Below, one piece after another: positions 1 through 64,000 of a DNA stretch of 64,000 bases. A model generated the notes under the pieces. It searched no databases. It was not told the DNA's origin and saw only the letters and a list, made by a program, of their open reading frames with translations. Where the stretch lies: the NCBI GenBank assembly GCA_013044175.1, contig JABEUY010000055.1, forward strand, positions 30,228 through 94,227. Reading direction: 5' to 3'. This DNA is from Bacilli bacterium. GTDB taxonomy: Bacteria; Bacillota; Bacilli; Alicyclobacillales; SLC66. Each line of letters begins with the position of its first letter. Positions within the stretch are counted from its first letter, which is position 1. The position numbers were made by a program, and so were the translations under genes.

Positions 1-498
1 TTATTTCGCGATACGTCACCTGGTCTTGATGCGACCATCACGCGAGAAAGCATTCTTTTGAATTATGTTTTTCCTAATCGATTAGCGATGGTATCGTTAC
101 GAGGTGCAGATATCAAAGCGATGCTTGAGGTGACGGCAAGTTACTTTGAAAAACGTGATAACGGCGACCTGCAAGCTGCGATGATCGGTGACCAATATCG
201 TCTGCGACCTTTTGATTATGATCTATGGGAAGGGATTACCTATACGATCGATGTCGGACAACCCGTCGGGCAACGTGTCATTTCGATTCTTTTTGAAGAT
301 AAGCCGATCGATGTTGAAGCCTATTATACGGTTGCAATGAACAGTTACCGAGCCTCTGGCGGTGCGCATTATCCTTTTTTGGCAGAGGCATCTGTCCTTT
401 TTCAAAGTGATGCCATGATGACCGATCTGATTATTGCTTATTGTAAAGAACACCCTGTCATCATCAGTGAAAATCGTGCCAAAATGCAGATCTGGTGA
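1..498 (+). CDS. 5'-nucleotidase/metallophosphoesterase family protein, C-terminal domain only (N-terminus upstream of window)
   Basis: Frame 1 is open from base 1 into ORF 58..498. 5'-nucleotidase C-terminal-like sequence (ITYTIDVGQPVGQRV, MNSYRASGG). Confidence 0.55.
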   Translation, partial: LFRDTSPGLDATITRESILLNYVFPNRLAMVSLRGADIKAMLEVTASYFEKRDNGDLQAAMIGDQYRLRPFDYDLWEGITYTIDVGQPVGQRVISILFEDKPIDVEAYYTVAMNSYRASGGAHYPFLAEASVLFQSDAMMTDLIIAYCKEHPVIISENRAKMQIW

Positions 499-892
499 TC
501 GTATGGTTATTTTCGGGCATTGAAAGTATGGCTATGTATGGGTCGGGGTAAAAGGGTGCTTGGTTTTTCTGCTGCCGATGTCGGGAAAGCATTGCTTGCT
601 AAAGTACAAAGTGAAGAAATTATGATGACAGCCGTTTTCCATGACATACTCCTCGTCATTAGGACTACCTCCTCATGATGATGTGATGGTTCTCTTTGTT
701 ATGGTTACAGTTTATAAGTAAATACTGTGACACAAATAGATGATGTTGGACTAAGAACGTTCACACATTGTTCCTATTTTTAATAGTCTAAAACCACTAT
801 GAGATAAAAATGAAACGTTGTGATATAGATCACACTTCGTATCATTTTTTTCTGATAAGCTCAAGGGAAGAGTTCGTCATGGGGGATTTGTT

Positions 893-2152
893 ATGAAACG
901 TAGAGAATTTGGTATGTCTACCGTTTTTATATTGACAGCTTGCTTTAATTTCGTCGTTGGTGCGTTTCTTGGCGGGTGGATGGCGAGCATTCCCTCCATG
1001 ATCGGTTCGTTGATTCATCTTCATGCCGAAATTAATCCTTATGGTTTTTTAACGATGATGATTTATGGAATGACCTATGCGGTGATTCAGATGGCAACTG
1101 GCTATCGTCCACCGATAGGATGGATTACTGTGATTCATTATTTGCTAAGTGAAATCGGCGTACTTTTGCTTGTTTTGTATGCGATGCAGGATGCGGGTAC
1201 CTCCGTGTATCTGATCGGGTTAAGTGCACAAGTTGTAGCTTCTTTTGTCTTTTTATTTCAACTCCTCTCTGCCATTATCATCGGGAAGAAAAAAGGCAGA
1301 CAATTTCAAACAGATTTGCTGAAAGAGGATACTTTTTTATCCGCAATGCGTGGGCAAGATGCTTTGAAAGCAACCGATCAGATCGGTCAACGAGGCACGG
1401 ATATCGCATTACTGCTGTATCTTGCAGTCTCTTTATTAATTCTTATACAAACCTTCCTGTCGTTAACCACCTTTTCCTATCTAGGAACGCCTAGCGATCA
1501 ACTTCTGATCGATTTCGGCTGGCTTGGCGGAACAGTGTGGTCTGTTGGGTTACACCTTTATACACGTTTTTTTCCACAGGCAAGATTGAAGGCAAAATGG
1601 CTTTCCCTGTTGCAAATTTTATATTTTAGCTGTGTCATACTTAGCGCAATCCTTTTTAATGTGACAGCAACAAGCTATGAACTTGCCACGCGCGCGTTAG
1701 GTGTTGTTATTCTGTTATTCTCAGCAACATTTTTGTGGTCAATACGAATACAAGGAAGATCAAACGTACAGCGTATCAGTCAAGTGGGTTGGCTCATCGC
1801 GTTCGTTTTTTCAACGGTACTGGGTCTCTTATTATTGATCGGATATGATCCCTTAGCGATTGCTGTACTGCACAGTTTGTTTTTGGGTATGATTACAACG
1901 TTGATCTATGCGATCGGATATACTGTGTTTCCCTCGTTTTTTAAGAAAGGTACACCACCTCCTGTTCTTTGTTGGATTCAGTTAGGTATGGCAACGATCG
2001 GTTGTGCAACGATGATTCTTGCGATGATGATGGCGACGATCAATTTGGGCATGCTCGCAGTCGGAGGGATCCTTGCAGCAACAGCAGCCTTTTTATTTCT
2101 TTTTATCTGGATTATGCTCAACTTAAAAAATTCAAAAAATGTAGTACAATAA
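893..2152 (+). CDS. polytopic integral membrane protein, function unknown
   Basis: 419-aa ORF with about a dozen hydrophobic spans. GGGGGA RBS-like sequence just before ATG 893. Confidence 0.5.
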   Translation: MKRREFGMSTVFILTACFNFVVGAFLGGWMASIPSMIGSLIHLHAEINPYGFLTMMIYGMTYAVIQMATGYRPPIGWITVIHYLLSEIGVLLLVLYAMQDAGTSVYLIGLSAQVVASFVFLFQLLSAIIIGKKKGRQFQTDLLKEDTFLSAMRGQDALKATDQIGQRGTDIALLLYLAVSLLILIQTFLSLTTFSYLGTPSDQLLIDFGWLGGTVWSVGLHLYTRFFPQARLKAKWLSLLQILYFSCVILSAILFNVTATSYELATRALGVVILLFSATFLWSIRIQGRSNVQRISQVGWLIAFVFSTVLGLLLLIGYDPLAIAVLHSLFLGMITTLIYAIGYTVFPSFFKKGTPPPVLCWIQLGMATIGCATMILAMMMATINLGMLAVGGILAATAAFLFLFIWIMLNLKNSKNVVQ

Positions 2153-2192
2153 GGGCATGATTTCGTTGTTGTGATAAGGTGGCCATTCGTGA

Positions 2193-3488
2193 ATGAATGA
2201 TGAACGATTAGATTTACATTTAGGGACTTTTCGCCGTGTCGTGAGAAGTTTGTTGACCAGTGTTGAAATCGCTTTACTTTCTCGAAATCCTGAAGGAAAA
2301 TTGTTAATGCATGTCGGTGTAGAAGCGATGTTCGGCTTTTCGATTGATCAGTTTCGCGCAGATCCTTACTTCTTACATCGTCGAATCGTTTTTGATGAAA
2401 CTTCGCTTAGCGTGGTGAATAAGGATACACCATGGTGGTCTAAGGATCTTCGAGAACCCTTTTATCATGAGGTGCAATATCGGCATGCAAGTGGTGAAGT
2501 GCGCTGGATGCATTATCATGTTTTGCCCGTCTTTGATGTAGATCAACAGCTCATTCGACATGATGCGATTTTTTTTGATATCACAAAGGAAAAAAATGAA
2601 TCAAAACTGCTGTCACAAAGTCAAATTCGCTTTCAAACCTTGGTTGAAGGGTTACCTGATGGCGTCATGCTCGCTCGGGATGGTTACATCACCTACATCA
2701 ATCCGAAAGCTGTTGCACTTTGGCAAGGTAATAGCGCCGATGAATTTTTAGGGCGTAAAGTTGATCATTTATTTTTGCAGCAAAACGTCTTACCCCAAGA
2801 TTCATCCGTTGTTGTGCATACGGAGAATTCGCAATTTTCCTGGTGCTTGCGAAAAGATAAAAGCCAATTTCTCGGCGAAATTATCACCTGTGCGATCGAA
2901 GAGGAGCAAGGCAAGGCTACGATGTTTATCGTTCGCGATTGTACGGAAGAAGTGGAATTAAAAAGACGGCTTCATAAACTCGCGTATGAAGATACAGTAA
3001 CCCAATTAGCGAATCGCCGTCGATTCTTTGAGGCGGTTGGCGAAGCGATTTCACAAGGTGACGTGAATCAGCAACTTGCTGTGGTTTATCTCGATCTCGA
3101 CGGATTCAAAATGATCAACGATCAATTTGGTCATGCGACAGGGGATCGGATCTTGATGCAAGTCGCCGAACGATTAAGGCAAATTTATTATAACAACCCA
3201 TTAATAGCGCGTCTTGGTGGCGATGAATTTGCTTATTTATTCACCTATCAAAAGCAAATGGGAAACGACATTGATAAAAGTATCGACGAAATCTTACAAT
3301 TATTCCAATATCCTTTTACCGTTCGGGAAAACGTCATATCTCTCGTTGCGAGCATTGGTGTTGCGAAATATCCGCAGGATGCGCAAGACCAGGATGAACT
3401 GATCACACATGCTGATCAAGCGATGTATACCGCTAAATTGCAAGGTGGAAATCAAATTGCCTTTTATAAAATTCGTTTGACGGAATGA
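2193..3488 (+). CDS. PAS-domain diguanylate cyclase (GGDEF)
   Basis: C-terminal GGDEF domain with intact RLGGDEFAYLF and DLDGFKMINDQFGH. PAS-like segments lie upstream. Confidence 0.85.
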   Translation: MNDERLDLHLGTFRRVVRSLLTSVEIALLSRNPEGKLLMHVGVEAMFGFSIDQFRADPYFLHRRIVFDETSLSVVNKDTPWWSKDLREPFYHEVQYRHASGEVRWMHYHVLPVFDVDQQLIRHDAIFFDITKEKNESKLLSQSQIRFQTLVEGLPDGVMLARDGYITYINPKAVALWQGNSADEFLGRKVDHLFLQQNVLPQDSSVVVHTENSQFSWCLRKDKSQFLGEIITCAIEEEQGKATMFIVRDCTEEVELKRRLHKLAYEDTVTQLANRRRFFEAVGEAISQGDVNQQLAVVYLDLDGFKMINDQFGHATGDRILMQVAERLRQIYYNNPLIARLGGDEFAYLFTYQKQMGNDIDKSIDEILQLFQYPFTVRENVISLVASIGVAKYPQDAQDQDELITHADQAMYTAKLQGGNQIAFYKIRLTE

Positions 3489-3544
3489 ACGTCGCCTTTT
3501 ACACTGATAACCAAGAAGAATAATGGTTATCAGGTGGGGATTGT

Positions 3545-4309
3545 ATGATTAATATAAGAAAAATTTTGCAGTTGCCCGATTTGCTCGATGCTAAGCGTGT
3601 GCTGTGTATTCAACCACATGCTGACGACAACGAAGTCGGTGCGGGGGGAACGATAAAAGCTTTACGTGACCGCGGAGCGGAGGTCGTTTTTGTCACGGTG
3701 ACAGATGGTCAAGCCGGGAGTGTTGAGCCTGATTATAGCGCGCATGATCTGGTGATTAAACGTAAAATCGAGAAAGAAAATGCTGCAAAATGGTTAGATG
3801 TCTCGTTACAATACGATCTTGATTTCCCAGATGGACACGAGTATTTAATCCACGATGTTGCCGCAGAAATCGTTGAAATTCTTCGTTCTTTTCGTCCTGA
3901 AGTCGTCATGACTGTCGATCCATGGTCGCCGTATGAAGGGCATCCTGATCATCTAAAGACAGGCCATGCTGTTGTAAAGGCATTATTATTTAGTCAGAAC
4001 GCTTCCGTCTTTCCCATTAAGCATCATCCTTTTTATTCCGTACCTCAAGTCGCCTTTTATGCGAGCAGTTATCCGAATACTTATATTGACGTAACACCGC
4101 ATTTTTTAACGAAAATGGCGGCGATCCAGGAGCATGCTAGTCAATTTGATAATGAAGATTGGCCACTCTTGCGAGAATACCTTATCGCTTCTGCCAAAGA
4201 ATTGTACTTGACGAAAATCAATCAGAATCATGAGGAGGGGTACGCCGAAGCATTTAAAGTACTTTCAACACGCCAATTGCATTATTTCCCGATGGCGATG
4301 TATCAGTAA
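3545..4309 (+). CDS. PIG-L/LmbE family deacetylase (BshB-like)
   Basis: Motifs HADDNEVGAGG and EGHPDH; 254 aa. Confidence 0.75.
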   Translation: MINIRKILQLPDLLDAKRVLCIQPHADDNEVGAGGTIKALRDRGAEVVFVTVTDGQAGSVEPDYSAHDLVIKRKIEKENAAKWLDVSLQYDLDFPDGHEYLIHDVAAEIVEILRSFRPEVVMTVDPWSPYEGHPDHLKTGHAVVKALLFSQNASVFPIKHHPFYSVPQVAFYASSYPNTYIDVTPHFLTKMAAIQEHASQFDNEDWPLLREYLIASAKELYLTKINQNHEEGYAEAFKVLSTRQLHYFPMAMYQ

Positions 4310-4330
4310 CGAGGAGGGGTAGGGGGATCA

Positions 4331-5644
4331 ATGAAGGACAAAGAAGGTAACGTATCTTTTGCACGAAAGATTGCTTATAGTTCGAATCAATTTGGCATTA
4401 ATATTTTATGGCAAGCTTTCAACACGATCGCCGTCTTTTATTATGTGACACAAGTTAAAGTTTCGGGAACGGTATTGTCCGATGGGATGATTGTGTATGG
4501 CATTGTCAATGCGTTTTTAAATGTGATGGCAGGTTATTTAAGTGACCGCACGCATACTCGCTTTGGGCGACGGATTCCTTATATCGCATTCATGAGTTTG
4601 CCACTTTGTTTAGCTTTCGTTTTACTTTTCACACCAATGACGACGAATGCTTATTGGGCAACCTTCTATTTCTTCGTTCTCGTTTTTCTTTTTGATTTCT
4701 TTTTTACTTTTGTTGCGCTTAACATGGGCGCGCTGTATCCGGAAATGTACCGTTCTTTGAAAGATCGATCGAACGTTTCAGCTTGGCAACAATTATTTGG
4801 GATCCTTGGCATGATCATCGGTGTTGCTCTTGTGAAATCATTGGGGCAAACTCTCGGCTATCCGATGATGGCGTTAGCTTTTGCAACCATTGGTGGCCTC
4901 ACGTTATATGTGTCGCTTTGGGGGAGTTTTGAGGACAAATCCTATCAGACGAGCCCTTTTGATTGGAAAGATGCTTTTGTCGAAACTTTTTCTAATCGCA
5001 AATTTCTGCGCTTTATCACCGCGAATTTTATGATTCAATTGGCAACGACGATGTTTACAACATTATCTTCCTATTTTACGCAGTATGTCGTGATCATGAA
5101 TGGCATCACAGGTTCTTTATTTTTGGGGAGTATTTTTATCGTAGCGATTCCTATGTCCTTTATCTGGGCAAAAATCGCGCAACGAATCGCTACTTCCGTG
5201 TTGACCATGGTCAGTGCTATTTTATTTGTGATCGATAATCTGTTTTTTCTCGTCGTTCGAACGCCTATGGAAGTAATCATCACAGGGGCGGTTATGGGTA
5301 TTCCTATAGCCGGATTTATGGTCTTATTAAACATTTTACTGGCTGATGTGATCGATGAAGATGAGCGCCATACTCATCGTCGTCGCGAAGGCATGTACTA
5401 CGGAGTAAATGGCTTTTTGGTCCGCTTGGGAATGTCTGTGCAGTACGCGATTATGGCGATCTATTTTTGGTCTAGCGGCTTTAATTCGCATCTTTCTGTT
5501 CAAGGTTCAAGTGCCATCCTAGGTATTCGTCTGATGATGGGTCTTTTACCTATCGTCTTTATGGGTTTTGCAACGTTTGCTTTACTTCGATATCGTTCGG
5601 TTCGAAGTGAGCGTCGTGCTGCTGCTCTGTCGAAATCATCTTAA
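4331..5644 (+). CDS. MFS transporter, glycoside-pentoside-hexuronide (GPH) like
   Basis: 437 aa with about 12 TM segments. GPH-type loop motif YLSDRTHTRFGRRIPY. Confidence 0.65.
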   Translation: MKDKEGNVSFARKIAYSSNQFGINILWQAFNTIAVFYYVTQVKVSGTVLSDGMIVYGIVNAFLNVMAGYLSDRTHTRFGRRIPYIAFMSLPLCLAFVLLFTPMTTNAYWATFYFFVLVFLFDFFFTFVALNMGALYPEMYRSLKDRSNVSAWQQLFGILGMIIGVALVKSLGQTLGYPMMALAFATIGGLTLYVSLWGSFEDKSYQTSPFDWKDAFVETFSNRKFLRFITANFMIQLATTMFTTLSSYFTQYVVIMNGITGSLFLGSIFIVAIPMSFIWAKIAQRIATSVLTMVSAILFVIDNLFFLVVRTPMEVIITGAVMGIPIAGFMVLLNILLADVIDEDERHTHRRREGMYYGVNGFLVRLGMSVQYAIMAIYFWSSGFNSHLSVQGSSAILGIRLMMGLLPIVFMGFATFALLRYRSVRSERRAAALSKSS

Positions 5645-5677
5645 ACGAATAAGAAAATAGTTTGGCTTACTTGGATC

Positions 5678-5706
5678 TTGCTATTTTAATGAATGATGGT
5701 TATAAT
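5678..5706 (+). promoter_or_regulatory. sigma-A type promoter of tRNA-Tyr
   Basis: TTGCTA, 17 nt spacer, TATAAT, ending 15 nt before the tRNA. Confidence 0.5.
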
Positions 5707-5720
5707 AGGAGACAGTGTCT

Positions 5721-5804
5721 GGAGGGGTACCAAAGTGGCCAACTGGGGCGGACTGTAAATCCGTTGCGAAAGCTTCGTAGGTTCGAATCCTACCCCCTCC
5801 ACCA
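5721..5804 (+). tRNA. tRNA-Tyr (GTA), long variable arm, CCA encoded
   Basis: GGAGGGG/CCCCTCC acceptor stem, anticodon loop CTGTAAA, GGTTCGAATCC T-loop, terminal ACCA. Confidence 0.9.
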
Positions 5805-5820
5805 GCGAGTTTTAAGTAGC

Positions 5821-5858
5821 AAACCCTTTGATCGCATTGGTGATCGAAGGGTTTTTTT
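5821..5858 (+). terminator. intrinsic terminator after tRNA-Tyr
   Basis: AAACCCTTTGATCG/CGATCGAAGGGTTT stem followed by a T-run. Confidence 0.6.
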
Positions 5859-5860
5859 AT

Positions 5861-5893
5861 TATAAAAAACACCATCTAAGAATAGATGGTGTT
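5861..5893 (-). terminator. intrinsic terminator of the TagO-like gene
   Basis: AACACCATCT/AGATGGTGTT stem. A T-run follows on the minus strand. Confidence 0.6.
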
Positions 5894-5911
5894 ATGGCGA
5901 TACGATGCTGT

Positions 5912-6967
5912 TTAGTGATTGATAAAGGCGATAGCGAGTGCGATCAAGGAAAAGCCAACAGCAACAAGGTACATAATACTAACCGTTTGAACTTGTGTTA
6001 AGCCAGAAGCCATCAGCCGATAATGGCTATGCGTGCGATCAGCCTTATAGACTGGACGACCTTCAATGGCACGGCGAAGAACGACGTAAATGGCATCGAA
6101 AATCGGTACACCAAGCGCAAGAATCGGAACGAAGATAGAAATCACCGTTGCGGATTTAAAGGCACCCATCACAGATACAGCAGCAAGCACAAAACCGATA
6201 AATGTTGAACCAGCATCACCCATAATAATGCGTGCAGGATAGAAATTAAAGCGTAAGAAAGCCAGGCAACCTCCGATTAATGCTGCTGCAAAAATCGCTG
6301 AGGAAGTATCACCTTTAAGCGTAGATATGATAAGAAGCGTGAGTGCAGAGACGGCAGCAATACCACCTGCAAGGCCGTCTAAACCATCTAAAAAATTAAA
6401 CACATTGACAATTCCGACCACCCAAAGAATGGTTATGATCGAGGAAATCCATGGTGCAAACGTTATAAAATAATCATTATGAATGGGATCTTCGATTCCT
6501 TTGATATCTGCACCCGTATAGACGAGAATCGTAGCAGCTACAATTTGTGCTATAAATTTAGGCCATGCGGGAAAGTCTTTTTTTCTTGTTTTAGCGTAAT
6601 CGTCGATCATACCGACGAGAAACATGATTACGGCACCAACGAGAAGGCCAATAAATTCACGATCCGTCCGAATGACACTATGTAAGAAACCATGTCTTAC
6701 GATGATCGTTGCAACGACGAAGCCGATGATCATAGCGAGACCACCAAGCATGGGTAAAGGATTTTTATGCGCCTTTCTTTCTGTAGGCATATCGACAAAG
6801 CCAGTTTTGATGGCGACGAATCGCATGATTGGAATCAAAGCGTAGACGATCGCAAAGGCGAATAGAAAGGTAATTAAATCGACGAACAATGTTTTGCCTC
6901 CCCGAAGACACTGCGATTCACTAAATGATTCATTCCAATTATAGTGAGTATAGAGCTTTAAGGTCAA
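5912..6967 (-). CDS. glycosyltransferase family 4 polyprenyl-phosphate GlcNAc-1-P transferase (TagO/WecA/MraY family)
   Basis: 351 aa, polytopic. Motifs MIDDYAK, NFLDGLDGLAGG and IIMGDAGSTFIGF. Confidence 0.8.
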   Translation of the reverse strand: MTLKLYTHYNWNESFSESQCLRGGKTLFVDLITFLFAFAIVYALIPIMRFVAIKTGFVDMPTERKAHKNPLPMLGGLAMIIGFVVATIIVRHGFLHSVIRTDREFIGLLVGAVIMFLVGMIDDYAKTRKKDFPAWPKFIAQIVAATILVYTGADIKGIEDPIHNDYFITFAPWISSIITILWVVGIVNVFNFLDGLDGLAGGIAAVSALTLLIISTLKGDTSSAIFAAALIGGCLAFLRFNFYPARIIMGDAGSTFIGFVLAAVSVMGAFKSATVISIFVPILALGVPIFDAIYVVLRRAIEGRPVYKADRTHSHYRLMASGLTQVQTVSIMYLVAVGFSLIALAIAFINH

Positions 6968-7081
6968 TCGTAGAAGTTAACGCGCGGGACAGATAATCGT
7001 TACGATTTCGTTACGGATCGTGAAAAGAACTAAAATTCCTTGGATGGTCGATATTTCCTTTGCAAATCACGATTATATTGC

Positions 7082-7111
7082 TTGACTTTTACTCTCCCAT
7101 CTAGGTATACT
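7082..7111 (+). promoter_or_regulatory. sigma-A type promoter of the tRNA operon
   Basis: TTGACT, 18 nt spacer, TATACT, about 45 nt before tRNA-Trp. Confidence 0.5.
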
Positions 7112-7154
7112 ATCGAAGTGTCATCTGTGGTGCAGGGAATTGAGTAAGATACAC

Positions 7155-7230
7155 AGGGGCGTAGTTCAGCTGGTAGAACGGCGGTCTCCAAAACCGCATG
7201 TCGTGGGTTCGAATCCTGCCGCCCCTGCCA
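7155..7230 (+). tRNA. tRNA-Trp (CCA)
   Basis: AGGGGCG/CGCCCCT acceptor stem, anticodon loop CTCCAAA, GGTTCGAATCC, GCCA end. Confidence 0.9.
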
Positions 7231-7251
7231 GTCGTCTGATTCAATTAATAT

Positions 7252-7328
7252 GGTGGGCGTGGCGAAGTGGTCAACGCACCGGATTGTGGCTCCGGCACTC
7301 GTGGGTTCGAACCCCATCGCTCACCCCA
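7252..7328 (+). tRNA. tRNA-His (GTG) with G-1
   Basis: Extra 5' G pairs with C73. Anticodon loop ATTGTGG; GGTTCGAACCC T-loop. Confidence 0.9.
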
Positions 7329-7333
7329 TATGA

Positions 7334-7408
7334 TGGGGAGTCGCCAAGTGGTAAGGCAACGGACTTTGACTCCGTTATTCGTAGGTTCGATCCCTACCTC
7401 CCCAGCCA
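7334..7408 (+). tRNA. tRNA-Gln (TTG)
   Basis: TGGGGAG/CTCCCCA acceptor stem, anticodon loop CTTTGAC, GCCA end. Confidence 0.9.
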
Positions 7409-7412
7409 CTAT

Positions 7413-7488
7413 GAGCCATTAGCTCAGCTGGTAGAGCACTTGACTTTTAATCAAGGTGTCCCGCGTTCGAGTCGCGGATGGCTCACCA
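7413..7488 (+). tRNA. tRNA-Lys (TTT)
   Basis: GAGCCAT/ATGGCTC acceptor stem, anticodon loop CTTTTAA. Confidence 0.9.
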
Positions 7489-7497
7489 CTAACCTTT

Positions 7498-7580
7498 GCG
7501 GGTGTGGCGGAATTGGCAGACGCACCAGACTTAGGATCTGGCGGGCAACCGTGGGGGTTCGAGTCCCTTCACCCGCACCA
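7498..7580 (+). tRNA. tRNA-Leu (TAG), long variable arm
   Basis: GCGGGTG/CACCCGC acceptor stem, anticodon loop CTTAGGA. Confidence 0.9.
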
Positions 7581-7602
7581 TTTTTGATTAACATAACCCT
7601 AT

Positions 7603-7679
7603 CGGAGTTTAGCGCAGTTTGGTAGCGCGCCTGCCTTGGGAGCAGGAGGTCACAGGTTCGAATCCTGTAACTCCGACCA
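7603..7679 (+). tRNA. tRNA-Pro (TGG)
   Basis: CGGAGTT/AACTCCG acceptor stem, anticodon loop CTTGGGA, GGTTCGAATCC. Confidence 0.9.
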
Positions 7680-7704
7680 ACAAAGCTTGATATAGCAAGG
7701 AAAA

Positions 7705-7745
7705 ATGACCACCCGGTTGGAAGCAAACTGGGTGGTCATTTTTTG
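7705..7745 (+). terminator. intrinsic terminator of the tRNA operon
   Basis: ATGACCACCC/GGGTGGTCAT stem followed by TTTTTT. Confidence 0.75.
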
Positions 7746-7759
7746 TGGTTACGAAAATG

Positions 7760-8941
7760 TCACGAATTATCTCGATGCAGAATGGCGGCTATCTTCTCTG
7801 TGGCTTCCTGTTGCATGTTTTCAGTGACATGGCTGTAGGTGTCTGCGGTCATGGCTATAGACGCATGCCCTAGTCGCTCACTAACGATTTTAAGCGGGAC
7901 GTTGGCTTGCAGGAGCAGTGTGGCATGTGTATGTCTAAGATCATGAAATGATACATGGGGCAGTTTGAGCTTGGTGATTGCAAGCCGCATATCTCTTGCT
8001 AAGGTCATAGGGTCAATTGGTGTACCATCTTTATGAGACATTACGTAGGTAGAGTCAGTGGTGATAAGCTGCCTCTGTCGCCAGTCTTGCAAGCGCGTGA
8101 GCAGTTCTGTATCAACCGGGATAGACCGGATACTTCCCGCAGTTTTTGGATCACCAACAATATCGCCTATTTTTGCCCTTCGTTGTCGTGATCGCACAAC
8201 CCGCAAAATGCCCCGCTCAAAATCCACGTCAGCCCACGTCAGCCCGCAAATTTCACCTCGGCGAAGCCCTGTTTGTAACGCCAGTGTCACGCCAATATAA
8301 GACGCTGGATGCTTGGTTTTTATGTAATCCAGCAGTGCATGGGCTTGCGCTACATCTAATACTGTACGTTTTTCAATGCGACCGTTTGGTGGATCAACAC
8401 GCACCATAGGACTAGTCACTATAGTGCCCCGCTTGACCGCTCGATTTAAGGCGGTTCGCAACACGCGATGTATACGATGGACGCTGGACGGAGCCAGACC
8501 ACGGTCCTGCAATGCGTGATACATAGTCTCGATCTGTTCATGGGTTAGTGCATCCAGATTGATAGCACCAATATAGGGAGTCATCAAATCCGCAGAATAC
8601 TTGTACGTTTCATGCGTTCGAGGCGCAACAGTAGGTTCGATCGCCGTCAGCCATTCAGTCAAGTACGCCTCGATCGTCAGCGGCGGCGTAACCGCTTGAA
8701 CCGCAGTGCTACCCTCCTTGATTGCCGCCAGTGCGCCCATCAACGCGTCTTGCGCATCCGCTTTGAGCGCAAATCCAGACCGTCGAATCTGCGGATAATT
8801 CCCTTTGACTGGATCATAAGGCAGATTGATAATGTAAGACCATTTATCGCCACGCTTGCGAACCGTTCCAGTAGCCAAAAAATCGCCTCCCACAAAATAT
8901 TTTTTTACTTCCTCAAACTTTTTTGTTTCCAGATCATCCAC
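7760..8941 (-). CDS. int: tyrosine site-specific integrase
   Basis: 393 aa. Catalytic-region motifs LRRGEICGL, HDLRHTHATLLL and LGHASIAMTADTYSH. Adjacent to tRNA-Pro. Confidence 0.9.
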   Translation of the reverse strand: MDDLETKKFEEVKKYFVGGDFLATGTVRKRGDKWSYIINLPYDPVKGNYPQIRRSGFALKADAQDALMGALAAIKEGSTAVQAVTPPLTIEAYLTEWLTAIEPTVAPRTHETYKYSADLMTPYIGAINLDALTHEQIETMYHALQDRGLAPSSVHRIHRVLRTALNRAVKRGTIVTSPMVRVDPPNGRIEKRTVLDVAQAHALLDYIKTKHPASYIGVTLALQTGLRRGEICGLTWADVDFERGILRVVRSRQRRAKIGDIVGDPKTAGSIRSIPVDTELLTRLQDWRQRQLITTDSTYVMSHKDGTPIDPMTLARDMRLAITKLKLPHVSFHDLRHTHATLLLQANVPLKIVSERLGHASIAMTADTYSHVTENMQQEATEKIAAILHRDNS

Positions 8942-8989
8942 AAACTGACAGCATTATACCTCTCTATTCGTAGTAAGTCACGCCATATT

Positions 8990-9009
8990 CGTTACGAATA
9001 TTCGTAACG
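8990..9009. promoter_or_regulatory. 20-bp perfect palindrome upstream of int (candidate operator)
   Basis: CGTTACGAATATTCGTAACG, about 50 bp upstream of the int start. Shares the TTACGAA core with the iteron arrays at 58.8 and 60.1 kb. Confidence 0.45.
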
Positions 9010-9267
9010 CTAACTTTTCAACTCATGTAGAGTCAATCCATTCTCTTAGGCGACTAAAAAATATGAGCTCATCTCAACCTATTCTCATCACTTTTTTACA
9101 CTCAAACTGTATCAAAATCTGGTCTGTTTTATATGATACAGAGCTTCCAATTATGAGGGCAAACAGCCCTAAAATGCAGTCGTGACGCGGGTTTAAGGGG
9201 TTGCAAGACTGTGAAACAGGAGGTATGATAAAGGCATAGAGATTGGTACAGAGGGGTGTGGGGGACA

Positions 9268-10380
9268 ATGCAGATAACAGTCGATCAGAAACAGTTTGCG
9301 GCAGCACTAAAAACGGGAGCGGCAACAGTCTCAACAAGATCATTTGAGGGTGCGGACAAGCTAATACGCATAAGTGCATTTTGCGATAACGATGTCTATG
9401 TCTCTAGTTTTGACGGTGTTGTAGGGCTGTCGGTACACATGTCCGCATTAAATACAATAGATGTAGCTGGATCGTTATATGTAGATCCTAAAATAGTTAA
9501 ATTGATCGCGAAAATGAGCGGCGATATACGATTACAAAGCGTGATCGGCGGGCTAGTGGTATCGGATGCGGCGGGCAGTTACACGGTTGCAGCTTATGAA
9601 TACCCTAGCCGCGGACCCACAAACGGTGTGCAGGTTGGTGAGATCAATGCACAAGCACTGGCAATGGTACTGCAAAACGTTCGGTATGCGGTCGCTACAA
9701 GCCCTCTGCGCCGGGCGTTGACAGGCATTCATGTACGAGCACATGCAGGGCTACTGACCGCACAAGCGGCGCAAGCTGGCGCGTTCAGTCAGGCACAGGC
9801 AGAGATTGACATAGCTACAAACCTTGACATGTTGCTGCCCGGCGCGGCAGTCGAAACATTGCTGGACCACCTACCTTCGCAGGGCACTGTAGCGGTCGAA
9901 GTGGTAGACGGTTACGTGATTTTTCGGCTGGCGGCGGTGACTGTCACGGTCACGGTTCGCTTGCTAGATCAAGTCGGATTTCCTGATTTCTCACTTATTC
10001 AAGATAGGATACAAAATAGGAAAGTCCTTGCAACTGTCCCCAAAGCCGCACTACAAGGCGCGTTGACGAGAGTTGGGGCGGTATTGACAAAAACGGCGAT
10101 CCTTCCTGCCGTTGGAATAGCCGTTGGAAGCGAGGCAGTCCGTGTGTCGGCAGACAGTGAGAGTGTCAGTGCAAGCGTTGATCTTCCCGCGCAAGACGCA
10201 CTAGACCTGTTATACAGCCAACATTTCAACGGCGATTTTTTAGGAGGGGCAATCTCCACCATTACTGGGGATTCCGTCACTCTGGAAATAGCTGGTGTAG
10301 ACGATCATCATTTACTAGTCATTGAGGATGAGCATTCGATAAATATTCTGTCCGCACTAGCGGTCATGAGGGGGCTATAA
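9268..10380 (+). CDS. DNA polymerase III beta sliding-clamp-like protein
   Basis: About 370 aa, DnaN length. N-terminus MQITVDQKQFAAALKTGA matches the DnaN pattern, with three repeated domains by eye. ATG 9268 chosen inside ORF 9256. Confidence 0.55.
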   Translation: MQITVDQKQFAAALKTGAATVSTRSFEGADKLIRISAFCDNDVYVSSFDGVVGLSVHMSALNTIDVAGSLYVDPKIVKLIAKMSGDIRLQSVIGGLVVSDAAGSYTVAAYEYPSRGPTNGVQVGEINAQALAMVLQNVRYAVATSPLRRALTGIHVRAHAGLLTAQAAQAGAFSQAQAEIDIATNLDMLLPGAAVETLLDHLPSQGTVAVEVVDGYVIFRLAAVTVTVTVRLLDQVGFPDFSLIQDRIQNRKVLATVPKAALQGALTRVGAVLTKTAILPAVGIAVGSEAVRVSADSESVSASVDLPAQDALDLLYSQHFNGDFLGGAISTITGDSVTLEIAGVDDHHLLVIEDEHSINILSALAVMRGL

Positions 10381-10382
10381 TC

Positions 10383-11222
10383 ATGCAGGACATGCTCAAG
10401 TCGTACCACACAAGCCGTTTATCACTGGTTTCAGCGATTGCATTAAACATAGCAAGTCAGAAACTAGAGGTCGAGAATATTCGAGTGTCTATGCTGTCTA
10501 AAGCCTTGCCCACGTGGTTTGTCGCGTACCAAGATGCAGAATTGGACGTGACGGAGAATGCCCAAAACATGTTGGAGGCTATGAAGACCTTGCCACGTTG
10601 CCAGTTATCAGATGAGCAATGGCAGATCGTCGATGGCATCGAGGCAAGCATGGCGGCAATTGCAGTGCTTAGGCATGATCGGACGTTGTTAAAATCAATG
10701 CTGCACAGTATGAGCTTTAGCATCACCAGAGTCAGCAGCTATGCAGGTTGTATGGTCCCGCATGACATAGAAACCGAGTCTGCATTGCTCACTGTGAGCC
10801 ACTCGAAATATCACCCAATCGACTACATCGAAAAATTAAAAGACGGTTCGGCAGACGTAGCATTCGCGGAGATTTTTGAGGGTACATCACAATCGCAATC
10901 GCCACGTTTGTATCAAGATTTGGTCAATCTAGTGAGTACGACTAAAATGTCTCGTGATGTGCTGTACGTATTCGCAAGGGTGCAAGGTCAGTACACTTAC
11001 CAAGAACTAGCAGATAGCACAGGCGTAACCAAAGAGACAGTAGTAACACTGGTGGAACGCGGGTTGGAAAAATTGAAAAAGTTAGCGGAATCGAAGTACA
11101 GCATTGATGATTTGTTGAGCTTTGACAGCGATTTTGACGCACTAGAGTTATTGCAGAGACAAGCCCCCAACAAGAGATTCGATCCCGCAGCCGAAAGATT
11201 TCATCAGGAGTCATTGTGGTAA
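10383..11222 (+). CDS. protein with C-terminal sigma-70 region-4-like HTH
   Basis: C-terminal MSRDVLYVFARVQGQYTYQELADSTGVTKETVVTLVERGLEKLKKL. No obvious region 2. Confidence 0.4.
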   Translation: MQDMLKSYHTSRLSLVSAIALNIASQKLEVENIRVSMLSKALPTWFVAYQDAELDVTENAQNMLEAMKTLPRCQLSDEQWQIVDGIEASMAAIAVLRHDRTLLKSMLHSMSFSITRVSSYAGCMVPHDIETESALLTVSHSKYHPIDYIEKLKDGSADVAFAEIFEGTSQSQSPRLYQDLVNLVSTTKMSRDVLYVFARVQGQYTYQELADSTGVTKETVVTLVERGLEKLKKLAESKYSIDDLLSFDSDFDALELLQRQAPNKRFDPAAERFHQESLW

Positions 11223-11650
11223 GCCTCTTGATTTTTGACGCTGCACTGGTGGGATCAGTGGCGGTGCATGAACTGGGACATGCAGTAATGGCAACGATTT
11301 TGCGGGTTCCGGTTTCGAGGTTTCGGCTGGGGTTCGGTCCACGCCTCGTCAAGATTGGGGTTCTAGATTTAAGACTAGTACCCATCACAGGCGAGGTGCA
11401 AGCTGCCCCGGCGCATTGGTGGCAAGGCGTACTAATCGCACTAGCGGGTGTAGGCGCACAGTGGGGGGTGATCGCAGGGGCAATGGTTTCCGGTTTGGCA
11501 AGACAGGACGTAGGATTTTGGGCTTGGATGTTGGGCTTGGCGATGGTCGGCACGTTGCAGCTAGTGCCAGTTTTTAATACGGATGGCGCAGTCGCAATCA
11601 GCTGGTGGCGGGACAAAAATAGGGAGGTAGATCACGATGATAACCAATGA
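11216..11650 (+). CDS. small M50 (site-2 protease)-like membrane metallopeptidase
   Basis: HELGHAVMA HExxH motif followed by FRLGFGPRL, as in the RseP N-terminus. Hydrophobic. Overlaps the upstream stop codon. Confidence 0.5.
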   Translation: MVSLLIFDAALVGSVAVHELGHAVMATILRVPVSRFRLGFGPRLVKIGVLDLRLVPITGEVQAAPAHWWQGVLIALAGVGAQWGVIAGAMVSGLARQDVGFWAWMLGLAMVGTLQLVPVFNTDGAVAISWWRDKNREVDHDDNQ

Positions 11651-11846
11651 TTGGCGGCTTAGTCAGGCTCGTAAATTCTTGCTGGAGGCTATACATGCAG
11701 ACCCTACGGTACTTGCTCAACTCACGGACGAGGAACTTATCACAGCGGCTGACACATTGACCGCGAAACGGCTGGGTGGCATCGATCCAGCAGACTGCAC
11801 CGAGACAGAGGCTAGAATCCTTGCCAGTGTTCAGAAATCGAGCTAA
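11637..11846 (+). CDS. hypothetical protein
   Basis: 69-aa ORF whose ATG overlaps the upstream gene end. Confidence 0.4.
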   Translation: MITNDWRLSQARKFLLEAIHADPTVLAQLTDEELITAADTLTAKRLGGIDPADCTETEARILASVQKSS

Positions 11847-11954
11847 AAACTCGCATCTTAGGAATTGTAGTATGAGTATTTGTTGGCTACATGCAAATAC
11901 ATTTGATTTTTAGGAGCCTAGTTACTGACATTACTACAAAAGGAGAGGTTGACC

Positions 11955-12194
11955 ATGAAAGAATACACCAGTTATGTGGAAGTAAGTGCCAGTCTAGGCT
12001 TGGCAGAGGACGAGCAAGGCAATCCCACGGTAGCCTATGTGGAGATCACCACGGAGCACTCTGATGATTTATCACAAGATATCGTAGCCGACATACCACA
12101 GGGGCATCTTAAAATGGTTGCACACACACTTGATTGTGATATAGCGGATTTGACGCAGATATCGAAACAGACCTACCTCGAAAACGCAGAGTAA
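11955..12194 (+). CDS. small acidic hypothetical protein
   Basis: AAAGGAGAGG RBS 6 nt before ATG 11955 (inside ORF 11949). Confidence 0.45.
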   Translation: MKEYTSYVEVSASLGLAEDEQGNPTVAYVEITTEHSDDLSQDIVADIPQGHLKMVAHTLDCDIADLTQISKQTYLENAE

Positions 12195-12200
12195 CACGCG

Positions 12201-12245
12201 AATTTGTCCCACGCACCCTTCTCATTGGAGAGAGGGGTGTTTTTA
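12201..12245 (+). promoter_or_regulatory. ICE intercistronic box-hairpin module, copy 1
   Basis: Box AATTTGTCCCAC; stem CACCCTTCTC/GAGAGGGGTG; TTTTT; ATG 12246. Confidence 0.7.
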
Positions 12246-13943
12246 ATGCCAGTGAATTGTAGGGTATGTCACCGCGTATTGCGTAACCCGGTGTCGATCA
12301 CGCTTGGGGTCGGTCCGGTGTGCGTGAAAAAAGTTCGAGCACAAGCGGCTACACTAATGGCACAGATGCAAGCCGAGCGTCCAAGTGGCACGACTTACGA
12401 GCAGATGTACGGATTGTCTGAACAAGAACTTACACTCTATGCCGAACGCGGCGCAAGGACTGCGTACACCGAACGCGCACGTCACGGCAGGTCGTCCAGA
12501 CCGAGCGCAACCGCAGTCGAGATACCAACCGATCCGACTCGCAGAGGCTCGCAACCGATAGTTGTCGAGTGGATTGACGAAGACACAGCCACCGTTATCT
12601 CATCCGGTAGAGGCTACAACCACATAGCCAGTGCTAATACCTGCAACTGTCGCGAGTTTCGAAGTGCGGTGAGGCATCCAGAGCAATTCCTGCATGGTTG
12701 CCGCCACATGCAAGCGTACCGCCAAGCCTTAGCCATTGTTCAAAACCGCCCAGTTCCTGCACCACAACCAATGGAACCGTTTAACGAGTCCAGACCTGCG
12801 GTTCAGAACAATACGCAAGCAGTCGCTGTCCCAAATTTTACGGCGATTGATGTCACGGATGACATTGCCAGAACACAGATTCTGTCGGTCTGGAAAACGA
12901 ATCGATCATGGGACGGTATTCGAATGACAGAGGATCAAGCCGCCTACGATTCACTGATGTCATCGGCAGAGGCAGAATGGGAATATGTTACAGATGGTTC
13001 GATTTTGGGTGGTACAGGAAATACGTTTGGCGTGGAAATTGAAATGGAGTTTGAGTCTAGTGGTGCTTGGGATCGCGTGGCGAGGGATCTGTACAACGAA
13101 GGGCTGTCACAGTACAGCGAACGCGTGGGCTATCACACCGCTGGCGGTATGTGGATGCCTACACGTGATGGATCGCTGACAAATGGTGGGTTGGAAATTG
13201 TCTCACCAATCTTGCAAGACCGCCCGGAAGATTGGGAGCAGCTACGCAGAGTACTGGAAATCGCGAAGTATCACGGCGCAGTGGTCAACGGCAATACAGG
13301 CTGTCACACAAATATTGGTAGCGGTCCGGTCGATAGTCGAGCTTTCAGTTGGCAGAGATTGGCGAGAGCAGCACTGGGACACGAGGCGGCTTTGTATCGT
13401 ATGGGCGGCGCAGACAGTGAAAAATATCGCAGCGCGGGCACGGCAGGTGTACATCGTGGCACAGGTTACGTGCGCACGCTAGGCGATATCACATTTGGTG
13501 GGAATGCCACAATGGCTGAAATAAAATATCAGATCACAAAAGAGGATCACGCGACTTTGCTGAACGTGATGCACGATGGGCGAGTTGAATTTCGATCACC
13601 AAACGGGACGCTAGATGCGAGGCAGATTCAGGCAAATGTGGTAGTTGCCAACGCCATGATGCACCAAGCTGCAACCATCACAAACAGCAGTCCACTAGAC
13701 AACACGACACCGAAACTGTCAGATTACGCGAATCAGGTCGGCTATACGGCGGTACAAACTGCACGGCTAAAAGATGACTTACAGTGGGCTGCTCGTCACG
13801 GTCAGGATACCAGCACTTTGGAGCAGAATATTGCCAACCGCGAAGCCAAAGCCGAACTAGGATTCAGGCGTTTCTTGGATTTCTTGGGCAACCCGGTGGA
13901 CCGCAAGGCGGCTGCATGGCTTTACAAACGCGGATCAATCTAG
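12246..13943 (+). CDS. DUF6011-like Cys motif + SWIM zinc finger + Amidoligase_2-like (glutamine-synthetase-fold) domain fusion protein
   Basis: N-terminal CRVCHRVLRNPVSITLGVGPVC. SWIM motif CNCREF..GCRHMQAY. Amidoligase-like motifs GVEIEMEF, RDGSLTNGGLEIVSP and GCHTNIG. Confidence 0.6.
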   Translation: MPVNCRVCHRVLRNPVSITLGVGPVCVKKVRAQAATLMAQMQAERPSGTTYEQMYGLSEQELTLYAERGARTAYTERARHGRSSRPSATAVEIPTDPTRRGSQPIVVEWIDEDTATVISSGRGYNHIASANTCNCREFRSAVRHPEQFLHGCRHMQAYRQALAIVQNRPVPAPQPMEPFNESRPAVQNNTQAVAVPNFTAIDVTDDIARTQILSVWKTNRSWDGIRMTEDQAAYDSLMSSAEAEWEYVTDGSILGGTGNTFGVEIEMEFESSGAWDRVARDLYNEGLSQYSERVGYHTAGGMWMPTRDGSLTNGGLEIVSPILQDRPEDWEQLRRVLEIAKYHGAVVNGNTGCHTNIGSGPVDSRAFSWQRLARAALGHEAALYRMGGADSEKYRSAGTAGVHRGTGYVRTLGDITFGGNATMAEIKYQITKEDHATLLNVMHDGRVEFRSPNGTLDARQIQANVVVANAMMHQAATITNSSPLDNTTPKLSDYANQVGYTAVQTARLKDDLQWAARHGQDTSTLEQNIANREAKAELGFRRFLDFLGNPVDRKAAAWLYKRGSI

Positions 13944-13945
13944 TG

Positions 13946-13974
13946 TTGACAGTAATTGAATGAAGTGTTATAGT
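13946..13974 (+). promoter_or_regulatory. sigma-A type promoter
   Basis: TTGACA, 17 nt spacer, TATAGT. The spacer contains AATTGAATGAAGTG. Confidence 0.6.
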
Positions 13975-14012
13975 ATCAGTATTACAACATTTTAAAAATG
14001 GAGGTTGCAGTT

Positions 14013-14708
14013 ATGACAAAGAAGCATGAAACTCAAGAAAACAGGTATCGAGCAGTGGACACGGTTTCAGGCAAACTGCCAAGCATGGATTTCTATTTGG
14101 TGCAGCAGAACGGCGTAACCTTAGAAGCTTGCGATCCGCTGACTTTGTACGTTCAAGCCACCAAGGAGCAAGTGGACGATATGACCTTTAGTGACGTGCT
14201 CACGGTCGGCTTAGAGCAAATGTGGCGCGAGTCGCAACGCTTAGCTATGCTGGGTACGTATTCCAAGGTTTACAGTGCCATTGGGCTGCTCTATGACCCT
14301 GACAGCAGACATTGCACTTGGGAAAACCATGATGATGCGTTGATTTTGGACGCGTTTTCGCCATTCACGGTCTTGCAAAGTTTCATAAAATCTGAAAAAT
14401 ATCGCATCTTCGAAAAGGTTCCGCACCTCACACAACCGAAAGAAAATCTGGTTTTGGGCTGTCAGGGCTGTAAATATCACGAACCAGCAACGAGCACCTG
14501 TTCCCAGTTCCTTGCCAACAACACCAAGAAGAATCCGTGCCTTGGCTGTCAGTTCCGCGTTCCAGATGATGTGACTTACGATGATTATGTCGAGGTCACA
14601 GAAGCGAACATGACCGATCCGAGCGGTTATAAAGAATGGCTTCCATTTGACGAAAGATTGCAGGAATACGAGAACGCCCGCAGAAACTGGACGGATAGCA
14701 AACAATAA
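14013..14708 (+). CDS. Cys-rich hypothetical protein (zinc-ribbon-like)
   Basis: A GGAGG RBS favours ATG 14013. Motif GCQGCKYH..NPCLGCQF. Confidence 0.5.
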   Translation: MTKKHETQENRYRAVDTVSGKLPSMDFYLVQQNGVTLEACDPLTLYVQATKEQVDDMTFSDVLTVGLEQMWRESQRLAMLGTYSKVYSAIGLLYDPDSRHCTWENHDDALILDAFSPFTVLQSFIKSEKYRIFEKVPHLTQPKENLVLGCQGCKYHEPATSTCSQFLANNTKKNPCLGCQFRVPDDVTYDDYVEVTEANMTDPSGYKEWLPFDERLQEYENARRNWTDSKQ

Positions 14709-14771
14709 AAAATTGTCCTACGCGCCCCGCAAGCTGTGTAGGCATTAAAAATTCGAAGGGTTGTGGATTAA
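14709..14771 (+). promoter_or_regulatory. ICE intercistronic box module, copy 2 (degenerate hairpin)
   Basis: AAAATTGTCCTAC directly after the TAA stop. A CCTAC/GTAGG stem uses the box itself. ATG 14772. Confidence 0.5.
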
Positions 14772-15044
14772 ATGAATAAGGAAGAGTTAGTACGCGCAAT
14801 TGCCATTAAGGCTGGAGTCAAGCAAACCGCAGTCGTTCCAGTGCTGGACGCAACGCTTGAGGTCATCATTGAAGCAATCAAATCTGGCGACGAAGTAGGC
14901 TTGGTCGGATTTGGTACATTCGGAACCGTGGCGAAGGTCGCGCGTAAAGGTCGAAACCCGCAGACTGGCGAGGAAATTGACATCCCCGCGCACAAAATGA
15001 TCAAGTTTAAGCCGGGTAAAAATTTGAAGGGTGCAGTCAAGTAG
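14772..15044 (+). CDS. hup: HU family DNA-binding protein
   Basis: 90 aa: MNKEELV..GFGTF..RKGRNPQTGEEI.IPA...KFKPGK. Confidence 0.9.
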   Translation: MNKEELVRAIAIKAGVKQTAVVPVLDATLEVIIEAIKSGDEVGLVGFGTFGTVAKVARKGRNPQTGEEIDIPAHKMIKFKPGKNLKGAVK

Positions 15045-15068
15045 CACCGCATCAAAGGTTTGCTACCA

Positions 15069-15109
15069 ATAATCGCCGTGATGACTACACTTGCGGCGAT
15101 TATTTTTTC
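15069..15109 (+). terminator. intrinsic terminator after hup
   Basis: AATAATCGCCG/CGGCGATTATT stem followed by TTTTT. Confidence 0.7.
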
Positions 15110-15120
15110 TGTCCAATTTG

Positions 15121-15149
15121 TTGACCAAAATTGAATGATGTGCTATATT
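15121..15149 (+). promoter_or_regulatory. sigma-A type promoter
   Basis: TTGACC, 17 nt spacer, TATATT. The spacer contains AATTGAATGATGTG. Confidence 0.6.
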
Positions 15150-15182
15150 AAAGATAGATAAAATTCTTAGGGAGGTTTTTTT

Positions 15183-15332
15183 ATGACGGAGAAAATTGAA
15201 GCTGTACAAGATTTGAATGATCCGCGCAGAGTGCCAACGATGGACGAGATTCTGGCGATATTTGGTGGTGTCCTAGTCAGTCCAGAGGAGCGAGCTGAAT
15301 TGATGGGTCAAGGTGAGCAGGATGGAGTTTAA
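15183..15332 (+). CDS. small hypothetical protein (49 aa)
   Basis: AGGGAGG RBS, ATG 15183, TAA 15330. Below the ORF-track length cutoff. Confidence 0.4.
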   Translation: MTEKIEAVQDLNDPRRVPTMDEILAIFGGVLVSPEERAELMGQGEQDGV

Positions 15333-15894
15333 CGGCACGAAACTTCGCGACTTACGCACAGACCGCCACGCAACGCTCAAGCAGTTGGCAGACCATGCGG
15401 GTTGCACAATATCTTACATTTCTAGCATCGAAAAGGGTCGGATCAAAAGCCCCAACATCACGATATTGACAAAACTTGCAGAATACTTCCAAATCTCGAC
15501 GGATGAATTTGTGGTCTCTGCCAAAGAAATGCCGAAGGAACCCGCTTTGGATATGCAAGCCTTAAGGGACTTGCGCAAAATGAAGCACCTATCCTTAGAA
15601 AAAGCCGCCAAGCTTTCGGGGCTGCACCCAACTACGCTTTCAAAGTTGGAGAATGGGCACAGACGCACCGCAGAGCTTGGCACATTGACAGCGTTAGCGG
15701 GCGTGTACAATGTGGACGTAGCAGACTTGATGCTTCAACGCGAGGCGTATGTAGATTTGTCGGCATTGGTGAGGCAAAGCGACACTGTGATCATCGATGG
15801 ACGCGAGATCAGTGTCAAGGACAAGGCGACGAAAGAGCGTGTCCTGACTGCACTTCGAATAGCGGCGGCGTGGGCAAGTGAGGAGTCCCCCTAA
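15313..15894 (+). CDS. transcriptional regulator with two XRE-family HTH domains
   Basis: Two Cro/C1-type repeats: LRDLRTDRHATLKQLADHAGCTISYISSIEKG and LRDLRKMKHLSLEKAAKLSGLHPTTLSKLENG. Confidence 0.75.
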   Translation: MSRMEFNGTKLRDLRTDRHATLKQLADHAGCTISYISSIEKGRIKSPNITILTKLAEYFQISTDEFVVSAKEMPKEPALDMQALRDLRKMKHLSLEKAAKLSGLHPTTLSKLENGHRRTAELGTLTALAGVYNVDVADLMLQREAYVDLSALVRQSDTVIIDGREISVKDKATKERVLTALRIAAAWASEESP

Positions 15895-15921
15895 ATGGGG
15901 GACTTTTTTATGTTCAGGTGC

Positions 15922-15950
15922 TTGACTATTATGAAGTGAAGAGGTACAGT
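15922..15950 (+). promoter_or_regulatory. sigma-A type promoter
   Basis: TTGACT, 17 nt spacer, TACAGT. A stem-loop with T-run overlaps the preceding stop codon. Confidence 0.5.
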
Positions 15951-15986
15951 ATAGGTACTAGGAATATTTAGAAAGGGGTGGGCTGG

Positions 15987-16790
15987 ATGGATCAGTTGGC
16001 ACTTGTTGAGTCCCAATCTGTACGCAATGAATACATCGGCAGGGTCAGTGTGCTAGATAAGGTCAAGGCACTGGTGCTCTTACCGGATGATCTTCATGCC
16101 ACGGTGGAAATGGTTTCGGAGTTTTATGGGGTTGGGGTTGAGGCAATCGTATGGCATATACGTAACAATCGCGAGGAATTAGAGCAGGATGGCTTGACGG
16201 TTCTGACTGGGGATCGACTCTCTGAGTTCAAAGCAGAGACTGGATTTTCCAGTAGAGCAGGAAGTCTTACAGTCATTCCTCGTCGAGCAATTTTGAGGAT
16301 TGGCATGCTTTTGCGGGACAGTGAAGTGGCAAAACAAGTTCGTACCTATTTGCTGGATGCAGAGCAAGGCAGCAATAAAGTGGATTTAGCAAAAGTGCTA
16401 CGCCTAGTTGAGCAAACAGCCAAAATCAATCGACAGCTTGGACAGTCGAAACCAACTGCATACGCATCTGCGATAAAGTTCGTGCAGGGAAAAACTGGTT
16501 ATGACCTATCTGATTTTGCAGCACCACAAGTGACAATAGAGACACAAAATCTGGTGGCTCACGCACTGGCACATCGAGCGATTTATCTTGACCCGCAAGG
16601 TTCAGTCCCTAAAACAGAGCTTTTTCAGTTTTTGGCGGGTTACGCAGAAATGCACAACTTGCAAAAGTTGTCAGCGGTAATCTTGAAGAGACAGCTTGTA
16701 CAAGTCGTGCCGCATTTACGTGCAAAGCGGCAACGTGATGGTATGAAGAGGTCATATGCTTGGGTAGGCTTGTCACTTGCAGCACAGTAA
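15987..16790 (+). CDS. putative DNA-binding / antirepressor-like protein (paralog of 30530..31402)
   Basis: N-terminal about 130 aa is clearly homologous to 30530..31402 (VKAL..LPD.L..TVEM, IPRRA.LRIGMLLRDSE.AK.VR.YLL). Family not confidently identified. Confidence 0.5.
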   Translation: MDQLALVESQSVRNEYIGRVSVLDKVKALVLLPDDLHATVEMVSEFYGVGVEAIVWHIRNNREELEQDGLTVLTGDRLSEFKAETGFSSRAGSLTVIPRRAILRIGMLLRDSEVAKQVRTYLLDAEQGSNKVDLAKVLRLVEQTAKINRQLGQSKPTAYASAIKFVQGKTGYDLSDFAAPQVTIETQNLVAHALAHRAIYLDPQGSVPKTELFQFLAGYAEMHNLQKLSAVILKRQLVQVVPHLRAKRQRDGMKRSYAWVGLSLAAQ

Positions 16791-16833
16791 TTTGTCCCAC
16801 ACGCCCCACCAAAATTAGAGAGGATGATAAATC
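16789..16833 (+). promoter_or_regulatory. ICE intercistronic box module, copy 3 (weak hairpin)
   Basis: AATTTGTCCCAC overlaps the TAA stop; GAGAGGA SD; ATG 16834. Confidence 0.5.
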
Positions 16834-17472
16834 ATGAAAAAATCAATCATGGCACTTAGCACTATTGCAATGTTGGCAAGCATGGCAGCCCCTGCATTTG
16901 CAGCACAGACAGTCGTTCACGAGGATGGCTTTACGCTGACGAAATCCAGCATTGTCGAAACCAACAAGACCGCGTACACCGCATATACCTTCGCAGCCAA
17001 AGACCCCAATTCTGGCGTAATGACAACGTTTGTACCGATTTATCCCTTGATGCAAGTGCTCAAAGCTGCGAATGTCAGAAATACATGGAATGGTACGACT
17101 TGGCATTTGTTGACAAACTTTAGCGGTCCGATCAACATCCACGGCAAGCACGGTAAGGACGAAATTACTATCGAAAAAGGTATGTACTATCGTACTGGCG
17201 TTATCGAAAGTGGCGTACCGAGTTTTGTGTTGAGAGACCCCAGCACAGGCGTAAAGACTACGTTTTTCGGGCTGTATTATGCCGAACAGGTTTTCGTTGA
17301 GCATGGCATGCCAGCGAGTTGGAATGGCAAAACGCATACGTTTCGAGTAGTAATGCCCGGTAAAGGTTTCCTCGTGATTCCGGGTGGGGATATGCAAAAA
17401 GTGAAGCCGGGGACAGAAGTCTCACATCCAATCACAAGTCAGGTTTTCCAAAAGCCTAACTATTCTCTCTAA
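16834..17472 (+). CDS. secreted protein with two copper-amine-oxidase-N-terminal-like repeats
   Basis: Signal peptide ..APAFA/AQ. Internal repeats DPNSGVMTTFVPIY..WNGTTW and DPSTGVKTTFFGLY..WNGKTH. Confidence 0.5.
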   Translation: MKKSIMALSTIAMLASMAAPAFAAQTVVHEDGFTLTKSSIVETNKTAYTAYTFAAKDPNSGVMTTFVPIYPLMQVLKAANVRNTWNGTTWHLLTNFSGPINIHGKHGKDEITIEKGMYYRTGVIESGVPSFVLRDPSTGVKTTFFGLYYAEQVFVEHGMPASWNGKTHTFRVVMPGKGFLVIPGGDMQKVKPGTEVSHPITSQVFQKPNYSL

Positions 17473-17548
17473 AAGCAATCAGTCAATCATTCAGTCTTAC
17501 CCTTCCAAAAGAAGGGTTTTTATTTGTGTGGAGAGAGGGGTAAAACTC

Positions 17549-20494
17549 ATGAAAAAACGAGTATTGACCAGTATAGCCGCAGTCGCCGTGACGCTTACCA
17601 TGACCACCGCTTTTGCAGCAAGTCCGGTGGTCATGTTTGGCGATAACGCACAACGCACACACGCCAACAGCATTGCAGACGCGTATCCTTGGGCAAAAGA
17701 AGCCGCACTGACCTCCGCAACCGATCCCAAAACAGGGCTGACAGTCAGTAGCTTGGGCAGTAGCAGTACCGCGATTGGCGCGGGGAGCGTCCTGTTTTAT
17801 CCGGTGTCGGCAGGTACAGCCTCGAACAACTTTCAGGGGCAAGGCTATATGATTGCCTATGACACCAGCCATTGGGTAGGTGGAAAGCCTACCGTCATAG
17901 GCATCAATCAGATTCCGAACGTGTCGAACTCATCACCTGTCTATGATCCAAATAACAACGATGCTTATCTAGCGGCGGGCACTAAGTTTTATCGATTCAG
18001 CGTGGCAGGTGGCACGTTGTCGAGTATGGCGGTCAGCATTGGCGGGACAGGAACGCTTAACGGAGGTAAGAATTACAACCAAGTCGTATCATATCCGCTC
18101 TACCTGACAGCCACACAGTCTGGTTTGTCAGTTGACACGGTTTGGATTAGTACGCAGAACGGCTGGCTATACGCAATTGATCCAAACACAATGGCTGTCG
18201 TATATAGTCACAACTTTGGTGTCCGATTTGATGCCTCACCTGCGCTTGTTACTGCCACGAATGGTACACCCTACATTGCGGTAACAGGCGCGTATGATGC
18301 CAACAATGCGAGTTTTGGTGGGCAGTCAGGTACTGGAACGTTGTTTTTGATTGATCCGGTTACAGGTTTGGCGCAGTATGCAGCGAATCCTTATCCCGGA
18401 GTTCCTTCGGTAGCCTCTCCGGTTGCGACATCCAAGGGGCATGTCGCATGGAACGACACCGAGGGGGATGTGCTTCTAGGTACGATTAATCCCGGTGGTA
18501 CTATCTCAATCCTACAGCAGCACGCGAGCATAGGTGACAGTCAAACGTCCGACTTGTCCGAGTCTGGCTATGCAAACGGTCAATACATCGTACCATTTAC
18601 GGACAGGGGCATGATTGGCTACGCAACCGTCGATTTGACAGATGGATTGGTTAATCAATACAAGAGTGCTGGTACTACAGGGCAACTCTACCCAATTGGC
18701 TCACCTGAAATTTCCGCATCCTTAAACATGTATTTGGCAGATCAGGAGGGCGGTATCGACCAGATCGGACCTGACCCATCGAATGGCTATCTTTTCGACG
18801 GTACACACGGCAGTTGGCTTCCAAGTTTCGGCACATCCGGTGGCACACCGCTGTCAACGCCATCCGAACTGAACTTAGGCACTGATTTAGGCACAGTCTT
18901 GCCCACCCTGACCTTAGCAACCAATCAAGGATTGGAACTTTGGGTGAATCAGGGTGAATATTTGACGTTCGGCAGTGACTACACAAGCACGAGTCCGACC
19001 GCATTCAGCACAGGTCTGACGCTCTCAATCGGTGCAAATAACCTGTCGAAAGATGCCGGGAACACTGACAAAATCGACTTCAACATCAATCTCAACGGTG
19101 GCGCGTTTCGGAACGATGTAGGCAGTGTCTCGACCTACAATGCGGCAGGTAATCCGGTAACAGGTGCAATCACGATCCCAACCGGAACGCTGGATACGTG
19201 GTTGACGAACTACAAGACAGCACACCCAACCGCGTGGATCAGCACAGGCATGAACAATGCAGTTGTTGAAGCATATCCACAAAATGGCGATACTGGTAAC
19301 TACGTGTTCCAAGGCAGTACAGCGGCATCAGACGGTTCGAATGCCGAAGTCACAGTGTCATTTCCAGCAGCACCAGCCGCCTTGCCTACGCCGCCATCCG
19401 CGCTTACGGCTGTGAGTGACCCTAGTAGTGTTCTGCCGGGCTATACAGAATGGCGGTTTTTGTCGCCGGGCATGTTTAATGTCAACGAGGGCGTGACATA
19501 TCCGAGCGTTGACACAGCCACGATGCACACGGTTTTGGGCACAGCTTGGAAAGAGCATCCAATCCCTGAACAAGCCATCAATAGCAGCCCCGCAGCCACC
19601 ACAAGCGCGTACTACACCAATCAGCAAAACGGTGGTGGCGTGAGCGACACACAGACTGCGAACTGGTGGAACAATTTCACAATTGAATTCAACGCCACGA
19701 CACGTCCCGCCTCGTTCTCCGTGCAGGGGCAGGTCAAGACAGATGGCGACATGCTTTACCGCAAAACCTACATCGGATCATGGCAACCGCACTGGTACTG
19801 GGTGTCATTCTGGTTTGGTGGTGGGTATTGGAATTGGGACGGCTACACGCCAGTTTATAATACCGAGTATCTTTATCGGAACGTGGGGGTTGTTGAAACA
19901 GAGAGCGCGAGTCTCTCGATCCCACGTGGTGAGACGTACTGGTGGAATCCGAGTACAGTCAATGTGAGTGCAAGCGGCACATTTGGCAACGGCGATACAC
20001 CGATCACTCCTGCAGGTTCAGGTATGAGCTGGACGCAGCCAGTATGGGCAAGTTATGGCGGCTGGATACCGGGCGGCAGTCTTGAGGGTGTGGATTATTC
20101 GCAAGTACCGATCACGACAGGTTTAGGCAACACCAACACGCATGGCTTGACACCAAACAGCATGCTGCCGGGCACGTGGTACAGTGACGCGCCAATGCCA
20201 GCCCCTCCATACGGTGGGGACGATAGCTTGCAAGGCTATCCGACCGTCCATGCGTTCGATGCTGAACACAATGGCGGGGTACTCTTTCAACCGAATGTGA
20301 GCAATTCTGACTATCCACAGTTAGGATCGCCGCAATGGTGGGTACAACCGACATACACCGTCACCAGTGGCAGTGGCACATTCGAGCACCCGCAGATCAA
20401 TACGTGGGTAGACACATGGGCAAAACCGTGGGGCAACAACGGCGGTCAGGGCATCACAAGCACCTCTAAATCGACCGTGACGTGGCATAGCTAG
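17549..20494 (+). CDS. large secreted protein, N-terminal beta-propeller (PQQ/BamB-like repeats)
   Basis: ATG 17549 follows a terminator hairpin and a GAGAGAGGGG RBS. Signal peptide TAFA/ASP. WLYAIDPNTMAVVY-type repeats. About 980 aa. Confidence 0.55.
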   Translation: MKKRVLTSIAAVAVTLTMTTAFAASPVVMFGDNAQRTHANSIADAYPWAKEAALTSATDPKTGLTVSSLGSSSTAIGAGSVLFYPVSAGTASNNFQGQGYMIAYDTSHWVGGKPTVIGINQIPNVSNSSPVYDPNNNDAYLAAGTKFYRFSVAGGTLSSMAVSIGGTGTLNGGKNYNQVVSYPLYLTATQSGLSVDTVWISTQNGWLYAIDPNTMAVVYSHNFGVRFDASPALVTATNGTPYIAVTGAYDANNASFGGQSGTGTLFLIDPVTGLAQYAANPYPGVPSVASPVATSKGHVAWNDTEGDVLLGTINPGGTISILQQHASIGDSQTSDLSESGYANGQYIVPFTDRGMIGYATVDLTDGLVNQYKSAGTTGQLYPIGSPEISASLNMYLADQEGGIDQIGPDPSNGYLFDGTHGSWLPSFGTSGGTPLSTPSELNLGTDLGTVLPTLTLATNQGLELWVNQGEYLTFGSDYTSTSPTAFSTGLTLSIGANNLSKDAGNTDKIDFNINLNGGAFRNDVGSVSTYNAAGNPVTGAITIPTGTLDTWLTNYKTAHPTAWISTGMNNAVVEAYPQNGDTGNYVFQGSTAASDGSNAEVTVSFPAAPAALPTPPSALTAVSDPSSVLPGYTEWRFLSPGMFNVNEGVTYPSVDTATMHTVLGTAWKEHPIPEQAINSSPAATTSAYYTNQQNGGGVSDTQTANWWNNFTIEFNATTRPASFSVQGQVKTDGDMLYRKTYIGSWQPHWYWVSFWFGGGYWNWDGYTPVYNTEYLYRNVGVVETESASLSIPRGETYWWNPSTVNVSASGTFGNGDTPITPAGSGMSWTQPVWASYGGWIPGGSLEGVDYSQVPITTGLGNTNTHGLTPNSMLPGTWYSDAPMPAPPYGGDDSLQGYPTVHAFDAEHNGGVLFQPNVSNSDYPQLGSPQWWVQPTYTVTSGSGTFEHPQINTWVDTWAKPWGNNGGQGITSTSKSTVTWHS

Positions 20495-20498
20495 TGAG

Positions 20499-20564
20499 AA
20501 ATTTGGCATCTTAGGTGTGAGTCGCGGATATTTGTCGATGGCTTGCACCTAAGATGCTAGTTTT
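20499..20564. terminator. long-stem hairpin family, copy b (operon-end punctuation)
   Basis: GCATCTTAGGTG (left arm ends 20517) pairs with CACCTAAGATGC (right arm starts 20546), with a 28-nt loop and A/T-rich flanks. Confidence 0.55.
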
Positions 20565-20588
20565 ATAGCACTGAAAGGGGTTGAGGGC

Positions 20589-21056
20589 ATGGGATTTTTG
20601 ACTTTACCGATTTACTACTTGGGGATGTTCCTATTTTCGTTGGCTGTCATCGTGCAGTTTACGGTTGGTGGCTTGGCGTTCGATCAGATGTGGACGAATA
20701 CAGCATTAAAGAACGCCACGAGTGCGGGCATCACGCAGGTGGTGGGTGGTGGCGGTGGCATTGGATCGGCGCAGGTGATTAACGTTGTTGATGCCGAGAA
20801 TATTGCCAATCAGGAATGGTCGATGCAGAATCAAGCATGGACACCAAGTGGTCAGCCCATTACCGCTACGTTTACACCGGGTGCAGTCAACAGCCTGACA
20901 CCTGCTGGATCGTATGACACTTTGACTGGAACGGCAGTGGTAGCAGTGCAAGAAAATGCCATAAATCATTTGATCGATACGTTTGGTAAGACCGTCAACA
21001 ACGGCGGGACGATTACGGACACGATCTCGTCCAGTCTGCCCGGAACGCTTTCCTAA
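20589..21056 (+). CDS. membrane-anchored hypothetical protein
   Basis: 155 aa with one N-terminal TM. GGGG RBS upstream. Confidence 0.45.
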   Translation: MGFLTLPIYYLGMFLFSLAVIVQFTVGGLAFDQMWTNTALKNATSAGITQVVGGGGGIGSAQVINVVDAENIANQEWSMQNQAWTPSGQPITATFTPGAVNSLTPAGSYDTLTGTAVVAVQENAINHLIDTFGKTVNNGGTITDTISSSLPGTLS

Positions 21057-22380
21057 CCTCCAGCCCCCCCCTCTGCCATCAACGACAGAAGGGGGGGGGG
21101 CTTTTTCTCGTATCTATGTGGCTGGACATGAGTAATCATACACAACCAGCTCAATAGATCCAAGTTTTCCGACCTTCTACCCTCCGAAAACTGGAAACTG
21201 TAGACTAGTCCGTCCTAGTATTTAGGACAGAAAGCTAGTACATGGTTCTATGTTCTACAATCTAGGATATGGGAACTGTAGACTAGTCCGTCCTAGTATT
21301 TAGGATATGTAGGATATGCTTGTCATAGTTACGTCAGGGGTTGAGGGCTTTACGTCACCCTTTGAAATCGCCTCTACGCCAGTAACAGTGCGGGTTGCGG
21401 CGTTTTACGTCACACGTCAGGGATAGCTTTATTCCTATACTACATATATCCCTTCTTTTCTTCTCTCCTCTATAGTAGCAAATAGAAGAGAGAAGGGTGA
21501 CGTATTGACGAAGCCACGTCACTACTGAAAAAATGGTATGACTTAGCCCTGACGTACCCCTGACTTAGAGCCTCTAGCCCTGACGTGCTTCCTAAATACG
21601 AACCTTCTATGGAATTGTATGCCATACTCACCTACCCAAGCCTGACTCACCTACCCCATTCCAACCACACCACATAGCCACATGACCTCACAGGATGCCT
21701 CCAGAACGATTTGAAATGCGCCCGTGATAGTTAGTCGCGGCGGGCGGGTACAAACGTCCTGCGAGGCTGCTAGATGCCTTAAAATCGAAATGGCTGATTT
21801 TTGAGGGTTTATGTGAGAGGGGGTTTGGGGCTGTAGGGGGTTCTAGGTACGCGAGGATGCCCCTAGAACGATCTTAGAAGCACCGGGCAGATGATTGCCT
21901 ATGCCGGGTGCTCGAACGGCTTCAAGGCGATCATGGCGACTTTAAAAATAAACTTTGAGCCAGAAGCTGTCATTTTCCCCAGTACAGGCGTTTTTCGCGA
22001 TATCACAGGGGGTAACGCCATACTCGTATCCTCATCATAATATCGCCGCATGTCAGCGTCAAATGAGTTGTAACTCTTAATAATCAAGTCTAATCACATG
22101 AAAAATCTCAACTCTCCTTAAATCACCCAACTCTCACGAATCAACCGCTAATCGTTGGTAACGAACTCTAATCATCGTAACATCTTCTAATGAGCATAAA
22201 TCAAGCCGTTTTCCTATGTAAAATTCCAGTTATCAAGCGCACCGGAATTGGAAGTTTGTCGCCCACTTTGCAGTGTTGACGCGGGTTGACAGGCTTTTGA
22301 GCATGTTGTAGGCTATGAATGTAGACAAAAACAACTGGGAAAAGAGGGAACGAAGATTGTAGCTATTAAGTTAAAAAGAT
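21057..22380. repeat. noncoding origin-like region A (diverged inverted paralog of 61125..62408)
   Basis: Order of parts: terminator; two 35-mers 78 bp apart (21193..21227, 21271..21305) containing the palindrome GGACTAGTCC; a cluster of at least 9 TGACGT/ACGTCA; an AT-rich dyad; a TTGACA-17-TAGGCT promoter at about 22278. Confidence 0.7.
21064..21105 (+). terminator. intrinsic terminator with C8/G10 homopolymer stem
   Basis: CCCCCCCCTCTGCC..(loop)..GACAGAAGGGGGGGGGG followed by CTTTTT. Confidence 0.6.
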
Positions 22381-22431
22381 CCCATGAGTCCTGCCAGACT
22401 CATGGGATCACCAAGAAGGAGTGAGACAAAA

Positions 22432-24351
22432 ATGAGTGTATCAACTCAAGACGTATTATTGATGCAGTTGCAGTCAAGCGGCATCACAGTTGCCGACAGC
22501 GGCGATATCTTAAAAAATGGAGGTGCTAGGGATGCACGAGATAAGTTTGATCGTCCTACCGTCAAAAGTAATTCGTTGATTTTGCACAGCGTCACAGGCA
22601 ACCAGATAACCTTAGTCTCTAATTTTGGGGATAAGGATTATCTAAAGGAACACCTCAATGCGCAGTTTGATGGCGAGACTAAACGATGGGTAATAGGCAT
22701 CAACTACTTTAAAAAAGCAATTCGACTTTTTAAACATGTTACTGTCAAAGCAAGTGTGCGGGCGACAAAGGAGCAGCAGTTGGCAAAGATAGAACAACAA
22801 GCTGCGGATGAAGCTGCAGAACGTGCGCGATTGGTGTGGGATGGTGTACTACCGCAGGACATGCAAGCCAAGCATGTTGTACTGTATGCTTATCAAAACG
22901 CAGGGGTCAACTTCCTCTTGAAATATAAGACCACCGTTCTAGGGTTTGCGGTCGGTCTAGGCAAAACACCCACCGCAATTGCAGCCGCAAACGTTCTTTT
23001 AGATCAAAAAGAGGTCTCACGTGTTCTGATCATTGCACCGAATTCTGTTAAATTTCAATGGGCATCAGAGATCGCTAAATTCAGTGGCAGAACGGCTGTC
23101 GTTCTGGACAATTCAACCCCTGTCAGACTCAAAAAGGCGTTCGAGGCGGCGCAGATAGCAGACTATGTAATCTTACATTATGAAATGCTACGCAGCGCAA
23201 AATATAAAACGCAGATCACCGCTTTGGCAGTAAATGCTGTGGTCATTGCAGACGAGGCACATAAGGTCAAAAACTATAAAGCCCAGCAAACACAGGCATT
23301 CCAGACGCTTACAAACGATAGAAAATATATGTGGTTACTGACTGCAACACCATTCCCAAACGCGCAACCGCAGGAGACTTACACCATGCTCTCTCACGTG
23401 CATCCGATAGGGTCATGGCTAGACTTTGGACGCAAGTACGTGGTTTTTGAGAGAGGTTACAGAGGCGCACGTGTTCCGGTGCGTTTGAGGAATCATAAGA
23501 GTTTGCGCAACGAAATGCAGGATACTGTGATCTTGCGCCAACATAACAGCCCTGACGTGCAGATCAGCCTACCGAGCACGCGTTATGTCACGCAAGAACT
23601 GTCCATGTCAGCGGAGCAGTGCAAGATTTACGATGCGATGGCAAGCGATTTGATGCACAAATTGGACGCTATGGACTCAACAACCTATCGCCAGAACGCC
23701 GCGAATGTGTTGGCGCAGATGAAACGGTTAGAGCAGATCGCCAACGATGTGGACTTGCTTGAGGATGAGGCGACAGTGGACATGGACAGGCTATCGGTCA
23801 AGGAGGAATGGGCTGTCAACGTGATTTCAGATCATTTAGAAGATGCTGAAAATCGTGGTATTGTCGTATTTGCTGAATCAAAATTGGTGCTACGGAAGAT
23901 CAACAAAGCACTCATCAATCAAGGCTTGGATGCCTCACAGATAGGAACGATAAGTGGTGAGGTAGCACCTGAAAAGCGAACAAAGATTGTCAGTGACTTT
24001 GGTACTGGAGCCATTCGAGTTGTACTGTCTACCAGCGCAGGAGAAGAGGGTATCAACCTACAAACAGGTGGGCACACAATGATCCACATGGATCAACCGT
24101 GGGTTCCCAAATCCATTACCCAGCGCGAAGGTCGTATCTTACGCAGTGGGCAACCAAGTGAATTCACACTCTTTTATAGCCCTCTCATGGCGGGCACAGT
24201 GGAGTTTTACAAACGTTCGAAGATCATGTTCAAGGTCGGGGAAATCGAGAAGTTGCTTGGACAAGGGGCGGCTGGATCGGTGGCAGAAAACATCAATGAG
24301 ACAGGCGCAGCATGGACACTTGACGAGCTTAAAGACATGCTAAGACGATGA
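22432..24351 (+). CDS. SNF2/RAD54 family helicase
   Basis: Motifs GLGKT, ADEAHKVKN, LLTATP, STSAGEEGINLQ and QREGRILRSGQ. AAGGAG RBS before ATG 22432. Confidence 0.85.
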   Translation: MSVSTQDVLLMQLQSSGITVADSGDILKNGGARDARDKFDRPTVKSNSLILHSVTGNQITLVSNFGDKDYLKEHLNAQFDGETKRWVIGINYFKKAIRLFKHVTVKASVRATKEQQLAKIEQQAADEAAERARLVWDGVLPQDMQAKHVVLYAYQNAGVNFLLKYKTTVLGFAVGLGKTPTAIAAANVLLDQKEVSRVLIIAPNSVKFQWASEIAKFSGRTAVVLDNSTPVRLKKAFEAAQIADYVILHYEMLRSAKYKTQITALAVNAVVIADEAHKVKNYKAQQTQAFQTLTNDRKYMWLLTATPFPNAQPQETYTMLSHVHPIGSWLDFGRKYVVFERGYRGARVPVRLRNHKSLRNEMQDTVILRQHNSPDVQISLPSTRYVTQELSMSAEQCKIYDAMASDLMHKLDAMDSTTYRQNAANVLAQMKRLEQIANDVDLLEDEATVDMDRLSVKEEWAVNVISDHLEDAENRGIVVFAESKLVLRKINKALINQGLDASQIGTISGEVAPEKRTKIVSDFGTGAIRVVLSTSAGEEGINLQTGGHTMIHMDQPWVPKSITQREGRILRSGQPSEFTLFYSPLMAGTVEFYKRSKIMFKVGEIEKLLGQGAAGSVAENINETGAAWTLDELKDMLRR

Positions 24352-24425
24352 AATGTCTCCCCGCCTCTTGACTGGTGAGAGGCGGGGAAAGTGTAGGTAT
24401 ATTTAAAATTTGGGGGCGATAGAGG

Positions 24426-24881
24426 ATGGAAGATAAACAGGCACTGAAAAATGCCTTACAGAAATACCATGAGGTTTGTGTACAAAAATCAGAAATAGAG
24501 GATCAGCTTTTTAAACTGCTGGGACGAGAAAAGTCGCCTGACCGCGTAGGGACACCTGACTCTTGCACACAACAGTTGCAAAAGGTAGCCAACAAACTCA
24601 AAATGTTGCCAAATTGCTCGCATTTTGCTGACGCGCTGAATATCGCACTTAATCAACTCTATTCGATGGATCAAGATCCACGCCCGGATGGGTTTGATGC
24701 GGATTTGCAGCTACTTGCCCTTTACCAGAATATATTACCTCTTTTACAGCAACCCAAAACAGAAATAGTAAAAGCAGCTTTACAGTTTCTGTATACACAA
24801 CATCAAATTTTTAGTGATCAGATTGATTATTTATATCTGCAAACTCTGCTCGATGCTATTGGGACCATTGCCAATCACTAA
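24426..24881 (+). CDS. hypothetical protein (paralog of 60633..61124)
   Basis: Shared MExKQAL start and a shared ILPLL..P.T segment with the minus-strand ORF next to region B. Confidence 0.5.
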   Translation: MEDKQALKNALQKYHEVCVQKSEIEDQLFKLLGREKSPDRVGTPDSCTQQLQKVANKLKMLPNCSHFADALNIALNQLYSMDQDPRPDGFDADLQLLALYQNILPLLQQPKTEIVKAALQFLYTQHQIFSDQIDYLYLQTLLDAIGTIANH

Positions 24882-24924
24882 ATAGTCCCACCTGCCCTTC
24901 ACTGATGGAAGGGCAGATGATCAC
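24880..24924 (+). promoter_or_regulatory. ICE intercistronic box-hairpin module, copy 4
   Basis: Box AAATAGTCCCAC; stem CTGCCCTTC/GAAGGGCAG (compensated arms); ATG 24925. Confidence 0.65.
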
Positions 24925-25425
24925 ATGAAGAAGTCACGATTTATCAAGGAACAGAAAGGTGCACTGGGCGGGTTTGTCCCAGACCTGATCGCCGGGATCA
25001 TCGCTGCATACGGACTGGACCTGCTGTTGGGCATCTTTTCAATGTTGCTCAAATCATTCATAGCAACTGTCACAATTGTAAATCTCGCCCATGCGTACAG
25101 CACCACGCTCAACGGCATCGATCCTGCAACGAACGTAGGTTACGCCACCGAGGCAGCCCAAGCATTTGGAAATACGCTACCAGTCGCGAATGCAGGAAGT
25201 GACGTGGTTTCAGTACCACCGACTCTTGGGCAAGAGACTTCGCCCGGCGATCTAGCACTATATCTTGGCGGCGACCCGGGCAACGCAGGCTATGATCAAT
25301 TAACCGTGGATTATGCCTTGGAGCTGCCCATCTCGATTCCCACATGGACTGGCGGCACATGGACATCCGTACAGCCACAGCCGATGCAGTTGTATTACAC
25401 ACTTACATTTTATCAGATCTGGTAA
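24925..25425 (+). CDS. membrane-anchored hypothetical protein
   Basis: 166 aa with an N-terminal hydrophobic segment after a basic leader. Confidence 0.45.
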   Translation: MKKSRFIKEQKGALGGFVPDLIAGIIAAYGLDLLLGIFSMLLKSFIATVTIVNLAHAYSTTLNGIDPATNVGYATEAAQAFGNTLPVANAGSDVVSVPPTLGQETSPGDLALYLGGDPGNAGYDQLTVDYALELPISIPTWTGGTWTSVQPQPMQLYYTLTFYQIW

Positions 25426-25426
25426 C

Positions 25427-25483
25427 GATTTTTGTCCTACCTGCCCCACAAGATGTGAGGCACAATACAAGGAGGTCAGACGC
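25427..25483 (+). promoter_or_regulatory. ICE intercistronic box-hairpin module, copy 5
   Basis: Box GATTTTTGTCCTAC; imperfect stem GCCCCACA/TGTGAGGC; GGAGG; ATG 25484. Confidence 0.55.
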
Positions 25484-25723
25484 ATGACGAATTACACAAT
25501 ATCCGTGGAGGACATAGAAGATCCAGAGAATTACAGCGTAATAGAAACAAAGTATCCAACTCACGAATCCCGCGCAAGAGAGTTGGCGAAGCAACTCGCT
25601 GAAAAGTATAAGGATTCAAACTATCGCCTGACCGTGGAATTTTTTAGGGAATCTGATGGCTACACTGGTTACATCAATCCTGACGAAACCGACGATGGGG
25701 AGTACGCAGAAAACTGGCTTTAA
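25484..25723 (+). CDS. small hypothetical protein, tandem paralog 1
   Basis: MTNYTISVEDIE.., homologous to 25751..25984. Confidence 0.55.
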   Translation: MTNYTISVEDIEDPENYSVIETKYPTHESRARELAKQLAEKYKDSNYRLTVEFFRESDGYTGYINPDETDDGEYAENWL

Positions 25724-25750
25724 GCCACCACAAATACGGAGGTTATACCC

Positions 25751-25984
25751 ATGACGAACTTTACTATCTCTGTTACCGATATTGAATCTGGCGAGGATGT
25801 CTTAATTGAGGAAAAGTACACTAGTAATGAATCCCGCGCCGAAGAAATCGCCCAAGAATTCGTGGAGAAATATGGTAAAACGTATTACGTGATCACCGTA
25901 ACTTGGCATCGAGATCGAGACGGCATGAACGGATATTTAAACCCTAATGGTGCAGATTTCAATCCAGAAGATTGGAACGCATAA
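25751..25984 (+). CDS. small hypothetical protein, tandem paralog 2
   Basis: MTNFTISVTDIE..; ACGGAGG RBS. Confidence 0.55.
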   Translation: MTNFTISVTDIESGEDVLIEEKYTSNESRAEEIAQEFVEKYGKTYYVITVTWHRDRDGMNGYLNPNGADFNPEDWNA

Positions 25985-25990
25985 CCGCAT

Positions 25991-26039
25991 AATTTGTCCT
26001 ACAGCCCCCTTCTCCAATAGAGAAAAGGGGGCTATTTTT
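25991..26039 (+). promoter_or_regulatory. ICE intercistronic box-hairpin module, copy 6
   Basis: Box AATTTGTCCTAC; stem AGCCCCCTTCTC/AGAAAAGGGGGCT; TTTTT; ATG 26040. Confidence 0.7.
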
Positions 26040-28541
26040 ATGCCTAAAACCGATGATTTTTGGGATCAAAGCCGTGACGAATGGGCAGCAATTAATCAAG
26101 TCGATTTGACGGATAATGACTTATTCAAATGGCAAGAAGTGGTATTACGCGAACTTCAAGAAATAACCAACAAGGAGGGCACACAATCGGAGGTAAGCCG
26201 GGCAACTCGCGAAGCGCAGTTATCGACTCTGATCGCCACTCATAAAGACATCCCAATCAAGGTCAGACGCTCAATCGTAGTGTCACTCTTGGATGACATG
26301 TTTAGCTTCGGACCGCTGCAATCGTTGTGGAACGATTCAAAAATATCAGACATGCAGGTTTTCGTACCAACAGACAACCGAGAAACACAGATCATCACGT
26401 ACAGCAGTGCCGCTGGTCGCCGGGTTTACGATGGCGCAGGGTTTAGGGACTATGGGCATGTCATGACATGGTTGAATCGCCATTTGGCGCAGTTTGGACA
26501 GCATTATGACGCTGCGAAAGTGAGCATGGATGCGGTGTTTCCAAATGGTGAGAGAATGCACGTGATCACTGGCGTGTCAGGCTATTCAACATTTCGACGT
26601 GATGCGAACGGTGAAATGTCGTACCATTTTGTGCCCTGCGTGATTATCACCATGCGGAGATTTACCAATGCCTTTACGCTTGGCGACCTGACAGCACGAT
26701 CACCTTCACTGGCAGCCGTACCGCAGTTTTCAGACTTGCGCGAGGTCAAAAAGTCGTACACACGCAAGACGCTGTACACGCAGTATGATGGTCGCAGCCT
26801 TGATCCTGCCACCATCGACTATTTAAAAATCATCGTTCAAATGGCGAAAAACCACGTCATCAGTGGAGGCACAGGCTGCCATGATGCCGATGCACCGATC
26901 TTGATGTTTGACGGATCAACAAAACGTGCTGCTGATGTGCAGTTAGGCGATCAGTTAATGGGATCAGATAGTACACCAAGAACGGTGGTTGACCTGCACC
27001 GTGGCGTGGATCGGATGGTAAGAGTGATACCAAACAAGGGTGAACCGTTCGTTGTGAACGAGGGGCATGTTTTATCACTTAAAACAACGCCTAAAGAGGT
27101 TGGAGACACGCGCAAGACGCGAAGTATAACGATTGCGGAGTATCGCGGGCAGCACAAAAAATTCAAGCATCTGCACAAATTATGGCGTACAGACATCGAA
27201 TTTGCGTCAAAAAACTTACTAATCGAGCCTTACTTTTTAGGTTTATTATTGGGGGACGGTTCGATAGGTAATCACAGGGTCGCTATGTGCAGTCCTGATC
27301 CAGAGATTATTCAACGTGTGTATGACGAAGCAAGAATAAGAGGGTTACATGTAAGGGTAAACGGATATGGCACTAGCCGTGATTACTATATCTGTTCCGA
27401 TGTGAAAGGTGAGTATCACAAGAACAATTTGATCTATGATCTAAAAGCATTAGGGCTTTATGGAACTCACGCAGGAGATAAGTTTATCCCTACCATCTAC
27501 AAAACTGCATCACGACAGCAAAGACTAGAATTGTTGGCAGGGCTTCTAGACACAGACGGTAGTTGGGGTGGCGGCGGGTATGACTACATTACGAAATCGG
27601 AGCAGTTAGCTACAGACATACAGTTTTTGAGCCGTAGTTTAGGCTTTAGTACGAGTATTAGTAAGTGTAACAAGGGGTTTACTAGATCAGATGGCACGAA
27701 GTTTGTCGGACAATATTTTAGATTATGTGTTAGTGGCAATTGTGAACAAATCCCCTGCAAAGTCGCGCGTAAAAAGGGGACTGTGAGGCAGCAGAAAAAA
27801 GATGTGCTAGTGACTGGTTTTACCCTTGAAGATGTAGGCTATGGCAACTATTACGGTTGGGAATTGGACGGAGATCATCTTTATTTAGATGGTCAGTTTA
27901 TCGTTCATCACAATAGTGGAAAATCCAGTCTCGCAAATGCCCTGACCGCAGAAATTCCAGATGGCACACTGCTCATCGTGTTAGAAGAGGCGCCAGAGCT
28001 GCAACCGCAGAACACCGATCACGCGATCCGTATTGTCCAGCGTGAGGGTGTTTTCGATTTGTCTGATGCGATGAAAGCTACGTTGAGAATGTACCCTGAC
28101 CGCATTTTCATTGCAGAACTGCGGGACACACTGGCTTACACGTTCCTTCGCGCCATACAGAGCGGACACAGTGGATCTTCCACGACGGTCCACGCAAACT
28201 CGTGCCGTGATGCCATTGATGTGGTGATCAATTTTGCCGCCAATCATGAATCCCACCCGCCACGTGACATGGTTCGAGATATCCTGTTTCGGCAGGTACA
28301 CACGCTCATCCATGCCGAGGCGGTCAAGAAACCAGATGGCATTGCTCGTATGATTGACGAAGTGGTGCAACTTTTGCCTAATCAGACGCTGCATACGGTC
28401 GCGCAATATCATCAGGTCGGAATCAACGAGGACGGCACAGTGGCTGGGTACTTCGAATTCAATGGTCCTACAGACGCGTTCATTCAGGAAATGTTTGACG
28501 CTGGTATCGAAATACCGAAATCTTGGGGGTGGACCGTATGA
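26040..28541 (+). CDS. cpaF: CpaF/TadA/VirB11-family secretion ATPase interrupted by an intein
   Basis: The exteins join to GGTG|SGKSSLANAL (Walker A). Downstream motifs: IVLEEAPEL, RMYPDRIFIAELRD, QSGHSGSSTTVHAN. Confidence 0.85.
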   Translation: MPKTDDFWDQSRDEWAAINQVDLTDNDLFKWQEVVLRELQEITNKEGTQSEVSRATREAQLSTLIATHKDIPIKVRRSIVVSLLDDMFSFGPLQSLWNDSKISDMQVFVPTDNRETQIITYSSAAGRRVYDGAGFRDYGHVMTWLNRHLAQFGQHYDAAKVSMDAVFPNGERMHVITGVSGYSTFRRDANGEMSYHFVPCVIITMRRFTNAFTLGDLTARSPSLAAVPQFSDLREVKKSYTRKTLYTQYDGRSLDPATIDYLKIIVQMAKNHVISGGTGCHDADAPILMFDGSTKRAADVQLGDQLMGSDSTPRTVVDLHRGVDRMVRVIPNKGEPFVVNEGHVLSLKTTPKEVGDTRKTRSITIAEYRGQHKKFKHLHKLWRTDIEFASKNLLIEPYFLGLLLGDGSIGNHRVAMCSPDPEIIQRVYDEARIRGLHVRVNGYGTSRDYYICSDVKGEYHKNNLIYDLKALGLYGTHAGDKFIPTIYKTASRQQRLELLAGLLDTDGSWGGGGYDYITKSEQLATDIQFLSRSLGFSTSISKCNKGFTRSDGTKFVGQYFRLCVSGNCEQIPCKVARKKGTVRQQKKDVLVTGFTLEDVGYGNYYGWELDGDHLYLDGQFIVHHNSGKSSLANALTAEIPDGTLLIVLEEAPELQPQNTDHAIRIVQREGVFDLSDAMKATLRMYPDRIFIAELRDTLAYTFLRAIQSGHSGSSTTVHANSCRDAIDVVINFAANHESHPPRDMVRDILFRQVHTLIHAEAVKKPDGIARMIDEVVQLLPNQTLHTVAQYHQVGINEDGTVAGYFEFNGPTDAFIQEMFDAGIEIPKSWGWTV
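26877..27914 (+). mobile_element. 346-aa intein with LAGLIDADG homing endonuclease, inserted in the Walker A P-loop
   Basis: Starts with Cys (CHDADAPILMFDGS). Block B is NEGHVLSL. LAGLIDADG motifs are LLGLLLGDGSI and LLAGLLDTDGSW. Ends in VHHN, followed by Ser +1. Confidence 0.85.
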
Positions 28542-29386
28542 TTCAGATGTTATTTATCTTGGTGCCCGCGTTGATGATCGTTGCATATCTGACCTTCGAG
28601 CACTTCAAAACAGCCCCGGTCGCGCGTTTGCAGAAGCGGCTTGGCGTTAAACGCAAGCGAGGCAAGGGTATGCAGTCGCTGCATAACCTGTTCACCGCCA
28701 AGAGGCAGCTGACCTACATCACCATTGGATCGGTTGTCGCCGGGATTTATATTGCAGTCGCCATGCTGCATGCCACACCATTTATTGGAGCAATCGGTGG
28801 CGGTGTTCTTCCGTACCTGATATCTGAAGCGTGGAAAGAACGCTGGCTGGATCGTTACGAGGCTGGCGTGGTACAAGCCTTGGAGTATGGGGCTGGAATT
28901 TTTAAAACTGGCGCAACCGTTGAGCAATGGGTGCGCGAAGTAGGTTCGGAGGTCGAAGGATCAATTGTTACGGTTTTTGAAAGAGGCAAATACCAAGTCG
29001 AGTCTGGACAATTTGGCGTGGTCGATTGGCTTAAATATACAGCCGAGACAACACCAAGCAAATTTTTTAGCTATGTGCTCTACGGTCTAATCGCCAATTA
29101 CGAGCAAGCGTCTAGCCTACAAACGTACATGCAGGAGACCCTCGCGGAGATCAACCATCGAAAAAAATACGAGCGCGTCATGAGGCAGCAGCGCGATGAG
29201 GCGATGAAACTTCTGGTGGCTATATCGCTTGCCCCGGTCGCGTTATACGCCATGTTTGCTGGAGCAATCAATGGCTACCTAGCTACCAATCTCACCCAAA
29301 ACCTGATCTTCGGTGTTGGCTTGCTGGGCTATGTCATCCTCTTGTTGTTCGCGAGAAAAACTGCATCCGCGAAGCCTAAAGTATGA
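28538..29386 (+). CDS. tadB: TadB-like type II secretion system F-domain membrane protein
   Basis: ATGA overlap with the cpaF stop. TM - soluble - TM architecture, positioned after CpaF. Confidence 0.6.
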   Translation: MIQMLFILVPALMIVAYLTFEHFKTAPVARLQKRLGVKRKRGKGMQSLHNLFTAKRQLTYITIGSVVAGIYIAVAMLHATPFIGAIGGGVLPYLISEAWKERWLDRYEAGVVQALEYGAGIFKTGATVEQWVREVGSEVEGSIVTVFERGKYQVESGQFGVVDWLKYTAETTPSKFFSYVLYGLIANYEQASSLQTYMQETLAEINHRKKYERVMRQQRDEAMKLLVAISLAPVALYAMFAGAINGYLATNLTQNLIFGVGLLGYVILLLFARKTASAKPKV

Positions 29387-29799
29387 TCAACATACTCTGG
29401 CTTTCCATGCTTGCTGTCGTTCTGGTCGCCGCCATCACGGATTACAGATGGCAGATCATCCCCAACCGCCTTGTCAGAGCGGGTGTCCTGATTGCCCTTG
29501 TCGAGCATACCGCTTGGCAGGGGCTTTATGGTTTAGGAGTTACGCTTGCAGTCTGGGCATTGTGCCTCATAATCGGCTTTGCCCTCTGGCGTGTTGCCCC
29601 GGTCGGTGCAGGTGACATCAAACTTTTGGCTATGATGGCGGCTTTTGTAGGTGCGGGGAACATGCTCTCGATCCTGATTCTCGCACTCGTATTGCAGCTA
29701 CTGGCGCGAATCATTCGAGCAAGACGCGGGTTTTCAATGGCGTTTGCACCTGCCCTCATGGTCGGTAGCCTGTTAGTATTCTGGTATCTCTTCCCATAG
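29383..29799 (+). CDS. A24-family prepilin peptidase (CpaA/TadV-like)
   Basis: 138 aa, polytopic. Two Asp motifs: AAITDYRWQIIPN and GAGDIKLLAMM. ATGA overlap with the upstream gene. Confidence 0.75.
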   Translation: MINILWLSMLAVVLVAAITDYRWQIIPNRLVRAGVLIALVEHTAWQGLYGLGVTLAVWALCLIIGFALWRVAPVGAGDIKLLAMMAAFVGAGNMLSILILALVLQLLARIIRARRGFSMAFAPALMVGSLLVFWYLFP

Positions 29800-29929
29800 T
29801 CAAACTGGGGCACTCCCCAGTTAGAGGTAGGAAACTAGCAAAGGGTACGCCATTTTACGCGAAAAAGTCGGTCGGAAACAAGTTGTAAAGCAGGTTTTAG
29901 AATCTAAATAGACAAAGGGGAAATTTTCA

Positions 29930-30484
29930 ATGGCTGGTCAAAGGGTTGGATATATCAGGGTTAGTACAGACGAGCAAAATCGAGAAAGGCAGCTTGATGG
30001 TGTGTCACTGGATAAGGTTTTCAGCGAGGCAAAATCTGGTAAGAATACAGATCGTCCGCAGCTTCAAGCCATGTTGCAATACGTCCGCGAAGGGGACACG
30101 GTGACCGTGCATAGCATCGACCGCCTAGCGAGGAATCTGGATGACCTACGCAAGTTGGTGTTTGATCTGACAGGGCGTGGTGTGAGGGTTGAATTTTTGA
30201 AAGAGAATCTGGTTTTTGACACAACCGACTCACCTTGGAAAACGATGTTTCTAACGATGACAGGCATGTTTGCCGAGTTCGAGAGGGCGATAAATCGTGA
30301 ACGTCAACGTGAAGGTATCGAGCTTGCGAAAAAGCGTGGCGCATACAAGGGTCGCAAACGTGTTTTGACCAAGCCACAGGTTCTAACGATAAGGCAAAGA
30401 TTGGCAAATGGCGAGTCGGTCACAGCATTGGCGCAGGAATTAAGAGTCAGCAGAATGACGATTTACAACTACCTGAACGCCTAA
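29930..30484 (+). CDS. serine recombinase (resolvase/invertase family)
   Basis: VGYIRVSTDEQNRERQ catalytic-Ser motif and a C-terminal HTH (SVTALAQELRVSRMTIYNY). 184 aa. Confidence 0.9.
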   Translation: MAGQRVGYIRVSTDEQNRERQLDGVSLDKVFSEAKSGKNTDRPQLQAMLQYVREGDTVTVHSIDRLARNLDDLRKLVFDLTGRGVRVEFLKENLVFDTTDSPWKTMFLTMTGMFAEFERAINRERQREGIELAKKRGAYKGRKRVLTKPQVLTIRQRLANGESVTALAQELRVSRMTIYNYLNA

Positions 30485-30529
30485 ATTTGTCCTACCCGAC
30501 CCCTTTCTAACATAGAGAGGGGTGTTTTT
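30483..30529 (+). promoter_or_regulatory. ICE intercistronic box-hairpin module, copy 7
   Basis: Box AAATTTGTCCTAC overlaps the stop codon; stem ACCCCTTTCT/AGAGAGGGGT; TTTTT; ATG 30530. Confidence 0.7.
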
Positions 30530-31402
30530 ATGCTCAACTTGGTGAACAAGGAACAAGAATTGTTCGAGGATCGTACCATGCGTGATCGGTTGGCGACACA
30601 GGTAGATGTGTTGGAACGCGTGAAAGCCTTAGCCACATTACCTGATGGGTTGAATGTAACGGTTGAAATGGCTGCAAATTATTACGAGGTTGGTAAACAG
30701 GCAATCGTCAGCCTGATTTATGATAACCGCTTGGAGCTTGAAGAGGATAAGTTGAGACTTCTAACAGGTGATGAACTGAATTCCTTTAAGGAAGTGGGTG
30801 TGATTCCCAAAAACACAGCGTCACTCACACTCATTCCCCGCCGTGCTCTCCTACGAATCGGCATGCTCTTACGTGACAGCGAGATTGCCAAAACCGTGCG
30901 TAACTACTTGCTGAACGTTGAAGAAACCGCGAGAGCCGAAGCCCCGCAGGTGATTCAAAAAGCGTTGACGAAAACGAGTCACCGCATGGCTTGGGGTGCT
31001 GTTCGCAATGCCATCAAGCAGAAAACACAGATTGGTATCATGATTGGGCTGACTCCTGCAATGGCTTCACTTATCGCTATGGAGGATACGGAAAAAGAGT
31101 TTGGCACAGACTTGTCCTCATTCAAGCGTCAAATCCGTGAAGAGGGTACGGACACCACCTACACACCCACCGATATTGGCAAGCGACTGGACCCGCCCTT
31201 GTCTGCGGTAAAGGTCAACGCGCTCTTGGAAACGTTGGGCTTTCAGGTGCGGACCGTCGAGAAGGAATGGACGCTGACGGAAAAAGGACAGCCTTACGCA
31301 CGACTCATGCCTGTACAGATCAATCATGCAACACGCGGCGTGGAAACCACCAAATATATGATACGGTGGAAGGAAAGCATCATAAGTCTGTTACGAGCCT
31401 AA
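30530..31402 (+). CDS. putative DNA-binding / antirepressor-like protein (paralog of 15987..16790)
   Basis: See 15987..16790. The N-terminal domain is conserved and the C-terminal half is divergent. Confidence 0.5.
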   Translation: MLNLVNKEQELFEDRTMRDRLATQVDVLERVKALATLPDGLNVTVEMAANYYEVGKQAIVSLIYDNRLELEEDKLRLLTGDELNSFKEVGVIPKNTASLTLIPRRALLRIGMLLRDSEIAKTVRNYLLNVEETARAEAPQVIQKALTKTSHRMAWGAVRNAIKQKTQIGIMIGLTPAMASLIAMEDTEKEFGTDLSSFKRQIREEGTDTTYTPTDIGKRLDPPLSAVKVNALLETLGFQVRTVEKEWTLTEKGQPYARLMPVQINHATRGVETTKYMIRWKESIISLLRA

Positions 31403-31448
31403 ATTGTCCTACCAGCCCCTTCTCTTTCATAAGAGAGGGGGCATTTTA
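31401..31448 (+). promoter_or_regulatory. ICE intercistronic box-hairpin module, copy 8
   Basis: Box AAATTGTCCTAC overlaps the stop codon; stem GCCCCTTCTCT/GAGAGGGGGC; ATG 31449. Confidence 0.7.
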
Positions 31449-32084
31449 ATGAGCAGACGACGACCACACAAAGACACAACTGTAAAAATTGGGCAGGTAG
31501 GTGAGCAGATCGTTGCCGCTTCCATTCGAAGATATTTGCAGAGCGATGCCTTGCGGACGTACAACAACGTCTATTTCCGGGATGAGCGAGGGAATCCGTT
31601 CCAAATTGATCATCTGGCATTGACTCCACAAGGTTTAATTGTCGTTGAGACGAAGCACTGGGCGGGAATGGTTTGGGGTGGCGAGTCAGAGCGCAATTGG
31701 AGTTACCTACCGAATGGCAGATATTGCTACACGCGGCAGTTCTACAGCCCGGTCCTACAAAATCGAACGCATGTCCAGAAGTTGAAACGCGTATTGGACA
31801 ATGACTTAAAAATGGCATCACTAGTCGTTTTTGGTAATCCTACGGTCACGCTGAACCTGAAAGGTGTGGAGGGCGTGTACACGCTGGCGGGGTTCGAAGC
31901 TGCACTGGAATCCATTCAGAAGATGGAGGCTATTTACGATCAAGCGGCACTGGCATTTTGGCACGAGCGGATCATGAGCAGTCGATTTGTAGACTTCGCG
32001 GGCATGTCAGAGCAGCTTGAATATGCCCAGAATGCGAAAAATCTGGGCTGCTATGTCGCACACAAGCAGGGGCTGCGCACATGA
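31449..32084 (+). CDS. NERD (nuclease-related domain) protein
   Basis: GEQIVAASIRRYL..FQIDHLALTPQGLIVVETKHWAG pattern. Confidence 0.65.
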   Translation: MSRRRPHKDTTVKIGQVGEQIVAASIRRYLQSDALRTYNNVYFRDERGNPFQIDHLALTPQGLIVVETKHWAGMVWGGESERNWSYLPNGRYCYTRQFYSPVLQNRTHVQKLKRVLDNDLKMASLVVFGNPTVTLNLKGVEGVYTLAGFEAALESIQKMEAIYDQAALAFWHERIMSSRFVDFAGMSEQLEYAQNAKNLGCYVAHKQGLRT

Positions 32085-32314
32085 AAACCACGCAGAGCAT
32101 ATACAGCTCGTTTTGTCGGCAGTACGAGTTTACAGAGCAGGAAGCAGCCAAGTTTCTGTCAGGGCGAGTCAATCGGACAGTCGTATACGACATGCTGGCG
32201 ACGACAGCGGCGGCTTTAGGACCGTCAGGACTGCAAGAACTAGAGGCTATTCTTGGCGAGTACGACTATTCACTGCCGCCAAGGGGTGTATTGGGAAGGT
32301 GGCACAAACTATGA
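32081..32314 (+). CDS. hypothetical protein
   Basis: 77 aa. ATGA overlaps at both ends suggest translational coupling. Confidence 0.45.
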   Translation: MKTTQSIYSSFCRQYEFTEQEAAKFLSGRVNRTVVYDMLATTAAALGPSGLQELEAILGEYDYSLPPRGVLGRWHKL

Positions 32315-33189
32315 TCTACACACTTTTTCTCTTGTTACCACTACTGGCAGTTTGGCTAGGCTGGCGAGTCGTCGCTCGATTCGATCCGTATGTAGGTGAC
32401 ACGTTTTACCGCGTCAAACTGGCGTATCGGAAGAGCACCGAGAAGTCAGTTTTGAAGCGGATCAAGACGCTGGTTTACAACTACATCGAAGCGGTAATTC
32501 CGAAGGACTGGTTAGTCCCTCTCGAAAGGATTCTCACGTCAGCGGGGCGACCGGGCGGGTTGAACGCCATCGACGTTATCCTCATGCAGTTACTGATCGT
32601 GGCTGGTATGGGAATTTTAGATATGTGGGCGACAAAATCTTCACCTATATTTCTCCTGATTCTGACAATCGCAGTTGTGACCATGCCGTGGCGCAGGTGG
32701 CTGGGGCAAATTCAGACACGGCGGTTGAACGCAGCCGAGCAGATACGCGGTCTAAAGCGGCGGTATGTGTCGCTCTTGCAGCAGGGTACGCCATTCGAGG
32801 AATCGCTGCGGATTATTTCCAGAGAGGCACAGGGCGATTTTGGCGAAGTGTTCCGCAGACGCTTGAAAGAGGGACGCATGCGAGGGCTGTCAGAATCTTT
32901 GTTGGATTTGCAACATGAATTCAGGGTTGCGGAATTGACAAATTTTATCCAAGTTGTGCGGGTTGCAGATCGAAATTCTACGGCAGCATTAGTGGAGCTA
33001 GTGGGGGCGCAAGTCAAGGATGAAACCTCAAAAATGCAAGATTTTGTTGACAAACGTAAGGCTGTGACTGAAAATCGAATGCGTATGTATACGGCTGGCG
33101 CGTTTGTGTACATGTTGGTGTTTGCTGGATATTTTGTATACAGGATCGCAATGGCTTATTTCAGCGTCCACAGCATTTTCGGACTTTAG
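32311..33189 (+). CDS. tadC: TadC-like type II secretion system F-domain membrane protein
   Basis: ATG 32311 (MIYTLFLLLPLL) overlaps the upstream stop codon. TM - soluble - TM architecture with LQQGTPFEESLRIIS. Confidence 0.6.
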   Translation: MIYTLFLLLPLLAVWLGWRVVARFDPYVGDTFYRVKLAYRKSTEKSVLKRIKTLVYNYIEAVIPKDWLVPLERILTSAGRPGGLNAIDVILMQLLIVAGMGILDMWATKSSPIFLLILTIAVVTMPWRRWLGQIQTRRLNAAEQIRGLKRRYVSLLQQGTPFEESLRIISREAQGDFGEVFRRRLKEGRMRGLSESLLDLQHEFRVAELTNFIQVVRVADRNSTAALVELVGAQVKDETSKMQDFVDKRKAVTENRMRMYTAGAFVYMLVFAGYFVYRIAMAYFSVHSIFGL

Positions 33190-33192
33190 AAA

Positions 33193-33260
33193 AAAATTGT
33201 CCCACAAGCCCTCATCACTATAGATGGGGGCTTTTATTTTGACTTGAAAGGGTGGGCGGT
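33193..33260 (+). promoter_or_regulatory. ICE intercistronic box-hairpin module, copy 9
   Basis: Box AAAATTGTCCCAC; stem AAGCCCTCATC/GATGGGGGCTT (compensated arms); T-run; ATG 33261. Confidence 0.65.
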
Positions 33261-33470
33261 ATGTCGAAAAACAACAAAGGTTTGATTTGGGTTGAAGAAG
33301 TCCTGATGGCATGTGTAGTCGTGTTTGGCTTGTGGGGTGCGATTAAGGGCGCATGGATTGCGCTATTGATTGTAGCGGCGGCGGTTGTAGCTATGGTGAG
33401 ACAGTACAAGATTTTGAAATCCTTGGATGTCGAGGATGAGGACGAGGGGGAGGACAACGAAGATGAATAA
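33261..33470 (+). CDS. candidate Flp/type IV prepilin
   Basis: MSKNNKG|LIWVEEV: Gly followed by Glu at +5, then a hydrophobic helix. Acidic C-terminal tail DVEDEDEGEDNEDE. Confidence 0.45.
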   Translation: MSKNNKGLIWVEEVLMACVVVFGLWGAIKGAWIALLIVAAAVVAMVRQYKILKSLDVEDEDEGEDNEDE

Positions 33471-33687
33471 GCTCAATAGGCTGTCCCTGCGCCTCTATGT
33501 ATGGTATTTGACGCGCAGACCGAACAAGACCGTTTTTGGCTGGAATCAGTTGATGGACTTGGGTATCGTCATTGGGCTGCTGTTCGTATTCGTTCAAAAC
33601 AATGCCACATTGGGGACTCTGTTTACTACCATTACTACCGCAGTACAGACAGAACTTACCAAACTCATTACCACGAACACGCTGTAA
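33463..33687 (+). CDS. small membrane protein
   Basis: 74 aa with one TM. Overlaps the upstream gene by 8 nt. Confidence 0.4.
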   Translation: MNKLNRLSLRLYVWYLTRRPNKTVFGWNQLMDLGIVIGLLFVFVQNNATLGTLFTTITTAVQTELTKLITTNTL

Positions 33688-33704
33688 CACGCATTGAGAC
33701 TGAA

Positions 33705-33770
33705 AAATTTACGAGTTTGAGAGTCGCAAACCTATAAATGTCGGTTGCGCAATCTCAAACTCGTAAATTT
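33705..33770. promoter_or_regulatory. 18-bp perfect inverted repeat upstream of the parM-like gene (candidate centromere/operator or terminator)
   Basis: AAATTTACGAGTTTGAGA (33705..33722) pairs with TCTCAAACTCGTAAATTT (33753..33770). The 30-nt spacer contains an inner GCAAACC/GGTTGC stem. Confidence 0.5.
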
Positions 33771-33795
33771 ATGAGCTAAAACAGGAGGTCAGGAC

Positions 33796-34833
33796 ATGAT
33801 TATTGGACTAGATGCTGGATATGGGCACACAAAGTGGACAACAGATGGTGTGACTGTAAAAACAATTCCTTCGGTGGTATCGCCCACGAATCTGCAAGAC
33901 TTTGACAGCGACATGTTCGGCGGCGGTGGTGGGTATCGAGATTTGGCACTGGAGATTGCGGGGGCGCGATATTTGGTGGGTGAGTTTGCGTTGAGAGAAG
34001 ATGCCCAAGCAACACGCGTCATTAGTGCCGAGCGCACAAGTGGCGTGGAGTTTAAGGCGTTGGTGAGCACGGTTTTGCTATCGGAAATGTTGGATAAGGA
34101 CACAGTGGTCTGCACCGGACTGCCTTACAATGCGCCCAAGGAGGCACTGGCAGCCCTCGAATCTGAACTAAAGAATCTTCGATTGTCGGCAAACGGTATC
34201 TCCGGCGTGATAAAAGACAAGTTTTGGAGCGGCACGTTGAAAGATGTACACGTGTACAGACAGGCGCAAGCTGTGATTTTCGATGCCGTCTTCGCCTACC
34301 AAGGCAAAAAGATTGTCCCTGTACGCGATCAGGAACTGTTAGAAGTCGCAGGTACAAGGGTTGCAGTGGTTGATATTGGCTACAAGACAACGGATGTCAT
34401 TGTCTGCGAATTGAATCCAGAATTTAGGGTTATCAAAGAGTTGAGCTTTACAGTCTCACACGCGGTTTCCAGCGTTGGCAAGCACCTGCAAGAGGACTAC
34501 AAACGCATCACCAGAAATGGTGAGAGCGCACTGGACGCGAGGCGTTTGGATCAAGTGATCATTGGTGGCAAAATCCCGGATGCTGGTAAGGTGCTGGACA
34601 TGTCGGTCGAACGTGATCAAGCCACTAAGGTGGTAGGTCGCCAAATTATGAATCAGGTTTTTGAGAAGTGGGGACAAGCCCTTAGCACCATCCAAGTGGT
34701 CTATTTGGGCGGTGGCGGCGGTGAGCTTTTTGGGGATTACCTGACACGCAATCTGCACCCCAATGTTTATAAGATCAAAGATGCACAAGGTGCGAATGCG
34801 CGTGGCTACTTCAAAATGCAGCAATTCATGTAG
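33796..34833 (+). CDS. parM: ParM/StbA-like actin-fold ATPase
   Basis: MIIGLDAGYGHTKW, VAVVDIGYKTTDV and VYLGGGGGELF (actin-fold phosphate and adenosine motifs). Confidence 0.75.
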   Translation: MIIGLDAGYGHTKWTTDGVTVKTIPSVVSPTNLQDFDSDMFGGGGGYRDLALEIAGARYLVGEFALREDAQATRVISAERTSGVEFKALVSTVLLSEMLDKDTVVCTGLPYNAPKEALAALESELKNLRLSANGISGVIKDKFWSGTLKDVHVYRQAQAVIFDAVFAYQGKKIVPVRDQELLEVAGTRVAVVDIGYKTTDVIVCELNPEFRVIKELSFTVSHAVSSVGKHLQEDYKRITRNGESALDARRLDQVIIGGKIPDAGKVLDMSVERDQATKVVGRQIMNQVFEKWGQALSTIQVVYLGGGGGELFGDYLTRNLHPNVYKIKDAQGANARGYFKMQQFM

Positions 34834-34854
34834 GGAGAGGGAGGGGCGGTACGC

Positions 34855-35508
34855 TTGGAATTAGTACCAGTTTTTCAAGAGATCATGGATACGGCGGGTG
34901 GCATCGCCCCAATCGGTTACGAAGCACTAATCAGGGCGCGAGGATCGCTGCGGGTGTTGGAGGCGATGGAGGTCTTTGCGGCTGCATCCGAGTTTGGTGG
35001 GCGGGAAAAGTTGGATCAACAGATACAAGCCATCCAACTCGAACAGGGCTTGCCCCTTCTGCAACCGAACCAAAGACTATTTCTGAATATGCCAAGTTAC
35101 CCAGTACATGAAGAGTATTATGCAGCACTAAGCCCCTACGCTTCAAGGCTGGTGCTGGAAGTCAGCGAGAAGGCAAAGGTCACTGACGCACAGTTTTATT
35201 GGCTTCATGAACTACACAAGACTGGTGCAGAGATCGCGATTGATGACTTTGGGGTAGGCAGTCATAACCTCGCGACACTCACTAAGCTGCAACCGGATGG
35301 GATTAAGCTGGACATGTCATTTGTCCACAATCAAGACTATGAGACCATCCGCAAGGTGCGTCGATTCGCAGAAGATTGGAACGCAAGCCTGATCGTTGAG
35401 GGTATCGAGACCGAACAAGAAGCCGCCGCTGTGATGGATGCAGGTGTGCGATATATACAGGGATTTTTTTACAGTCGCCCACAAGAAGCTTGGTATTACT
35501 GGCTTTGA
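34855..35508 (+). CDS. stand-alone EAL-domain c-di-GMP phosphodiesterase
   Basis: Motifs YEALIRA, DDFGVGSHNL, IKLDMSF, IVEGIETEQE and IQGFFYSRP appear intact. Confidence 0.8.
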   Translation: MELVPVFQEIMDTAGGIAPIGYEALIRARGSLRVLEAMEVFAAASEFGGREKLDQQIQAIQLEQGLPLLQPNQRLFLNMPSYPVHEEYYAALSPYASRLVLEVSEKAKVTDAQFYWLHELHKTGAEIAIDDFGVGSHNLATLTKLQPDGIKLDMSFVHNQDYETIRKVRRFAEDWNASLIVEGIETEQEAAAVMDAGVRYIQGFFYSRPQEAWYYWL

Positions 35509-35552
35509 AATTGTCCCACATCCTCCTTTCTTCTTAGAAGGGAGGATTTTTT
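35507..35552 (+). promoter_or_regulatory. ICE intercistronic box-hairpin module, copy 10
   Basis: Box GAAATTGTCCCAC; stem ATCCTCCTTTCTTC/GAAGGGAGGAT (compensated arms); TTTTT; ATG 35553. Confidence 0.7.
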
Positions 35553-35855
35553 ATGACTATTGATCAGGATATCAAGATGTTTGAACAAGCTCACGAAAAT
35601 GCCGTTCATGCCATGCTAGACGCAGAACGGCATTTAGAACGTCTGTACACGGAACGGCATCTAGCAGACGCGATGTACCGGAAATTGGGAGAAGATGGGG
35701 TTGCTTATGATATCGAAGTTGACCCACAGAGCGACAAGATTTTGGTCCGCTTACGCAAAAACAACGTGTCCGTAACGTGCGCGGCGAAGTCGTTGTCTAC
35801 CGCTTTGATGGGTGCGCGGGCTGCTTTGATGGGGGATGCCCACTATGCTTTCTAA
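35553..35855 (+). CDS. hypothetical protein
   Basis: 100-aa helical protein. Confidence 0.45.
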   Translation: MTIDQDIKMFEQAHENAVHAMLDAERHLERLYTERHLADAMYRKLGEDGVAYDIEVDPQSDKILVRLRKNNVSVTCAAKSLSTALMGARAALMGDAHYAF

Positions 35856-36438
35856 GACTCACCAAGCGTTTGGGCTATCTGCCGTGGCTTACGTATTGGT
35901 CAATTACACGCATACACCGATCCTGTCCGTTGCTGGAATTGGAGCACTGGCAGTATCGTTGGCGACATCCATCATACCGGATTGTGATTTGGCAGGTAGC
36001 ATGCCATCCAAAGCCTTTTTTCCCTACACGTGGGTATTGGAAGTCTTGCGGCTGGACGATCATAGGGGCTTTACGCATAGCATCCTAGCCGCCGCGCCTT
36101 GGTGGGTGCTGGCATACTTTTCACAGCCGTGGCGGGTTACGATTGGACCGATTCATTTCTCATTTTTTCCAATTGTTGTGGGCGCGGCAGTGGGTTATTC
36201 ATCACACATTGTCATTGACCTTCTGAACAAAAAAGGTGAGCAGTTGTTTTTCCCGCTCAAACCGAGGTTTGCACTACATTTTTGCAGTGCAGAGGGATTC
36301 TGGAATCGCGCGTTTGAATATCTGTCATTGATCGCGTTTTTCGGATTGGCGTTGTGGAGCATTGGGCTTACGTTTCCACCTGCGCATGGGGTGTTCGTCG
36401 CGTTGATGAATTTGTCCCACACCGCCCTCAAACATTAG
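35836..36438 (+). CDS. membrane-bound metal-dependent hydrolase (DUF457/YdjM-like)
   Basis: Polytopic protein with an HRGFTHSIL motif and a later SSHIVIDLLN. Confidence 0.55.
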   Translation: MPTMLSKTHQAFGLSAVAYVLVNYTHTPILSVAGIGALAVSLATSIIPDCDLAGSMPSKAFFPYTWVLEVLRLDDHRGFTHSILAAAPWWVLAYFSQPWRVTIGPIHFSFFPIVVGAAVGYSSHIVIDLLNKKGEQLFFPLKPRFALHFCSAEGFWNRAFEYLSLIAFFGLALWSIGLTFPPAHGVFVALMNLSHTALKH

Positions 36439-36453
36439 AAAGGAGGAATTTTT
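36408..36453 (+). promoter_or_regulatory. ICE intercistronic box module, copy 11 (box inside the upstream CDS 3' end)
   Basis: Box GAATTTGTCCCAC; stop TAG at 36436; AAAGGAGGA SD; TTTTT; ATG 36454. Confidence 0.5.
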
Positions 36454-36834
36454 ATGAATCTTAAGACTGGGTTCAAAACGGTGACACTGGCGGCTACCAC
36501 GTTTATTACAAGTACGTTGCCCGCTTTTGCTGCGGTCGCTGCCCCACCCCCGGTCACTGGTGTTGCGGCTGATGGGGTGAGTGGGATCGCAGGTCAGGCA
36601 CAGTTGGTGTATCAGGAGTTGCAGACCAGTGCTCACCTCGCGACGATTCAGGGCGTTTTGGTGGTTGTGCTGGTATTTCTTGTAATTCACAAAGCGACCA
36701 AAGCTGCCCACGAACAGGCTACTACCAAGATTTGGCAGACAATCGCCTTTGGGTTGGTTGGTCTGATCTTGATCATCGACCCGCTAATCTTGATCAACCT
36801 TGCATTGTGGGCTGGCAGCTTTGTTGGGGCGTAG
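36454..36834 (+). CDS. small secreted 2-TM protein with VirB2/TrbC-like topology (candidate)
   Basis: Signal peptide ..LPAFA/AVA followed by two hydrophobic helices. Sits upstream of the VirB3/VirB4 analogs. Confidence 0.35.
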   Translation: MNLKTGFKTVTLAATTFITSTLPAFAAVAAPPPVTGVAADGVSGIAGQAQLVYQELQTSAHLATIQGVLVVVLVFLVIHKATKAAHEQATTKIWQTIAFGLVGLILIIDPLILINLALWAGSFVGA

Positions 36835-36881
36835 GATGAAGGGAGGATAGGCGCAGGGGCGATTGCTCTTGCGCCATTTTC

Positions 36882-37466
36882 ATGTACAGGACATACAGGG
36901 AGCTTTATCAAGTCAAGACTGAAATTACGAAAATCGGCACAGGGGCAGGAGCTTTAAAGATCGGCAAATACTTGTCTGTTGGTCTGGACATAGTGGGCTT
37001 GGGCGTGATCGGTGCGATTTTTCCGGGCATATTCGTTGCGGCAATCCTTCATGCAGTCTATCATCCAATCTCGCGCATTGTGTGGATGGTGGCTATCGGT
37101 GTCATGATAGGTTGGGCAGCGAAGCAATTCGACCCTAAAGGCAAGAGCGTACTGGCTTACGCTGGTGATGTGATTGCATATCTTCGCCGTAAGAGAATGA
37201 GTGACGGCTTTAAGCCTGTAGCCTTACTCAAAAATCCAAGTGTGCCCCGCTTCGCGTTCTATGCTGTAGACCAAGGCACTGCACAGGCGACACCGATCAC
37301 TGGAAAAGGCGCATTCACACTGCTAAAGCCGATGGGTGTACGAGTCATGAAAGATGGCACATGGCTCATCAAGCGTTCTAGTCACCCGCTACCGGTTGGA
37401 AAATATAGGATAGTGAACGGTCAGGTCAAGCCTGTCTCACCAATGCCAATTTTACAGCAAGAATAG
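36882..37466 (+). CDS. TcpE/VirB3-like small membrane protein (candidate)
   Basis: Two TM helices. Lies immediately upstream of VirB4, as in Tn916/pCW3-type loci. Confidence 0.4.
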   Translation: MYRTYRELYQVKTEITKIGTGAGALKIGKYLSVGLDIVGLGVIGAIFPGIFVAAILHAVYHPISRIVWMVAIGVMIGWAAKQFDPKGKSVLAYAGDVIAYLRRKRMSDGFKPVALLKNPSVPRFAFYAVDQGTAQATPITGKGAFTLLKPMGVRVMKDGTWLIKRSSHPLPVGKYRIVNGQVKPVSPMPILQQE

Positions 37467-37505
37467 TCCCACAGCCCCTTCTCTCTAATGAGAGGGGGTT
37501 TTTTC
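37461..37505 (+). promoter_or_regulatory. ICE intercistronic box-hairpin module, copy 12
   Basis: Box GAATAGTCCCAC contains the TAG stop; stem CCCCTTCTCTC/GAGAGGGGG; TTTTTT; ATG 37506. Confidence 0.7.
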
Positions 37506-39911
37506 ATGGCACAACCAGTCATTTATGCAGAAAATGGAATTGTGATAGATAATCGAGCGCGAGGTTATGCCGTTTATGTTGTTGACGCAGACCTGCGACC
37601 GTTGACGAGTGCAGGGGCGCAGAATCAAGCAATATCAGCACTCGCCAAAGGCATGAAGGAGGTACTAGGCGAATGGCACGTGTACAGCCTTGCGATTGGT
37701 GTACCGCCTAATACTTGGAAGGAACGATTCTTGAAAACCGAGCACCCATTGAGTGTCGATCATGTGGCTGCGGGCTTGAAAAAGTCGGCTGGTGTGTTGT
37801 TTGAGAGGCGCGTTTACATCGTCGTGCCAATCAGTAACAAACTGACAATCCAGCTTAAAGATAATGGTAAAGAATTCCTGCAAGCTGCCAAGCGGACACT
37901 AACACACTCGGTCAAACGCGCATTAAGACTCGAAAATTTTCATGTCCAGCTCTTGGAACAGTTCGAAGAAGAGAGGCGTGTCTGGCACAGGAAATTCAGG
38001 GCATTCCTAAAGCTGCACCCGGCATCACAAGTCGAATTGGAAACGTGGCTACGTCACGGATTTTATCGTGGAGGTGTAGCCCCGGACAGCCGTTTCCCAA
38101 AAAACCTACCAGCTTTCGTGAGTTCGGATGGCGTGATTCACCCACAGCACCATCTTGGCATTTGGACACATGATGGAGTCCTGAAGGAGTCATTCTACAA
38201 CCTCAAAGTCATTCAGCCGACCAAAAACGAGTCCTATCAAACGTTCTACAACGTGCTAAGAGTGCCCAACGAAATCGACGAATCGGACGCAAGCGGCTAT
38301 GACTGGGTTCACCAAGTCGAATACATGGATATCCCGGTAGACGTAGCCATGCACATCCGTGTTGAGGATCCGATTGCAGCACGCAAAAACCTGCGGAAGA
38401 AGCGGCTTCGCGCCGAAAGTCAGTGGAAGGAATACGCAGAGGGCGGCGAAACACCACCGCTGGAATTAGAAGTGGATATCGAGCACACAGCCGAGCTGGA
38501 ACAGAAACTTCGGATGCGTGATCCGCTCGTTCATGTAAAAACGGTCATTGGTTTTGGTGCGGAGAGTTCGGATCGCTTGGCAGAGTACCGTAATCTGGTG
38601 CAAAGCAACCTAGCACTAACCGATCTAGTGCAGCCTCCAGCCGACCAACTAAGACTCTGGCAGTCATTCTATCCTTGGGGGCGTGGCATTTCCCAAGGCT
38701 ATGAAATCCCAATGGATGCGGGAGTTTTTGCGGCAGGGCTACCGTTTTCGACGTTGGACTTTGGCGACTCGCGGGGCTTTTATTTGGGCAAGACGCTAAA
38801 CGAGCGGTCAGTTTTTATGGACCCACGCCGCCCGGCACAGGAATTAAACATGCAGCCGTCTATTCTGCTTTGCGGTGGGTTGGGATCAGGGAAAACGAAC
38901 ACAGCCGAGTATATCGCCGCAACGTTGTACTCATGGGGCGCGAAAGGTTTCATTCAAGACCCAAAAGGTCACGACTACGATAATTTTTACAAAACTGGCG
39001 CGAGAGTCAACATGATTCGCTTGCGGGAAGAGGGAGCAGCACTCAATCCGTTCAGGTTGGGCGTGGAGGGTGTAGAGCGGGACTTACTGGATATAGTGTT
39101 TAATAATGTCACGCATGATGACAACACGCGAGATATCCGCAGTGCCTTGATCGGTCAGGCTTTAACGGCTGTCAAAGCACAGGAAGTTCAGGATATGCAC
39201 ACGTTCGGTAATGCTTTGGCGGCTCTAAGACAAGCCGAGACACGCGAAGTCTATGTCCTACAGCTTGACCTGCTCTTGGGCATGATGGGCGATTTACTTA
39301 GTAATCCTCTTGGGCGCGTCCTGTTCGGCAAGGATTCGCAAGGACAGACACCACAAGACTACGATGTTACGATTGTGGATACAAGCGGGTTGACGATCCC
39401 CAATGGCACACCCAAAACATTGAATGAGCGTTTGAGCGTTGCCCTCTATTACGCGGTGGCAGGAATGGGTATGGGGTACTTCTCGAACCTGCCACAATCA
39501 GTTCTAAAGTTCATGATCTTGGACGAGGCTTGGACGTTGCGAAAGTTCTCACAAGGCGTGGATTTGGTGGACAATCTCTTGCGCAAGTCTCGATCCCTGA
39601 ACATTGTGCCCTTGATGCTCATGCAGAATGCTACGGACTTCGCGAACTGGGGCGAGAGCATTGATGGACTGTTCGCTTGGCGGTTTGTCATGCGTCAGAA
39701 TTCGCAAGTCGAGACTGCCGCAGCCCTCAAATTGGCGGGGTTGGATCACGAGGACGCGCAATATTGGTATAAGGTATTCGCGAGTTTCAGACCCGGTGAA
39801 GGGTTGGTGGTGGATGCACTGGGGCGCGTTCAGCAAATGCAAGTCGAAATGTTGCCACACAAGCTGCTGGCGTGGTTCGATACAACGCCAAAAGCCGATG
39901 ATGGCTGGTAA
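37506..39911 (+). CDS. virB4: VirB4-family T4SS ATPase (ConE/TcpF/Orf16-like)
   Basis: About 800 aa. Walker A is CGGLGSGKTN and Walker B is FMILDEAW. Followed by a VirB6-like gene and a hydrolase. Confidence 0.8.
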   Translation: MAQPVIYAENGIVIDNRARGYAVYVVDADLRPLTSAGAQNQAISALAKGMKEVLGEWHVYSLAIGVPPNTWKERFLKTEHPLSVDHVAAGLKKSAGVLFERRVYIVVPISNKLTIQLKDNGKEFLQAAKRTLTHSVKRALRLENFHVQLLEQFEEERRVWHRKFRAFLKLHPASQVELETWLRHGFYRGGVAPDSRFPKNLPAFVSSDGVIHPQHHLGIWTHDGVLKESFYNLKVIQPTKNESYQTFYNVLRVPNEIDESDASGYDWVHQVEYMDIPVDVAMHIRVEDPIAARKNLRKKRLRAESQWKEYAEGGETPPLELEVDIEHTAELEQKLRMRDPLVHVKTVIGFGAESSDRLAEYRNLVQSNLALTDLVQPPADQLRLWQSFYPWGRGISQGYEIPMDAGVFAAGLPFSTLDFGDSRGFYLGKTLNERSVFMDPRRPAQELNMQPSILLCGGLGSGKTNTAEYIAATLYSWGAKGFIQDPKGHDYDNFYKTGARVNMIRLREEGAALNPFRLGVEGVERDLLDIVFNNVTHDDNTRDIRSALIGQALTAVKAQEVQDMHTFGNALAALRQAETREVYVLQLDLLLGMMGDLLSNPLGRVLFGKDSQGQTPQDYDVTIVDTSGLTIPNGTPKTLNERLSVALYYAVAGMGMGYFSNLPQSVLKFMILDEAWTLRKFSQGVDLVDNLLRKSRSLNIVPLMLMQNATDFANWGESIDGLFAWRFVMRQNSQVETAAALKLAGLDHEDAQYWYKVFASFRPGEGLVVDALGRVQQMQVEMLPHKLLAWFDTTPKADDGW

Positions 39912-39954
39912 AATTGTCCCATTCACCCCTTCTCAATCGAGAGGGGGTTTTTTC
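39910..39954 (+). promoter_or_regulatory. ICE intercistronic box-hairpin module, copy 13
   Basis: Box AAAATTGTCCCAT; stem ACCCCTTCTC/GAGAGGGGGT; TTTTTT; TTG 39955. Confidence 0.7.
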
Positions 39955-42201
39955 TTGCGTAAAATGATCGCGATAGTTTTAGGTGCTGCTACAATGCTGG
40001 CGGTAACGGCCTTACCTGCATTTGCTGCAACCGCAGTCGTTCATGTTGCGGCTGCGAGCACGAATGGGCTGGTGTCTGGGGTGAATTTATTCAGTGGTGG
40101 CAACGTTCCAATCGTCAGTGATTACGTGTTTGACAGTGACGGATGGCTGGGGAATTTCAATGCGATCTACTGGATTGCGAACCTATTGTTTTCCATTTCC
40201 GTTACCTCGATGTTCGCGGCTATCGAGTTTTTCCGGCTTGGGAGTTCGGCTGGCGGGTTGTCTGCGCTCATAAATATGGTGTTGGCTATCTTGCACCATG
40301 CGTACACAGTTCTGGGAACCGTGATCCCGCTGGCGGTGCTGACTTTTGTCGGCATATTTTTCTGGTTTGGCGTAGTCAAGCAGGATGTCCATGCTGTCTG
40401 GGGGCGCGTGATCAAATTTGGGTTGGTGCTGGGCATGTTCGCGATTTTAGTAAGCCCAAGCTTCACCAACTCACAAGTTTTACAAAATGTGAGTGAGTTT
40501 CCGGTTACGATAGGCAGCACGATGGCTGATGCGATAAGCGGGCTGTTCAGCGCAGCAAGCGGCAGCGGCAGTCCTTCGAAGGTCGCTGGGGCAGATATCT
40601 CCAGTCAAATATGGGACACGTTGGTGATCCCTGAATGGATAGCGGGCGAAGAAGGGCAAAACTGGAACGTGCAGGGAACGGCTGTCGTGCCCCTTTTTGG
40701 CGGTAAAGGCACGTCAGCATGGCGGTACATCTTGGGACTACCGCTTCAAAACTCGTCAAGAAATGCAGTAGTGGGGCGGCTGCAAGCGACACAGGGCGGG
40801 GCGACCGCGTTCAGTTTTGGTAATCGGATTGACGTGGCATTCATGGCATCTATTGGGAATATCGGACCGGATATTTACTACCTACTGATGGGCTTAGTGA
40901 TGATTCTTGCAAGGATCGCGTTCTTAATCCTTGTGGCGGCAGGGGCTATTATTCTGCCATTAGAATTGTTTCCAGCCACGAGGTCTTTGACCGCATCCAT
41001 CAAGTGGTTCCAATATATGACAATGACGCTGGCAGTATTGTTTCTTGTGACCATCTACAGTGCCATCGTTAATGGGTTAGTGTTATTGACAAGCACGGCA
41101 CTCGCTGGAACCGTATTCCAAGCTGCAAGCAACTCGGCTTCCAAAGGCACGGCTACTACGGTGAGCTTTGTAGGGGACTTCGTGTTTATTGGTAACGGAT
41201 TGGCGTACTTGGCGGCTATCTTGATCGCCTACTATTTGTATAAAAAGTTAAAGCCGATGCAACGGATTAAGTCACTCACCAATGGCGCAGTCGCTCATAG
41301 TCGTGAGGCGAGAGATCAACGCACAGAAGCTGCCAAGCAGTCGCAGATGTTGCAGGTCAACGAGAAGAAGCGGCGCAATAATCCGAGCACTGGCAAGCGA
41401 GAGCAGAACGTGACGGACGGCGAAGCGGGTGCGCCATTGGCAAGTGCCCGGTATCGCAATGCTTCGCGGGATAGCAGTACAGATACCACATCCTCTGATC
41501 TTGACGATGATGAGAGAGATTACAGCAGTTACGGTAGTCGCAATCCTACTGCCGAGGCAATGACAAAACCTGTGACACCGCATGATCCATTTTTCAATAA
41601 GCAATCGACAGACAAAGGTACGTCTACGCATGTCAACGTTGGTGATACCGGGGCAGACAGCGAGACAGACAAGGCAGTGAAAACCGTCGAATCAGCAGTG
41701 GCGAAGGGCAAATCGGCTGTTATGAAGGGCAAGAAGATTGCAGGGCAACTCGCAAGACCGGATCAAGGCGTTGACTTGCTGGTGGACGCTACGCTGGGCA
41801 AGGCGACTAGCTACATGAAGAAAGTGGCTAAAAATCGCGTAGTCAAAGTCGTTCGAACGGTTGCGGCTGGGAGAGCGGAGCGCAAGGCGGCTGCATCAAG
41901 CCCCATGACTGCCAAGGCTGCACCGGGCACCAAGGCTACACCGAGCACCACGGCTGTACCGGGCACTAAAGCTGCACCGATTGCCAAAGCTGCCAAGGCG
42001 ACCAAGCCTACACCAGTCACACCTAGCACACCAATCACCAAGCCTACACCGACAACACCAGTCACCAAGCCTACAGCAACTAAGCCAATTTTCACGTTGC
42101 GGCACAAGAATGTAGCGCAGATTCGCAAGCCTCGCACTGCGGTTCGTGCCTCCGCAAGACCGCCGATCCGCAGGAATTGGATTCGTGGTGTTAAGTCGTG
42201 A
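39955..42201 (+). CDS. VirB6-like polytopic membrane protein with long K/P/T/A-rich C-terminal tail
   Basis: Signal-like N-terminus and at least 6 TM segments. The C-terminal ~300 aa is low complexity (TKPTPVTPSTPITKPTPTTPVTKPT). Start inferred from module spacing. Confidence 0.55.
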   Translation: MRKMIAIVLGAATMLAVTALPAFAATAVVHVAAASTNGLVSGVNLFSGGNVPIVSDYVFDSDGWLGNFNAIYWIANLLFSISVTSMFAAIEFFRLGSSAGGLSALINMVLAILHHAYTVLGTVIPLAVLTFVGIFFWFGVVKQDVHAVWGRVIKFGLVLGMFAILVSPSFTNSQVLQNVSEFPVTIGSTMADAISGLFSAASGSGSPSKVAGADISSQIWDTLVIPEWIAGEEGQNWNVQGTAVVPLFGGKGTSAWRYILGLPLQNSSRNAVVGRLQATQGGATAFSFGNRIDVAFMASIGNIGPDIYYLLMGLVMILARIAFLILVAAGAIILPLELFPATRSLTASIKWFQYMTMTLAVLFLVTIYSAIVNGLVLLTSTALAGTVFQAASNSASKGTATTVSFVGDFVFIGNGLAYLAAILIAYYLYKKLKPMQRIKSLTNGAVAHSREARDQRTEAAKQSQMLQVNEKKRRNNPSTGKREQNVTDGEAGAPLASARYRNASRDSSTDTTSSDLDDDERDYSSYGSRNPTAEAMTKPVTPHDPFFNKQSTDKGTSTHVNVGDTGADSETDKAVKTVESAVAKGKSAVMKGKKIAGQLARPDQGVDLLVDATLGKATSYMKKVAKNRVVKVVRTVAAGRAERKAAASSPMTAKAAPGTKATPSTTAVPGTKAAPIAKAAKATKPTPVTPSTPITKPTPTTPVTKPTATKPIFTLRHKNVAQIRKPRTAVRASARPPIRRNWIRGVKS

Positions 42202-43532
42202 ACATAAACATGAAGGATAAGCTGTTACAAAGAGGCAAGGAAAAGGTAAAGCAGAAAATTGTAGATCACGCCAAAGATGGCATGTCAGAGGAAGTCCAAG
42301 AAACTGTTGATAAGTTTGCTGAAAAGATCGGTGACGCGATTGATGCTGCCAAAATCGCGTCACAAGCCGCGACCGGAAACGTTGTCGGTGCGGTAGTCAC
42401 AACATTAAAAAACAAGCGGTTCCGCAAGGTATTGCTAGTCCTGCTGGCTGTCGCGGTTGCCGTATGGTTGCTGTCGATGGTGTTAATGATGAGCATAATC
42501 ATGGGTGCTGTGGGTTTATTCCAGCACCCCATGATGTCGTTCGGAACGAGTCAGAGCATTACCGAGGTGGAGCCGAATGGTCAGCGCATCAACATATCCT
42601 TTATATCACTTGCCAACGCGTGGACTAAGACGATCCGCTGGGATGGTCACACCGGGTTGACAGCCGCAGAGATTGCACAGGTCACCAGTCAACAACTCAA
42701 TTTGTCTTATGGGTTGCTCGAAACGTTCTATGAGATCGGTGTCCGTCAAGGTGCGGCGAATCCGGTTAAGTCACTGGGCTACGTGGTTCAGCAGCTAGAG
42801 CCTAGTGAGATCAGCTTTGTACCAGTGCAGCTACGCAAAGTCGGTTATTCAAAGGGCAAAAAGTTTTACTACTACGTCACCGAGCAGGTTTTGAAGGATA
42901 TCACAAGATACAATGGTCACTGGGTTACGCACTACCAGATCATCACCGAGTCAAATGGTTCACAAATTGTCTCATCCCAGCCGCCCACGCTACAACGCAA
43001 GGACTATCAGCCTTTGTATCGAGCGGAACAGGCGTTCGACATCCATCAAGACTTGCTGGATCAGCAAACATTTTTCGGACAGGCACTGGTGTTAGACCCC
43101 AACTTCTACGATCCCAACGCATTACCGGCTTTACAAATGCTGGAAGGTGGCAGCACGAGCAGTTCTGGCAGCAGTACCCCGCCGAGTTCTGGCGTACCGA
43201 TGCCGAAACCGCAGATAATCGCGGTCCTGCAGGAAGCCATTGTCATTGATCGCGTACCACAGTCATGGCTACCGTATCTCGAAATCATCGTTGGGCATGA
43301 GGATGGTTCAGGCAATCCAGACGCAGTCGATCCGATCTTGGTGGACGGTGAGAACGCGAGTGGACTCATGCAGATGCTGCCGAGCACCTTTTGGAGTGAT
43401 CATGTTTCAGGCTACAACGACATTTGGAATCCGTTAGACAATGCGGTATCAGCCATCAACCATATCAAGGGTGCATGGGGTAGTCCTACAAATATCCCCG
43501 GCGTGGTCAGTGGAACGTATACAGGCTACTAA
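42198..43532 (+). CDS. membrane-anchored cell-wall hydrolase with C-terminal lytic transglycosylase (SLT) domain (VirB1 analog)
   Basis: GHEDGSGNPDAV .. ASGLMQMLPSTF motif. One TM near the N-terminus. Confidence 0.7.
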   Translation: MNINMKDKLLQRGKEKVKQKIVDHAKDGMSEEVQETVDKFAEKIGDAIDAAKIASQAATGNVVGAVVTTLKNKRFRKVLLVLLAVAVAVWLLSMVLMMSIIMGAVGLFQHPMMSFGTSQSITEVEPNGQRINISFISLANAWTKTIRWDGHTGLTAAEIAQVTSQQLNLSYGLLETFYEIGVRQGAANPVKSLGYVVQQLEPSEISFVPVQLRKVGYSKGKKFYYYVTEQVLKDITRYNGHWVTHYQIITESNGSQIVSSQPPTLQRKDYQPLYRAEQAFDIHQDLLDQQTFFGQALVLDPNFYDPNALPALQMLEGGSTSSSGSSTPPSSGVPMPKPQIIAVLQEAIVIDRVPQSWLPYLEIIVGHEDGSGNPDAVDPILVDGENASGLMQMLPSTFWSDHVSGYNDIWNPLDNAVSAINHIKGAWGSPTNIPGVVSGTYTGY

Positions 43533-43536
43533 AAAA

Positions 43537-43614
43537 GGTCAAAAAACTAGCATCTATGCTGGATGGGGGTGAGTATTCGTTGGTTGGTGAACCTAAGATG
43601 CGAGTTTTTTGACC
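43537..43614. terminator. long-stem hairpin family, copy c (operon-end punctuation)
   Basis: GGTCAAAAAACTAGCATCT pairs with AGATGCGAGTTTTTTGACC (19 bp, 1 mismatch), with a 40-nt loop. Confidence 0.6.
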
Positions 43615-43637
43615 CCTTGAAGCCACATAGCAGCAAC

Positions 43638-43681
43638 AAAATTGTCATACCACCCCTTCTCAATCGAGAGGGGGTTCTTTC
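43638..43681 (+). promoter_or_regulatory. ICE intercistronic box-hairpin module, copy 14
   Basis: Box AAAATTGTCATAC; the stem is identical to copy 13 (ACCCCTTCTC/GAGAGGGGGT); GTG 43682. Confidence 0.65.
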
Positions 43682-43984
43682 GTGGCAAAGATCGCGTTTC
43701 TGTGTGTGGATGAAAGCATGGCGACATGGATCATAAATGAGTCAAAATCCTTTACCTTTACCGCGCAAATCGGTAATGACAAGTCAGCCGATGCTTATAT
43801 TGCGATGGCTATGCACGATGAAGATATTGACAAATACCTGCCTATCGTACAAGACCAGATGTTTGCATGGTTCGGCGTATCTAACGATGTCGTAAAAGCT
43901 CTTAAGCCGTTCGAGTTTGCGACTTGGGATGAAATATCAGATGGCGATGCAGTTTTACAGTGCGCCGAACGCATGAGTCAGTAG
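43682..43984 (+). CDS. hypothetical protein
   Basis: 100 aa. Start inferred from module spacing. Confidence 0.45.
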   Translation: MAKIAFLCVDESMATWIINESKSFTFTAQIGNDKSADAYIAMAMHDEDIDKYLPIVQDQMFAWFGVSNDVVKALKPFEFATWDEISDGDAVLQCAERMSQ

Positions 43985-44044
43985 ATCGATGCGGCACGTG
44001 CAGCTGCCAAGCCATCTAAAACGATCAAGGTTCCAAAATTACGT

Positions 44045-44677
44045 GTGTCCAAGCGGGATGAAATCGCAGACGAAGATAGCGGCGAGATTGAAATCATTGA
44101 GGACGCAGAGCCAATGCCATCCTACGCAATCGCCGTTGCAGGGTTGCCGGGAGCTGGAACCAGTTTTGTTGCATGGAATTTGGCAGTAGTTATGGGTTTG
44201 ACACTGCTCGAAGGAGTCAAGACCGGATCATTGTCAACTTGGACAGGCGACTCAACAACTGTCCAACAAGCCTTGGACGAGACTTTACCGCTGGGCACGG
44301 TAGTGGATGACGATTACAGTATTGACAGCATCATGGCAAGGCGCGTGATCGTGGACTGCGGGGCAGATCGGCTGCATTCGATATTTGTACGAGCCAAAAC
44401 GAGAATCTGGGTGACTCGACTCGATCCGGTGCAACCGCCGATTCCTGCGCGGGCGTTGGTAGTGGTAAATCGCGTACCGCAGAATCTGCCGTTTGACGTG
44501 CGAGAAGTCGTCAAAACCAAGATCGCACTGACCATACCGGATGGCGGTTTAGACGTGGTCTTGTCAATGTTTACCCACCGGGCTTGGATCACCAGTCAAG
44601 ATCGAGAGATACAGGAAAAATGGAAATCTTTAGTCAGCACGAAGGGAGATGGGGATAAATGGGACAGTATTGGCTAG
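44045..44677 (+). CDS. degenerate ParA/CpaE-like protein (P-loop lysine absent)
   Basis: AVAGLPGAGTSFVAWNLAVV resembles the deviant Walker A of CpaE/MinD but lacks the KGG..GK(T/S) residues. Confidence 0.4.
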   Translation: MSKRDEIADEDSGEIEIIEDAEPMPSYAIAVAGLPGAGTSFVAWNLAVVMGLTLLEGVKTGSLSTWTGDSTTVQQALDETLPLGTVVDDDYSIDSIMARRVIVDCGADRLHSIFVRAKTRIWVTRLDPVQPPIPARALVVVNRVPQNLPFDVREVVKTKIALTIPDGGLDVVLSMFTHRAWITSQDREIQEKWKSLVSTKGDGDKWDSIG

Positions 44678-45954
44678 TCGTGCCAAATGACGAATACCCT
44701 GATTTAGCGGTCAATTTTGAGGTTCTAGGTGACGTACAAATCGCAAGGATAGCAGACGAGATCAAGGGTGTCGTGAGCACATACGGACTACCGGGTGCAA
44801 TCGTACTAGGTGTGCCAGTGGCTGGGCTGGACAAGCGTGTGGCATGGTTTCGTCATAATTTGCCAGATGCTAGGCTGTACTTGGCAGGTACAATATCACC
44901 GTTTGCCTTGGCTGGATTGGATATTTCAGGTGTTCTGACCGTTCCGTTGCCCGCTGAATTTGTGAAAGCCGAGAGATCAGGCGAACCGGAGCACGCAGTT
45001 GCACTGCGCATTCAAACGCCAGTCACCACCACCGAACCTGCACCATTGTTGGAACCGACAGGCAAGGATCAGATAATTATGGTCTTTAGCGGTAAGGGCG
45101 GCGAAGGTAAAACCACCGTAGCGGCACAGCTTGGGGTGCTGCTTGCCAAACGCGGCATATCCACACTCATCATTGATGCGGACTACAAGGGTAATCAAGC
45201 CGAGTGGTTCCGAGGCAATGGGCAACCGCCAATACACAGCATTTTGGATTTTCGCGGACGTGGTGACTACAGCGATCGCGCCACGATTGAGAGCTTTTTG
45301 ATTGTGAGAGATGGACTAAAAATTTTACCGTGTCCTCAAACCGAGTCTGGACCAGTGCCATCCGAGGTCTTGGACCGTGCAATTCGAGCGTACAAGCCGT
45401 ATTACTCGATCATCATACTGGACATGCACCAAGGGCTTTCACCGGAACTGCTCACGGCTGCCAAATACGCCAACAAATACGTGGCAGTGACCTTACCGAG
45501 TGACCGCAGATTGTTGTCCTTCGCGACAACCTTGAACCAATTACTTACCCATAAAATTTCCAAGAAGAACCTGCATATCGTGGTCAACCGCGCACATCAT
45601 GGCGAGGCAGACAGCAAAAAAGTTCGTGCTGGGCTGCATGACATTTTGGGCGATGGTTATTCGATGAATTACCACGTATTACCTTATTGTGAGGATTTGA
45701 GTGTCGATGATGATCCTGACTTTGTACCTATTGTGGATATGCGCGGTTCGGAGGCGTATCCTGCCGCATTTATCAAGTTCGCGGAGGCGTTGACCGGGCT
45801 TAAACTGCGCAGCGGTAAAGGCAAGTCGCCTGATAAGCCGGGCGGTAAACCGAGTGGTAAAGCCAAGCCAAGCGGGTTTTTAAGCGGACTGTTCGGCGGT
45901 GGCAAAAAGAAACCTGCCAAGAAAGCAACTAAAGGAGGTAAGGCACGTGGCTAA
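44659..45954 (+). CDS. cpaE: CpaE/TadZ-like ParA/MinD-family ATPase
   Basis: VFSGKGGEGKTTVAAQLG deviant Walker A and LIIDAD. Receiver-like N-terminal domain and a basic K/G-rich tail. Confidence 0.7.
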   Translation: MGQYWLVVPNDEYPDLAVNFEVLGDVQIARIADEIKGVVSTYGLPGAIVLGVPVAGLDKRVAWFRHNLPDARLYLAGTISPFALAGLDISGVLTVPLPAEFVKAERSGEPEHAVALRIQTPVTTTEPAPLLEPTGKDQIIMVFSGKGGEGKTTVAAQLGVLLAKRGISTLIIDADYKGNQAEWFRGNGQPPIHSILDFRGRGDYSDRATIESFLIVRDGLKILPCPQTESGPVPSEVLDRAIRAYKPYYSIIILDMHQGLSPELLTAAKYANKYVAVTLPSDRRLLSFATTLNQLLTHKISKKNLHIVVNRAHHGEADSKKVRAGLHDILGDGYSMNYHVLPYCEDLSVDDDPDFVPIVDMRGSEAYPAAFIKFAEALTGLKLRSGKGKSPDKPGGKPSGKAKPSGFLSGLFGGGKKKPAKKATKGGKARG

Positions 45955-46708
45955 ACGAAAAATCTTGAAGGATCGTCCGGGCGTTGTCTGGTTGCTGGGA
46001 CTCGCGGCTATCGGTCTTGCCACGGCGTATGTGGCAATATCCTCCATTCATGGAGCCGAAAAAATGGTGGTGGTACTTACGGCTGCCAGTACGATACCTG
46101 CGGATACCGTGATCACCAGTGCCGAGGTCACGAGCACGAGCATTTCCGCGTCCGTGGTCCCGCCAAACGCAGTGCAAAACTCACAAGCCATTGTCGGCAA
46201 ATATGCAGATGCCACCATTGCACAGGGAGAGCCGATCTTACAATCAGTTGTTGCACCCGCCACCACCGTTCGCCAGTTGGTGCGCACGTATGGAATGAAT
46301 TTTGTAGGCGCAACGGTGCAACTTGATCCCGCCGACTTGCCGATTACAGATGTGAATCCGGGCGATTTGGTGGATTTGATTGGCGTATATGGCACTCAAA
46401 ACCAGCAGGTCTATACACAGTGGATTGCGCAAGGTGTTCCGGTTCTTGCTATCGACACCACCAATACCAAGATCGTACTTGCCATTCCGCAAGCCGATGC
46501 ACTAGCGTTGGTCAGGGATTTAACGACAGGCAAGGTGCGCGTCATGCTAGACCCGCAGCCGTTTAACGCTGCGAACATGTTTAGGACACAGACGAGTACG
46601 AGCAATGCGTTGCCGAGTGTTAAGGCGGTAAAGGCGGTCAAGGCAGTAAAAACGGTCAAATCTGTGCAGAGTGTTAAGGTGGTCAAGGCAGTCAAGACTA
46701 AAAAATAG
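45947..46708 (+). CDS. cpaB: CpaB/RcpC-like Flp pilus assembly protein (SAF domain)
   Basis: GTG 45947 lies 8 nt after an AAAGGAGG RBS. N-terminal TM, then a SAF-like segment (IPADTVITSAEV..GKYADATIAQGEPIL). C-terminal (VKA)n repeat. Confidence 0.65.
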   Translation: MAKRKILKDRPGVVWLLGLAAIGLATAYVAISSIHGAEKMVVVLTAASTIPADTVITSAEVTSTSISASVVPPNAVQNSQAIVGKYADATIAQGEPILQSVVAPATTVRQLVRTYGMNFVGATVQLDPADLPITDVNPGDLVDLIGVYGTQNQQVYTQWIAQGVPVLAIDTTNTKIVLAIPQADALALVRDLTTGKVRVMLDPQPFNAANMFRTQTSTSNALPSVKAVKAVKAVKTVKSVQSVKVVKAVKTKK

Positions 46709-46749
46709 TCCCCCAAGCCCTTCTCTAGTACACAGAGAGGGGCTTTTTT
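46702..46749 (+). promoter_or_regulatory. ICE intercistronic box-hairpin module, copy 15
   Basis: Box AAAATAGTCCCCC contains the TAG stop; stem AAGCCCTTCTCT/AGAGAGGGGCTT; TTTT; ATG 46750. Confidence 0.7.
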
Positions 46750-46917
46750 ATGTCTGATATTCCGTATTTCTTCAAATCGCCAGATGAGCCGCAGCTAAAG
46801 GCTATTTTGTCATTCTACGAGCAGGACAAGTTGCACGAGGTATTTACAGCCAGCCGCGACGAGTGCCGGGAATGGAGCGACGAGTTTCTAGCGGCGAGAC
46901 AGGAACAGGAGGAATGA
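46750..46917 (+). CDS. small hypothetical protein (55 aa)
   Basis: Starts at the module-defined ATG. Its TGA overlaps the next ATG (ATGA). Below the ORF-track length cutoff. Confidence 0.45.
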   Translation: MSDIPYFFKSPDEPQLKAILSFYEQDKLHEVFTASRDECREWSDEFLAARQEQEE

Positions 46918-47432
46918 TAGCCGTGTTTTTGAAGGAACTGGAAGCCGTAATATTGCCGTGGTGGTTGTTGGCGGTATTGCTCACTGGGGATGCAGGGGCG
47001 TGGCACTACCCGCTACTAATCGCCGCGCTCTACATCGTATTCACAGAAATTCGCTACCGTATGGCAGTACAGGAAAGCCGATCCACAGGCTTTCAACGCA
47101 TGATGCGTATGCCGATTGCACCTTGGCTTTTACGCGCTGTCTTGTGGCGGCGAATGACAATCCCGCGTGGGATGAAGTGCTACACGATTCATGTGCATGG
47201 TGCGCCTGAATCAGCTAAGGGCTTTGTCCGGGAACTTCGAGCGGATATGGCAGTAGCCAATCGTGAGCAAGCCGTTTATGTCGGCAACACGTTTTACGAT
47301 CTAGGCGAGTGGGCTGTACGGCAGTTGGGGCAGGAGCGAGTGCAGATCACAGATGGGGCGTTGTTTGGGCGATGGTTGCAGACTTGGAAAGCACCTGATG
47401 AACTTTGGAGAATCATAATAATAAACACATAG
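46914..47432 (+). CDS. membrane hypothetical protein
   Basis: MIAVFLKELEAVILPWWLLAVLL. Coupled start inside ORF 46863. Confidence 0.45.
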   Translation: MIAVFLKELEAVILPWWLLAVLLTGDAGAWHYPLLIAALYIVFTEIRYRMAVQESRSTGFQRMMRMPIAPWLLRAVLWRRMTIPRGMKCYTIHVHGAPESAKGFVRELRADMAVANREQAVYVGNTFYDLGEWAVRQLGQERVQITDGALFGRWLQTWKAPDELWRIIIINT

Positions 47433-47444
47433 CCGGATGAGTAA

Positions 47445-47765
47445 GTGCGCGGACATATTGTATGGTGTAGTGTTAATGCGCGGCGGCATGGGCGTTTTCT
47501 ATACGGTGAAAGTCCAGAATGGTGAAGGTAGCAGTAGCAATGAGTTTAAGCCGAGGGTGTCCATCGTGAGGTGGAATCTGAAGCAAGGTGACAGTTCAAG
47601 ATCAATAAACAACGTCAGTTTCTGGATAGTATGATTAGCACAGTAACAGTTTCATATTGAGATTAGCAGCGTAAACTGGCCCATGCGTGGCTACGGTGGG
47701 TAAGGGGCAGCATGGTACTGCGAAACCAGTGGAAGGTTTTGGACCGCAGAAAACATTGCAAGAGT
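47445..47765 (+). mobile_element. group II intron 5' fragment (domain I only, no RT ORF)
   Basis: Begins GTGCGC. Contains GGTGAAAGTCC..GGTGAAGG..CCGAGGGTGTCCATCGTGAGGTGGAATCTGAAGCAAG, which is typical of bacterial group II intron domain I. It ends where the GC content drops. Confidence 0.6.
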
Positions 47766-48103
47766 TAAAAGACATATTTGTGCTGTATGTTATTCGCTTT
47801 TATGGAAGCTTGCCATATTGGGAAAAACCCTGTATTGGCGGGCTTTTTTCTTCGTTTGAGTTCGTTTGAAATCCTCTGAAATATTCCGTATTTCAATCTG
47901 TTCGCACATATTTCCGCACACAAAAACTTTCCGCAAGAACATAAATATGATTCTATTGCGAAAACTCCTTGTGTGAAATATGGTGTAAGTCACTGAGCAC
48001 ATACTGAATAATTATCATCAACTATTTTTTTGTAGAAGAATCATTGTATTTGTTCGCCCCGTAGAATATAATAAAGTGTATTATAATTCTGGGGTGATTT
48101 CAA

Positions 48104-48286
48104 ATGGGATATATGACCGCTAGTCAAGCCGCAGAAAAATGGAATTTATCTCAAAGGCGGGTACAGGTACTTTGCTCACAAGATAGGATTCATGGAGTAT
48201 TTAAGCTTGGTGATAATTGGGCTATACCGGATGATGCAGAAAAACCTCAACACAATAGCAAAAAGAAGGAATTAGCAGAAAAATGA
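48104..48286 (+). CDS. small HTH DNA-binding protein (possible controller of the R-M cassette)
   Basis: 60 aa: SQAAEKWNLSQRRVQVLCSQDRI. Its end overlaps the methylase start. Confidence 0.5.
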   Translation: MGYMTASQAAEKWNLSQRRVQVLCSQDRIHGVFKLGDNWAIPDDAEKPQHNSKKKELAEK

Positions 48287-49383
48287 TAAGTAAGAAATTC
48301 ACTGTAATAGATTTGTTTTGTGGTTGTGGAGGCTTTTCTAAGGGATTTGAGCAAGCCGGCTTCAACGTGAAATTGGGGATTGATTCATGGATGGATGCAA
48401 TTGTTACCTACCAAAATAATTTTCCTGCAGCTAAAACTATTAATGAGGATATTTCTCAAATTAGTGGTCAACAAATTCTAAATTCACTCAATATGGAAGC
48501 GGGTGAAATCGATGTTGTCATTGGTGGTCCGCCGTGTCAGGGGTTTTCTGTCTCAGGAAAACGAATGATTGATGATCCAAGAAATAAACTATATAAAACA
48601 TTCGTAGATATTGTAAGTTATATTAAACCCAAAATGTTTGTGATGGAAAATGTACCAGGACTTATGCGATTGTTTGGGGGAGCAGTAAAAGACAGTGTGC
48701 TGCAAGATTTTTCGAGTTTAGGTTATTCTGTTGAACTAAAATTATTATCAGCTGATAATTATGGAGTTCCGCAACATCGAAACCGCATATTTTTTGTGGG
48801 AATCAATAAGGATAAAATATTTCAAACGAGCAGATTTATTTTTCCCATACCTTCGTTTGGTGAAGATGAACGTCTGCAGCCATTTGTCACCTGTAAGGAC
48901 GCAATTTCCGACTTGGATTTTATATCTGATTCAGTGTTAGGTGAAGATTGTATTGATTATCAGATCTCACCACAAAACGATTTTCAGTTAAAAATGCGTA
49001 ATGACAGTTGCAACTTGTATAATCATGTAACAACTATTCATACAGAGCAAACCAAAAGAATTATTGCGATGGTCCCTGATGGAGGGAATTATAAAAGCTT
49101 ACCAAAAGAACTTTGGAATACTAGGAAGGTTAATATCGCTTGGACAAGAATGAATAGTCAAAGACCTTCTTTTACAATTGACACTGGGCATAATCATCAT
49201 TTTCATTATCTCGCCAACAGAGTTCCAACAGTAAGAGAATCCGCAAGAATTCAATCATTCCCAGATACATTTAAGTTTATTGGTATTAAAACAAGCCAAC
49301 TTAAACAAGTTGGAAATGCCGTTCCTCCTTTGCTTGCCGAAGCCATTGCTACTGAAGTATTTAAAACATTAGAAAGGGGTTAG
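48283..49383 (+). CDS. DNA (cytosine-5) methyltransferase
   Basis: Motifs FCGCGG, GGPPCQGFS, ENV, QHRNRIFFVG and GNAVPP. Confidence 0.9.
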   Translation: MISKKFTVIDLFCGCGGFSKGFEQAGFNVKLGIDSWMDAIVTYQNNFPAAKTINEDISQISGQQILNSLNMEAGEIDVVIGGPPCQGFSVSGKRMIDDPRNKLYKTFVDIVSYIKPKMFVMENVPGLMRLFGGAVKDSVLQDFSSLGYSVELKLLSADNYGVPQHRNRIFFVGINKDKIFQTSRFIFPIPSFGEDERLQPFVTCKDAISDLDFISDSVLGEDCIDYQISPQNDFQLKMRNDSCNLYNHVTTIHTEQTKRIIAMVPDGGNYKSLPKELWNTRKVNIAWTRMNSQRPSFTIDTGHNHHFHYLANRVPTVRESARIQSFPDTFKFIGIKTSQLKQVGNAVPPLLAEAIATEVFKTLERG

Positions 49384-49388
49384 CTTAT

Positions 49389-50801
49389 ATGTTTGACCAT
49401 ACTAAGCAATTTCGTTGTGATATTGTACGTGGAAAAACGCTAAAAGAGATTGATAATATTTTACCTGCATATGCAAAGATCATAAACGATACCTGTCCTT
49501 GCACAGAAAAAGAGTTTAATGATAAATTCAATGAGGCCCTAAAAGCATATTTGCCTACAAACATAAGTCCGACCTTAAAGACTTTAAATAATCATCGTAG
49601 TGAAATAGCTGGAAAGCTTTTTGGCATGTACTACAAAGAGCCGAGCCTAGATGATGGAGATGTATATGTCCATATATCCGAAAGGACATTAAAGTTTATA
49701 GAAGATAATGATCAACCGGCATTTTTTAAAGATGTTTGCTTCAGAATGCAGTTTCCAAATGGGATGACCAAATTGCAAAAACTTAAAGAAAGAATTGAAA
49801 TGGAAATTAATGTACGCCCTAATTCGTATGTTCTCAAAGTATTATCCTGTGCAAAGGACAAAAATGTAATTATAACAAATACCGACATTGGATATTATGT
49901 ATTAAATGCTCTTGAAGTTTTACAATCTAAAGCTGATCCAATGGAGATTGTTAATGAAATAATAAACGACAAAGATAAAAGAATAATTCGAAAAATCTGC
50001 ACTAAAAAGAAAGCTTCTTCGTGGAATATGCAACATATAAATGAACAACTGAACTACTTAGAATTATCAAATCTAATTACTGTAAATTCTGACGGAATAA
50101 TAGAATTAAATCCTCATGAAGCTAAAGTGATCAAACTATTTGCTGATTTATGGAATCAAAAACCTGAATTCGATGTTTATTCATATCAGCTTACTACAAA
50201 AGCTGAGCGTAAGAAATTTTTTTATGATTGGGATAAGTATTTTTCTCACATTAGTAGCAAATCAGTTGAGCTTGCCACGACAATTTCTTCGTTAGGCATA
50301 CACATGATTGAAAAGTCATCTGTTACAGAACCAAAAGGCAACTCAGTTGAGTTCGGTGATGAGGGCGAGATGTACGTCTATCAGTATGAGAAAGAACGTG
50401 TGCGTTCTTTTGATACTCGTCTTGCAAATAAGGTTGTTCATTTAGGCAAAACAAGAGGTTTGGGGTATGATATTCAATCTGTTATTGCTGAAAAAGGTAA
50501 TATGGCTGAATTTGTTAAATATATAGAGGTTAAATCTACGAAGCGTGTAACTGAGCCAGATATTCAAGATAGCGCATGGATAGATACACTGAATATCACA
50601 CGAAATGAATGGATTGCTGCTCAACAGCACAAGGATTTTTACTCAATTTATAGAGTTTATTTTATTCGTGGAAATATCATAATGTACGTTATAAAAAATG
50701 TTTGTCAGAAAGAAAAGGATGGTCTTTTAAAAGTAGTTCCTATGACGTATAGAGTAGACTTTGGCAATTCAGCAATAGATTACGCTTTGCCACAGAAATA
50801 G
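49389..50801 (+). CDS. candidate restriction endonuclease (C-terminal DUF3883-like PD-(D/E)xK domain)
   Basis: Sandwiched between two m5C methylases. C-terminal GDEGEMYVYQYEKERV..GYDIQS..YIEVKST..ITRNEW..YSIYRVY pattern. Confidence 0.5.
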   Translation: MFDHTKQFRCDIVRGKTLKEIDNILPAYAKIINDTCPCTEKEFNDKFNEALKAYLPTNISPTLKTLNNHRSEIAGKLFGMYYKEPSLDDGDVYVHISERTLKFIEDNDQPAFFKDVCFRMQFPNGMTKLQKLKERIEMEINVRPNSYVLKVLSCAKDKNVIITNTDIGYYVLNALEVLQSKADPMEIVNEIINDKDKRIIRKICTKKKASSWNMQHINEQLNYLELSNLITVNSDGIIELNPHEAKVIKLFADLWNQKPEFDVYSYQLTTKAERKKFFYDWDKYFSHISSKSVELATTISSLGIHMIEKSSVTEPKGNSVEFGDEGEMYVYQYEKERVRSFDTRLANKVVHLGKTRGLGYDIQSVIAEKGNMAEFVKYIEVKSTKRVTEPDIQDSAWIDTLNITRNEWIAAQQHKDFYSIYRVYFIRGNIIMYVIKNVCQKEKDGLLKVVPMTYRVDFGNSAIDYALPQK

Positions 50802-50813
50802 TAGGAGGCTAAT

Positions 50814-51785
50814 ATGTTTAAAGTAGTTTCGTTATTTTCAGGTTGTGGAGGAGCAGATCAGGGCATTTTAGGGAATTTTAGGTTTAATAGTAAAAGATAC
50901 ACTAAATTGCCTTTTGAATTAGTCTATGCATTAGATATAGATGAAAAAGCATTAAATACTCACAAGAAGAATTTTCGTTGCAAAAATGTGGTGTGTGGTG
51001 ACATATGCGACATACCATCAGATGATATTCCCAATCATGATGTATTGGTTGGTGGATTTCCTTGCCAATCTTTTAGTACTGTGAATCCTACTAAAAATCC
51101 TTTTGATGATAGGGCAGATCTGTATAAGCAAATGGTGAGAATTGCACAGGATAAACAACCAAAGATATTTATTGCCGAAAATGTAAAGGGGTTTATGACT
51201 TTATATGGAGGTAAAATATTTCATAATGTTATTTCCGATTTTGAAAATGCTGGGTACAAAACATATCCCATGTTAATTAATGCTGCTGATTACGGTGTTC
51301 CTCAAAAAAGAGAAAGAGTTATTATCATTGGAGTTAGAAATGATATCCATCATGAATTTTGTTTTCCGATCAAACCGTTTCTGGATAACTGGGTGCCATT
51401 ATCTGTCGCTGTATCTCAGCTTGCAATAGAAGAAGAAAAGTATTATTTTTCAAAACGTGCTGTAGAAGGAATGAAGAGAGCAAAAACCAATATGAAGCGA
51501 GGGTTAGCACAAAAACTAAATGAACCATGCCTCACAGTCACAAGCCATTTGGCAAAAGTAAGCTTAAATTCTCGTGATCCAGTCTTATTGGTTGATCCTG
51601 ATAAAGAACTTTATAGGCGTTTTACGCCACGAGAAGCAGCACGTATTCAATCATTCCCAGATAGTTTTGAGTTTGTAGGATCAGAAGCAGACGCTTACAG
51701 ACAAATTGGAAACGCCATTCCTCCTGTTATGTTTTGGCACGTTGCTAAAGCTGTGGCTGAATTATTAAATAAAGTCACAATCTAA
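50814..51785 (+). CDS. DNA (cytosine-5) methyltransferase (second)
   Basis: Motifs FSGCGG, GGFPCQSFS, ENVKG, QKRERVIIIG and GNAIPP. Confidence 0.9.
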   Translation: MFKVVSLFSGCGGADQGILGNFRFNSKRYTKLPFELVYALDIDEKALNTHKKNFRCKNVVCGDICDIPSDDIPNHDVLVGGFPCQSFSTVNPTKNPFDDRADLYKQMVRIAQDKQPKIFIAENVKGFMTLYGGKIFHNVISDFENAGYKTYPMLINAADYGVPQKRERVIIIGVRNDIHHEFCFPIKPFLDNWVPLSVAVSQLAIEEEKYYFSKRAVEGMKRAKTNMKRGLAQKLNEPCLTVTSHLAKVSLNSRDPVLLVDPDKELYRRFTPREAARIQSFPDSFEFVGSEADAYRQIGNAIPPVMFWHVAKAVAELLNKVTI

Positions 51786-51903
51786 CTCTACAAAAGGGAT
51801 TGTAAAAATCTGAAAATCGGTAAGCATCAAACTCGCCACACCTAGCCACTAGCTCACCCACCTGAGATAATCTCCTCATAAGTTATGGAGGAGGCATAGA
51901 GTC

Positions 51904-52047
51904 ATGACGCAACAAGAACTGCGAAAACAATGGGAGACACGTGTCCGCGATTTTCGTGCGAGTGGTCAAAGTGCTGTTTCGTGGTGTGCGGATCACCAAC
52001 TAAAAACGCATCAATTAGTGTACTGGATTAAACAATGTGACAATTAA
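51904..52047 (+). CDS. IS66-family accessory TnpA-like HTH ORF (remnant)
   Basis: 47 aa: RVRDFRASGQSAVSWCADHQLKTHQLVYW, the pattern of IS66 orf1 proteins. Confidence 0.45.
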   Translation: MTQQELRKQWETRVRDFRASGQSAVSWCADHQLKTHQLVYWIKQCDN

Positions 52048-52084
52048 GTTCGCGCGAATATAATCGAAAATGTTGGCTATTTCA

Positions 52085-52235
52085 AATACTCCGCGGGGTT
52101 CGAAAGCCAGCACGATCACGTATAGTATCGTAGAGACCGCCAAGGAAAACGGGTCAGATTCGCTCACATACCGCGGATGTCGTACTCCCTCCACGCCGAT
52201 AACCCTCACCCAATCTACAGTATAAATGGCACTCA
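52085..52235 (+). pseudogene. IS66-family transposase C-terminal remnant
   Basis: Translates to TPRGSKASTITYSIVETAKENG, matching the conserved IS66 Tnp C-terminus. The rest of the gene is absent. Confidence 0.5.
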
Positions 52236-52583
52236 CTAAGAACGATAGGTGGGTGCTATTTGACGCTTACTGATCACGATGATCTACATGATCGGAGCCA
52301 AACTGGCCCTATAAAAAAAACACAACCGGTATAGGAAGCGCCACCGATCACCTGTCCGACTGTGCTCCTGTCCAATGCTTCTTTCATAGTCTTACACAAA
52401 TGCAGAATGAATAGCTAGTCCGCCGATCATTGTAGATGGCGAGGAGCCAATATTCGCCATTCCAATCACACTTGCTGTTCTAAAGGGATAGTCACATCAA
52501 AAAATTGGTTGATATCGGTAGAATTAAGTGCTATTTTATTACTTGTCAGTAAAAATCACGAATCGAAGAAAGGGTGTTTTACT

Positions 52584-53543
52584 TTGAAAGGATTTCGAGT
52601 AGTAGCAGGAACGACCTTGATATCATTAGTACTTACCACTGTATTTGTCGCACCATCTTTTGCTAAGTCTGTCGCTCATCCATATAATGCGGTGCGAGCG
52701 ACTTTGGTGAAGAATGTGAATGTTTCTGGCACGACAATGGTTGAAGCATCGGATGGAACGATGTACGTTGAGACTTTGCAAGGCAACGTTGTTAAATTGA
52801 CTGCAGATGGTGGTATTGAGGGGATTGCTCAAACTGGATTCTTATCTAATAGCGGTCTTCAGTTGTCGTCCGATGGGCAAACATTGTCTGCATCGGGAAA
52901 GGGGCAATTCGGAGAATTCACAATGTATCTTGGGTCGAGAAGTTACCAAGAATCTATAGGTACTGATACTATCAATACAGCATCTATGTCTGTAACAAAT
53001 AGTATCGATCGTGGTTTGTATGATATAACGTCACCAGACGGAAACACAGGCTATTCTTTAGACACTTTTGACAGTAGTGGTACTGTTACAGAAGAGGCAA
53101 TTAACAATAACGGTACTTCTGGTAGTTACAGTTCTTCGTTACTATTGAATACCGGGAATAATTACGATATGCAAATCTCTCCAGACGATAGTACGCTGTA
53201 CATTGACAACAATGATGATGTACTTAATTACAATATTGTAGAATTTAATACAGTTGCCGATACATTTCAATCGGAGAATGTGGTGGGTGGGTATGAAGGC
53301 ATGATCTTATCCTCAGATGGCTCCACGCTCTATCTCACGAATTGGGGTAGTCACCCTAAAATTCTTACGTTCTCTACAGCCAGCAAAAGTGTAACCGGAA
53401 ATCCCATTACTGGGTACTACCTTCCTAAAAATGATCCTGCAGATGCTAATAGTTTGGATCTCGGTGGTTCTTTATTATATGCATCTGGGAACATTAATGG
53501 TCAACAATCAGTGGCTGTTGTTAATATGTCACAAAAAAGGTAG
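52584..53543 (+). CDS. secreted beta-propeller-like protein (low GC cargo)
   Basis: TTG 52584 follows an AAAGGGTG RBS. Signal peptide ..APSFA/KS. Repeated S.DG.TLY motifs. Confidence 0.5.
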   Translation: MKGFRVVAGTTLISLVLTTVFVAPSFAKSVAHPYNAVRATLVKNVNVSGTTMVEASDGTMYVETLQGNVVKLTADGGIEGIAQTGFLSNSGLQLSSDGQTLSASGKGQFGEFTMYLGSRSYQESIGTDTINTASMSVTNSIDRGLYDITSPDGNTGYSLDTFDSSGTVTEEAINNNGTSGSYSSSLLLNTGNNYDMQISPDDSTLYIDNNDDVLNYNIVEFNTVADTFQSENVVGGYEGMILSSDGSTLYLTNWGSHPKILTFSTASKSVTGNPITGYYLPKNDPADANSLDLGGSLLYASGNINGQQSVAVVNMSQKR

Positions 53544-53551
53544 AAGGAGCT

Positions 53552-54112
53552 GTGATAAACAAGAATTTCAAACATATTGATGCGATTGATGTCTCCAATA
53601 ATGGTTCGAGGTTGGATGTGCTCACGGATAATGGCTTATACATATACAACGTTTCGTTCGCGACACCTGTAATCCACTCCTATTCCCCTAGAATGCAGAA
53701 GGCAGTGATTTCGCTCAATGGTCAAATCATCTCACGACCCTATCGCACGGTCATAAACGGGGCTAACTATCTACCAATTTCATCAGTAGAAAGCTTATTG
53801 CATAGGATTGGAATTACTGCGGTGTGGAATGGTAGTACAAAAGTGTGGTCTATGACCATATCAGCCAAACCTAGCGGTTCACTATCGATAGATGGGAAGA
53901 CAGGCTCAGCGGCGATTCGTGTAAATGGGCAAACGGTCGAAAATCATGTGCCTATCACTGTGTTAAAAGATCCATCAACAGGAGTAGAAAGCGTATATAT
54001 GCCAGTTTGGTTTATTCAGCAAACGCTCAATAATATCGGATTTAAGCCCAGTACTGACATATGGATTAGTGGTTCTTCGACACCAATATGGACATTATAT
54101 TGGTCTAAATAA
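53552..54112 (+). CDS. copper-amine-oxidase-N-terminal-like domain protein
   Basis: GAAGGAG RBS. YLPISSVESLLHRIGITAVWNGSTKVWS and DPSTGVESVYMPVWF repeats, related to 16834..17472. Confidence 0.5.
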   Translation: MINKNFKHIDAIDVSNNGSRLDVLTDNGLYIYNVSFATPVIHSYSPRMQKAVISLNGQIISRPYRTVINGANYLPISSVESLLHRIGITAVWNGSTKVWSMTISAKPSGSLSIDGKTGSAAIRVNGQTVENHVPITVLKDPSTGVESVYMPVWFIQQTLNNIGFKPSTDIWISGSSTPIWTLYWSK

Positions 54113-54144
54113 ACAAATGGTCGAACGTTTGTTTGAAACTGTTT

Positions 54145-54201
54145 GTGCGCTTGGCATGGGCGTTTTCTATACGGTGAAAGTCCAGAATGGTGAAGGTAGC
54201 A
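54145..54201 (+). mobile_element. second group II intron 5' fragment (57 nt)
   Basis: GTGCGC followed by 49 nt identical to 47485..47533 (GGCATGGGCGTTTTCTATACGGTGAAAGTCCAGAATGGTGAAGGTAGCA). Confidence 0.6.
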
Positions 54202-54309
54202 TCAGTCATTAGCTTAACTTACAGTACCAACTTGGACACTTACCAGTAAATCCGGGAATTAAATGTTACATCGCATACAGTTATTAACACTGATAAAGGG
54301 GTTAATCAG

Positions 54310-55059
54310 GTGAAAAGGTTACCTACCATCTTAGCCACACTACTATTACTCACAAGTGTTTCAGTTTCTCCATCAATAGCCGCGGCTGCAACGGCAAAGA
54401 GTAGTTTACCTACTGAATTAAAAAAAGAATATTATAAGGAAACCATGAACATCATTCACGAATATGGAATCTATTCTGGTCGTGCTCCAATTCCTTCATA
54501 CGCTGGAATATCAGGGCTTGCTTATGCTAATCTAGTGAAATTTAAAGGCGTGAAGAATAGTGTATTGCTGCTGCTGTACATCAGCAGGCAAAGCGAATTT
54601 GCATATGATTTGTGGGACGGTGATAAGCAGTTGGTTAATGGCTGGCTTCCGCTAGGTAGCGGCATCGTTTCGTATGGCAGTGCAAATTTAGATCGATTGC
54701 GTGATGGCATGTTGTACGTTCATGTAATAAATGGAGGTCAAGGTGGTGGAACTGGTGTCCAAGAAGATGATTTCTACACGATTTCCAGATTAAAATGGGT
54801 AGAAGTGGCTGCTTTAATTGATAAATGGTCGCAAAACAACGCCACAGACACGATCAATGTGTATGATGTAATTAAGAATAAGAAGTTAAGACCTGTTTCA
54901 GCATCAGTGTACAAAGACATCTTCAAGAGGTATGCAGAGGGTAAAAATACAAAGTTATTCAGTGATTCTTGGGGATACAATTATTTTGCGTCTCACACAA
55001 GTAGAAATAGACTGCGCGATGGTGAAATTTATGAATTCTTGGCGCGTCTTAGAAAATAA
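54310..55059 (+). CDS. secreted hypothetical protein (low GC cargo)
   Basis: GTG start after an AAAGGGG RBS. Signal peptide ..SPSIAAAA. Confidence 0.5.
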   Translation: MKRLPTILATLLLLTSVSVSPSIAAAATAKSSLPTELKKEYYKETMNIIHEYGIYSGRAPIPSYAGISGLAYANLVKFKGVKNSVLLLLYISRQSEFAYDLWDGDKQLVNGWLPLGSGIVSYGSANLDRLRDGMLYVHVINGGQGGGTGVQEDDFYTISRLKWVEVAALIDKWSQNNATDTINVYDVIKNKKLRPVSASVYKDIFKRYAEGKNTKLFSDSWGYNYFASHTSRNRLRDGEIYEFLARLRK

Positions 55060-55060
55060 T

Positions 55061-55106
55061 CAATTTGTCCCCCACGTCCCTTCTCTAAATGAGAGGGGGT
55101 TTTTTC
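55061..55106 (+). promoter_or_regulatory. ICE intercistronic box-hairpin module, copy 16
   Basis: Box CAATTTGTCCCCCAC; stem CCCTTCTC/GAGAGGGGG; TTTTTT; ATG 55107. Confidence 0.7.
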
Positions 55107-57710
55107 ATGTCCGAAAAATGGGAATTTGGGAAGATCAAGACCATTCCAGACTGGATGCAGCGGTTGAAAGATCGACCTAGCAAGTCGAATACCGCAGACA
55201 CAAACGTTTCATGGGTACGCATCATTCCGTTTGCTGGACAAAAGCATGATGCCGACAAGTTGCCATCAAAACTTGGTGGCTTGGGTGGCGAGGTCCATTG
55301 GCGATTCTGCAAAGATGGTGCGGGCAAGATCAGTGTGTATGCAGGGTATCAGTCTGCCGATGCGCTGCGTAGGGCACTAGAACAACGTTTAACCGATGCC
55401 GACCTTCAAGCCACCAATGAGCCGCCGACCTACGAAGAGAAATTCGTCAACCGGGTTGGTGAGCTTGGCGGCGTTTTGAATGATAAGGCAAAACTAGAAT
55501 CGATTCTGGACGCGCTCGAAAATGACACGTATTTGGACATCGTTTTCGAACAACGCCCGGACCACGAATTCAAAAACGCACTCAAAAATCGCGGCGGTAC
55601 TGCAAAAAGCGACAAGTCTCACATGAGTGACGCGGCAGACGCTTGGAAGGAACTGTTATTTATGGACGGTAAGACCAAGCCTAAGACAGCCGCCAAGGGG
55701 CAAGCACCTGCGGAGTCAAACCCTGTCGATAAGGATCGAGCCAAGCAGATCAATGACCTGCTGGCTGAAAGCACCAACTATTTCCGTGTGTCGATCAAGC
55801 TTGGGGCAGCGCACTCCAAGCACATTCAGACGATTTTTACCGAACTTAACAGTCAATTTAAGCATCGTCACCGCCTTAGTCTGTCCGACGAGGCAAAGAG
55901 CACACTTTGGAAAAAAGGTAGCGCGGAAGGGCTGTGGCGTGAAGCAGAGTTGGCGGTTTTGGTCGCGCTGCCTGACATGACCCACACGCAGATGGCGCGA
56001 TCCGTCACGCACATGAAGCCGGGCGAACAGACATTGAATGACGATCAGTTGACAGATGGCATTGCCGTTGGTCGATTGATCCATCCAGTCAAGTCGCCGC
56101 GACTCGTCAAGATACCAACCAAACAATTTTTGCGCCATTTTTTCATGGGTGGCAAAAACGGTTCCGGGAAGTCCAGTACCGCAGTGCAAATGATTCAATC
56201 CTTGTTGGACGAATGGGGTGAGAATCCTGATTTAGCACCGGGCTTTACGTACATTGACCCGGCAGGATCGACACTCACTATTGTCCTCAATCGGTTGTTA
56301 AAGCTGGAACAGCAGGGTGTCCGTATTCCATGGGAAAAGGTGCATTACATCGACATGACACCCACATCACAGTACCCGGTGGGCTTGAATCTGCTTTACC
56401 ATGAACAAGGCGAGGGTGTGTCTGCCGTGGCATCCGGTGCGCTAGACGTGATCAAATCAGCCTTTGGCGGGGATGCCATTTTTACTGAACGCCTAATGGA
56501 AAACGGCATGATGACCCTGCTGTACGACACACATCCGCACACGATCTTAGGCTTGACCAGTATTTTACAGTACCCTGCCATGCGTGAGCACATTGACATC
56601 TTGGACCCGCTGGTGCAAGAGTTTTGGGAGACAACTGGGAATGACCTGAAACCGAAAGACCTCGATCCGCTGCTGAATCGGTTGCGCCCGTTACTGATGA
56701 ATCCTGCAATGCGCCGCATTTTTGGGCAGCAGGACTGGACACTAGACATCCTCAAATGGATGGACGAAGGACACATCGTTTTGGTCAACGTGTTAAACCT
56801 CGAACCAAAAAACATGGGGCTGGTTGGTGGTCAATTCTTGATGCGATATCACGCCACCGCCAAAACGCGTGAACCGGACATTTCCAAGCCTCACATCCTG
56901 ATGATTGACGAGGCACATAATGTCCGGGTTCCAATTCTCGAAAAGGTGATTGCCGAAGATCGCAAGTTTGGGTTGAGCCTTGGACTGATCACGCAATTCC
57001 CGGAACAGTTTGATGGATTGCTGCTAAAGTCGATATCGGAGAATATGGGCACATTTTTGACTTGCACGGTAGGTCCGAGTTCCGCATCCGTCATGTCCAA
57101 AATGATGAATGGCGCATTTGCAGGTGGCATACTTCAAGGTTTGCCGACGAGCCGTGTAGCGGTTTACACGAGCATCGATGGAGAGCCGCTGTCATTCACC
57201 GTCAAGTCTGACCCGCCTGTGATTTATCGTCCTACTGGTGAGCTTGCCCGGTACGAAGATGCAGCCGCGATGCGGGACGCGCAGGGCTGGGCAAAGGCAA
57301 AAGCGGAGGCATTGTCTAGTCGTGATGGCAAGAGCAGCGAGGCTGTGGACCAAGAGATCGCTGCATATTTCGAGTGGTTGAAGCAGTTTAAGGATGTAGA
57401 CGAAGATGAGGACAAGCCAAACGGTAAGCCCTCGAAAGAGGTCAAGGTCTACAAGCCAACCGCCGATGAGCAAGTGGTTTTGGAAGGGCTATGCGCTCTC
57501 GTTGGTGATCGCGGTGGTTGGGAAGGGCGAACCAGTGAGTTGTTGACAGCGTTAGAGGACGTGCTGGACGCGGCGGTTTTGGAGGATTGGACAGCTAAAG
57601 TTCTAGGCGTGTTGTTGTCCAAAGCCGTGACATACCTCGCGGTGCATGGAATACAGGCAAACAGTGTGCGCAAAGAGAAGGGTACATTCTGGTCTTTCCA
57701 AAGTTCGTAA
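55107..57710 (+). CDS. T4SS coupling-protein-like P-loop ATPase (VirD4/TraD/TraG-like) without N-terminal TM
   Basis: Walker A is GGKNGSGKSST and Walker B is ILMIDEAHN, plus GLSLGLITQFPEQF. The C-terminal 87 aa is shared with the next gene. Confidence 0.6.
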   Translation: MSEKWEFGKIKTIPDWMQRLKDRPSKSNTADTNVSWVRIIPFAGQKHDADKLPSKLGGLGGEVHWRFCKDGAGKISVYAGYQSADALRRALEQRLTDADLQATNEPPTYEEKFVNRVGELGGVLNDKAKLESILDALENDTYLDIVFEQRPDHEFKNALKNRGGTAKSDKSHMSDAADAWKELLFMDGKTKPKTAAKGQAPAESNPVDKDRAKQINDLLAESTNYFRVSIKLGAAHSKHIQTIFTELNSQFKHRHRLSLSDEAKSTLWKKGSAEGLWREAELAVLVALPDMTHTQMARSVTHMKPGEQTLNDDQLTDGIAVGRLIHPVKSPRLVKIPTKQFLRHFFMGGKNGSGKSSTAVQMIQSLLDEWGENPDLAPGFTYIDPAGSTLTIVLNRLLKLEQQGVRIPWEKVHYIDMTPTSQYPVGLNLLYHEQGEGVSAVASGALDVIKSAFGGDAIFTERLMENGMMTLLYDTHPHTILGLTSILQYPAMREHIDILDPLVQEFWETTGNDLKPKDLDPLLNRLRPLLMNPAMRRIFGQQDWTLDILKWMDEGHIVLVNVLNLEPKNMGLVGGQFLMRYHATAKTREPDISKPHILMIDEAHNVRVPILEKVIAEDRKFGLSLGLITQFPEQFDGLLLKSISENMGTFLTCTVGPSSASVMSKMMNGAFAGGILQGLPTSRVAVYTSIDGEPLSFTVKSDPPVIYRPTGELARYEDAAAMRDAQGWAKAKAEALSSRDGKSSEAVDQEIAAYFEWLKQFKDVDEDEDKPNGKPSKEVKVYKPTADEQVVLEGLCALVGDRGGWEGRTSELLTALEDVLDAAVLEDWTAKVLGVLLSKAVTYLAVHGIQANSVRKEKGTFWSFQSS

Positions 57711-57754
57711 ATTGTCCCACAACCCCTTCTCTTAATGAGAGGGGGCTGTTTTAT
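57709..57754 (+). promoter_or_regulatory. ICE intercistronic box-hairpin module, copy 17
   Basis: Box AAATTGTCCCAC overlaps the stop codon; stem CCCCTTCTC/GAGAGGGGG; TTG 57755 (or ATG 57764). Confidence 0.7.
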
Positions 57755-58561
57755 TTGCTCGAAATGAAACAGCAGTTGTGGAGTTGCCTACGTCAAAAAT
57801 GGGTAAGTGGGACGCTAGAGGAATGGGTACGACAGGATTATGTTCTGGTATTGGTCAATGAGTACGGCTATGCGTTAGAACAGATGGCAGAAGAGTTTGT
57901 CGTGAACGGTGCAGGTGCTGGACAGGCAAGGGCTGATCTGATCGTTTGGTCATCCGTAGAGGATAAACAGCAGGGCAACAGACCACTGTTTATCATTGAG
58001 TGTAAAGGCACTGATGATGAGATTGAGCCTTCTACATTTCAGCAAGGTATGCGTTATGCACGGTTCGTCAATGCCCCTTACTTTGTAGCTAGAAACCTGT
58101 TTGAGACACGGTTTTTTGAGATCGACCACAGCAAAATGTATCCAGAGTACGAGGAAATCGGAAGACTGGAAAACACGGCGAATCCCGACTACTCTAATTA
58201 TTTCGCGATGCACAAAGCATTAAGTCGCGTAGCTTACACAGAAAATCCACCGATACCTGCTGGGTTTAGTTGTGATAGACCCAGAATGAGCGATAAGATT
58301 TATCGACCGACTAAAAATGAACTCGTTATGCTTGAAGCAGTCTGTACTCTAGTAGAGAGCCAAGCAGGTTGGGAAGGGCGCACGAGCGCGTTGTTGACCG
58401 CATTAGAGGACGTGCTGGATGCGGAAGTGCTGGAAGATTGGACAGCCAAGAATTTAGGTGTGCTGCTGGCTAAAGTCGTGACATACCTTGCAACACGCGG
58501 TATTCAGGCGCAAAACACACGAGCAAGGATGGGCAATGTTTGGTCTTTCCGTCAAATTTAA
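57755..58561 (+). CDS. HsdR-N-terminal-like PD-(D/E)xK nuclease domain protein carrying the coupling-protein C-terminal module
   Basis: ARADLIVWSS..PLFIIECKGT..QQGMRYA pattern. The C-terminal 87 aa is 64 percent identical (56/87, hand count) to 57447..57707. Confidence 0.55.
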   Translation: MLEMKQQLWSCLRQKWVSGTLEEWVRQDYVLVLVNEYGYALEQMAEEFVVNGAGAGQARADLIVWSSVEDKQQGNRPLFIIECKGTDDEIEPSTFQQGMRYARFVNAPYFVARNLFETRFFEIDHSKMYPEYEEIGRLENTANPDYSNYFAMHKALSRVAYTENPPIPAGFSCDRPRMSDKIYRPTKNELVMLEAVCTLVESQAGWEGRTSALLTALEDVLDAEVLEDWTAKNLGVLLAKVVTYLATRGIQAQNTRARMGNVWSFRQI

Positions 58562-58776
58562 TTTCCAGTTTTGCTACCTTTCAAAATTGCAAGAGTTAGT
58601 AGCAAAAGGCAAGGTGCAAACCTTTGTCCTCATTGCAAACTTGCAAACTTGCAATAGCTTTTACCGAATCGCCTATCACCCCCAAAACACCGGATCATCT
58701 TAGCGGATTTTCTGAAAAGTGAGTCCATGTGGTCATCAAAAACTGGAAAAAATCTCGAGATTTTAGCAACCAAGAG

Positions 58777-59160
58777 TACGAATCTGTACGAGTTTAGGAC
58801 AAAATGCCGAAGCCTCGCATCCATTCTAGGCTTGCGGACGATTTTTAAGGCAAAAAACTCGCATCTATGGTTCAGGGTATGTATGATTCTCGGCTACCCT
58901 GACCTAAGATGCGAGTTTTTTGATGTTGTATGTCGTGTCATGACTGAAAGAACAGAGGATTGTACGAAACTGAACGCATTGAGGACAAGGCGTTTTGGGG
59001 CTATTACGAAACTGTCCGCATTCAGGACACAAAAATGCTGTATGGCGTGTCACGGCTGAACGTTTGGGAATCTGTACGAGACTGAACGCGTTTAGGACAC
59101 GAAGATGCTGTACGCTGGGTCATGCCTGGAAGAGCGGAGGTCTGTACGAGCTTAGGAAAG
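58777..59160 (+). repeat. iteron-like array 1 (degenerate, about 5-6 units)
   Basis: Units of the form (G/T)TACGA(A/G)..(GAAC/GTCC)GC..TT.AGGACA. Two adjacent units are 42 bp apart (58961, 59003). Confidence 0.6.
58850..58921. terminator. long-stem hairpin family, copy d (operon-end punctuation)
   Basis: CAAAAAACTCGCATCT pairs with AGATGCGAGTTTTTTG (16 bp perfect), with a 40-nt loop containing an inner CAGGGTA/TACCCTG stem. Confidence 0.6.
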
Positions 59161-59221
59161 GTATAGGAACCTTAGCGGATAAGATGCTGGGATTATGAAG
59201 CTGCCCACATCTAGGCATAGA

Positions 59222-59267
59222 GGCAGAATAGCGGCAACCTGAATCACATGGTTGCCGCTATTCTGCC
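59222..59267. terminator. 18-bp perfect hairpin downstream of the minus-strand cassette
   Basis: GGCAGAATAGCGGCAACC, 10-nt loop, GGTTGCCGCTATTCTGCC. Lies 8 nt from the stop of 59275..59721. Confidence 0.6.
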
Positions 59268-59274
59268 GTTAAAG

Positions 59275-59721
59275 CTATTCTCGAACGCCTTGCCTAAGTG
59301 CTTGCATCCACGCAGGTGTATCCTGTTCTGCCTCCGGTTCCGGTTCCGGTTTGGCTGCTGCCTCCGGTGCTGCGGGCGGGATCATATCTGCTATGGATGC
59401 CTTGACAGCGGCTATGATCTTGGTTTCTACTGCGGTTAGTTTGTCCTCTATTGATCTATCAATTGTCAAGTCAAGAGTTTCTAAAATCGGATCCAACTCA
59501 TCGTGTATCAATCGTTTTACCTCATCTACACTCATGCCCTCGCTACCACGATTGCCCGCCTGTGCGTCATATTGTAGCTGTCTTAGCAGTAGCCCTCGCG
59601 CCCATTGTGAGGTCGAACCTGCTGGAATGGCGGCGATAAAATCCGTGTCCGTGTCATAGATTGGAATGTGGATCAAGCGAATACGTTTAGGTCGATCCGG
59701 TTTCTGCTTCGCGGTGCTCAT
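59275..59721 (-). CDS. hypothetical protein (Pro/Ala/Glu-rich C-terminus)
   Basis: 148 aa. Its start overlaps the stop of the upstream ASCH-like gene. Confidence 0.5.
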   Translation of the reverse strand: MSTAKQKPDRPKRIRLIHIPIYDTDTDFIAAIPAGSTSQWARGLLLRQLQYDAQAGNRGSEGMSVDEVKRLIHDELDPILETLDLTIDRSIEDKLTAVETKIIAAVKASIADMIPPAAPEAAAKPEPEPEAEQDTPAWMQALRQGVRE

Positions 59722-59981
59722 TAGTGTACGTCCTCCTCTAGTGGTGCGATTGACAAGGCTACATAGCCATCTGGTACATACGGTGCGCCTTGCAGGATGT
59801 GTGTTATCTCGCGGTAAACCTTGCGTCCGGTGTATGGCGATCTCTTGTGCGCATCGAATTCTTCCAAAACCAGCACATCACCGACTCGATACGGTTTGTC
59901 TGCGATTCGAATTTCGACTCGTTTACGGTCCTGTAAGACAGCCTCGAAATATTCTGTGGATAGTTTTAGTTTGCGAATCAT
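59721..59981 (-). CDS. ASCH/DUF3850-like domain protein
   Basis: MIRKLKLSTEYFEAVLQDRKRVEIRIADKPYRVGDVLVLEEF. Start set by GAAGGAGG and the minus-strand box module. Confidence 0.55.
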   Translation of the reverse strand: MIRKLKLSTEYFEAVLQDRKRVEIRIADKPYRVGDVLVLEEFDAHKRSPYTGRKVYREITHILQGAPYVPDGYVALSIAPLEEDVH

Positions 59982-60026
59982 GGGTGTGCCTCCTTCTATA
60001 TTCTGTGGGGGCTGTAGGACAATTTT
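59982..60026 (-). promoter_or_regulatory. ICE intercistronic box module, copy 18 (minus strand)
   Basis: The reverse complement reads AAAATTGTCCTACAGCCCCCACAGAATATAGAAGGAGGCACACCC followed by ATG. Confidence 0.55.
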
Positions 60027-60066
60027 TATGAATTTGAACATGTTACGGACTTAATATTTTGATCGG

Positions 60067-60356
60067 ATTACGAATTTGAACGAATTGCGGACATGGCTTT
60101 TGGGGGTGATTACGAATTCGAACACATTTAGGACATGGGTTTTTGCCTCGATTACGAATTTGAACGAGTTTAGGACATGGCGTTTTGGGGTTATTACGAA
60201 TTAGTCCGCATTATGGACATGGCATTTTGGGGTGATTACGAATTAGTCCCTAATGCGGACTAGCTCAAAACGTAAAAATGGACTAAATTACGAAAGTGTA
60301 CGAGTTACATACACGTCGATTTAGTCCGTTACGAAAATGTCCACATTCAGGACAGA
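60067..60356 (+). repeat. iteron array 2: five phased 42-bp units plus two degenerate units
   Basis: ATTACGAAtt.GAAC...TT..GGACATGG..TTTTGGGG units start at 60067, 60109, 60151, 60193 and 60235, with degenerate units at 60287 and about 60328. Confidence 0.75.
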
Positions 60357-60363
60357 TTGGTGA

Positions 60364-60567
60364 TTATTGCAGCTTGCGCAGGGCTTGCGAGTACACTGCC
60401 CGGATCGTTGCGGGTGTCTCTTGCGACTCTTCGATGGCTTTTGCGATTTCGCGCCAGTCTTGGTTCTTGAAACGGCGAAACAGGACTTCCCTTTCGAGCG
60501 ACGATAAGGAACGGAACGCAGGATTTAACGTTGGATTTTCGAGCATATGAGGCAGCATATAGATCAA
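60364..60567 (-). CDS. small sigma-70 region-4 / LuxR-like HTH protein
   Basis: LSSLEREVLFRRFKNQDWREIAKAIEESQETPATIRAVYSQALRKL. Confidence 0.55.
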   Translation of the reverse strand: MIYMLPHMLENPTLNPAFRSLSSLEREVLFRRFKNQDWREIAKAIEESQETPATIRAVYSQALRKLQ

Positions 60568-60632
60568 TCTCCTTTTGGAGGTTCCCGCAAGTCATGTCAA
60601 ACCTGCGGGGACCTCTTATTGTTATTGCGAGG

Positions 60633-61124
60633 TCATACGAGCACTTCGTGCCATTCGAAAATCTCATCGATACGATACAATTCTTGGCGTAACTCGTGTT
60701 CAAAAATTCCTAGTACCTGCTCTGCTTCGACAGTCTGTGGGGCGCGAAGCAGTGGCAGGATATACTTGTAATGATCCAAAATATCTTGCACTAGTGAACT
60801 ATCTATTTCGTTCAAAACCCAGTTTATTTCCGTTAGGCGAGCTGTGTAGGCGATGAGCGGAGCACCAAAAGCAGCATATTGCGCGGGTGCATCAGCGGTC
60901 AGGCTTGCCACCAAGGATTCCATTTTGTGCAGTACGCGTACTACACGTTCAGCGTCATCCTCGTTCTCGTCCTCGTCCATGTCCTCGTCTGGTAACTGTT
61001 CTTGCTGTAGCTGTGCGAAGATTGCAAACCTCGTTTTTACGTGCCTACTCATCTGGTTTTGCAATCTTACTGTCTGCTTTTCATAAGCTGTGAGCAAATC
61101 ACCCAGTGCCTGTTTCTCTTCCAT
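60633..61124 (-). CDS. hypothetical protein (paralog of 24426..24881)
   Basis: MEEKQALGDLL.. start with an acidic DEDMDEDENEDD insert. First gene downstream of the region B promoter. Confidence 0.5.
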   Translation of the reverse strand: MEEKQALGDLLTAYEKQTVRLQNQMSRHVKTRFAIFAQLQQEQLPDEDMDEDENEDDAERVVRVLHKMESLVASLTADAPAQYAAFGAPLIAYTARLTEINWVLNEIDSSLVQDILDHYKYILPLLRAPQTVEAEQVLGIFEHELRQELYRIDEIFEWHEVLV

Positions 61125-62408
61125 CGTTCATAGCCCCCTGATTTCCATTTATTTTTGTCTACAAACCTATCCTACTGCATAGCAAAACCCCTGTCAACCC
61201 GCGCCAGCACTGCAAACAGGGCGACAAGTTTCCAATTATCAAGCGCACCGAAACTGGAAGTTTTCAAAGGATATGACCCAATCTTTGAAGTGTTTCAACG
61301 TTTGACGATGATTCTTTGAAAGTTTCAAGGATTACGAGGTTTTTGTTGAAATGAATCTGTGTGGTATGCTGTCCATGAGCATAGGTACTGGAAATAATGA
61401 TAGCCCCAGACTCAAAAATAAATTTTTTGGGCAGCCTGAATGCCTCTTGCGACTCTCCGCCTTCAAAGCGGAGACTGTATTTTCCAGTAGAGCAGGAAGT
61501 CCCTACTGCCTCAATGCCTCCGAATCGGTTCGAGCACCCGGCTTGGGCAATCATCTGCCGCCCACGCCCGCAACGCTTCTAGGGGCATCCTCGCGCACGA
61601 GGGATGCCCTACAGCCCCAAACCCGCATTCTTATAAACGCTCAAAAATCAGCCATTTCGATTTTAAGGCATCTAGCAGCCTCGTAGAACGTTTTGACCTT
61701 CGTTCTGCGACTAACTATCACGGGCTTGTTTCAAATCGTTCTGGAGGCATCCTGTGAGGTCATGGGGGTATGCGGTGAGGTCAGGATGGGGGTGACGTGG
61801 TTGGCTTGGGAAGGTATCGATGGCATAGAATCCCATAGAAGGTTCATATTTAGGGTGTAGGTCCAGCCTTAACGCCAAAGTCCAGAGTACGTCCAGGTTT
61901 TTCCCGACCATTTTGTCAGTGCTGACGCGGCTTCACCCATACGTCCAATATATATTCAATTTGCTACTATGAAAGAAGAAAGAGAAGAGTGGTATTATAG
62001 TATAGGAATTAGGCATCGTTGGACGCAGGACGTAAAACCCTTCAACCCGCGCCACTATTGCGAGGAGACCCTTTTCAGTCTTGGACGTAAGCCCTCAACC
62101 TTGGACGTAAACATGGCAAGTCTGCACTACAGATTCCAAATGCTAGGACGGACTAGTATACAGTTTCCATCTACTAGATTGTAGGGTATGGAACCATGTA
62201 CTGGCTTTCTATCCTAAATATTATGACGGACTAGTATACAGTTTCCATATCCTAGATTGTAGGCTATGTAACTAAAGCTGTCCTACTAATACCAAATGCT
62301 AGGACGGACTAGTCTACAGTTTCCAGTTTTCAGAGGTGTTATGTACGAGATTTAGGCATGAAAAAGCCCCTTCTGCACCGGGCAGAGGGGGTGGGGGCGG
62401 GGAGGTAG
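61125..62408. repeat. noncoding origin-like region B (diverged inverted paralog of 21057..22380)
   Basis: On the reverse complement the order of parts matches region A: terminator; three 33-35-mers exactly 78 bp apart (62136..62168, 62212..62246, 62292..62324); a GGACGT/ACGTCC cluster; an AT-rich dyad; a TTGACA-17-TAGGAT promoter. Confidence 0.7.
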
Positions 62409-63932
62409 TTAGGAAATAGCTGTGATGGAATAAGGATAGGGGCGATCCTTCTTTTGCTTGTAATATTCCATCATGTTAAGTTTTACTACCTTTATCTCAT
62501 CTTTCGAAGCACTATTCTCTTTCACTATTTCCTTTGTCTGACACAAGGCAAGACCTGTATCGGTGATGCCCACGCCACACCAAACGTGTTCGCGGTCCGA
62601 GCCAGTCCCCGGACGTTTTTCCGACACTGCACCCTTTGTCAAATCCTTTAATTTAGCTGTAATTTTTACGGTAGAGATGGGTTTTCTACCTTCTTGTTCT
62701 GCGTATAGGTTCAAAACTTCCTGAAAAAACCATTTAGGGATGCTAAGGTCGGAATCACCGAGGCTGAAAATCTGATCCGCTAGAGCCTGCGACAACAGAT
62801 CGTTTTGCCCTTGATAAGTTGCAGTCAGCTGCTTCATTTCCTCACTTGGCTTGATTGCTTTACCAGCTAGAACCCAATACGTACTTATCGCCAAATATGC
62901 AAGATACGACAGCGCGGCAGGGGTGGTCAGTTTTTGCAGCAGTGACGTGTCCCTTTCTTCCTCGGATATAATTTGCATAAATGGAAATATCAACATACGA
63001 CGATAGAAGCCATGCGTATTGTCCGCTGTGCTTGGTAATTCGTTCACCGAAAACCACATTTTTACCTTTGTGGAAACAAGCTCACGAGCCTTGAATTTTT
63101 GCTCAATTTCGATGTTATCACCACCAGAGACAGCCTTCAAAATGTCAGTTGTGGTAAGGCGTTCTGCACTCATATCTCCAACAATGTTGACCGCCGATTT
63201 GACCAACGACGAAGCGGCGAAGCGGTTGGTCGCGAGGCTTGACAGACTAACAGAACTGGCATATCCTTCAAACAGTTTGTGCAGGACTTGCAAGAATACC
63301 GATTTGCCGTTAGAGCCGAAACCATATAATAGAGCCACGTGTTGGTCTGAACGGTCAGCCCTTGCTAATGAGTGCCCAAGGTATTGTAGCAGTACCGTAA
63401 GTGTGTCCGTGTCAGGGACTACACGAGTTAAAAACTTTTTGACCTCTATTTTTGCTTCCTCCGCATCTTCGAGACTGGGTGTACCTGCCGCCCAGTCGTG
63501 CCATTGGGCGTTCACACCCCAGTCACAAGATATGCGCCTATAATGTGGACCGAGCACATGCTCGTCGAGATTCAGAACACCATTTTGAAAGGGTATTAGT
63601 GGGTCGCTGTTCCACTCTCCATCCTTGGCAGACTTCGGTCTGACCTGAATAAGCAGGATTGCATAAGCATCCTCGATATTTTTGAGCGTAGCCTTGCGCA
63701 TGAAAGCCAAAGTCTGCCTGATGAAATCTTTAAGTTTATCCTCTGCGTCAACAAAATAGCGACCATCAAAGGCGTAAATCGTGTCGAATCTTAACTGCAA
63801 GGAGTGTGAGCAAACGACTACCGTAACATATGCCGCAAGATCAAATTTCGGATTACCTGCATCATCTGGTAAGAGACACTCGCTTTTCCACATTTTCACC
63901 CATTCTAATGGAGTGACCATGCCAAAAGGCAA
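62409..63932 (-). CDS. P4-family phage/plasmid primase C-terminal / D5-like SF3 helicase
   Basis: LLYGFGSNGKSVFLQVL Walker A preceded by a D5_N-like region. 507 aa. Confidence 0.75.
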   Translation of the reverse strand: MPFGMVTPLEWVKMWKSECLLPDDAGNPKFDLAAYVTVVVCSHSLQLRFDTIYAFDGRYFVDAEDKLKDFIRQTLAFMRKATLKNIEDAYAILLIQVRPKSAKDGEWNSDPLIPFQNGVLNLDEHVLGPHYRRISCDWGVNAQWHDWAAGTPSLEDAEEAKIEVKKFLTRVVPDTDTLTVLLQYLGHSLARADRSDQHVALLYGFGSNGKSVFLQVLHKLFEGYASSVSLSSLATNRFAASSLVKSAVNIVGDMSAERLTTTDILKAVSGGDNIEIEQKFKARELVSTKVKMWFSVNELPSTADNTHGFYRRMLIFPFMQIISEEERDTSLLQKLTTPAALSYLAYLAISTYWVLAGKAIKPSEEMKQLTATYQGQNDLLSQALADQIFSLGDSDLSIPKWFFQEVLNLYAEQEGRKPISTVKITAKLKDLTKGAVSEKRPGTGSDREHVWCGVGITDTGLALCQTKEIVKENSASKDEIKVVKLNMMEYYKQKKDRPYPYSITAIS

Positions 63933-64000
63933 ACGTACAACCTCATATGTGTATATTATTCCGTGATTTTCCTCGTCTTGTGTCTCCGTACATGGTATAA

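Follow-up and report, generated by a model that had tools for sequence, protein, structure and literature searches.

We analyzed a 64,000-nucleotide stretch of DNA (the window), in which the gene of an 867-aa transfer ATPase (55107..57710, + strand) is followed, 44 nt downstream, by the gene of a 268-aa chimeric nuclease (57755..58561, +). Both genes belong to an integrative conjugative element of about 59 kb inserted at a tRNA-Pro gene (7603-7679) in a Bacillota genome, and its nearest relatives are in Alicyclobacillaceae. The element is bounded by an exact 47-bp direct repeat on the contig: attL (7634..7680, +) is the 3' end of tRNA-Pro, and attR (window-equivalent 66623-66669) forms the right end of the element, 2.6 kb past the window. 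A gene for a tyrosine integrase occupies 7760-8941 on the - strand. The secretion genes encode VirB4-like, VirB6-like, TcpE and lytic transglycosylase (SLT) proteins, of which VirB4 is bona fide (AAA_10, E = 2e-29), and a Tad-type pilus is encoded as well. The transfer ATPase is the third ATPase of the system, beside VirB4 and a CpaF/VirB11-like protein. The element also carries defence-type cargo, namely an m5C restriction-modification (R-M) cassette, a NERD protein and an SNF2 protein.

The transfer ATPase, the nuclease and their shared domain

Upstream of the ATPase gene lies a junction box-hairpin (55064..55100, +; TTTGTCCCCCAC, then a CCCTTCTCT/AGAGGGGG hairpin), the 3' arm of which is the ribosome-binding site of the gene. 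The start codon is ATG at 55107; a longer open reading frame from 55089 was rejected, as its start falls inside this hairpin. The box-hairpin aligns with equivalents upstream of the nuclease and VirB4 genes and is missing from the low-GC cargo island. The equivalent between the ATPase stop and the nuclease start spans 57712..57745 (+) and consists of TTGTCCCACA, then CCCCTTCTCT-TAATG-AGAGGGGG.

The profile matches of the ATPase were all weak (TraG-D_C, AAA_22 and DUF87 in Pfam; also CedD and HerA), and so were those in the PDB, to HerA chains. None of the profiles for type IV coupling proteins (TrwB_AAD_bind, T4SS-DNA_transf, TraG-D_C) and none of the VirB4 Pfam models reached threshold, TraG-D_C scoring 17.6 bits, under its cut-off of 22; the FtsK_SpoIIIE and FtsK_gamma models did not match. 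Among 28 relatives scanned with Pfam, DUF87 was found in 17, TrwB_AAD_bind in 13 and TraG-D_C in eight (both weakly), FtsK_SpoIIIE in seven and FtsK_gamma in four. The 69 homologues came from Alicyclobacillaceae, Paenibacillaceae and Thermoactinomycetaceae. We place the ATPase in the HerA/FtsK/VirD4-VirB4 superfamily, as a divergent member that is presumably the DNA-coupling motor of the element.

The initial annotation had described this protein as coupling-protein-like but devoid of an N-terminal transmembrane anchor. The latter point was confirmed, since no transmembrane segment was found in the ATPase, the maximal 19-residue Kyte-Doolittle mean being 1.36 and lying inside the C-terminal module. 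The N-terminal part (55107..56018, +) was modeled by AF2 from a 30-sequence alignment as a soluble domain (pLDDT 79.7), and the top eight Foldseek matches of the N-terminal 310 residues in the PDB were all TrwK/VirB4 of R388 (E 2e-5 to 4e-4, probability 1.0). According to the model, this domain stands where classical coupling proteins have their transmembrane anchor. The label coupling-protein-like must therefore be qualified, given the VirB4/TrwK-like N-terminus and the failure of every VirD4/TraG model to reach threshold. The family is one of soluble HerA/FtsK/VirB4-like motors with a swappable C-terminal winged-helix domain, which in some members is an FtsK-gamma domain.

The 268-aa protein starts with TTG at 57755, with a ribosome-binding site 9 nt before, and consists of an HSDR_N_2 PD-(D/E)xK domain (residues ~5-140), a linker of about 40 residues and a winged-helix module (residues ~179-268). 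The assignment of its N-terminal half to the HsdR N-terminal type was upheld by a Pfam match to HSDR_N_2 (PF13588; residues 22-129, E = 1.7e-20, 73.6 bits against a cut-off of 25). The active-site residues E, D and ExK are intact: E22/E23, D61, E82 and K84 do not vary when the protein is aligned with its nearest relatives. The N-terminus of the PADLOC model MTase_I (PDLC03018) matched with E = 3.5e-32. The same bacterial family has proteins of about 740 aa that combine HSDR_N_2 with an N6-methyltransferase, and their N-termini share 42-46% identity with the domain. The homology ends at about residue 140, where the methylase part would begin. Pfam and PADLOC searches found no methyltransferase or helicase domain in the protein, and its neighbours are conjugation genes. 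We found no full-length homologue, and the combination of nuclease and module is an orphan architecture with no other known example.

The C-terminal module of the nuclease (copy B, 58289..58558, +) is 66% identical to that of the ATPase (copy A, 57435..57707, +), and the two copies form direct repeats on either side of the nuclease gene. The count of 56/87 identical residues previously made by hand for the segments encoded by 57447..57707 and 58298..58558 proved exact when the translations were compared; at the DNA level, 165/261 positions are identical, and BLASTP of the two proteins gave 65/131 identities (E = 4e-36). AF2 predicted with confidence a discrete folded winged-helix domain of H-S-H-H-S-S topology (pLDDT 88.6 for copy B), and Foldseek matched it to winged-helix proteins with weak E-values (0.003-0.5). 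Its best structural matches among viral proteins were C-terminal domains of phage helicases and primases; it did not match the FtsK_gamma model and had no profile similarity to Replic_Relax. Winged helices of this type dock proteins to DNA or to a partner. The earlier proposal that the module brings both proteins to a common partner or DNA site is thus supported as regards the fold.

Within this ATPase clade, the module is the native C-terminus, and an exhaustive HMMER search of 1.84 billion representative proteins found it outside the clade in this nuclease only. Between copies A and B, synonymous sites are saturated (pS 0.66-0.76) and dN is only 0.18-0.28, showing that the duplicate has been kept for a long time and that both copies are under purifying selection. 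The two copies are 31-46% identical to the orthologous modules, among which dN is 0.45-0.62, compared with 0.15-0.25 for the ATPase core. This pattern of divergence indicates that the module is a fast-evolving specificity domain, the two copies of which have been held together.

The relaxase slot, the sister elements and the cis region

No canonical relaxase had been visible in the window. This was borne out for the whole element and genome: Pfam scans of all ORFs from attL to attR found no relaxase family, and a six-frame HMM search of the 2.54-Mb genome, covering MOBC, T, P, Q, V, F and H, was negative for PF13814, PF02486, PF03432, PF03389, PF01076, PF08751 and PF07514. The suggestion that the relaxase lies beyond the window was refuted, as the sequence to the right contains the end of a P4-type helicase gene, a PrimPol gene, a 239-aa ORF and attR, and nothing else. 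The element may, on the other hand, encode a relaxase of an undescribed family elsewhere.

In 31 of 45 loci of the ATPase family, a gene for 260-320 aa lies directly downstream of the ATPase gene, and all 27 that were scanned were Replic_Relax. The nuclease gene fills this slot and falls in the same size range. Replic_Relax proteins are the MOBC relaxases, PD-(D/E)xK nucleases with a winged helix-turn-helix (wHTH) domain (PMC5357655, PMC12857230), and this wHTH binds direct repeats at oriT (PMC5357655, PMC3424549, PMC12857230). The 268-aa protein contains both kinds of domain in the reverse order. It showed no match to PF13814 at E <= 0.1 in Pfam, and BLASTP against a Cohnella Replic_Relax protein gave nothing. 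Since MOBC relaxases combine PD-(D/E)xK and wHTH domains and occupy the same slot, a DNA-processing partner of the PD-(D/E)xK type has both a direct precedent and the support of gene order.

The sister elements limit what can be concluded from this. Nine sister loci from at least six assemblies encode a module-bearing ATPase and have no nuclease in the slot. Six-frame searches of three sister genomes found no Replic_Relax over the Pfam cut-off and no HSDR_N_2 homologue of this nuclease; in one of them (G065), a single stretch resembling Replic_Relax stayed below threshold (17.6 bits against 25.3, E = 0.005). The ATPase tree nests the sequence from the window within the module-bearing clade, which makes the nuclease a derived addition. 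The clade has lost the MOBC gene and presumably transfers without the nuclease, and the slot has been refilled, in this element only, by a nuclease domain akin to that at the N-terminus of RM methyltransferases. Thus, the 268-aa protein cannot be the ancestral, indispensable relaxase of the clade, and it may be accessory.

Downstream of the nuclease lies a conserved cis region (58562..58750, +), a candidate oriT or loading site, with TTTCCAG directly after the nuclease stop, a TTGCAA cluster at 58587-58654 and an inverted CTGGAAA at 58743-58749. The same layout follows the ATPase stop in 9/9 sister loci, with different short repeats in each, whereas in the window it follows the nuclease stop; in all ten elements, a module-bearing gene directly precedes it. 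In L013, the module of which diverges most, the repeat is entirely different as well. Farther downstream are two arrays of 26-nt iterons (TTACGAAnnTGnnCGnnTTnAGGACA), the first at 58776..59218 (+) with a long hairpin inside it (58851-58922), and the second at 60025..60354 (+) with 42-bp phasing. Between them lies the gene of a 148-aa protein (59275..59721, -). Of all genes, only this one goes with the ATPase gene in every sister element; most of the sister loci have the homologue 0.5-0.7 kb downstream, and in L013, L014 and L069 it lies farther away. Searches of Pfam, PDB, PADLOC and PHROGs gave no match to the protein. Judged by eye, its N-terminus resembles a ribbon-helix-helix, which would make it a candidate relaxosome accessory protein or regulator.

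Possible roles of the nuclease

Tentatively, we favour the possibility that the 268-aa protein is a lineage-specific DNA-processing nuclease, analogous to MOBC and co-targeted with the ATPase. A restriction-type PD-(D/E)xK domain, such as RM methyltransferases have at their N-terminus, was joined to a duplicated winged-helix tail of the ATPase, and the chimeric gene refilled the empty MOBC slot in this one lineage. The ATPase and the nuclease would then reach the same target through the same winged helix, the most likely target being the cis region with its TTTCCAG, TTGCAA and inverted CTGGAAA repeats, which starts one base past the nuclease stop. There, we infer, the nuclease would nick or cut the DNA of the element without forming a covalent tyrosine link, as in MOBC systems, and the ATPase would load the DNA and feed it to the VirB4/VirB6/TcpE secretion system. 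If this is true, the 268-aa protein may be a newly assembled DNA-processing enzyme. The initial annotation had put forward such a role for the nuclease as one hypothesis; the MOBC slot and precedent argue for it, and the orphan architecture and the nine sister elements argue against it. The intact active site, the fold, origin and divergence pattern of the module, the cis region, the junction module and the lack of any canonical relaxase also count in favour, while the derived position in the tree, the acidic module, the weak Foldseek E-values and a possible relaxase of an undescribed family count against.

The absence of the gene from the nine sister loci and three sister genomes and its derived position in the ATPase tree would also be expected of an accessory nuclease outside the transfer machinery, in which a captured cleavage domain of R-M origin has been fused to the targeting domain of the ATPase. 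The nicking enzyme proper of the clade would then be an unrecognised protein or a host factor. The nuclease could serve in competition or exclusion between related elements by cutting DNA with the same recognition repeats, it could be selfish and maintain its own gene in a homing-like manner, or it could lower transfer by competing with the ATPase for their shared target. The kinship of the nuclease domain with RM methyltransferase N-termini and the other defence-type cargo of the element agree with this, and the flanking module repeats would allow gain and loss by recombination. However, the gene sits in the exact relaxase slot of the family and has the junction module of the element, which the cargo island lacks. 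If directed to the site of the ATPase, the nuclease would also cut its own element, as a relaxase does, and no PADLOC system model matched the whole protein. We regard an accessory function as somewhat less likely than the role favoured above.

It is also conceivable, but unlikely, that the winged helix docks to a protein and does not read DNA, in which case the nuclease would still process DNA for transfer. In the F plasmid, TraD is recruited by TraM via its C-terminal tail. Here, the common partner could be the RHH-like 148-aa protein, bound to the iterons, or part of the secretion channel; the constant company of the 148-aa gene and the ATPase gene in the sister elements, and the iteron arrays flanking the former in the window, are in line with this. 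Overall, the module has an acidic character, with a pI of 4.6-5.3 in the ATPases and 6.8 in the nuclease, which is compatible with protein docking as well as with DNA binding, and its Foldseek matches include protein-binding winged helices, i.e. kleisin/Nse and Cdt1 C-terminal domains. On the other hand, helix 3 and the wing are net basic, most of all in the nuclease copy (+5), and relatives of the ATPase hold FtsK_gamma, a DNA-binding domain, at the equivalent position. Moreover, element-specific repeats abut the module-bearing gene, and the divergent module of L013 goes with a different repeat.

Finally, it is most improbable that the 268-aa ORF is a non-functional by-product of rearrangement, i.e. 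a 5' fragment of an RM methyltransferase gene in a duplicated ATPase 3' end: the orphan architecture and the abrupt end of the methyltransferase homology would suit such an origin, but the frame is open, the catalytic residues are intact, a proper ribosome-binding site and a junction module precede the gene, and the saturated pS with low dN indicates long purifying selection.

Comparison with known systems

The closest parallel to the 268-aa protein is offered by the MOBC relaxases, whose prototypes are TraX of the Enterococcus faecalis plasmid pAD1 and MobC of CloDF13. TraX binds five direct repeats 70-120 bp from the nic site (PMC12857230). Like these proteins, which measure about 260-320 aa, the 268-aa protein combines a PD-(D/E)xK domain of the restriction-endonuclease type with a predicted winged helix and has no HUH motif or catalytic tyrosine, and its gene adjoins that of the coupling ATPase and lies near direct repeats. 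It differs in that its nuclease belongs to another PD-(D/E)xK family (HSDR_N_2), PF13814 being absent from protein and genome, in that the winged helix is C-terminal and the nuclease N-terminal, whereas TraX has an N-terminal winged helix, and in that this winged helix is a paralogue of the ATPase tail. To the HSDR_N_2 RM methyltransferases it is 42-46% identical over the N-terminal ~135 residues, with E, D and ExK conserved, but it has the linker and the ATPase-derived winged helix in place of the methyltransferase part, and its gene lies in a conjugation operon and not in an R-M locus.

The ATPase shares a Walker-type core and the superfamily with VirD4/TraG/TrwB and with VirB4/TrwK. As with VirD4/TraG/TrwB, the gene lies beside a relaxase gene in relatives, and the element has a VirB4-based secretion system; unlike them, the ATPase has no N-terminal transmembrane anchor, and its first 310 residues resemble the N-terminal domain of VirB4/TrwK.

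In Streptomyces TraB with clt, in FtsK-gamma with KOPS, and in phage P4 alpha with its origin-binding domain, an NTPase motor reads short DNA repeats by means of a winged helix at its C-terminus. The ATPase described here is likewise a motor of the hexameric type of the HerA/FtsK superfamily that ends in a predicted winged helix, with short repeats at the 3' end of its gene, FtsK_gamma in 4/28 of its relatives and a module that, among viral structures, comes closest to C-terminal domains of phage helicases and primases. It differs from these motors in that its module matches no FtsK_gamma model and in that the element has a full secretion system (VirB4, VirB6-like, TcpE and lytic transglycosylase) and a Tad-type pilus. 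Since most relatives of the ATPase are accompanied by a relaxase, transfer is probably single-stranded and dependent on the secretion system.

The coupling ATPase family and its downstream slot

The ATPase gene (55107–57710, + strand) and the gene for the 268-aa protein (57755–58561, + strand) proved to be real, adjacent ORFs. A total of 69 homologues of the 867-aa ATPase were detectable in Alicyclobacillaceae, Paenibacillaceae, Thermoactinomycetaceae, and Bacillaceae, and singly they match DUF87/HerA, TrwB_AAD_bind, TraG-D_C, and FtsK_SpoIIIE weakly. The N-terminal 310 residues (55107–56018) were modeled with AF2 at a pLDDT of 79.7, and the eight best matches were all to TrwK/VirB4 of plasmid R388, the N-terminal domain of which they resemble (E 2e-5 to 4e-4). 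Together with the family profile matches, this indicates that the ATPase is a soluble motor in which a VirB4-like docking domain precedes a HerA/FtsK/VirD4-type core. The initial annotation had noted the lack of an N-terminal membrane anchor, and indeed no hydrophobic segment of transmembrane strength was found in the protein. Two further ATPases of the element, one CpaF/VirB11-like and the other a bona fide VirB4, leave the coupling role to this third one by elimination.

The C-terminus of the ATPase is a variable winged helix across the family, with a true FtsK_gamma domain at this end in 4 of the 28 relatives scanned. ATPases ending in FtsK_gamma and having a MOBC relaxase gene next downstream were seen in Cohnella and in metagenomes (loci L026/L005 and L028; proteins P0022, P0044, P0051, and P0055), and we know of no earlier description of such a tail and neighbor in a secretion-system coupling protein. 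The family is newly defined here as soluble coupling ATPases whose N-terminal domain is VirB4-like and whose C-terminal winged helix varies, mostly paired with MOBC relaxases.

One junction module, consisting of a TTGTCCCACA box and a CCCCTTCTCT/AGAGGGGG hairpin, is located upstream of the ATPase (55064–55100), nuclease (57712–57745), and VirB4 (37465–37505) genes. Because the module contains an ATG, the naive ATPase and VirB4 ORFs open with 'MRGGFFM', which is spurious; both genes in fact start 18 nt further on, and the longer ATPase ORF (55089) begins inside the hairpin.

Of 45 family loci, 31 have a gene of 260–320 aa directly after the ATPase gene. These genes group in a single cluster, and each of the 27 scanned was assigned to Replic_Relax, the MOBC relaxase superfamily (PMC5357655). 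When 49 ATPases were placed in a maximum-likelihood tree, the ten that bear the winged-helix module (the window's protein and those of nine sister elements) formed one clade with 100/100 support, which was nested among MOBC-associated ATPases, and the window's protein was nested within that clade. None of the nine sister loci carries a nuclease in the slot, so the clade can manage without one unless all nine are defective. In three sister genomes there was neither a Replic_Relax match over the Pfam cut-off nor an HSDR_N_2 relative of the window's nuclease. By parsimony, an ancestor with a MOBC partner would have given rise to a clade base that lost MOBC and gained the winged-helix tail, and the nuclease would have been gained only in the window's lineage.

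A second ATPase clade without an adjacent Replic_Relax gene was observed in Thermoactinomyces and Hazenella (L032–L035, L038, and L039). There, the ATPase gene is followed by a gene for a membrane protein of approximately 100 aa, with a chalcone-synthase-type polyketide synthase-like gene further downstream (in 5/6 loci as the very next gene after that of the membrane protein). In Thermoactinomyces, the 362-aa gene located downstream of the ATPase was considered as a relaxase and rejected, as its sequence reads as a chalcone-synthase-type polyketide synthase, that is, cargo.

Bounds of the element and the relaxase search

The window lies on a 105.8-kb contig (C101) of a 2.54-Mb assembly that is 91.6% complete. 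In the contig sequence beyond the window, the 47-bp 3′ end of tRNA-Pro (7634–7680) was found repeated exactly at the window-equivalent positions 66623–66669, 2.6 kb past the right edge, and the element is therefore approximately 59 kb long. Pfam scans of all ORFs revealed a tyrosine integrase, a Tad-type pilus set (CpaF-like ATPase with an intein, two TadB/C-like proteins, prepilin peptidase, CpaB, and a TadZ-like protein), a Gram-positive secretion system (TcpE, VirB4-like AAA_10, a VirB6-like protein, and a lytic transglycosylase), SNF2, NERD, resolvase, ParM-like, and EAL proteins, a low-GC m5C restriction-modification island, and a PrimPol/P4-helicase replication module. The conventional VirB4-like ATPase, separate from the coupling ATPase, is encoded at 37488–39911. 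A second candidate nuclease of the element is the stand-alone NERD-domain protein (31404–32084), which is of the PD-(D/E)xK type and sits in a resolvase-bearing block that breaks up the tad operon.

From the window alone, it had been noted that no canonical relaxase was visible. The same is true of the complete element and of the genome: the Pfam scans found no relaxase family among the ORFs from attL to attR, and six-frame HMM searches of the whole genome gave zero matches to Replic_Relax, Rep_trans, Relaxase, MobA_MobL, Mob_Pre, TrwC, and TraI_2, with positive controls giving matches in control genomes. The fallback explanation that a relaxase lies to the right of the window is refuted by the negative whole-genome searches; the 2.6 kb of the element found there contain only the start of the P4-type helicase gene, a PrimPol gene, a 239-aa ORF, and attR. 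A 988-aa protein (17528–20494) was also rejected as a relaxase, since it has a signal peptide and is a secreted, Thr/Ser/Gly-rich surface protein.

The nuclease and its winged-helix module

The C-terminal segments of the ATPase (copy A) and the nuclease (copy B) were identical at 56 of 87 positions, in agreement with the earlier hand count, and the whole proteins matched at E = 4e-36 in BLASTP. The HsdR-N-type domain proposed for the 268-aa protein was recognized by Pfam as HSDR_N_2 (E = 1.7e-20), with the E, D, and ExK residues intact. This domain is 42–46% identical to the N-termini of proteins of approximately 740 aa that combine HSDR_N_2 with an N6-methyltransferase in genomes of the same bacterial family, and its match in PADLOC is to the N-terminus of the 'MTase_I' model (E = 3.5e-32); the likeness to the methyltransferase proteins ends near residue 140. 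Its closest relative is the N-terminus of a 741-aa protein of this kind (locus L010, contig C7 of genome G046), the gene of which adjoins a phage-type integrase gene and is therefore itself on a mobile element. A word-index search retrieved no homologue of the 268-aa protein besides itself, and a comparison with PDB sequences gave no meaningful match.

A profile of the two module copies, searched through 1.84 billion representative proteins, retrieved no true matches other than the nuclease and the C-termini or C-terminal fragments of the ATPase family. Thus, the module belongs natively to the ATPase, with the nuclease as the sole other known carrier. The profile was unrelated to Replic_Relax (hhalign probability 0.2%) and showed no relation to the P4-type helicase of the element or to the anti-repressor-like 270-aa protein. 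In Cohnella, no module is common to the FtsK-gamma ATPase and the Replic_Relax protein encoded next to it, and the sharing observed in the window is therefore not general in the ATPase family.

The initial annotation had called for a structure prediction of the module. The AlphaFold2 model, built on an 11-sequence alignment, had a pLDDT of 88.6 and the topology helix, strand, helix, helix, strand, strand, and the module is accordingly predicted to be a folded winged helix. Foldseek hits in the PDB were exclusively winged-helix proteins (PadR, MarR/HxlR, kleisin/Nse, and Cdt1) at weak E-values of 0.05–0.5; among viral models, C-terminal domains of phage helicases, primases, and ATP-binding proteins ranked best (TM-scores up to 0.72, E from 0.0035). 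The predicted fold alone would be compatible with either DNA or protein as ligand and does not settle the target.

The winged helix of the nuclease is 66% identical to the ATPase copy of its own element, compared with 31–46% to the modules of the nearest ATPases. Between copies A and B, synonymous sites were saturated (pS 0.66–0.76) and dN was 0.18–0.28, which excludes a recent duplication or ongoing gene conversion. Across orthologous ATPases, dN was 0.45–0.62 in the module and 0.15–0.25 in the motor core, showing that the module evolves fast between elements, as expected of a specificity determinant. Within the window's element, both copies have been retained and kept alike.

The cis region and the proposed role of the nuclease

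In all nine sister loci, the motif TT(T/C)CCA(A/G) was found 1–14 nt after the ATPase stop, followed by a short-repeat array that differs by element (GTTGCAAC, TTGCAG, CTTGCAG, TGCAGAAG, or TGACGGATAT, the last in the element whose module diverges most). The motif recurs, mostly inverted (CTGGAAA or TTGGAAA), at +175 to +240; L067 has no match there, and L012 has direct copies instead. In the window, this layout follows the nuclease stop rather than the ATPase stop (TTTCCAG at 58562, four TTGCAA at 58587–58654, and CTGGAAA at 58743), so that the nuclease's module copy occupies the ancestral position beside the cis region. The genes past the cis region in the sisters L012 (11001–12140) and L013 (5234–6124) presumably encode a DUF6011-type zinc-ribbon and RadC/JAB protein and a Dam-like methyltransferase. 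Such DUF6011-RadC-like and Dam-like methylase genes are typical of leading regions, which fits a candidate origin of transfer at this site.

Farther downstream, two 26-nt iteron arrays flank an inverted cassette coding for a 148-aa protein, the gene of which is found with that of the ATPase in every sister element and which gave zero matches in Pfam, PDB, PADLOC, and PHROGs. The gene is on the ATPase's strand in the sisters L016 and L067–L070 and inverted in the window, where it is paired with an ASCH/DUF3850 gene between the arrays (both within 59275–60041, − strand), suggesting that the cassette is invertible or rearranged.

Our preferred reading of the 268-aa protein is a chimera, confined to this lineage, in which a restriction-type cleavage domain is joined to the motor's own targeting domain. 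The protein sits in the family's relaxase slot and is under selection. We infer all functional steps for the nuclease, the module, and the cis region; the most plausible role, proposed tentatively, would be that of a nickase analogous to MOBC, working together with the ATPase at the cis region next to the gene. The earlier idea that it is the DNA-processing enzyme of the system is partly supported: the slot and the shared module speak for it, the lack of a slot nuclease in the sisters against it. The latter observation would suit a rival and somewhat less likely reading, in which the protein has an accessory function in competition, exclusion, or regulation. It is rather improbable that the two modules meet a common protein partner instead of a common DNA site; the module is acidic overall, as such a reading would have it, and helix 3 and the wing are mildly basic, in the nuclease copy most. 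That the 268-aa ORF is a dead remnant is unlikely, given the selection on it.

If the protein is functional, the nuclease-type (MOBC-like) relaxase solution could be re-invented by domain shuffling, and the motor's C-terminal winged helix would be a portable specificity module common to motor and nickase. A more speculative reading, to which we give limited credence, is that of a relaxase being born: MOBC would have been lost and a sequence-nonspecific restriction cleavage domain fused to a copy of the ATPase's site-reading winged helix. This would represent a new PD-(D/E)xK relaxase unrelated to Replic_Relax, its specificity automatically matched to the motor, as well as the first HSDR_N_2-type conjugative nickase and a natural case of a site-specific DNA-processing enzyme made of a cleavage and a targeting domain.

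The classification and detection of conjugative elements rest on relaxases, and to our knowledge many Bacillota elements have none recognizable by current tools. The clade in Sulfoacidibacillus and relatives exposes elements without any recognizable relaxase, making transfer initiation a testable problem, and the case bears on relaxase origins.

Replic_Relax proteins are PD-(D/E)xK nucleases, mostly fused to an HTH (PMC3424549). In TraX of pAD1, the MOBC prototype, the winged HTH is N-terminal; the protein binds five direct repeats near nic and works without a covalent intermediate (PMC12857230). The 268-aa gene equals the MOBC genes in slot, size, and its two kinds of domain, but its domain order is reversed and its nuclease domain comes from another PD-(D/E)xK family.
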